A stretch of DNA of 63,738 nucleotides, filler included, from Folioceros fuciformis (GCA_049999805.1; 26 parts of 26 records of this genome joined end to end with filler, not necessarily neighbours in it), one strand, 5' to 3'; counted from the first letter of the whole stretch, positions 1 to 63,738 are shown. Notes: generated by a model not told the origin, from the letters alone. Numbers and translations are program-made.

Positions 1-1501
1 GCATAGATTTCAGCTTCTCTATGTTCACATGCCCAATCCTCTTATGCCATATTTCAACATCACGTATGGCACCTGCATCATTTGCAAACATTGGTGCATT
101 TAGCTCTGGAATGGATGCATCCAGAGTGAACATCCGTCCATTCCTACTACCTTTAGCAATCAGTTTGCGCCCTCTGTCATATTCTTCAATAAAGCATCCA
201 TCTTTAATGAATCGAACCTGCAGATTTTGTTCAGCCATCTGTCCAACAGACAATAGGTTCTTTGTAATGGTTGGAACATGCAACACATCTTGCAGACTCT
301 TCTGCTGACCATTCAGCATCCTAAGAGGAACAATTCCTCTATGCTTTATGTAATGTTGTGTGTCATCTCCTATACACATATGACCATGGGGACCTGCATC
401 CATTTTGTTAAACCACTCGCCATGCGGAGTCATGTGGTTTTATGCTCCTGAATCAATGTACCATCTCCCATCATTCTGCCTATCCTGTTCAGAGAGATGT
501 TGCATGGCAAACAACCTATCCTGGTCATTTCCAGCATTACTAGAGGAGGCATAGTTCCCATGCTGCCTTCCTTTTCCTCTCATGTCTGCTTGCTGCTTAT
601 AGCAGTCCTTAGCAATATGACCAACCTTACCACAGTAGTAACACTCCTTGTCTCTATTGGAATGGTCATGAGATTGAAAAGAACCATCTCTTCCTCTTGT
701 GGCTCTACCTGCACCTCTAAACCTTCCAGATTGTCTCTGGCCTTGCGCATTTCCTCCACGCCAATTATCTTGCTGATTCTGCGTGTTCCGAGCATTACCC
801 CGTCCCCGGAATGAACCACGACCTCTGTGGCCTCTCCCACGCTGGTTAGAAAACAAAACAGTGTCTCTCCCTTGAGATATACCTGAACCTGTGTTCAGAC
901 CAAGCTTAACTTCCTCATGCAGCAACAAAGCAACCAATTCATCCCAACTTGGGAACTCAACTCTCACAGAGATTGATGTGTCAAAGGACTTGTACTCCTT
1001 GCCAAGTCCGTTCAGAGTAACTGCAAAAATGTCATCTTCCGTCACACTTGCACCGATTGTAGCAAGCTGATCAGCTATGGTCTTCACCTCTGTTGTATAC
1101 ACGAGTATGGATCTGCTACCTCGTGACAAGTTGTTGAACTGCTGCTTCAACTGGATTTTCCTAGCATGTGTGACATTTCCATAGTTCCTCATGAGTATGT
1201 CCCATGCATCCTTCGGAGACTCACATCCCGTGATCTGTATGACCATAGCATCTGAAATGCTTAAGGAGAGCCAGTGTAACATTTTACATGCTCTCTCAGT
1301 CCAATGCTTGTGAGCAGTCTTTTGCTCATGTGATGGAGTACGATCCATCTCTGGTTCACTCTCATCACCTGTGCTGAGGTCCCAATAGCCTCTACCTACC
1401 AAGAAGTTCTTCATCCTAAACTTCCACAAAGCAAAATTCTTGTTATCCAACTTCTCTCCCACGACCTGAGAGATATTGTCTGATCCCTGCACATTAGCCA
1501 T
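1..1501 (-). mobile_element. Ty1/copia family A gag-pol 5' part (gag, Zn knuckle, protease, GAG-pre-integrase) with one nonsense mutation
   Basis: ORF 440-1501 has KLDNKNFALWKFRM (copia gag start), CYYCGKVGHIAKDC knuckle and WYIDSGA*NHMT protease motif with TAA in place of Ser. Pre-integrase IWHKRIGH motif is near position 1-60. Confidence 0.93.
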
Positions 1502-1939
1502 GATTCAGGCTCCTTTACGCACCAACACTTGTCCTGCAACTCCCTGCACTGCTGTAGAGCCTCAGCACTCCACAAGCCTCAATCAAATCTCAACAATTCC
1601 TGAATGTGCAGCTGACTCTTCGCTAAGCAAAAACAGCCTTCGCTCAAGCTTCTAAAAAACAAAAAAAAACAAAACACTGTTTGCCAAGTTCAGGCCTTCC
1701 TCCTCGCAAATCCTGGGCCTGCTGTGGCTTCCACGGCCTAGTTGCCTCCAGTAGTTGCTGCTCCTCCTGAGTCTCTCTCCCTCTCGCGCGCTCTTGCGCC
1801 TATAGCGCCTGTTGCGGCTTCCTACGCTGCTGCGCCTCCTGTGCCTCTCAATGGCTTGCGTTGCCAGCCACCTTCACGCTCACGGCCATAGCCTCAAACC
1901 CCCGCCATAGCCACCGGTGGCACCGGCACTCTCTCTCTG

Positions 1940-1951
1940 GCTCTGATACCA
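1940..1951 (-). promoter_or_regulatory. Primer binding site (tRNA-iMet) of copia family A
   Basis: GCTCTGATACCA is the reverse complement of TGGTATCAGAGC and abuts the LTR. Confidence 0.93.
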
Positions 1952-2212
1952 TGTTGAAATAGCACCACAAGCCTAGAAGGACTCCACAGTTCCTTACTTA
2001 TGGTGCACAGGATGCTACATATATAGCCTTCACGCGGGGCAACCCTCGATAAGGTAAGCCTTAGTCTTGCGGGTGCAATATCCTAGTATATCCTGATATA
2101 TCCTGATAACACTTAGGTGATAGATAACTACGAGTTCAATATGGGATAATCTACACTATCCTAAGTGTTGTATGCTCTAAATAACAATTCAGTTAGAGCT
2201 TGATTTCTAACA
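1952..2212 (-). repeat. 5' LTR of copia family A (261 bp)
   Basis: TGTTGAAAT...ATTTCTAACA termini, adjacent PBS, near-identical copy at 46164-46424. Confidence 0.93.
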
Positions 2213-3249
2213 CAACCTACCATAGGAGAGGAAGGGTGGTACGCTTATTCCATGGATAGTAGGGGAATCGATTCAGAGGAGGCAGATGATGAGCGTGACG
2301 AAGTAGTGGATCCGGATAGGGCGGTCTGGATTACGAAAGCTGATGGCAAGGAGATGTTGAAGTCGTTCAAGGTCGTGTCTCCTAACGGTTCTCTGGAAGT
2401 TCAGGGTAGGGACGATGGGGAAGGTTGAGGGGGAGAGCTGCGGGCTATCACTATCCTCTATAAATCCACTCGGGCAAGGCGATGGTGCACGGCGGGTGAA
2501 CACCTAATTGGGCCACAAACCTCCGATAAACCAAAGGTTCAATGCTGGTTCCGACTAGGTGAAAACTGGGCTCTGACCTTCAGACCAGATCTTTACATGT
2601 GGCCCAAGCGTCCGAGGTGCAAGAAGGATATTTCTCGATCTTTCTTCAACTTCCCAACGGCGGACCTGCTCCTCTAGTTGGTACGAGCGCAGAAAGTCAA
2701 GCAAAGACAACCAATAGCGCCCCAACTGCAGCTAGCTAGACGACGACAAAGGGAAGCCATCAAGCTCCTATGGAAGTCCGCAGGAGTCCCACCCAAGGTC
2801 AGGTTTACGATTTGGTGTTTCTTTCAAGCGTGTTTGCCTAATGCGGATCGCTGGGATGGGCTGTTAGTTGCAGCGGGGGAGGATGTGTGTCAACTGTGCA
2901 CCGAGGGGGCTCCGAACAAGAGTCAACACATATTCTTTCACTGTAGTTTTGCTCAAGAGATCTGGAGGGAGGTGGGCAGGTGGCTTCGATTGATCTTTCC
3001 TAGGGCTAACCTTAGGATCACGAGTCAATCAGCCTTATTTGGGCTGGACGCAGCCTCGGGCAAGCCTCTCCTAAAAACCCAATGGTGGGGCTTACTGTGG
3101 TCTTCTTGTCTTTTTCATCTCTGGGTCAACCAGTCCGCGGTGGTTTATGGAGGACAGGAGTCGACCTCGCCGAAAGCTTTGTTATGGCGCATCTGGGAGC
3201 ATTTATTGATAGCAGCAAAAGCTCTGGAGCAATCCCGACGGAAGTAGTT
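2213..3249 (+). mobile_element. L1-type LINE ORF2 C-terminal fragment (zf-RVT)
   Basis: ORF 2678-3247 reads LWKSAGVPPKVRFTIW...CQLC...SQHIFFHCSFAQEIW, the zf-RVT pattern. Confidence 0.85.
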
Positions 3250-3537
3250 TGTAGGGTTATTAAAGCCCAATGTGCTAAGACTAATGTGTTCAGTCTAAGA
3301 TTAGTGTCTAGTTAAGTATCATTAGTTTAGATTAGCTTAAGCTAATCTGTAGAAATCTTCTTGCACAGCTTCCTGTGCTCTTCTTGTGAAGCTTCCTAGG
3401 GAGATCTTCTAGAGGGTATAAATACTCCCTTGAGCTCCCTTGCATATTGAGACCTTTTGTGACAATGTGACCTCTCTTTCTCCTCTCCTCGCCTCCTCCT
3501 CTCGTCTCCTTCACCATGCTCCTCTAGAGATCCTTCA
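3250..3537 (+). repeat. 5' LTR of copia family B, followed by PBS TGGTATCAGAGCC (3540-3552)
   Basis: TGTAGGG...CCTTCA termini, internal TATAAATA, homologous LTRs at 32048-32309 and 45955-46163. Confidence 0.92.
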
Positions 3538-3791
3538 AGTGGTATCAGAGCCTGGTTGTGGAGCTTGGATTGTGGAGCAAGGGTGATAGGCTCGGGTTGT
3601 TGTGCACAAGTGGGCTTCGGAGTGAGTACACTGCTGGGTGCAAGGGTCTCAACGTAGAGGAAGAGCCGAAGCCAGGGACCCGGACACGAACATAGAGGGC
3701 GCAAGGGCACCAGCCCTGCGTGCGGGGATGAGCAGGCCCAAGGCACGGGGTGAGCAGGCCCCGGGCGCGGGGTGAGGGCAGGTGTGAACCT

Positions 3792-3891
3792 NNNNNNNNN
3801 NNNNNNNNNNNNNNNNNNNNNNNNNNNNNNNNNNNTTAATTAATTAANNNNNNNNNNNNNNNNNNNNNNNNNNNNNNNNNNNNNNNNNNNN
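3792..3891. other. Artificial contig linker (N44-TTAATTAATTAA-N44), first of 25
   Basis: Identical 100-bp spacer with stops in all six frames. It starts at 3792, 6575, 10953, 14892, 16637, 19524, 21356, 22712, 24777, 27111, 30494, 36684, 39056, 42326, 44312, 46658, 48176, 49599, 51615, 54029, 55200, 56306, 57893, 59344 and 62446. Adjacency across linkers has no biological meaning. Confidence 0.98.
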
Positions 3892-4403
3892 GGCCGGCCA
3901 TGTCTCATGGCGTCCGGTAAGGTTGTGGGGAGGAGATATCCAAGAGGGGAGTGTGTTCCCTTCTTCCTTTTGTTTGGGGTTAGTCTAGTGACTCTTGCCG
4001 GGTAGGAGGAGTCAGTAGGGAAGTGTACAAGGTAGTGGTGTCGTTGCTGGTTGCTGGTAGTTGCTGGTGTTGGTGCTGGAGTGAGGGAGTGAGTGAAGTG
4101 TGTGAGGGAAGTCGCAGATCTGAGAGGTTAGAGTCGTTGTAGTGACTGGAGTGAGTTTGTGGGCACCGAGAGAGGTGCAGCTGACCGCCGGACAGCGAGG
4201 CCTGTCCTACGCCTGATCGGAGCTGGAGGGGAGCCCTCGAATCCATCATCGAGTTGATCAAGTCCGAGCCTCCATCCACAGCAGCAAGGAACCCCATCGC
4301 TCCTTCGTGGGAACGAAACCCAATGTCTCAACGAAAGTGGGATAAGTGTGGCCACTAAAGGTGGAACCCGTTGGCAATCGGTGCCCGGGGTTTTGCCTCC
4401 ACA
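3892..4403 (-). repeat. High-copy element terminus C (TGTGGAGGCAAAACCCCGGG...), probable LTR end
   Basis: One of 11 copies with the same sharp boundary. Strand gives the reading direction from the TG terminus inward. Confidence 0.88.
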
Positions 4404-4962
4404 CCGACCAGAATAAGTGCCTCTGAGCTGTTGTCCAACTTGTGTCTTCTCTCTGCAGGGATATGGACATAGGCGCGAGATCCAAAGACTCGGAGGTGCA
4501 GAAGGCTGGGCTTCTTGTTCCAGAATACCTCAAAAGGAGTCTTGGTCGGGACAGTACTGGTCACTGCCACTATGGCCTTAGCCCAATAGCCTTGTAATAA
4601 GTTTGCCCATAGTAGCATGCTTCTTGTCATTGAGAGCAGATTTTGGTTCTTGTGTTCTAACACACCCGTCTGTTGTGGTGTGTAGGGCATTGTGAGCTGG
4701 TGTAGGATTCATGGAGCCTGCAAGAGGTTGTTAAAGGATGAATTGACAAATTCAGTGCCGTTGTCAGTTCTGAGGGTCTTCAGAAGCTGTCCTGACTGCC
4801 TCTGGGCTATGGTAAGCCATTCCTTGAAGCAGGCATAGGTGTCACTTTTCAGCTGCATGGGGTAGGCCCACGTGTAGCAGCTACAGTCATCAGTGATTGT
4901 TAGGAAGTAACGAGCACCTCCAAGGGAGGGCTCATGAACTTTGCCTGAGATGTCTGCGTGGA
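4404..4962 (-). mobile_element. Ty1/copia integrase core fragment
   Basis: IHADISG...YFLTITDDCS...LRTDNGTEF...PYTPQQTGV...HLRVFGS motifs; both ends are cut by C insertions. Confidence 0.9.
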
Positions 4963-6223
4963 TGTGAAGGCAAAACCTCGGGCATTGATTGCCGACGGGT
5001 TCCACCTTTAGTGGTCACACTTATCCCACTGTTGTTGAGACATTGGGTTCTGTTCCCACGAAAGAGCGATGGGGTTCCTTGCTGTTGTGGAAGGAGGGTC
5101 GGACTCAATCGACTCGATGATGGATTCGAGGGCTTCCCTCCAGCTCCGATCAGGCGTAGGACAAGCCTCACTATCCAGCAGTCAGCTGCACCTCTCTCGG
5201 TGCCCACAAACTCACTCCAGTCACTACAATGACCCTAACCTCTCAGATTTGCAACTTCCCTCACTCACTTCACTCACTCTCTCGCTCCCGCACCAACACC
5301 AACAACCAACAACGACACCACTACCTTCTATTCTTCCCTACTGACTCCTCCTACCCAGCAAGAGTTACTAGACTAACCCCAAAGAAAAGAAAGAAGGAAA
5401 CACACTCCCCTCTTGGATATCTCCTTCCCACAACCTTACCAAACGCCATGAAACATGGCCGGCCTACAGCACTTGTCCAAATAGGGAACAAGAGTGAACA
5501 GGTTGAGAGAAAGACACATCCTTTACAATCAAGAGCTAGGGGCAAGCCCCTTCACCTTGGTCATTACACCTTGTGATCCTACTAGACACTATACAACCGG
5601 CAACACACGGCTTGCGATCCTACCAGACGTTGCACAGCCAGCAACACACTGCAGGTCCTAAACCAAGCAGGGACAGACCATAAGAGCTCATGAAGAGAGT
5701 ACCTCCAAGAGCTTACGAAGTGACAGACTGACTCCCAAAGTGAATGACTACCTCCTCCTATAGGCTCACCTGATCTTATAGGAGCCTCTCTCTCTCTCTG
5801 ACTTCACCTCTCTCTAACTTGACAAATATTATTTTAATAGGACCACTAGCCTAGCCGGCTGTCACCAGCCACTTATTTAGACTTCTAACACATCCTGTCA
5901 CCAATGAGCTGGCCCTACCACCAAAAGGATCTACCACCTCTTAGACTATCATGAGACTTCGGAGGATGTCTGATCTTCAAAGATCTGCGGACGCCACCTC
6001 TTCCTCCTGGATGGCCGCCCGCTAAGTCTTCCCCTACAACTGTTTACCCTTGGTGGTTGAGCCAGCCTCTAGGGGAGGAGTACGAGTAGTGGGAAAGATA
6101 GAGAGGAGGTAAGAAGCAGTGGGATTAGCAGCCGGAACCTGGCCTAAAAACGGTAGCTTATTCAGCAGAATCAGCATCCAGCCGAAATGGTTCCTCGCCC
6201 ATGGAAGACTAACCCTGGAGTGC
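4963..6223 (+). repeat. Terminus C, longest copy
   Basis: Begins TGTGAAGGCAAAACC and matches 44412-45158 to about 5700. The inner boundary is uncertain; a different LTR-like start TGTAATAGGCCCCG may begin at 6224. Confidence 0.75.
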
Positions 6224-6674
6224 TGTAATAGGCCCCGAACTAGGAGGAAAAGAAAGCAGGTGAAATAGAGTTGAATTGGAATTTTTGGAATTAAATCCAG
6301 AAAAATAGGGATGAAAATAGAAAAGGGAAAATTAGGAAAATAAAAATAAAAGAAATATGGGAATACGTATATGGTATATATATCAATACATAATAAATAT
6401 ATATCTAAAATGTATAAAATATAAAAAAGGGTATACGTATATAGTCCCTATAACATTAAACTAGGGGACTAAGAACAGGGGAGGGATTTAGCGCGATGGA
6501 GAAGGAGGAGCGGGGAGGCAAGGGAGAAAGCGGGGCAGAATGGGAGCATGGGAGTGGGTAGAGCGGGCAGATCCNNNNNNNNNNNNNNNNNNNNNNNNNN
6601 NNNNNNNNNNNNNNNNNNTTAATTAATTAANNNNNNNNNNNNNNNNNNNNNNNNNNNNNNNNNNNNNNNNNNNN

Positions 6675-6975
6675 TCCACAACTAGCTAGCCCCCTTCCCT
6701 ACTCATTTCTATTCCTTATTTGCAAAAAAGGGGGGGGTATATACAACCTCCTAAATGCCCCCGAACCACCAAGGCCCAAGGACACCCTCACTCACTCACT
6801 TCCAGATCGTGGTCTTCGGTATCCCAAACACCCCAAGACCAAGGCCATTTTTGGGTATGAATACCCCCATCTTATTCACATACTAAGCCGATTCGCTCGT
6901 TCCTTCACACAAAAAATCGCAGCTTGCTCATTCTATCACTCAAAATGAGAGTGTCGAAAGTTTTTTTCCTCTACA
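6675..6975 (-). repeat. Element terminus E (...TTTTTTTCCTCTACA)
   Basis: Near-identical to 42426-42637 with the same boundary; diverged relative at 37262. Confidence 0.85.
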
Positions 6976-8444
6976 GCAGGATTAGGAGTTGTTCCATCAA
7001 CATACTCCTAGACATCTCTGGCATTCAGGTTAGCCTTCATCGGAGCACGCCAGCTCTTAAATTGGGACTGTTTCCCATCAAAACGATCTTTCTCTTTAAA
7101 TTCACCAGTGTATGATGATCCTGCTCCTGTAGTGCCCATGGTGACAACAAAAGTAACAGGGATGATGGGTAGTGGTGGATTTGAATACAGCCAAGAGAGG
7201 AGATCTATGTCGGAGTCCTTGTTACTGTCTGAAGACATAACATGCTCTATTAGCTGTTAACAAAGACTCTAAATGCAAAGGGACACGAGCCCATAACTGA
7301 AAAGGTAAGAAACATTAGTTCTAGGGTTGATCAGGTTGAAAATTGAAGCGTAACCCTCAACCTGAACTAACAACCGTTCGTTGGCTAGCCAGGTATGAGA
7401 AGGTGCAAAGACAGGCAACGTTTAGAGCCAGCACGAGCAAATTTGACACCTGGAGATGTCTACCAATAGGAGCTAGAGAAGGCGCAACTGTTGCGAGTTC
7501 TGTCCTCAGCGAATCGATGTCTCGCACAACTAGGATGTCTCTTGAAATATGCCACCAGAAAAACTCACAGAATAGCAATGCTGAGAGTCTAAAACTGTGA
7601 GTATCTTACTTCTGCAGAAATCACTGTTGATGTGGGCCATCATGCTCCTTTATTGGAGCCATGGTGATCGGTGTCAGCATGGGCAGGTAAAGTGCAAAAC
7701 GTGAAGATTCAGCAAAATTATCAGTCTGTCAATGAGCAACGCAACTCTAAGGCCGAGAGTAGAGTGCTCTCGCAGCATCAAGACCTGTAAGTCCCTCAAC
7801 CTAACCTCAAGCCCTGGATAGCATTGATCGTGCATGAAATCCTTATCAGTTAAATTTTGATACACTCTTCCCTTATTTTGCTGTAGCTGACGGTTATTGG
7901 TATGGTTTGTGCAGCAACGCAGATTGAAGGGCACACCCAAACTGCTTGAATGGGTGGGACAATCTAGTCTAGAGTTATCTCGTGGTGCTTCAGGAACTGT
8001 ATCTCCTACAAGCGACACACGAAACCTATTTCTAGATCTACGTGTCATCTCTGCTGCTCAGTGTAGACCTACGTGCAGTCTGACAATAGGTAGACTACTA
8101 ATGCTGAACATGTGATGAAAAATAGAAAAGTTGACATAGCCTAGTGTGCAGATAAGCTGCACCCATAGTTACATTGAACAACCCTTCTTCACCAAAGGGT
8201 TCAACATGAAAGCTGGTCATCAACCTATAGATAGCCTAGGTATCTTAAAAGAGCAGCATGGATCGAAGAGCCTAAGTGCTCTGATACCATGTTTGTTTAT
8301 CAATGCAAGTATTGGACAGAAAGGCAAAATATGCTGTTGTAATAAAAGTGTACAAAACAAATTGTGTAAAGTACTTTGTTAGTTTGGGTATCCTGAAAGG
8401 GTGTGACCCTTGGTTATTTCTAACCTAAGTAGGTTAAACTAACA
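6976..8444 (-). mobile_element. Ty1/copia 5' end: 155-bp LTR (8290-8444), PBS (8278-8289), ~1.1-kb leader, gag start
   Basis: LTR TGTTTGTTTA...TAAACTAACA has 10-bp imperfect terminal inverted repeats; GCTCTGATACCA PBS; gag-like start MGTTGAG...RFDGKQSQFKSWRAPMKANLNARDV near 7140. Confidence 0.8.
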
Positions 8445-9124
8445 GCGTTATGCACGATTGCAAACGAGATCACCATGAGACTGCCCCTCTAGTGCACATG
8501 AAGACATAACCTGATGTGGACCTCCTTTTGTCCATATCCCCTACATAATCAGCATCCGTATATCCCACGATAGATGCATCTTCACTACCAAAACATAAGC
8601 ACAAAGCTTTTGTACCATTCAAGTACCTCATAACTCCTTTCACTGCCTCCCAATGCTTCCTGCCAGGGTTTGACATAAACCTGCTAACCACTCCCACTGC
8701 AAAGGCAATGTCAGGACGTGTAGCAATCATTGCATACATCAAACTCCCTACAGCTGATGAGTATGGAACCTTCTCCATTTCAGTTTTGTCCTCCACAGAG
8801 CTTGGGCAATCCTTGCTTGAAAGTTTCACATATGGAGGCAACGGAGTACTCAATACCATCCCCTTCTCCATATTGAAACGTTGAAGCACCTTGTTCATGT
8901 ATTCAATCTGAGACAAGTAAAGCAAACGTTCTGGCTGTCTCGACGAATACGCATGCCAAAAATATGGCTTGCCTCTCCCAAGTCTATCATGTCAAAGCGA
9001 GCATTCAACTTTGACTTCAACGCTGAAATCTCATCACTGTTAGTCCCAGCAATTAGCATATCATTCACATAAAGGACCAAAATGAGCAAGCTTCCATTCT
9101 TAGCTTGCTTCATATAGAGGCTAT
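8445..9124 (-). mobile_element. Copia family B RT/RNase H fragment
   Basis: LVLYVNDMLIAG, PYSSAVGSLMYAMIATRPDIAFAVG and GYTDADYVGD motifs. Confidence 0.92.
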
Positions 9125-10599
9125 GTGTTGTCAAAACGTTATCAAGCAGCTTTCAAGAACCAATCTCCTCACAGAGCTTCCGATGTTCTTGCTAAACCAC
9201 TATCTCAGCCTTCAATTGGTGGTGGTGGCAGATATTTCCTCACATTCACTCATGACAAAACTAGGTGTGTCATGGCCTACATCTTACAAGCCAAGAGTGA
9301 GTGTTTCTCTCTGTTCAAAGACTATATGAAATATACAGAGAGATGGACTGGCAAACAACTAAAAACCCTTCGATCTGACAATGGTGGAGAATTCACATCT
9401 AATGAATTCCAGGCCTATTGTGTTGCTAAGGGAATTGGTAGACAACTTACAGTTTTTTACACACCACAGCAAAATGGTGTTGCTGAGCACTTGAATCAGA
9501 CTTTGCAGGAAATGGTTTCCTCTATGTTACATCACACCTCTCTGCCACTTCCGTATTGGGCTGAGGCCCTTATGATAGCTATGTACTTGCGTAACAGGCT
9601 GCCTACCACTGCCATTGTGGGGCAAACCCCCCATGAAGACTTCTTTGGCAGAAAACCAGCCATCTTGCATCTTCGCACCTTTGGTTGCCTTGCTTATGCT
9701 TTTGTTCCTAAAGCAAAGCGCACCAAGTTAGCTGCTAAAGCTAAGAAATATCTCATGATAGGCTATACTGAAGGTATTAAAGCATATAAATTATATGATG
9801 TACCTTAGAATCAGGTGGCTTATGCCCGCAGCATGACTTTTGATGAAACATGTTTCTGGCAGCTAGTGGGAGCACTTCCCACCTCCCAAGAGGGTTTTGA
9901 CTTGTCTGCTCTTTCTAACATCATAGTTTTTCCCGACCTTCCACATGAGGAGTTTGCTCTTGCAGGGGGGAAAGATAATCAGCAAAATGATGGACAGGGT
10001 GTAGAGCAGGCAGATAAATTAGCAGTACCTGATTTGCTGCTAACTTACAGGATCCACCTCCTCATGTTGTTGTTGATCCTGAACCCCTTGTTCCTGATGA
10101 CGATGATGGTCCTGATCCAGATCCAGATCTTGACCCCGATGATGAGGATATACCTGACCCCGTGCACCGTTATCCAGCAAGAGAAAGACGAGCACTAGAC
10201 TATTATCAGTCTCAAGATTTCGGGATAGCCTTTGTACAAGCTATTGCTCTTGATCCCGTAGAGCCTCAGTCTTATGAAGAAGCCTTGAGTAGCCTCGATA
10301 TTGCAGAATAGAAAAAGGCTATTCAGTCTGAATATGATTCATTGATAAAAAATGGAACATGGGAATTAGCAAAGTTACCCCCTGAACGCAAGCCGGTATC
10401 TTGCAAGTGGGTTTTTAAACTGAAGGTTAAAGCATATGGTATTTTTGATCGCTATAAAGCTCGGCTAGTTGCCCGAGGCTTCTCTCAAGTGCCAGGTCTA
10501 GACTATCTAGAAACATATGCTCTTGTTATGAAGCTGGCTACCTTTAGCACTATCTGTGCACTTGCAGCACACTTTGATTATGAGTTAGATATGTTTGAT
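9125..10599 (+). mobile_element. Ty1/copia integrase to RT fragment, degenerate
   Basis: LRSDNGGEF, YTPQQNGVAE, HLRTFGC, then NGTWEL...CKWVFK...[13 protein letters not shown]. Confidence 0.92.
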
Positions 10600-10952
10600 T
10601 GTGAACCTCCAAAGTTTGGGGCAGTATTTTGTTTTGGTTGAAAAAGGGTTAATAGTGGTATGGTTTGGTTTTCTTTTTCAACTTATTTTCCCTAATTTTC
10701 CTTTATTTTCTGGTTATTTTTCCTATTTTTCTTTGTGCTAATTAGGTTAATTGACTAGGAAATAGTTGGTTTGGTTATAAGAGTGGGTATAGGTTTGGTC
10801 CTAGACCTGGGAAGGTTTAGGTTCGGTACCAGGCCATAGGGTTGGGTGATTAGTTTAATATTAATTAAAGATATAGAATACTAAATGATTAAAGAATAAA
10901 AATAACCCTAAATAATAAAATAAAATAAAATAAGGGTTTGAACATAGGAACG
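10600..10952 (+). repeat. High-copy element terminus D (TGTGAACCTCCAAAGTTTGGGG...), probable LTR end
   Basis: Same boundary at 21141, 36944 (-), 44154, 62586 (-) and probably 3783. Confidence 0.87.
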
Positions 10953-11198
10953 NNNNNNNNNNNNNNNNNNNNNNNNNNNNNNNNNNNNNNNNNNNNTTAA
11001 TTAATTAANNNNNNNNNNNNNNNNNNNNNNNNNNNNNNNNNNNNNNNNNNNNTACAATACCTTTTTGCCTAACATAACAAAGTCTAATAAGCTATATATA
11101 TATATTAATCATAACCTTAATCACTCTTACCACTAATTAGTACAAACTCAATGAGTTGGATTAGCACTAATTAATCTCAACGTTAATCATGCTTAACA

Positions 11199-37261: not shown

Positions 37262-38860
37262 TATAGAGGAAAAAAACTTTCGGGCCTCCCATTTTGAAGA
37301 GCAAAATGAACAGGTAGTGTTTTTTTTGGTGAAGATGTGAGTGAATTGGCTTAGTATGGAAATAATACTTGGGTATTTATACCCAAAAGGCTCCTTGGCC
37401 CTTGGTGATTTGATGGGATTGAGTGACAGGACTAAGGAGAAGTGTTTGCGAGAGTGTCCCTGGCCCTTGGTGGTTCGGGGGCACTCAGGTGTCTATATAC
37501 GTACCCTCCCCCTCAAAAATAAGAAATAGGAAGTGGGTAGGGGCTTAGGTAGTTGTGGACTTATGCAAAAATCGAAGTGTTGTGACTGGGCGACGGTAGC
37601 CGGTTGGGTGACCGTCGTGGAAGGGGAACCGGCGGTAGCCCAACCTGCGGTAGTGGAATGGGAACGGCAGTATAAAATCCTAGAGCGAGTCAAGAGGAAA
37701 CGGGGCAGTAATCGAGGCCGGAGAGTTCGCGAGTTGGAGCGGGAGTGGGAGTAGCCGCGGAGCGCGACAACGGTCAAGGGCGGAGCGGGCGCTAAGGCAG
37801 TGGAGTAGAGTGGGCGGAGAACATCGTGCAATCATAGGTGCAGGAGGGCAGCGGTGTTCGGCACGGGAGGAGATCAGGCAGGATGAGGTCTCGACTAGAG
37901 TTGCTGCTAGGAGTAATGGTGTTTGAGCAGGAGGGGGAACCTCTTATTCCGAAGATCGACGTGCTCCTGTGGCCCAACATGGAGCACTGGAGGGTCAAAG
38001 CCGGAGGGCTGGTTGGAGAACTAGGCCTTTGTTTCATGACCCAGAGGTGGAACCATGCAGCGTCACAACTGGTCAGGGAATGCACATTGAAAATGAGAGA
38101 GCCCATCAGAGAAGAGGGAATCCGTGGTAGGCCCCAGGAATGGAACCTGGAGCTGGTGAGGCGGGTGTATGGCCGCGATCAGCAGGAGGAGGGGGGACTG
38201 GTGCTGGAGTCCCTGAAGAAACGAGGAGGCACAACGAGGTGCTGCTCAAGCCAGGCACCAACCTGATATGGTCAAATCCCAGCTGGTGGGTCTGGCCAGA
38301 TGGTTTCTGTGTTTCCTGCAGGTTCGCAAGCAGGATTATTTGTATGATTAGATGCTCCTATTTGTGCACGAGGTGGTCAAAGGGAGCAAGGTGGATTGGG
38401 GGGAAATCTTGTACGCCAGGATGGATGAGGAGAGGCAGAATCTAACTCTGTCCTCTCCCCGGCCTTCGATGATTTCTCCCTTTTTAATTCATATCTATTG
38501 CTATGCTAACCTTGTGACTGAACTGGAAGTGCTAGCCTCGCTGCATATGTGGGGGCCGATAAGGGATGTGAAGTGGAAACCCGCCAAGCTAGTAGGAGCC
38601 TACTCCAGCAGCTGGGAGTCGGGCGGTGCGGATAGTTCGGAGGAGGGGACCCCTGCCAGGCAGAAGAGGAAGGCCAAGAAGAAGTCTTTTTAAGGGAAAA
38701 AGACTCCCGCCAAGCAGAGACAGGCCAGTGGCCAGATTGTCAAGAGAGGAAGCGGGTCAGCGTCACAAGAGGCAGCCCCAGAGTAGGCTAAGGAGGAGCA
38801 TGGAGCTGCTCAAGAGCCAGCGGATCAGGAACCCAACGATGTGGAGCCAGAAGCACCGTA
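37262..38860 (+). mobile_element. Diverged E-type terminus followed by an accessory ORF (frameshifted)
   Basis: TATAGAGGAAAAAAACTTTCG start is homologous to E; ORF pieces 37838-38266 and 38352-38693 (KVDWGEILY...MISPFLIHIY). Confidence 0.72.
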
Positions 38861-39155
38861 AATTGTCGAGTGGAAGCGAGAATACTTGCTTAATCTCTTG
38901 GTAGATAAATTAAACAACAAATGTCAACAAGAAAGTCTTAATACCATTCTAGGTAACGCTTGGCTAAAGGTCACCTCCATTAACCTAAACGACCACAGTC
39001 TACTTGATCTAATCTATAGGTTAATGTTTAATACAATATATATATATATCACCTANNNNNNNNNNNNNNNNNNNNNNNNNNNNNNNNNNNNNNNNNNNNT
39101 TAATTAATTAANNNNNNNNNNNNNNNNNNNNNNNNNNNNNNNNNNNNNNNNNNNN

Positions 39156-39295
39156 TCTCGCATCTTGTGACTATTGAGTGTGTCCCAACGGAGGATAATC
39201 TCATAGATATATTTACAAAAGGTTTATCCAAGGCCAAGCATGAGCCTTTCTCTTCTGCTTTAGGCCTTGTGGACTTATCAAGTGTTTTTTCTTGA
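39156..39295 (+). mobile_element. Ty1/copia RNase H C-terminus
   Basis: VTIECVPTEDNLIDIFTKGLSKAKHE...ALGL read from the sequence. Confidence 0.75.
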
Positions 39296-39539
39296 ATGGG
39301 AACCTTTCTTCTTCATATGCATTAACTTGCTATACATTTATGGTCCTACCATGAGTGAACCGGACATGTTAGTTAGTTAGTTTCATTTCATGTTGTTGCA
39401 AACGTGAGTGGGAGTGTCGAGGATATGGTTGTTGGAGCCCTATATAGGGCACGTTTCAACAAATATTCTAATATTTATTTAATTAGGTTACTGAGATATT
39501 ATTAGGCATAGTAGTTTCAGTTTTCCCTTTACAGGTGTC

Positions 39540-40483
39540 TCTTAGGCAAGCAAAGGATTCTCTACCTTTGGAGGCTCGTGAGGCTCTACCTCCTTTCACC
39601 TCCTTTTCTAGGGAAGGGTTAAAGGGTCTCCAAGCCTCCCTCCTAGAAAAGCAATATGGCCAAGCACTAAGAGCCCTTCTTTCAGACTCATTCATCCCTT
39701 GGTCTTCTCGAGCTCGCATTCAATCTTGTTCAGGTAAAGGAGTGGGATCTTGGCTTTTAGTTCGACCTTGGATCTAGGCTAAATCCTCGCACCAGCAACT
39801 TTCGCCACCGTGATGAGATTTCGCTTAGGTTTGGCCCACCCCTTGGGCTTTTTCTCTCTCTACATGCAGTTGTGGGGTTGCCATTGTTGATACAAGGTCC
39901 CATTTGGAAGGTTGTCCTGTTGGGGGGTACCGCATTGCCACTTATGATGCAGTTCGGGATGTCAAGTTCTTAATGGCTAGGGAGTGTGGGTTTCTTCCGT
40001 ATAGGGAGCGTCCATATACTTTGCGCAATGGGGTTTCACTTAGAGCCGACCTTTTCTTCACTAGGGAGAACAGGTTTGTGTTGTTGATGTGGTTGTTACG
40101 GATTCCACTAGGGATTCGATTTGTGAGCATGTTATCATCAACCCCCCTGGCTGGGCGGTAGAGGGTTGTGCAAGTGCCAAAGTCCATAAGTATTCTCTCT
40201 TGCAAAACGGGCATACTTTCATCCCTCTTGCTCTTGAGACTCATGGAGCTATAGGCAAGGACTTTTCAAGGTTTATCAGAGCAATAGGAATGGTGTTCTC
40301 CCTGTTTCCTCTGTGGTGGCCTTCTTTCGACAACGTGTATCCATTGCTTTGCAACGAGCATTGGCCAATGCAGTTTTTAGATTAGCAACAAGTGCAGGTC
40401 AAGTGGCTTCTTCAGCACTGGTGATAGGTAGGCGTTTTGTTATTGCACATCATGACATTTTGGAAGCAGTAAGTAGTTTTTGA
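39540..40483 (+). mobile_element. Non-LTR retrotransposon 3' part with Zn finger and restriction-like endonuclease (CRE-like), degenerate
   Basis: GVGSWLL, MRFRLG, CSCG...HLEGC, RIATYDAVRD, LRADL...DVVVT, AKVHKY, FIPLALETHG and RVSIALQRALA appear in order across frames. Confidence 0.78.
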
Positions 40484-40993
40484 AAATGATATTCGCAGGG
40501 AGAATACCTCTTTTTACCTTTAACCTTAATGGGTTGTTGTTCCTCCAATCTTTGAAGTAGATAAGACTTTGTATCTCTTTTTCAATCATAGAAAATACCA
40601 ATGGCTTCACTTATAACCCGTTGGTGTGTTCACCCTTGATATGGAGTGGTCATGTTGAATTTTTGTCAGCAGTCACAATGCGCAAATACTGGACATACCT
40701 GCAGGCCCTCTTTTGTTTCAAGATGGCATTGGACCCTAGTCCACACCTTGGACTTCGACGTACATGCCATGCTCCACGTCACGGCAGGTTGAGTCTAGCT
40801 CACTGATGCGGGACGTGGCGAACTGGAGCCCGAGCGGAAGTACAAGCAGATCACTAAATTCAGACGAACGTTCCTCCGGGCACTCGAATGTCGGAGGGAG
40901 GGCAAGGTGGATGTAGAGTGTAAGAATTTGTGACTGCGATTTGGCACGCTGCACGGAGGCTCGGGGTCTCCAGCGGCAGCACAGGAGTCATTC

Positions 40994-41370
40994 ATGGGTG
41001 CCTCTGGGAGCTCGTCCCTGAAATGGGCGTTTCTGCTCGCTCTCTTGTTCTTTTCGGGAGAAAGGTGTGCTGGTGAAGGTCGTGACGTCGGATCGGGACT
41101 CAGGAAGAAAGGAGGGCGCCGAAGCACCGTGGTGGCTATATCAATCGCAGGTCCTGGGGCTGGTTCGAGAACGACGCGAAAAGCCTGCAAGTGGCACTGA
41201 ATCTGGAGTTCTTGGAGGACTTCTATCTGTTCTCTGCCTTGGGGTACGGTATGGACAAATTGAACAGCTCGCTCGTGGGAAAGGGACCGGACCCGAACGG
41301 TGCACAGAAGGTTAACCTTGACAGCCTCGCGAAGGATCTCATTCCCGCACCAGGAAGTTGGTCAGCTTCT
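40994..41370 (+). pseudogene. Exon 1 of a desiccation-related pcC13-62-like (ferritin-like) gene, frameshifted
   Basis: Signal peptide MGASGSSSLKWAFLLALLFFSG; in a second frame DAKSLQVALNLEFLEDFYLFSALGYGMDKLNSSLVGKGPDPNGAQKVNLDSLAKDLI; then QEVGQL back in the first frame and a GTATGC donor at 41371. Confidence 0.78.
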
Positions 41371-42020
41371 GTATGCGTTGTACTTTACCCTGCATTCATG
41401 AAGCTCCAAACTTCATCCAAACTCAGATCTCCTACCGGCGGTGTCTGGATCGAGAATCGAACTATCGTCTCCAGGCGCAGAGCGACCCGTGCTAACCAAT
41501 GCACCAATCGATGCATGCCGCACTCTTTCGTCCGGTGTGGGACGGACCTACTGGCAGATCACTGTGTTAGCTCTTGACCCAGTCCATGACACTTGGTGAC
41601 GAATGAAATAAGCTATCGGCGTGCACGGTTGTCCGAGGCAAGTGCGGGTTCACCTGGCACCAGCAATAATCCAGGCAACATGCCTATACATATCCAGTTA
41701 ACTCGGTCCCGGCTATCCTATCCAGCACGAGGAAGGTGGAGAGCAGAGAGACGCAAGATCTGGGAAAGGACATGTCGGACCGTCAAGGGCCACGCGCCCA
41801 CTCGGGTACGCACGACCGGGTTGACGGGCGCCGGCAGCGCACGTTTAAAAGGCGGGCAGGCAGCAGGCCAATGCAGTCCTCGATCTTTGGCTTCATCAGA
41901 TCGGAGTTGGGAACAACAGAGAGAGATCCGAGCAGGCACTGCCACCCGATCAACCGAGCTTCCGCAAGGCCAACGGAGCTTCTTCAGTGTTGAAGGCGAT
42001 CGAGAAGATCTAGTGTGGCG

Positions 42021-42325
42021 ATGACGATGTCCAAGGCGTCGCAGCCAGCAGCGCAGATTCTGGTGCTGCTGGCCGCTCTGTTGGTGCTGGCTGCCGCTCC
42101 AGCGGCATTCGGAGACGGCGGGCACCATAAAGGCTACGACTACTGCACCCCCAAGGTGACGGCGTACTGCGACAAGATCAAGCAGACCTGCTGCAGCGGC
42201 AAGTGCGTCGACACCTTGGTGGACCTCTACAATTGCGGAGCCTGCAAGAAGGCCTGCGCCAAGGGATCCCAGTGCTGCTACGGTGCCTGTTCCGACACCA
42301 ATTCCGATGTCAAGAACTGCGGCAA
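42021..42325 (+). CDS. STIG1-domain secreted cysteine-rich protein (3' end cut by contig end)
   Basis: Hydrophobic signal peptide, then CCSGKCVD...DLYNCGACKKAC..G..CCYGAC.D...D..NCG; high GC3; TTTAAAA near 41844. Confidence 0.88.
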
Positions 42326-42425
42326 NNNNNNNNNNNNNNNNNNNNNNNNNNNNNNNNNNNNNNNNNNNNTTAATTAATTAANNNNNNNNNNNNNNNNNNN
42401 NNNNNNNNNNNNNNNNNNNNNNNNN

Positions 42426-42637
42426 AACCACCAAGGCCCAAGGACACCCTCACTCACTCACTTCCAGATCATGGTCTTTGGTATCCCAAACACCCAAAGA
42501 CCAAGGCCATTTTTGGGTATGAATACCCCTATCTTATTCACATACTAAGTTGATTCACTCGTTCCTTCACACAAAAAATCGCAGCCTGCTCATTATGTCA
42601 CTCAAAATGGGAGTGTCGAAAGTTTTTTTCCTCTACA
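42426..42637 (-). repeat. Terminus E copy
   Basis: Near-identical to the part of 6675-6975 from about 6764; ends CCTCTACA. Confidence 0.88.
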
Positions 42638-44153
42638 TACTCCCCTTCTCACTTGTTGGCGTCCTCGCCAACCTACACATAATACTTTTTCACCCGCTAA
42701 CCATTCACCCTGGTTGGCAACAACTGTCCGTCCATCTGTTGTAGATGAATGGAGCTATTGTCGAAAACTTCAGTCATCGTATAGGGTCCCATCCACCTCA
42801 GATGCAACTTCCCCAGGAAGTGCATATACCTGTTGTCATACAATAGGGCCAGATCTCCAGATACCACCCACTTCTACCGTTTCATCCTGCTATCATGCCA
42901 CTCTTTCCTCCTGGCCTGTATTTCCTACATGGTTCCCATAGCCTGTTCCCTATCCTCAGTATGCTTCACAAACCCAATCAGGCGTTCCAGTTGACTTTCC
43001 TCCACTGTCATTCGTTCCCTGTTCTGGATACGCGGGGTTAGGACATCAAACTCCACAGGCATGATCGGGTGATGCCCATAAGTGAGATAATAGGGAGTTT
43101 TCTGAGTGGTAATTCTTTCCGCGGTTCTGTATGCCCATAACGCTGAGTGGAGTTTAAGATCCCAGTCGTAAGAGTACTTCACCGTCAACTTATCACCACA
43201 TGAGCAGTATCAACTTGGAGTGGTTGCGCTTCCACCATCCATGTGCAGTAGTCTGTGGCGACCAGAATGTACTGGTTCTACCGAACTTGAGTCTTCGGCT
43301 GGATAGGACCCACAAACTCAACTCCCCACTTTTCAAACGGCGCCAAGGCCAAGATCGGTACCAACAGCCATTGTGTCGTCGGGGTGGGCTTCCCTACCCG
43401 TCGGCACGCGTCACAGTTTTTTACATACTCGGCTGTGTCCTTGTGCATTGCAGGCCACCAGTATCCTGCCTCCAAGATTTTCCTGCAAGTGATGTGTGCA
43501 GTGAAATGGCCACCTACCTCCCCGTCGTGCAGTCCCTCTAGCACCCGCTCCATTTTCTCCCCCGTCACCCATAAGTGTTGTCTCCTGTCTGGTCCCGTTC
43601 GATACAATTCGCCCCTACTGTGGGTAAAGGGCCAAGCATAATGTACAAACGCTTGCGCCTGCTGTTTGGACAGATCGACATGAATAATTCTTATCTCTAG
43701 GAACTTTGCTACTTCCGGGTAGGTGGGTCGAACAAACTTGACCCTCCCCTTCCCATTCCCTGCTGTGCCTCCATTTTTTTGTCGTTTACGATTGGGCACA
43801 GCCGCTTTGCCCTCCATCTCTGCTACGAACAGCGTTTCATCGGGAAACTCGTCCTCCTAGTCCTGGTCTACCTCCTCTGATTGCAACCTTGAGAGGTAGT
43901 CAGCATTAACGTGTTTGCGCCCCTTCCGGGTCTCCACTGTGAAGGTGAATTCCTGCAACAGCAAAATCCATCTAGCTATCCTCCCCGATAAATCCACCTT
44001 GTTCACCAGATGTTTTAGCACGAAATGATCCACATGGAACACGAATTCGTAGGACAGCAAATAGTGCTGAAACTTCCTAACGGAATACACCATCCCCAGG
44101 GCCTCTCGCTCCATAGTGGTGTACTTCCGCTCCGCCTCAGTAAGTTGACGTCC
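42638..44153 (-). mobile_element. Ty3/gypsy (non-chromovirus-like) RNase H and integrase fragment
   Basis: EREALGMVY...ARWILLLQEF...NADYLSRL; LHDGEVGGHF...CDACRRVG; FEKWGVEFVGP; ALWAYRTA; integrase core partly deleted. Confidence 0.9.
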
Positions 44154-44311
44154 TGTGAACCTCCAAAGTTTGGGGTAGTAGTTTGTTTTGGTTGAAAAAG
44201 GGTTAATAGTGGTATGGTTTGGTTTTCTTTTTCAACTTATTTTTCCTAATTTTCCTTGATTTTCTGGTCATTTTTCCTATTTTTCTTTGTGCTAATTAAG
44301 TTAATTGACCA
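44154..44311 (+). repeat. Terminus D copy
   Basis: Starts TGTGAACCTCCAAAG. Confidence 0.9.
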
Positions 44312-44411
44312 NNNNNNNNNNNNNNNNNNNNNNNNNNNNNNNNNNNNNNNNNNNNTTAATTAATTAANNNNNNNNNNNNNNNNNNNNNNNNNNNNNNNNN
44401 NNNNNNNNNNN

Positions 44412-45158
44412 GGCCCTCTCTTCATGAGCTCTTGTGGTCTGTCCCTGATTGGTTTAGGTCCTGCAATGTGTTGCCGGCTGTGCAACGTCTGGTAGGATCA
44501 CAGGCAGCGTGTTGCCGGTTGTATAGTGTCTGGTAGGATCACAAGGTGTAATGACCAGGGTGAAGGGGCTTGCCCCTAGCTCTTGATTGTAAAGGATGTG
44601 TCTTTCTCTCGACCTGTCCACTCTTGTTCCCTATTTGGACAAGTATTGCAGGCCGGCCATGTTTCATGGCGTCTGGTAAGGTTGTGGGGAGGAGATATCC
44701 GAGAGGGGAGTGTGTTCCCTTCTTTCTTTTCTTTGGGGTTAGTTAGTGACTCTTGCCGAGTAGGAGGAGTCAATAGGGAAGTGTAGAAGGTAGTGGTGTC
44801 ATTGTTGGTTGTTGGTTGTTGGTGTTGGTGTTGGAGCGAGAGAGTGAGTGAAGGGAGTGAGGGAAGTCGCAAATCTGAGAGGTTAGGGTCGTTGTAGTGA
44901 CAGGAGCGAGTTTGTGGGCACCGATAGAGGTGCAGCTGACCGCTGGACAACGAGGCATGTCCTTCACCTGATCGAAGCTGGAGGGGAGACCACAAATCCA
45001 TCATCGAGTTGATTGAGTCCGACCCTCCATCCACTGCAGCAAGGAACCTCATCGCTCCTTCGTGGGAATGAAACCCAATGTCTCAACGACAGTGGGATAA
45101 GTGTGGCCACTAAAGGTGGAACCTGTCGACAATCAGTGCCCGGGGTTTTGCCTCCACA
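44412..45158 (-). repeat. Terminus C copy
   Basis: Ends ...TTTTGCCTCCACA at 45158. Confidence 0.9.
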
Positions 45159-46163
45159 GAAGGGCAAGGTATTGAGTACTCTGTTACCTCCATATGTGAA
45201 ACTTTCAAGCAAGGATTGCCCAAGCTCTGCGGAGGACAAAGCTGAAATGGAGAAGGTTCCATACTCATCAGCTGTAGGGAGTTTGATGTATGCAATGATT
45301 GCTACACGTCTTGACATTGCCTTTGCAGTAGGAGTGGTTAGCAGGTTTATGTCAAACCCTAGCAGGAAGCATTGGGAGGCAGTGAGAGGAGTTATGAGGT
45401 ACTTGAATGGTACAAAAGCTTTGTGCTTTTGTTTTGGTAGTGAAGATGCATCTGTCGTGGGATATACGGATGCTGATTATGTAGGGGATATGGACAAAAG
45501 GAGGTCCACATCAAGTTATGTCTTCATGTGCATTGGAGGGGCAGTCTCATGGCCATCTCGTTTGCAATCGTGCATAACACTATCTACCACAGAGGCCGAG
45601 TATGTTGCAGCGACTAAGGCATGCAAGGAAGCCATGTGGCTTGCTCGTTTAGTGGGAGATTTGGGAATCAAGGTTGAGTTGCTAGTGTTACATTGTGATA
45701 GCCAGAGTGCTATCCAATTGGCGAAGAATCCAGTGTTTCATGCGAAGACCAAACATGTGGAAGTGAAGTATCACTTCATTCGAGAGGTGTTGGAAGACAA
45801 GAGGGTACAGCTTGTCAAAGTTCACACCAGTCAGAACCCTGTAGATATTCTTACCAAGGAGCTTGCTTCGGAGCAATTCGCACAAGTTCGGACACTCAAG
45901 GGCATGAGGTTGAGCACTCTCCTATGAAGGTAAATTGGCCTTTAAGTGGGAGGTTGTAGGGTTAATAAAGCCTTATGTGCTTAGACTAATGTGTTTAGTC
46001 TAAGATTAGTGTCTAGTTAAGTACCATTAGTTTAGATTAGCTTAAGCTAATCTGTAGGAACCTTCTTGTGCAGCTTCCTATGCGCTTCTTGTGAAGCTTC
46101 CTAGAGAGCTCTTCTAGAGGGTATAAATACCCTTGAGCTCCCTTGCATATTGAGACTGATTGT
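45159..46163 (+). mobile_element. Copia family B 3' end: RT/RNase H, PPT, 3' LTR (45955-46163) cut by a family A insertion
   Basis: Open frame to 45927 (LSTTEAEY, CDSQSAIQLAKNPVFHAKTKH); AAGTGGGAGGT then TGTAGGG. Confidence 0.93.
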
Positions 46164-46657
46164 TGTTGAAATAGCACCACAGGCTTAGAAGGACTCCACA
46201 ATTCCTTTCTTATGGTGCATAGGATGCTACATATACAGCCTTCAGGCAGGGCAACCCTCGATAAGGTAAGCCTTAGTCTCGAGGGTGCAATATCCTAGTA
46301 TATCCTGATATATCTTGATAACACTTAGGTGATAGATAACTACGAGTTCAATATGGGATAATCTACACTATCCTAAGTGTTGTATGCTCTTAATAACAAT
46401 TTAGTTAGAGCTTGATTTCTAACACTCCCCCTCAAGCTCAGACTATTTGTAACACACCAAGTAGTTCACGAAAGTATAAGAACTTATCTCTACCTAGCGA
46501 CTTAGTAAAGATATCTGCTACCTGGTCTTCAGTCTTCACGTGCCGAAGATCTATCTTCTCAAATAATACCGCTTCCCTGATGAAATGATAATGTACTTCT
46601 ATGTGCTTCGAACGAGCATGAAACACAGGATTAGTAGCCAACCTCATGCTACTCATG
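46164..46657 (-). mobile_element. Copia family A 3' end: RNase H tail, PPT, 3' LTR (46164-46424)
   Basis: NPVFHARSKHIEVHYHFIRE...QVADIFTK; CTCCCCCTCAAG PPT complement; LTR matches 1952-2212, but flanks ATTGT versus CAACC differ, so it is a different copy. Confidence 0.93.
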
Positions 46658-46757
46658 NNNNNNNNNNNNNNNNNNNNNNNNNNNNNNNNNNNNNNNNNNN
46701 NTTAATTAATTAANNNNNNNNNNNNNNNNNNNNNNNNNNNNNNNNNNNNNNNNNNNN

Positions 46758-48175
46758 GGTTGGTTGCAGGACCGATGCGTCAGGATCAGCTCCGGGGCTG
46801 TGGCAGTCCAGAATCAGGATGCCAGGTAGGCCAGCTTGCAGGCACCTGGACCGATCAGCAGCAGGTCGGCGGGGCCAGCAAGCTGGCTAGAGTCCAGGTA
46901 GGCGACCCGGCACCAGATCAGGCGGACCACGGGGGTCTAGCAGTTTGGTTGGTTGGATGGGCTGTGGCTAGCTAGCGGTTTGGCTGCCCTATGACCGAAG
47001 TGGTACAAGGGGTCGACCGAGCTGCAGGCAGGCATTTGGCAGCCAACGTGCCGGCTGATGACAGATGACCCTGCAGGTAGACAGCCGCCCAGGATTTTGC
47101 CTTCACAATGGGGCTGCCCCGACTGGATGTAACTAGAGGCAGGCGACGCAAGTTCAGCCCGCATGCATGAAGAGCCAGCCAGCTGGGCACGGTTGCAGAC
47201 GGGCAACCGGGCCAGCAGAGGCTCAGCTGCCAGCGGCTGGTCAAGGTGGATCCTGCAAGCCAGTCGGCGAGCTGGATGTATCGGGTGCCCTGCTGGGTCA
47301 GGGCTTGTGGTGACGCGACATCCGGGTCTGGGGGCGGTGCCAGAGCCAAGGCAGGGTGTACAGCCGGGGATAGTTGGCTGTTGGTAGATCTGAAGGCCAG
47401 GCCGACGGCGGGCTGGCTGACAGATCCTGGGCTGGGCAGCCAAGTGGTGGGCAATTCGGCACCTAGGCTGACTCGTGGGCCGGCTGCATGCAGGCAGGCG
47501 CCTCGCCGGATCGCCAAGGTGGGTGGCAGGGTTCGGCCGGGCAGGGTCAAAGCGGGTTGGCGTAGCCAGTTCGGCCTAGTTGCTGCCTGCCGATTGATGG
47601 CCGGCGGGGATCCAGGCCGACTGGCTGGGCTAGGGCCAGTCGGCAGAACAGGCAGGCCGAGCAGGCGGGTGGCTTGAGCGACTCGAGACCGGAGCTGGAT
47701 CTGCAGTGGTAGCAAGCCGAGGTACCGTCAGGCTGGTCACAGCTGGGGAGCAGCCGTCGAGGTAGGAGGCTTGGCTGGAGGTGGCCAGACAGCGAAAGCT
47801 GGTAGTTGAGAAGCCTGGTGGCGTTCGGTGGGCTGGGTGGAGATCTGGGCTGGGAAGATGGGCAGCTGGGCGGGTTACATGGCGGCTGACCGAGCCGGAT
47901 CTAGCTAAGCCGGTTGGTAGGCAGGCTGTGTTGGGAGTGAAGCGCCCGGCTACAGGAGCCAGGTGGCCAAGCAGGTGGGCTGCCTTGCTGGATCGGGAGG
48001 CTAAGGGTCTCGGGCCAATCGACCGGGGCAGGTGCTCGGTGATTGAGGATGCCCCGGCGGCCGTGGCCACAGGTAGAGGGCCAGCAGACCTGGGCCACTA
48101 GCGGCCAAGCATCCCGGAGGTGTGTCGGTTGATCGATCCAGGAGGCCGGCTGGTTGGCTAGCCAAGCGGGCCGGT
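46758..48175. repeat. GC-rich degenerate repetitive sequence, possibly the interior of the F LTR
   Basis: Dense GCCGG/GGCTGG/GCTAG words and no recognisable protein; similar texture to 14560-14891. Confidence 0.45.
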
Positions 48176-48275
48176 NNNNNNNNNNNNNNNNNNNNNNNNN
48201 NNNNNNNNNNNNNNNNNNNTTAATTAATTAANNNNNNNNNNNNNNNNNNNNNNNNNNNNNNNNNNNNNNNNNNNN

Positions 48276-49598
48276 TTACTTATTATATAGAATTAAAACT
48301 ATATATACTAGCTTAGCTATTATAAGTATTCTATAAGCTTAATAGTACTTATTAAGATAGCTTTATTATTTATAATAGATCTTAGTATTATTATATTATA
48401 TAATTATAGTAATTAAATAGAGTTAACTATAATCTTATTTTTATAGTACTAAGTATATAGAAAGAAACTTACTCTATATTCTTAAGTACTAGACTTATAA
48501 CTATTACGTAAAAATAAGTATAGAAATTAGTAGAAGATAGTTAATTAAGTTATAACTAAGCTATAACTATCTATTATATATAAAGAGTATTAGAGCTATA
48601 TTAATCTAGCTTCTTATAGAGCTTTCTAAGCTAGTATAGAGATTATAAAGAAAGCTCTTTTATAATATACTTTCTAGATAAGCTTACTTTATAAGCTAAT
48701 CTATTATAAAGCTATATTTTTAGTAGTATTTTAATTAGTTTATTATTATTCGGCCTATTTAAGTTAGATTAGTAGTACTTAGAGTACCTTACTTAAAGTA
48801 CTTTAACTTAAATTAAAATAAGCTCTATAGATCTTACTTCTTCTATAATATAATACTATACCTACTCTTATATATATTACTAGTAGCTAATTAGCTATAC
48901 TCTATACTTCTTCTATCTACTCTTTATAAGCTTTAACTAATAGTAATTTATAGATAAAAGCTTAAAAATTTATTTATATTTACTATACTACTACTACTAC
49001 TACTACTTCTACTACTTCTACTACTATACCTACGCCTATACCTACTATTACTATAACTACTATATACTATACTACTACTAGAGCTTTAACTTCTTCTAGA
49101 AAATCTACGTATCTCTTAGTATATATAGTATATTAACCTTAGATAAGTAAAAAACCTCTATTAATAAAGAATATTTCTATAAAACTATTAGTTATTTCTA
49201 CTAATAGACTTTATATATTACTATTAGAAAGGCTTAAGCTTTTTACTATATTCTTTAGTAAGTATAACTTAGAGCTTTTACTTCTAAAGTCTTACTTACT
49301 TAAAACTATAATTTCTTCTTATTAAAGTTAACTAAAAGCTTTTTATACTAAGCTCTACTTAGACTATATAAATAGTATACTCTTAAAGTACTCTTTTAGA
49401 AAGTACTATAATTCTAGTACTAGAAAAGTATAGTATTAGTACTACTCTTTTAAGTACTTTTATATAAGAGTATAAGTAGCTTATTAATTATTATTTTCTA
49501 TATTATTACTAATTATATATTAGACTTAGAATTACTTATAGACTAGTATAAAAGCTTATTAGACTTCTATATAATAGAAAGAAATTTCTACTATATAT
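48276..49598. other. Extremely AT-rich, RIP-mutated repeat relic (probable ascomycete DNA)
   Basis: No CA or TG dinucleotide found by eye in 1323 bp; remaining C is nearly always in CT and G in AG; TA in excess; no ORFs. Confidence 0.85.
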
Positions 49599-49698
49599 NN
49601 NNNNNNNNNNNNNNNNNNNNNNNNNNNNNNNNNNNNNNNNNNTTAATTAATTAANNNNNNNNNNNNNNNNNNNNNNNNNNNNNNNNNNNNNNNNNNNN

Positions 49699-51614
49699 AG
49701 CTGAAATTTAGTCTGCCTCTTTTCAAGTTCTCTTAAAGTTCCAGCTAATGTTTTAGCAACATATGCTCTCATTGAATCCTCCTCCAACTTTACGCCATTG
49801 CACTCTTTAGCACACAATTTTTGCATTTAACGCACAACACACAATTTATCTTCTTCATCCTGTCCTTCCAAAGAAGTTGTCATGTTTAATGCACATGCAT
49901 CTTACCCATCCACCTTGCAACTGCAACTTGAATGAGATTGTTACCAAGCTCATTCCCGCCCTTGTTGCCAACTTGGACGACAATAAAATTCTTCTGTCCA
50001 TAAATCCACACCTTCTCTTGGCAAAAACAAAGCTTCCATTCCTAGAATGACATCAAAATTTCCAAATTTGATAATCAAGCACTTCATTTTTATGGTGATC
50101 TCCTCCTCAGTTCCGGGACTAAAGCACAATTGCAACTTTCCCCTTGTTTCTCCCATCATTGCTTCCAAACCCCCATTAGCCATTCTGATTCCCACTTGGT
50201 CTCCAGTATATCCCCTCTCCTCAACCCCATCACGTACGTCGTACCACAATGTATCAAAGTGGGCTGGGCTCTTGAATCAATCAAAACTTTTGCTAGTGTA
50301 AAGCCATCTATCAAGTCATGTTGGCTATTGTCTAGAAATGCAATTCTTAGCTTAACTTTCGCTCTTTGTTCAAAACTTCTCTTATCATTGTCCACACAGA
50401 CTGCTATAGTTTTTCTTAGCCCAACCATATCCTTAAGTTGAAAAGCAACTACTTCTTGTAAAAGTTCTTGAATTTTTACTTCAACTATTTCTCCTTTAAC
50501 ACACAACTCCAACAAATTTCTAACACAAAACATCAGATCCCGCTACATAGCCTCTACCTTTTACGTCCCTATTGATCCAGCATGCTTGTAGCCTTCTCCT
50601 TTACCCTCGCACTAAAGTTGTTCAGATCCACGCCCATAACTTCAAATGACTAAGGGTACTTTCATCCTGAGGCACATGTCCTTCCATGATCCTTGCCTTT
50701 TTCTTCAAATCTTGTATTGACTCTTTTCTGCATGTCCCCACATTCACTGCCTTCTCACCTTCCACTTCACACACAAAAGCATTCAACTAGAATTCTTTGT
50801 AAGCCTCCTCCTCCTCAATCTTCCCTTTCTTCTTTTCCACAATTTTAACCTCTTTGATCTTAACTCTGTTATTATAAATATTGGCAGCCTTCAATATATC
50901 TATTTCAACTTGTAGATATGATATGTGCAGTTCTAACATCTTGTGAGACTTTTTCATGTAACTATCCATCGACTCTTCACTTGTTCCCACCAACAAACTT
51001 CCTCTAGCTCTTTGCACTTGTCTAACATTTTTAATGTTATATGTCCTTTCTGACCAAATTTAGTAGGTCTAAGAGATAGATGTTTTTGCTAACAAACCCC
51101 TTCTTAATGCCCTTTCTTTCCACAATGGTTACAACTTACATCTTTTAACCATGCACTCTATCATTACATGTATACTGCTTCCAAATCTCAAACATTTGAT
51201 CTCTTTGCTTGATTCCACTTTCAAGATAGGCTTCATATATCTATTATCCATTCGTCTGGCATTTGCATGCTATTGCCAACCAGGTCTTCATCTTGGTGTT
51301 ACCGCAGAAAATGAACCTTCTTTTATCTACCCCAACTTTTCTACCCATAGCCTTCAACAATGCTCTTGCCTGCTCATGCCTTTCTATACTTGGAAAAACT
51401 TGTTTAAGCGTATATGTTTTTTTTCCATACAATGATATCAGCCCCCTAAAAACATCCTCCCTAATGTCCTCATCTAAATTACAAATGTATTTAAAGTACA
51501 CTTTCATCTCATTATGTATCCCCGTATCCAACACAATCTGACTAGTTCAATTGTAAAACGTAAGAGCCATCTCATCATGTTTTCTTTTCAGGTTTGCTAA
51601 CTCTTCTATCTTTA
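49699..51614 (-). mobile_element. Family G gag end, aspartic protease and pre-methyltransferase linker, degenerate
   Basis: 51614-50870 aligns with the gag at 14992-15729; KVLIDSRAQPTLI...IRMANGG...FDVILGME protease; 49945-49699 aligns with 59343-59089. Confidence 0.85.
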
Positions 51615-51714
51615 NNNNNNNNNNNNNNNNNNNNNNNNNNNNNNNNNNNNNNNNNNNNTTAATTAATTAANNNNNNNNNNNNNNNNNNNNNNNNNNNNNN
51701 NNNNNNNNNNNNNN

Positions 51715-52071
51715 TAATTCTGACCTAAACCTAACTCTGACCTAACCCTAACTTTGACCCAAACCTAGTTCTGACCTGATAGGGGTTGTGTCCCATGGAC
51801 ACCACTGGGTGCCCTTACCAAAATTGACCAACCTCTCAAGACTACCAAAATGGTCAATGCCTCTCAACCCTCTCCCTTCTCTCTCAAATCATTCCATCCC
51901 TTCTCTCAGATCATTCCAACAACCCTTCAAAGACACGTCTCGCCTCACCATTAATCTAGCTACTAATCTAACCTAATCTTTTAACCATTTCACCACAGGG
52001 TTCACTTAGAGATTCCCAAAAAGAGAAATCCTACCATTTTCCAAGGACCTATTCAGCATGTGGAGTCCACA
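51715..52071 (-). repeat. Terminus F copy, with ~17-bp CTGACCTAAACCTAACT repeats at 51715-51780
   Basis: Ends ...TTCAGCATGTGGAGTCCACA; homologous to the sequence from 14218. Confidence 0.8.
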
Positions 52072-53839
52072 GCTATGCATACCTGAGGATTGCGCGGAGC
52101 TGAAGCTTTCCTTATTGCATGATGCGCATGATGCACCAACAGCATGACACATGGGGATAGATAAAAGATATCAGCGCTTGAAGGAGCATGTATGGTGGCC
52201 AAGCATGCAGAAATAGTGCATCAAATATGTGCAGGAATGCTTACCTTGTCAGCAATCCAAAGCAATGAGAAGAGCACTAGCAGGCTTGCTCATGACATTA
52301 AAGGTGCCAGCAAAGAAGTGGGCCAGCATGGCTTGTGATTTTGTGACCTGCTTGCTGAGAACGCAGAAAGGGCATGATGCTTTGTGGGTGTGTGAAGATA
52401 GAGCTACCAAGCTCGCTCACTTTATTCCTATCAAGGGCACTATCGAAGCCAAACAACTCGTGCCTTTGTTCTTGAAGGAGATAGTTTGCCTACATGGTGT
52501 GCCACAAGAAATTGTGTCAAATAGAGATGCAAAGTTCCTCTCTCAATTTTGGAAGGACTTTTGTGCAAGCTTGGGCATGAAACAATGTTTGAGCTCAGCT
52601 TACCATCCTCTGTCTGATGGCGCCAGCGAGAGGCAAAACCAAACAATGGAGGATCTGCTGTGTCCTTACTGCCATGATCGTCAGAGCAATTGGGAAGAAG
52701 CACTGCCACTTGCTGAGTTTGCTTACAACTCAGCCCGTCACTCTGCAACTGGGTATTCGCCATTCAAGTTGACATATGGAAAGAATATTCCACCACCATG
52801 TATGTGGCCAGTGTTGTAGGGATAGCAAAGGTCCATCACTGAGCTGAATGAGAGCATGCGCCAAGATTTCCAAGAAGCTGCGCAAAGAATGGCAACAATC
52901 AATGATTAGAGAGCAAACTTGCCAATAAGAAACAAAGAGATGAGCAGCACGAAGTTGGCAACTAAGTGTGGTTAAGAGTGCGGCCGAACAGATATTCCAA
53001 GCTGCAAGAGGGCACAGCCAAGCTGTCCTACAGGCACGTAGGCCCATTTTGTGTCACAAGGAAAATCTCACCTGTAGCGTATCACAGCTTGAGTGCCTCA
53101 TAGCTGGTGCATTTGCAAGAGTTTCCACGTTTCCTTGCTAAAGAAGTTCGTGGTGCTGTCTCAACCCAACAATTTTTAGACAAACTGGCCCCAGGACAAA
53201 GAAGTGAGACTGTCAAGCTACCCGAGTTCCAGCAATTGGGCGAGTCACACACAACCTCCCAAGAGCTTGTAGTTGCAGAACAGAAGAAGGGGGAGGATGC
53301 GAGAGCTAGACACAAGCCAGCAAAACGCAGGAGTTTCAAAACTGGCGATAAGCTAATCTGCCAGCCAGTTGCTATTTTTGGATAGTAGAGAGAGGTAGTT
53401 GCATGGTCGAAGCATCAAGGAGTACCTCGTGAGTTGGTAGAGCGACCATGAAGAGCAATCCAGCTGGGAGACTCAGGCTTTCATCGATATGTTCTGACAT
53501 TTGAACAAGTTTGAAGAACGTGATGAAGAGCAATGTCTTCATAGTCCCGGTTATAGGGAAGGGGATGATGCTACGGCCAGCGATTATAGCAAGACAGCGA
53601 GCTGAAGAGCAGCTCAACGAGAAGGACTGGACACCTGATCAGCATCCAAATGGTGCTGTTGGCATACAGGAAATGGTCGTAGCAGAGTACGCGTAGGGCA
53701 TGCCTAGGACATAGCCGCTAGAGCTAAACAAAGGAGACAAGGTTAGAATTAGAGGTTAGACCGAGCAGGATCAAGCTGACACCAATCAGTTGCTAACCAA
53801 TCCAGTAGTTAAGTTAGCTCGGGTTAAAACACGGTCAGA
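52072..53839 (+). mobile_element. Chromovirus (Ty3/gypsy) 3' part: integrase, chromodomain, PPT, start of 3' LTR
   Basis: HDAHD...H...CLPCQQSK; IVSNRDAKF; SAYHPLSDGASER; VGPF module; KEYLVSW*SDHEEQSSWE chromodomain near 53420-53470; AGGGAAGGGGA PPT near 53555-53565. Confidence 0.88.
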
Positions 53840-54028
53840 TGTGGAGGCAAAACCCCGGGCACTGATTGCCAACGGGTGCCACCTTTAGTGGCCACACTTA
53901 TCCCACTGTCGTTGAGACATTGGGTTTCGTTCCCACGAAGGAGCGATGGGGTTCCTTGCTGCTGTGGATGGAGGGTCGGACTTGATCGACTCGATGATGG
54001 ATTCGAGGGCTCCCCTCTAGCTCCGATC
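53840..54028 (+). repeat. Terminus C copy
   Basis: Starts TGTGGAGGCAAAACCCCGGG. Confidence 0.9.
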
Positions 54029-54128
54029 NNNNNNNNNNNNNNNNNNNNNNNNNNNNNNNNNNNNNNNNNNNNTTAATTAATTAANNNNNNNNNNNNNNNN
54101 NNNNNNNNNNNNNNNNNNNNNNNNNNNN

Positions 54129-55153
54129 CTTGGGAGTTGGTTCAGTTGCCTAAGGGCAAGAAGGCGTTGCCATGCAAATGGGTGTATAAGATGAAGGACA
54201 TACCCCATTATGGCAAACCCAAGTACAAGGCATGATTGGTTGCTAAGGATTTTAAGCAACAGCAAGGTATTGACTTTGATGAGATTTTCTCATCAGTTGT
54301 CAAAATGGCCACCTTGCGATGTGTTCTTGGTCTGGTTGCAAGGAACGACATGGAACTTGTCCAGATGGATGTGAAGTCGGCATTTCTGCATAGTGATCTC
54401 CAGGAAGAGGTATACATGTAGCAACCAGAGGGTTTCATTGAGAAGGGCAAAGAGAATCTGGTGTGCAGGTTAAAGAAGAGCCTTTATGGTTTGAAGCAGG
54501 CACCCAGGGAGTGGTATTTCAAGTTCCACTCATTTATGCTTTCTCAAGGCTACAAGCGTAGCGATGAGGATCATTGCCTCTATACGAAGCAAGCTAAGGA
54601 TGGAAGCTTGCTCATTCTGGTCCTCTATGTGCATGATAAGCTAATTGCTGGGACTAACATTGATGAGATTTCAACGTTGAAGTCAAAATTGAATGGTCGC
54701 TTTGACATGACAGAGTTGGGAGAGACAAGCCATATTCTTGGCATGCGTATTTGTCGAGATAGACAGAAGCATTTGCTTCACTTGTCTCAGACTAAATTCA
54801 TTAACAAGGTGCTTCAACGTTTCAATATGAAGAAGGGGAAGGTATTGAGTACTCCGTTGTCTCCATATGTGAAACTTTTGAGCAAGGATTGCCCAATTTC
54901 TACGGAGGATAAACCTGAAATGGAGAAGGTTCCATACTCATGACCTGTAGGGAGTTTGATGTATGCAATGATTGTTACGCGTCTTGACATTGCGTTTGCA
55001 ATGGGAGTGGTTAGCAGGTTAATGTCAAACCCTGGCAGGAAGCATTGGGAGGCAGTGAAAGGAGTTATGAGGTACTTGAATGGTACAAAAGCTTTGTGCA
55101 TATGTTTTGGTAGTGAAGATGCATCTGTCGTGGGATATATGGATGCTGATTAT
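54129..55153 (+). mobile_element. Copia family B RT fragment
   Basis: QMDVKSAFLH, SLYGLKQAPREW and LVLYVHD motifs; several stops. Confidence 0.93.
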
Positions 55154-55199
55154 TGTGGAGGCAAAACCCCGGGCATTGATTGCCGACGGGTTCCACCTT
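55154..55199 (+). repeat. Terminus C copy (short)
   Basis: Starts TGTGGAGGCAAAACCCCGGG. Confidence 0.85.
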
Positions 55200-55299
55200 N
55201 NNNNNNNNNNNNNNNNNNNNNNNNNNNNNNNNNNNNNNNNNNNTTAATTAATTAANNNNNNNNNNNNNNNNNNNNNNNNNNNNNNNNNNNNNNNNNNNN

Positions 55300-56305
55300 A
55301 TATCCCTTGGCCACAAGCCTTGCCTTGTACCTGCTGACACTACCATCTGCGTTGTGTTTGACCTTGTACACCCATTTGCAACCTATTGGTTTCACACCTT
55401 CAGGTAGTTGTACTAGGTCCCATGTTGCATTCTGATCTAATGCATTCATTTCTTCATCCATGGCATGTTCCCACTTTGTGTCTCCAATAGCTTTTTCAAA
55501 GCTCCTCGGTTCCACATCTTGCACAACCTTTGCCATATAAGCACGGTGCCTAGCTACATAGCTATGATAGGTCAACCGCTGTATTGGAACCTTGTGCCTT
55601 CCAGATCTCCGTGGGATTGAACCACTTCCAGGGGTTGATTGAACCTCTTTCGCACCGGGTGTTTCGATTTTGGGTACACCGAATTCCTCATCCAAGCTCT
55701 GCTTAGAGTCGCTTGAATCATCTGCACTTGCACTCAGGTCTGGTGTCTTTGAATCCTGGACTTTTTCCTTCCCTTTGCGAGACACAGCTGTGGAGCTCGT
55801 AGGGCTCACACTACCTGGCAACCTGCCACTCCATGGATTCTGAACATTTGTCGAGTTTGATGACGCTTGTGGTCCACTCAACGCTTGTGATTGTTGACTT
55901 GCATTGCTTGTTACCTCAGTTTCATGCACATCAGCTACACCACTTGCTTGTACTTCAAAGTACCAGCTAGCCATTTCATCAAAGACTACGTCTCTGCTTA
56001 CTCTCATAGCTCGTGTACTGGGATTGTAGCATCTATATCCTTTCTGTGTAACAGAATACCCAATGAAGACACATTGTTCTGCTTTTGGATCAAGCTTAGT
56101 CCGTAATTCATCCAGAATATGGACATAAGCAATGTAACCAAATACCTTTAAGTGTGACAAGTCAGGTTTCTTCCCTGTGAACTTCTCCTTCGGTGTTATA
56201 TTGTGCACCACTACTATGGGAGTTCTATTCATGATGTACACTGCTGTGTTTACAGCTTTAGCCCAATAGTAGTGAGGCATCTTCTTCTCTGTCATCAATG
56301 CTCTC
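55300..56305 (-). mobile_element. Ty1/copia integrase C-terminus to RT start, open frame
   Basis: [36 protein letters not shown]...[11 protein letters not shown]. Confidence 0.95.
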
Positions 56306-56405
56306 NNNNNNNNNNNNNNNNNNNNNNNNNNNNNNNNNNNNNNNNNNNNTTAATTAATTAANNNNNNNNNNNNNNNNNNNNNNNNNNNNNNNNNNNNNNN
56401 NNNNN

Positions 56406-56711
56406 GTGTGTGAGGAAAGACGCAGATCTGAGAGGTTAGAGTCGTTGTAGTGACTGGAGTGAGTTTGTGGGCACCGAGAGAGGTGCAGCTGACCGCCGGA
56501 CAGCGAGGCCTGTCCTACGCCTGATCGGAGCTGGAGGGGAGCCCTCGAATCCGTCATCGAGTCGATCAAGTCCGACCCTCCATCCACAGCAGCAAGGAAC
56601 CCCATCGCTCCTTCGTGGGAACGAAACCCAATGTCTCAACGACAGTGGGATAAGTGTGGCCACTAAAGGTGGAACCCATCGGCAATCAGTGCCCGGGGTT
56701 TTGCCTCCACA
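56406..56711 (-). repeat. Terminus C copy
   Basis: Ends ...TTTTGCCTCCACA at 56711. Confidence 0.9.
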
Positions 56712-57892
56712 CAACCCTATTGACATGGGATCAGAGCTTGAGAACCAGATTGCCAAGAGTAGCCCAGAGCTAGAGAGCCCGGCGGCTACACCTGAGGGCG
56801 ATGCAAGATCGGCGTAGGAGGTGCTGCAAGAGGCAGCAAGAGTGCACACTAGGAGCTGGAGCAGCTACGAGAAGTTGGAGAAGCTTGGAGGGAGATCGGC
56901 AGCAAGCGTCCCGGCAACTAACTCTCATATCGGTGTGTGCAGGAAGTGAGGAGAAGGGTGACAAGGCCCTGTCAGCTTACTGGACGGGCTGTTGATCCCC
57001 GGAGCTCTATGGAAGGGCTGACAGGTGGAGGCAACAGCTGCAGTAGCCTCAGTAGCTGCAAGAAAGTGTGCTAACCTAGCTTGGCAGCAGGGAAGGAATT
57101 GACAGGAAATCTCACGGGAGCTTTGTGGGCAGATCGTCAAGAGTCTGTAAGGACATGGAGCATGAGACAATCTGGTTCATGTAAGGCAGCATGATTCCGC
57201 ACCAAATTGCTCTTAGGAAGAAGAGACTTAAGGTCTTGTGAGTAAAACTCCAGTCAGAAGCAGTCTCTTTCTTGCAGACATTTATCAGGTGTGAGTACTC
57301 AAGAAGGATTGAGTGTCAACCTTGAGTGGTGGCAAGAATGGCCAGGGATAGTATTAACCAGATCGTGCAAGAGAAGGTGGACAAAATCAACTTCCATGCT
57401 TGGAAGTTTCGTTTTACAAACTTTCTTGTGGGAAAGGGTTATTGGGACTACATTGAGGGGGAGCATGAAAAACCCCCTGTAGTACTTGAGCGGAATGCAA
57501 CAGCGCAGCAGATTAAGGTGCTGAAGGATTGGAGTCAAGGATCTCGGAAGGTCATGTATTGGCTGTCATGACAATCAACATTCATGACACCATGATTGGG
57601 CACAAACAGGATGTAGAGTCGCCCAAAGAAGCATGGGATGAGTTGGTCAAACTCTATGAGACCAACACGAAGGCAAGGAAACTACAGTTGAAGAATGACT
57701 TCAACACAATTATGAAAAAGAACTTATCAATCAATGAGTATGCGTTAAAGATCAAAGAGATGGTGGAATCCCTTGCGTCCATTGGTGTCAGTGTGGAAGA
57801 TGACGACAAGGTCGAAGTTTGCTTACGTGGGTTAACACCTGCCTATAAGCAGTTCAAGACTTCCATACAGACTCGGGAAAACATACCCAATT
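56712..57892 (+). mobile_element. Ty1/copia 5' end (LTR stub, degenerate PBS TGGGATCAGAGC, leader, gag), related to family A
   Basis: MARDSINQIVQEKVDKINFHAWKFRFTNFLVGKGYWD parallels the gag at 440-1501; frameshift near 57565. Confidence 0.88.
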
Positions 57893-57992
57893 NNNNNNNN
57901 NNNNNNNNNNNNNNNNNNNNNNNNNNNNNNNNNNNNTTAATTAATTAANNNNNNNNNNNNNNNNNNNNNNNNNNNNNNNNNNNNNNNNNNNN

Positions 57993-59343
57993 CCTTGTGC
58001 TTAAAATAACTTTCCACTTTCTCTTCCACTCCTGATAAAATTTTATAGACATCATAAGCCATGTGACTGTATTCAAATCCATATCTTGTCCGAGTTTTTT
58101 ATTCCTTTGCTCAAATGTTATACCCTCCACTTGAGTAGCATTTGTATCAAAACCCATCGCCCTCTCTCTCTCCATGGGAGATGGCACATCCCACACCTTC
58201 CTCTTCGTATCAAATATCATCCCAGGTCCTTCCCCTTTAAATGCATTGGTGCCCTCAAAACTTACAAATGTTGGCAACGCCCTCCTGAGTTCCCCCTTTT
58301 TATTTATACAATAAAAGGGCTGTCTATCATCTGAAGTCACCTGCCTACTCACTCGCCCCTCATCTAATATCTGATCAACTATTAAATCATCATCCCTTCG
58401 CCACTGCCTCAGAAGCATCTGCAACAAATGCCTAGGCATCATGTTATTCCAAAAACAGCCATGCATGTGAGCCCTAGATCCAAACTGCGCTGCATCCAAC
58501 TTTATAAGTTCACCCAAATAATACTTAATCTCCTCAAAATCTTGCCTCAACACTACTCTTCTATCCATTTGGGAATCCACATTCTCAATCAAAAAACCAC
58601 ATTCTTTCTTCTAATGGTTTTGCACCAAATTCAAAATCCTAATCAGCTCATAAAATAACACCGACCTATAATCCAACAAGCCTTTTCCCTTGCCTGCCAT
58701 TGAATGCCCTTGACATTCCCAGCCAGCTATTATCAGATCAACTTCTTCCTCCACTTGAAATTGTACCAATCCAATAAGCCTAACATCTTGCGGCCAAACA
58801 GAAAACGCTTGCTTCACAGCTTCAACCTTTAATTGCTCATGATACTTTTTGAATAATTTAAACACCCTTGCCTTCGCAATTGCCTGACAAACTTCATATG
58901 GATCACAATAAATGTAATGTCTGACCACATACCTAGCAACCAACACAGCCTCCAGACCAAATGCAATCCCAGCAAACAACTCAACCATAACCAATCCATA
59001 TTCAGACAAATTCAATGTCACAAGTTTATTACACACAGGTTCAAGTTTAAAAACTGCTTCCTTTGTACAAAGTTGAATTTTATCATCTAGTTGAAACTCA
59101 GTCTGTCGTTTTTCAAGCTCTCTAAAAATTTCAGCTAATGCTCTACCAACATTTTCTCTCATTGTGATCTCCTCCACTCTGTTATGACTATATTCCTTTA
59201 AACATAACTTATCCATATGACGCTCCACCCACAACTTATCATCTTCATCTTCTTCCTCCTGCTCATCCCAAGAAGTCGTCATGTTTACTACACACACATC
59301 TTGCATGTCCTCCTGTAATTGCAACTTAAGTGGAATTGTTGCT
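57993..59343 (-). pseudogene. DNMT3-like C5 cytosine DNA methyltransferase domain in the family G polyprotein; one in-frame TAG (58611-58613)
   Basis: One intronless frame with ordered motifs I VELFAGIA, II YCD, III QDVRLI, IV DLIIAGWECQGHSMAG, V GLLDYRSVLF, VI FLIENV, VIII LDAAQFGSRAH...FWNN, IX PMERERAMGF and X QRNKKLGQDMD. Confidence 0.9.
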
Positions 59344-61284
59344 NNNNNNNNNNNNNNNNNNNNNNNNNNNNNNNNNNNNNNNNNNNNTTAATTAATTAAN
59401 NNNNNNNNNNNNNNNNNNNNNNNNNNNNNNNNNNNNNNNNNNNGTGTCTAAGAGGCAAGGTCTACAACTTGTGAACCTTGGCAAATCATTTGGGAACTTG
59501 AAGGCTTTTCTTTAATTTTTAAGATATTTTTATACTTTAGTGAAGTATCGAGGAAACCCTTTTAGTTCAAATTTGGAGGCCTAAAATTCGTTCACTTTAC
59601 AAAATAAAATATCAACATATAAAGGAATAAAAATCATTATGATAGTGTAAGGGAGCAATTGTTTTAGTATAGTGGGAGGGCGGTAAAAAGGGTTGTTTCC
59701 CTTGCAAAACATGATCTTAAAGATTTTTTTTTTTTAATGATTTTCCTTGTACCACTCTTTAGAGTTTGCTTGGAAGCCTTAAGCTATTTTATTGCAAAAA
59801 AAATCAATTTCATGAGGGCTACGCAAGTATGCAAGTATATTTCTATACAAGACAATCCCTTAATTTTAAGGGCCATATAAGAACTTTTCTAGTCTAATTA
59901 AGGATTGTCCAAAAGCTTATCACAATCAAAGAATGAGTTTCTCCTCTTGGTGCTTGCCTTTCTTTCTTTCTACAACCCCTCGCTCTATTGTCAACGAGAT
60001 CTAGGGAATGCCTCATAACATATGCATGTCTAGTGGCTTAATTAGCTAAGTACCATATAGGCCCTTCATTATCTAAGTCACGGACCTGACCTCCTAGGGC
60101 TCGGTATAATGTAGGCCCTTCACTATTTGTATTACAACATGATAGGCCCGAAGTAGTAGGTACAATCAACCCTCTCTAAATGTTACTTGTTGGGAGTAGG
60201 GCATTGAATAACATTTATGGAGGTATAGCACTGAGAGAATTTAAGTTAATTTAGAAAATAAAATATTTAAAATTATTTAAGTGATAGAAATCATATAAAA
60301 TATGACTCATATACCATGATATAGATTTTTTTAATTTATAAATATCTGATTAAAATCAATTATAAATTAAAATAAATGAACTATTCATAACCACAAACAA
60401 AGGTGTCCTTCGTGAAAGGGCACCTTTACCTTAGCTTTAAGAACACACTTTGTATACATTTTTGTTTAATTAATGAATATATATCTTGCATAGCATCATG
60501 GGCTAGATGTCTACTGCATAATCGTACTACTAGGATTTTATAATTATTTTTAAGTGATTTTATTATTATATATTATTTTAAAACATTACAATAATATTTA
60601 TGGTGTTGGATTATAGTGATGGGAAGTGCTCTTTTATAAAATAAGTAACATATAAGATTTAATCTTACTCCCCAACTTTGGAGTACTCAAACAATTCCAA
60701 ACTCGAAACATTTTTAAAAGACATAATATTTAGGGAAGGTTGGCTATAGTAACAAGGGTACTCGTGGGACCTTTGACTCTCTACGGCTTTTTGTTCATTT
60801 CTTTTTTTTAATAAAAAAGGTTGAAAAGATATGCAAAAGTCTAATCTACTCCAAAGATAGAAAGAACAACTTGAGTAGGGCCAAAGGCCAAAAGAGATAC
60901 TAACCCCTTTCAACGTCATTCTTAAAAACTACCAATTGCTCTCAAAATATCATGATGTGGAATAACAAAATATTTACCTATCGTGCCGAATACTAACCTC
61001 TTTGAAAGTCATTCTCAAAAACTACCAATTGGTCCTAAAATGTCATGGAATAACAAAATGCCTACTTACCATTGGTGCCGAAGAAGCTAGTTGATTAGTT
61101 AACTGCTTTGGCTAATACTTTTTACAAATTACAAAGTAGTGGATACACATTGTTGAAAAGTCACCATAAAGGAAAGAGGTAGAACACCATTAATGAACCT
61201 TGAAAAGTCCATGGCCTCATAGATCTTAAGTGCAACGGAGATGAATCATCATCGCCTTTCATGTGAAGCACTGCCTTGTTTGCC

Positions 61285-61400
61285 AAATATCTGCAATCTG
61301 CGATGGGCTTCACAAATATCTGCAGTATGCGATGGGCTACACATATATCTGCAGTCTACGATGGGCTTCACAAATATCTGCAGTCGGCGATGGGCTTCAC
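61285..61400 (+). repeat. 29-bp minisatellite, 4 copies (AAATATCTGCAGTCTGCGATGGGCTTCAC)
   Basis: Four adjacent units with a few substitutions and no spacers. Confidence 0.9.
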
Positions 61401-61545
61401 CAATATCATCTTCAACATAAAGCTTCTCTACCTTGTCTGCTTCACCTAAGCAAACATACTGTCTACCATCTTCTTCACTTCGACGATGGACATTGACGCA
61501 CAACACAGAGCAATGGCTGTCTTACAAGGTTAGGAAATGGAATCG

Positions 61546-62445
61546 TTAAGACCAGTGTAGCTTTTTACTAAGTGTGCTGACGAACTGGGGACATTGCACT
61601 CCCTTCTGCCATCCTTCTTGAGTTTGTTGCCATCTCTTCATGCGCTGGACCTTTCCATGCACTCTTATTAGAATGCTCACCACATCTTCTGTTGGATACT
61701 GATCAATGATGGCGTTCATGGAAGCTATGATGAAGTTTGGGCCTTTCTTGACATCTCTCAAAGATTCGTCTCTAGGACTGGTGGAGCAAACGGTGAGAAA
61801 GTCGCTCGCATAATACAGGGGTCGAATTCTCTTGCTGGGACCCTGGCTTTCCTCAACGTCTGAGCACATGGCATTGCTGCTAGTGGCAAGGTTGGCGGTG
61901 CCTGCACCCTGCGCTTTCACGCTTTTGGCAAGACTGCCAGTGCCTCGACAAACATTTATGACAACCACCTTAGACTTGTTTGTCAAATTCCCGCCTTCAA
62001 AATTCAGCGATAGGCTTCGAAATAACTTCTTCAACACGAAGCTTCTCCGCCTGGTCTGCTTCACCTACGCAAACATACTCTCTACCATCTTCTTTAGTCT
62101 CACCATGGCATTAATGCAAAACAGAAAGCTATCGTCATCCCTTCCTTTGGACCTTTTTCCTCTCAATGACACTGCCCGTCTGGGTTGCTTCAAATCCCAC
62201 ATCATTTGTACCTTGAAAACATACATCATGCCTGCCAAACGGAGAAAAGTCAGATTGCGTATTCGAATGAGAAACAGTCTGTATGTCGTTCTGAATTGTG
62301 TGTGCATCAAAAGGTCTGCCTCCCGTTGGACTCAGGTTAGCTCAGCTATCGTAAACATAAAGGCGAGCACGCCGAAGGATGTAGAGGGCGATTCTTCGGC
62401 AGAGCGCAGGGAAGGAGTACACAAACTAACGTCCACTACCCATAC
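61546..62445 (-). pseudogene. Decayed ~300-codon reading frame of unknown function
   Basis: One frame from the contig edge to 61546 with two internal stops (TGA, TAG); joins ORFs 62065-62310 and 61546-62064. Confidence 0.45.
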
Positions 62446-62545
62446 NNNNNNNNNNNNNNNNNNNNNNNNNNNNNNNNNNNNNNNNNNNNTTAATTAATTA
62501 ANNNNNNNNNNNNNNNNNNNNNNNNNNNNNNNNNNNNNNNNNNNN

Positions 62546-62586
62546 CAACCAAAACAAACTACTACCCCAAACTTTGGAGGTTCACA
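62546..62586 (-). repeat. Terminus D copy (short)
   Basis: Ends ...CCCCAAACTTTGGAGGTTCACA. Confidence 0.85.
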
Positions 62587-63590
62587 CAAATCGTCTAGGT
62601 GCTTGTGGCTCAGGAGCAAACTCATCTACATCCTCGGATGCAGGTTCCTCATCATTCTCCTCAGGTTCTGGTGAGGGCGAAGATGGGAGACTGTCATCAT
62701 CCATATTGTCATAGTTCTCCTGTTGGGCCTCACCCGCCTGAACACTTGCCTCCGAGCTCAAGTCATCCGCGGTGAGATCCGGTTCATCTTCTGGAAAGAC
62801 GTCTGCAGGCTGCACAGGAACAATTGGTATTTGTTGAGGGGTGACCAAGTGTCCGTCATGTGTTGAAAATTCAGTCGAAGATGCATCCTATTCATCATTC
62901 GTAAGGCGCTCTAGGCCAGGTACATCTCTGCCTTTTTCTGAAGCTTGCAGAAGAAACTGCTCGTCAAATATGACGTTTCTGGCATGCAGGAAGCGTCGAC
63001 TTAGGGGGTCATAAAGCTTATAGCCCTCAATGCCCTCTGTGTAGCCGATGAACAGGTGTTTGGTTGCCTTGAAATCCATCTTGCGTCTGACCTCATCAGG
63101 TGTATGTGCATAGTCTGGACAGCCTCATATCCGCAAGTGATCCACTCAAGGCTTAACGCCAATCCATCTCTCGAAAGGTGTAGCATTGGCAAAAGCACGA
63201 GTGGGTAGTCGGTTTTGTATGTAAACCGTCGTGGCAATAGCTTCAGCCCAGAAGCACCGAGGGAGCTGGGCCAGATGCAGCATCGACTTGGCAGCAGCCT
63301 GTGTGACTTTGTTTTTGTTCTCAGGAAGAGGATTTTGTTCATGCTCGTAGGGAACTATAAGTTGACGAAGAATGCCCTCCCGGGAGCAAAACTCCGTGAA
63401 TTCTCCTGAGGTAAACTCACCGCCATTGTCACTTCTCAAGCATTTCAGTTTCTAACATAGGTAGATGGAGGAGCTTCTCTCTTGGCTTCGCCATTCTGCT
63501 TTTTGCGGCATTCAGACTCCTCGTGGCCAGGAAACCTGCACCATGTGCATGGGCCTCTCTTTGAAATGCTAGACTTCGAGGCTGGCCATG
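62587..63590 (-). mobile_element. Ty1/copia fragment: gag knuckle joined by deletion to integrase
   Basis: CTWCRFPGHEESEC is followed within about 100 bp by LRSDNGGEF...FIGYTEGIEGYKLY...RNVIFDE; the protease is missing. Confidence 0.88.
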
Positions 63591-63738
63591 TGTGGAGGCA
63601 AAACCCCGGGCACTGATTGCCAATGGGTTCCACCTTTAGTGGCCACACTTATCCCACTGTCGTTGAGACATTGGGTTTCGTTCCCACGAAGGAGCGATGG
63701 GGTTCCTTGCTGCTGTGGATGGAGGGTCGGACTTGATG
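63591..63738 (+). repeat. Terminus C copy
   Basis: Starts TGTGGAGGCAAAACCCCGGG. Confidence 0.9.

What the first reader, a model, noticed from the sequence alone, without database searches (positions are those of the whole stretch)
49699..51614. Overlap tiling gives the order gag(2xCCHC) - protease - linker - methyltransferase
Seen: the minus-strand 3' end of this contig translates (across one frameshift) as VTISFKLQLQ...DACALNMTTSLEGQDEEDKLCVVR*MQKLCAKE...EEDSMRAYVAKTLAGTLRELEKRQTKFQ. This is homologous to ATIPLKLQLQEDMQDVCVVNMTTSWDEQ...DDKLWVERHMDKLCLKE...EEITMRENVGRALAEIFRELEKRQTEFQ, which precedes MTase motif I (49945-49699 versus 59343-59089). Its other end matches the gag at 14992-15729, which matches 24877-25565. 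Inference: the MTase sits in pol right after the protease, where RT normally follows. The visibly diverged copies suggest an old, amplified family that kept the domain.
Basis: partly seen in the sequence, partly recalled or inferred. Interest (0 to 1): 0.82.

Follow-up and report, generated by a model that had tools for sequence, protein, structure and literature searches.

The report
Decayed Gypsy retrotransposon carrying DNA methyltransferase
Several short contigs are worn-out pieces of a jumping-gene family that carries its own DNA-methylating enzyme just after its protease, a layout also seen in proteins of the green algae Klebsormidium and Closterium.

Summary
The window is 26 small contigs joined by N/TTAATTAATTAA spacers. 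On the minus strand, contig 57993-59343 (c24) encodes an 84-residue linker followed by a Dnmt3-like C5 cytosine methyltransferase. Contig 49699-51614 (c19) is a badly decayed gag (2 zinc knuckles) - aspartic protease - linker copy. Its last 245 nt match the first 253 nt of c24 (72% nt; 54% aa over 70 residues, E 3e-15). Its gag matches the gag of contig 14992-16636 (c5; 75% aa).

The inferred order gag-protease-DNMT is also right. Database relatives have the intact order gag-PR-DNMT-RT-RNaseH-integrase. They include a Klebsormidium nitens protein (CCHC-protease-DNMT) and several Closterium proteins. The c24 DNMT falls in their clade, and c19's protease and c5's gag match profiles built only from these relatives.

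This is therefore a new member of a known kind: the DNMT-carrying Gypsy elements described by de Mendoza et al. 2018.

The copies here are dead. c24 has an in-frame TAG and has lost both arginines of motif VIII. c19 has many stops and frameshifts, and its protease active site reads D-S-R. "Kept the domain" is not shown in this window. RT, integrase and LTRs lie outside these contigs.

The parts
50880..51612 (-). c19: decayed gag, homologous to the c5 gag
   Evidence: tblastn of c5 gag gives 76/102 identical, E 3e-60. The HSPs lie in three frames with 1, 5 and 2 stops. blastn gives 70.5% over 638 nt.
51153..51194 (-). c19: first zinc knuckle, degenerate (second Cys replaced: C-x2-F-x4-H-x4-C)
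   Evidence: Regex on the translation; aligned to the intact c5 knuckle.
51092..51133 (-). c19: second zinc knuckle, interrupted by an in-frame stop
49962..50341 (-). c19: retropepsin-like aspartic protease in two frames, with active-site triad reading D-S-R (50264-50284 holds LIDSRAQ)
   Evidence: Profile of 12 PR-DNMT-type relatives. Piece 49953-50276 scores 53.1 bits, E 4.6e-15 (profile positions 52-131 of 148). Piece 50159-50542 gives E 0.048 (positions 4-46). The next best of 2506 pieces has E 5.8. Pfam finds nothing.
49699..49945 (-). c19: linker after the protease; the contig ends about 30 codons before the point where the DNMT domain starts in c24
   Evidence: 72% nt identity to the c24 5' end, score 208 against shuffles 28 +/- 5.6. 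54% aa over 70 residues, E 3e-15. One frameshift and one stop.
59089..59343 (-). c24: linker (residues 1-84). Its first residues, ATIPLKLQLQ, resemble the strand that closes the protease in relatives.
   Evidence: The resemblance to the protease tail is by eye on the alignment. The profile does not score it.
58023..59015 (-). c24: Dnmt3-like C5 cytosine methyltransferase domain. Motif I 58956-58982, motif IV (ECQ) 58701-58724, motif VI (ENV) 58578-58595, motif IX 58149-58172. The motif names are recalled; the positions come.
   Evidence: PF00145 at 32 bits, cut-off 22. 1223 relatives at E<=1e-3. A profile of 19 sequences hits DNMT3A best, E 4.8e-22. 46 of 51 strongly conserved columns are kept.
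58611..58613 (-). c24: in-frame TAG between motifs IV and VI
58449..58481 (-). c24: motif VIII region. Both arginines are replaced (M293, G295), where 99% and 97% of 120 relatives have R.
14992..15783 (-). c5: open 264-codon gag segment with two intact CCHC knuckles (15250-15291, 15187-15228), running to the contig end
   Evidence: A gag profile of 7 PR-DNMT-type relatives scores 35.9 bits, E 8.1e-10.
15937..16579 (-). c5: region upstream of the gag ORF, in another frame. It may be the gag N-terminus.
   Evidence: 92.6% identity over 646 nt to c10. ORF 15831-16454. No significant profile hit.
24877..25521 (-). c10: a second copy of the c5 upstream region
   Evidence: blastn; ORF 24879-25394.

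Best explanation
c5, c10, c19 and c24 are fragments of dead copies of one Ty3/Gypsy-type LTR retrotransposon family. Its single gag-pol reading frame runs gag (two CCHC knuckles) - aspartic protease - lineage-specific linker - Dnmt3-like C5 cytosine methyltransferase. By analogy with intact relatives it then continues into RT - RNase H - DDE integrase.

It belongs to the same lineage as the DNMT-carrying Gypsy elements of the streptophyte algae Klebsormidium nitens and Closterium.

How an active element most likely works is inferred, not shown here. The polyprotein is packed into gag particles and the protease cuts it. The methyltransferase is freed, or stays joined to RT, and methylates the newly made cDNA or the insertion site. 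This is what de Mendoza et al. 2018 proposed for pol-embedded DNMTs.

The copies in this window do nothing now. They have decayed by point mutations, mostly transitions, in a genome that depletes CpG.
For: Overlap: (see the observation check).

DNMT identity:
- PF00145 is above its cut-off.
- A profile search of solved structures ranks DNMT3A (4.8e-22), then DNMT3C/3B, above plant DRM (9e-15), M.HhaI (7e-11) and Dnmt2.

Architecture of relatives:
- P0008 has CCHC 530-547, Asp_protease_2 796-888, DNA_methylase 978-1226, RVT_1 1421-1575, RNase H 1638-1766 and integrase 1895-2061.
- K. nitens GAQ93235.1 (P0045) has CCHC 297-313, protease 597-692 and DNMT from 833.
- Closterium P0376, P0377 and P0383 have gag-PR-DNMT-RT.

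Phylogeny:
- FastTree on 121 rows gives a 96* clade of 20 rows: all 13 PR-DNMT-type, 6 of unknown type and c24, with 0 of 78 RH-DNMT-INT-type.
- IQ-TREE quick on 55 rows puts the 36 RH-DNMT-INT rows on one side of a branch, SH-aLRT 92.

Module-specific profiles:
- c19 protease, E 4.6e-15. No other Gypsy contig of the window scores.
- c5 gag, E 8.1e-10.

Decay:
- TAG and the two lost arginines in c24.
- Stops and frameshifts in c19.
- CpG o/e is 0.32-0.33 with TpG 1.44-1.67 in c5, c19 and c24, the lowest CpG values apart from c18 (0.28), which is a compositional oddity.

Multicopy:
- 291, 250 and 466 small contigs at 90% identity or more cover c24 in three runs of one sample, with transitions dominating.
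Against: - No single contig carries protease and DNMT together. The order rests on an overlap between copies that are only 72% identical, and c19 stops before the DNMT.
- RT, RNase H, integrase and LTRs of this family are not in the window. c24 ends about 10 codons after the DNMT.
- c24 has a long branch (1.16-1.24) and an odd composition. Its exact place inside the clade is weakly supported (58).
- One relative, P0004 (1775 aa), ends after the DNMT without RT. So an RT in the same ORF is not universal.
- The mechanism is untested. In the yeast assay of de Mendoza et al. 2018 the K. nitens DNMT gave no detectable methylation, which the authors call inconclusive.
Confidence: 0.85

Rival explanations
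1. The c19 lineage never had a methyltransferase. The linker is a protease-proximal segment shared by DNMT-less and DNMT-bearing elements, or passed between them by recombination. In c19's parent it ran straight into RT.
For: c19 ends about 30 codons before the DNMT domain. The c19-c24 match is only 72% nt. No listed database protein matches the linker, so its usual neighbour cannot be checked elsewhere: all 150 listed hits start at query residue 92 or later.
Against: c19's protease matches a profile built only from PR-DNMT-type elements at E 4.6e-15. Pfam's general protease models and the other Gypsy contigs do not connect to it. The homology runs to the very last base of c19. The only Gypsy contig here with an RT of similar type and no hit to the DNMT (c4) does not share the gag.
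Confidence: 0.08
2. c24 is a fragment of a host or domesticated Dnmt3 gene or pseudogene, not part of a mobile element.
For: The domain is Dnmt3-like. No retroelement domain lies on c24 itself.
Against: - 450 codons run without introns, with a single stop.
- The N-terminal linker is homologous to the sequence after a retroelement protease.
- c24 falls in the clade of polyprotein-embedded DNMTs.
- Hundreds of diverged small contigs cover it in DNA runs.
- CpG decay resembles that of the other TE contigs.
Confidence: 0.04
3. The overlap is an artefact of chimeric or collapsed short-read contigs of unrelated repeats.
For: All pieces are unplaced contigs of 1.3-2.2 kb, and many contigs end in shared repeats.
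Against: Gag, protease and DNMT each match the same external family, in the order seen in intact external polyproteins. Chimeras would not reproduce this.
Confidence: 0.03

Closest known systems
KnitGypsy-Dnmt3 of Klebsormidium nitens (de Mendoza et al. 2018, Nat Commun 9:1341, PMC5890265; I read sections 6, 9, 10, 11 and term passages)
   Same: A Dnmt3-type DNMT lies inside the polyprotein of a Gypsy-type LTR element. The K. nitens protein GAQ93235.1 (P0045) has CCHC-protease-DNMT, and c24 lies in the same DNMT clade.
   Different: Identity to c24 is only about 34%, the linker is unrelated, and the host differs, since no near-identical protein is on record. The paper's text does not state the domain order; Fig. 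4c and the supplements were not available to me. That P0045 is one of the published KnitGypsy-Dnmt3 copies is my inference from organism and architecture. The DIRS-like repeat layout reported there could not be examined here.
Closterium spp. (NIES-53/54/65/68) unnamed proteins with gag-PR-DNMT-RT
   Same: Same module order and same DNMT clade.
   Different: 33-37% identity to c24. I found no paper describing them.
Gypsy elements with RT-RNaseH-DNMT-integrase-PHD (named hits from Haematococcus lacustris, Monoraphidium neglectum, Chromochloris zofingiensis)
   Same: A related Dnmt3-like domain inside a Gypsy pol.
   Different: The DNMT sits between RNase H and integrase and a C-terminal PHD finger is present. 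Their DNMTs form the other side of the tree.
SymbioDIRS-Dnmt3 and SymbioLINE-Dnmt of Symbiodinium (same paper)
   Same: A retrotransposon-borne C5 DNMT. The DIRS type is Dnmt3-like and lies in pol.
   Different: These are DIRS elements (tyrosine recombinase) or LINE elements. Relatives of the present family have a DDE integrase.
Human/mouse DNMT3A/3B/3C catalytic domain (solved structures)
   Same: These are the best structural-database matches of the family profile, E 4.8e-22 to 1e-18, with motifs in the unrearranged order.
   Different: c24 carries no PWWP or ADD domain and is embedded in a retroelement. c24 itself lacks the motif VIII arginines.

Membership tests
DNMT-carrying Ty3/Gypsy LTR retrotransposons (KnitGypsy-Dnmt3 type) | C5 DNMT domain of Dnmt3 type | tested here: met
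   PF00145 at 32 bits against a cut-off of 22. The profile hits DNMT3A at 4.8e-22, ahead of DRM, M.HhaI and Dnmt2.
DNMT-carrying Ty3/Gypsy LTR retrotransposons (KnitGypsy-Dnmt3 type) | DNMT lies in the same reading frame as retroelement gag/pol modules | tested here: inconclusive
   Shown only by overlap of two diverged contigs. No contig holds both protease and DNMT. The order is seen directly in relatives.
DNMT-carrying Ty3/Gypsy LTR retrotransposons (KnitGypsy-Dnmt3 type) | DNMT groups with the retrotransposon DNMTs of K. nitens rather than elsewhere | tested here: met
   A 96* clade holds P0045 (K. nitens), the Closterium proteins and c24. The split from the other architecture has SH-aLRT 92. 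No host Dnmt3 outgroup was included.
DNMT-carrying Ty3/Gypsy LTR retrotransposons (KnitGypsy-Dnmt3 type) | Gypsy-type RT, RNase H and DDE integrase in the element | not testable with these tools
   c24 ends about 10 codons after the DNMT and no genome is held. The RT-bearing contigs of the window (c4, c13, c15, c20) do not match the gag or the DNMT of this family.
DNMT-carrying Ty3/Gypsy LTR retrotransposons (KnitGypsy-Dnmt3 type) | Terminal repeats (LTRs, or the split A/B repeats reported for K. nitens) | not testable with these tools
   The contigs are 1.3-2.2 kb and hold no element ends.
DNMT-carrying Ty3/Gypsy LTR retrotransposons (KnitGypsy-Dnmt3 type) | Conserved catalytic residues (functional DNMT) | tested here: not met
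   This copy has an in-frame TAG and M293/G295 in place of the two motif VIII arginines. It differs at 5 of 51 conserved columns. This bears on activity of the copy, not on ancestry.
Retropepsin-like aspartic protease | Homology to retroelement proteases, with a D-T/S-G active site | tested here: inconclusive
   Homology holds (E 4.6e-15 to a profile of relatives), but Pfam models give no hit. The active site reads D-S-R and the domain is frameshifted.
DIRS-type DNMT retrotransposons (SymbioDIRS-Dnmt3) | Tyrosine recombinase instead of DDE integrase | tested here: not met
   Intact relatives of the c24 clade carry rve/Integrase_H2C2. The window itself shows neither.

The most novel reading that the evidence does not exclude
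The gag-PR-DNMT-RT-RH-INT elements form an old lineage of streptophyte algae (Klebsormidium, Closterium and this unnamed host). It is separate from a much larger and apparently undescribed chlorophyte lineage in which a related DNMT sits between RNase H and integrase and a PHD finger follows. If so, the methyltransferase either moved within pol or was captured twice by Gypsy elements. This window would add a further host in which the family amplified and then died.
Probability: 0.4. Interest if true: 0.5.

Novelty: new member of a known kind. Interest (0 to 1): 0.3.

Why it matters
Retrotransposons that carry a de novo cytosine methyltransferase are a rare case of a parasite owning part of the host's silencing machinery. 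Only a few lineages have been described. This window shows the Klebsormidium/Closterium-type family in another genome, as an amplified and now decayed family. The database survey made on the way shows that such elements are far more widespread in green algae than the 2018 report covered: 1223 relatives at E<=1e-3, in two fixed architectures. The window itself adds no functional insight, because its copies are broken and incomplete.

Tried and rejected
- Pfam on the two protease pieces and the linker, even at E<=10, found nothing.
- The window's own genome is not held.
- Earlier findings of this scan, searched by place, sequence and words, returned nothing.
- ESM Atlas with P0008 was rejected for length. 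With P0004 residues 1060-1620 it gave only scores of 0.82, to DNMT clusters (Streptophyta, viruses, diatoms). These are leads only.
- Sequencing runs: no RNA holder is listed.
- Host identification by a Copia integrase ORF: the best hits are 57% and 50% identity to unnamed Logan proteins, then under 40% to land plants. The host is therefore not identified.
- Read laying on 49699-59343 was not run, because short pieces lie between N runs. c24 alone was laid instead. Depth from contigs was not used to compare linker and DNMT copy numbers, as the tool warns against it. The shown tables have no row at the TAG or at the motif VIII codons, so I cannot say whether other copies share those defects.
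- Selection test on the 40 variant places shown (74 more were not shown): 10 synonymous and 30 non-synonymous, with 9.6 synonymous expected without selection, P 0.5. This fits neutral decay after insertion and says nothing about selection on the active lineage.
- The gag profile gave no significant hit on the c5 upstream ORF 15831-16454. Its reading as the gag N-terminus rests on a resemblance seen by eye.
- Literature searches found only de Mendoza et al. 2018 and papers citing it. The Entomophthora genome paper (PMC11105155, passages read) concerns RID-like genes and is not relevant.

Full report
**What the window is.** The 63,738 bases hold 50 runs of 44 N around TTAATTAATTAA spacers. This makes 26 separate small contigs with G+C from 0.21 to 0.65. 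Most are transposon fragments that share repeats. One carries the 3' part of the eukaryotic LSU rRNA. No genome is held for the window. The finding concerns four contigs, all read on the minus strand: c5 14992-16636, c10 24877-27110, c19 49699-51614 and c24 57993-59343.

**The observation.**
- c24 translates in one frame for 450 codons with a single in-frame TAG at 58611-58613.
  - From about residue 110 it is a C5 cytosine methyltransferase: PF00145 at 32 bits, cut-off 22.
  - Motifs I, IV (as ECQ), VI (ENV) and IX are in the usual order (the motif names are recalled).
- c19 is a wreck. Its gag part aligns to the c5 gag with 76 of 102 identical residues (E 3e-60), but through three frames and with 1, 5 and 2 stops in the three HSPs.
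- The last 245 nt of c19 align to the first 253 nt of c24 at 183 of 255 columns. The score is 208, against 28 +/- 5.6 for 200 shuffles.
- In protein, 38 of 70 residues are identical, E 3e-15.
- So the linker overlap is real and far beyond chance.
- c5 has two intact CCHC knuckles. In c19 both are damaged.
- One detail is off.

**Is there a protease?** Pfam finds none in c19, even at E<=10. I built a 148-position profile from the protease regions of 12 database relatives that have protease followed by DNMT. I searched all 2506 stop-to-stop pieces of the window with it.
- c19 piece 49953-50276 scores 53.1 bits, E 4.6e-15, on profile positions 52-131.
- The neighbouring piece 50159-50542, in another frame, matches positions 4-46 at E 0.048. 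It covers the active site, which reads D-S-R.
- Nothing else in the window scores better than E 5.8.
- The two pieces are colinear with the profile. So this is a frameshifted, inactivated protease of that specific type.
- A gag profile from 7 such relatives hits the c5 gag at E 8.1e-10.

**Relatives and the domain order.**
- phmmer of c24, with X at the stop, against 1.84 billion representatives gave 1223 hits at E<=1e-3 and 159 at E<=1e-30. The best identity is 40-41%.
- All 150 listed hits match only from query residue 92 onward. The linker is therefore private to this lineage.
- I mapped domains on the hits with probes from P0008 and P0003 and checked a sample with Pfam. Two architectures appear.
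  - The common one is RT-RNaseH-DNMT-integrase-PHD.
  - The rarer one is gag(CCHC)-protease-DNMT-RT-RNaseH-integrase. It is intact in P0008 (2188 aa), P0175, P0368 and P0369.
- Among 120 hits with at least 280 residues of DNMT, 78 show the first order, 13 the second, and 29 are too short to tell.
- Named members of the second type:
  - Klebsormidium nitens GAQ93235.1 (P0045: CCHC 297-313, protease 597-692, DNMT from 833);
  - proteins of Closterium sp. NIES-53, -54, -65 and -68.
- Named members of the first type come from the chlorophytes Haematococcus, Monoraphidium and Chromochloris.

**Where c24 belongs.**
- In a FastTree of 121 DNMT domains, a clade with support 96 holds all 13 protease-DNMT-type rows, 6 undetermined rows and c24. 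It holds none of the 78 rows of the other type.
- I then ran an IQ-TREE quick search on 55 rows: 18 rows of that clade other than c24, 36 rows of the other type that I picked across the first tree, and c24. The 36 rows fall on one side of a branch with SH-aLRT 92.
- c24 has a long branch and an odd composition. Its exact neighbour is not resolved (support 58).
- A profile of c24 plus 18 short relatives hits DNMT3A best among solved structures (4.8e-22). DNMT3C/3B follow, then plant DRM, M.HhaI and Dnmt2. This agrees with the published Dnmt3 assignment.

**State of the copies.**
- Of 51 columns conserved in at least 85% of 120 relatives, c24 keeps 46.
- The five differences include both arginines of motif VIII (M293 and G295, where 99% and 97% have R). 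With the TAG, this copy is very likely inactive.
- c5, c19 and c24 have CpG o/e of 0.32-0.33 with TpG o/e of 1.44-1.67. These are the lowest CpG values apart from c18 (0.28), which is a compositional oddity. This is the mark of deamination of methylated CpG.
- In three DNA runs of one sample, c24 is covered by 291, 250 and 466 small contigs at 90% identity or more. Transitions dominate. That is what a multicopy, diverged family looks like.
- At two of the places where c24 departs from the family (residues 137 and 168), most laid contigs carry the family's usual residue.
- Among the 40 variant places shown, 10 are synonymous, with 9.6 expected by chance. This fits neutral decay of dead copies.

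**What it is and how it works.** The pieces are dead copies of a Gypsy-type element whose polyprotein carries a Dnmt3-like enzyme directly after the protease. The order is shown in relatives and inferred here from the overlap. How an active element uses the enzyme is inference. De Mendoza et al. 2018 (sections 10 and 11 read) propose that pol-embedded DNMTs methylate the new cDNA, perhaps to pass as self or to protect cytosines. They showed de novo CG methylation in yeast for the Symbiodinium DIRS enzymes. The result for the K. nitens enzyme was inconclusive.

**Comparison with what is known.**
- The kind was published in 2018 for K. nitens, as a Gypsy element with Dnmt3 in pol.
- The text I could read does not give the domain order. 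The figure and the supplements were not available.
- The K. nitens protein on record has the same CCHC-protease-DNMT order and lies in the same clade as c24.
- A 2025 survey mentions retrotransposon-embedded DNMT3s only by reference to that paper.
- I found no paper on either of the following:
  - the contrast between the two architectures;
  - the abundance of the RNaseH-DNMT-integrase-PHD type in chlorophytes.

**What is left open.** Open points are the RT class of this particular family, its terminal repeats, whether any intact copy survives, and whether c19's parent really had the DNMT.

Noticed in passing
48276-49598 (contig c18): This 1323-bp contig has G+C 0.21 and contains not a single CA or TG dinucleotide. 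Every other contig has an excess of both. This is what complete RIP-type (CpA to TpA) mutation in fungi looks like, so it may be fungal contamination or a very unusual repeat.
   Followed up: partly
whole window: The window is not one locus. It is 26 contigs of 1.0-6.1 kb joined by N44-TTAATTAATTAA-N44 spacers, so adjacency between contigs means nothing.
   Followed up: yes
26739-27110 and the ends of contigs c2, c6, c12, c16, c20, c21, c23, c26: A repeat of about 50-590 bp is shared at 88-99% identity by nine contigs, often exactly at contig ends. It is probably the LTR of an abundant element at which the assembly broke.
   Followed up: no
23540-24748 (contig c9): The 3' third of a eukaryotic LSU rRNA gene lies here in two pieces (Rfam RF02543, 980 and 166 bits).
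   Followed up: no
11226-11744 (contig c4, minus strand): A Gypsy RT here is 37-40% identical to the RTs of the protease-DNMT-type relatives, but tblastn finds no match to their DNMT anywhere on c4. A gag-like ORF at 12205-12711 lies only about 460 nt upstream, which I judge too little room for a protease plus a DNMT. It is an ordinary Gypsy element, and the c5 gag does not match it.
   Followed up: partly
database relatives (P0003, P0347, P0354, P0009 and others): A large group of Gypsy polyproteins has the order RT-RNaseH-DNMT-integrase-PHD. It makes up 78 of 120 classifiable top hits, with named members in Haematococcus, Monoraphidium and Chromochloris. I found no paper describing it.
   Followed up: partly
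database relative P0339: A 1974-aa Gypsy polyprotein (Pfam list RT, RNase H, integrase, PHD; 47% identical to the P0003 DNMT region over 98% of it) is labelled in NCBI as coming from a Minisyncoccia bacterium MAG. It is most likely eukaryotic DNA binned by mistake.
   Followed up: no
all TE contigs: CpG o/e is 0.32-0.62 on the transposon contigs, with an excess of TpG and CpA. This suggests that the host methylates CpG in repeats.
   Followed up: no
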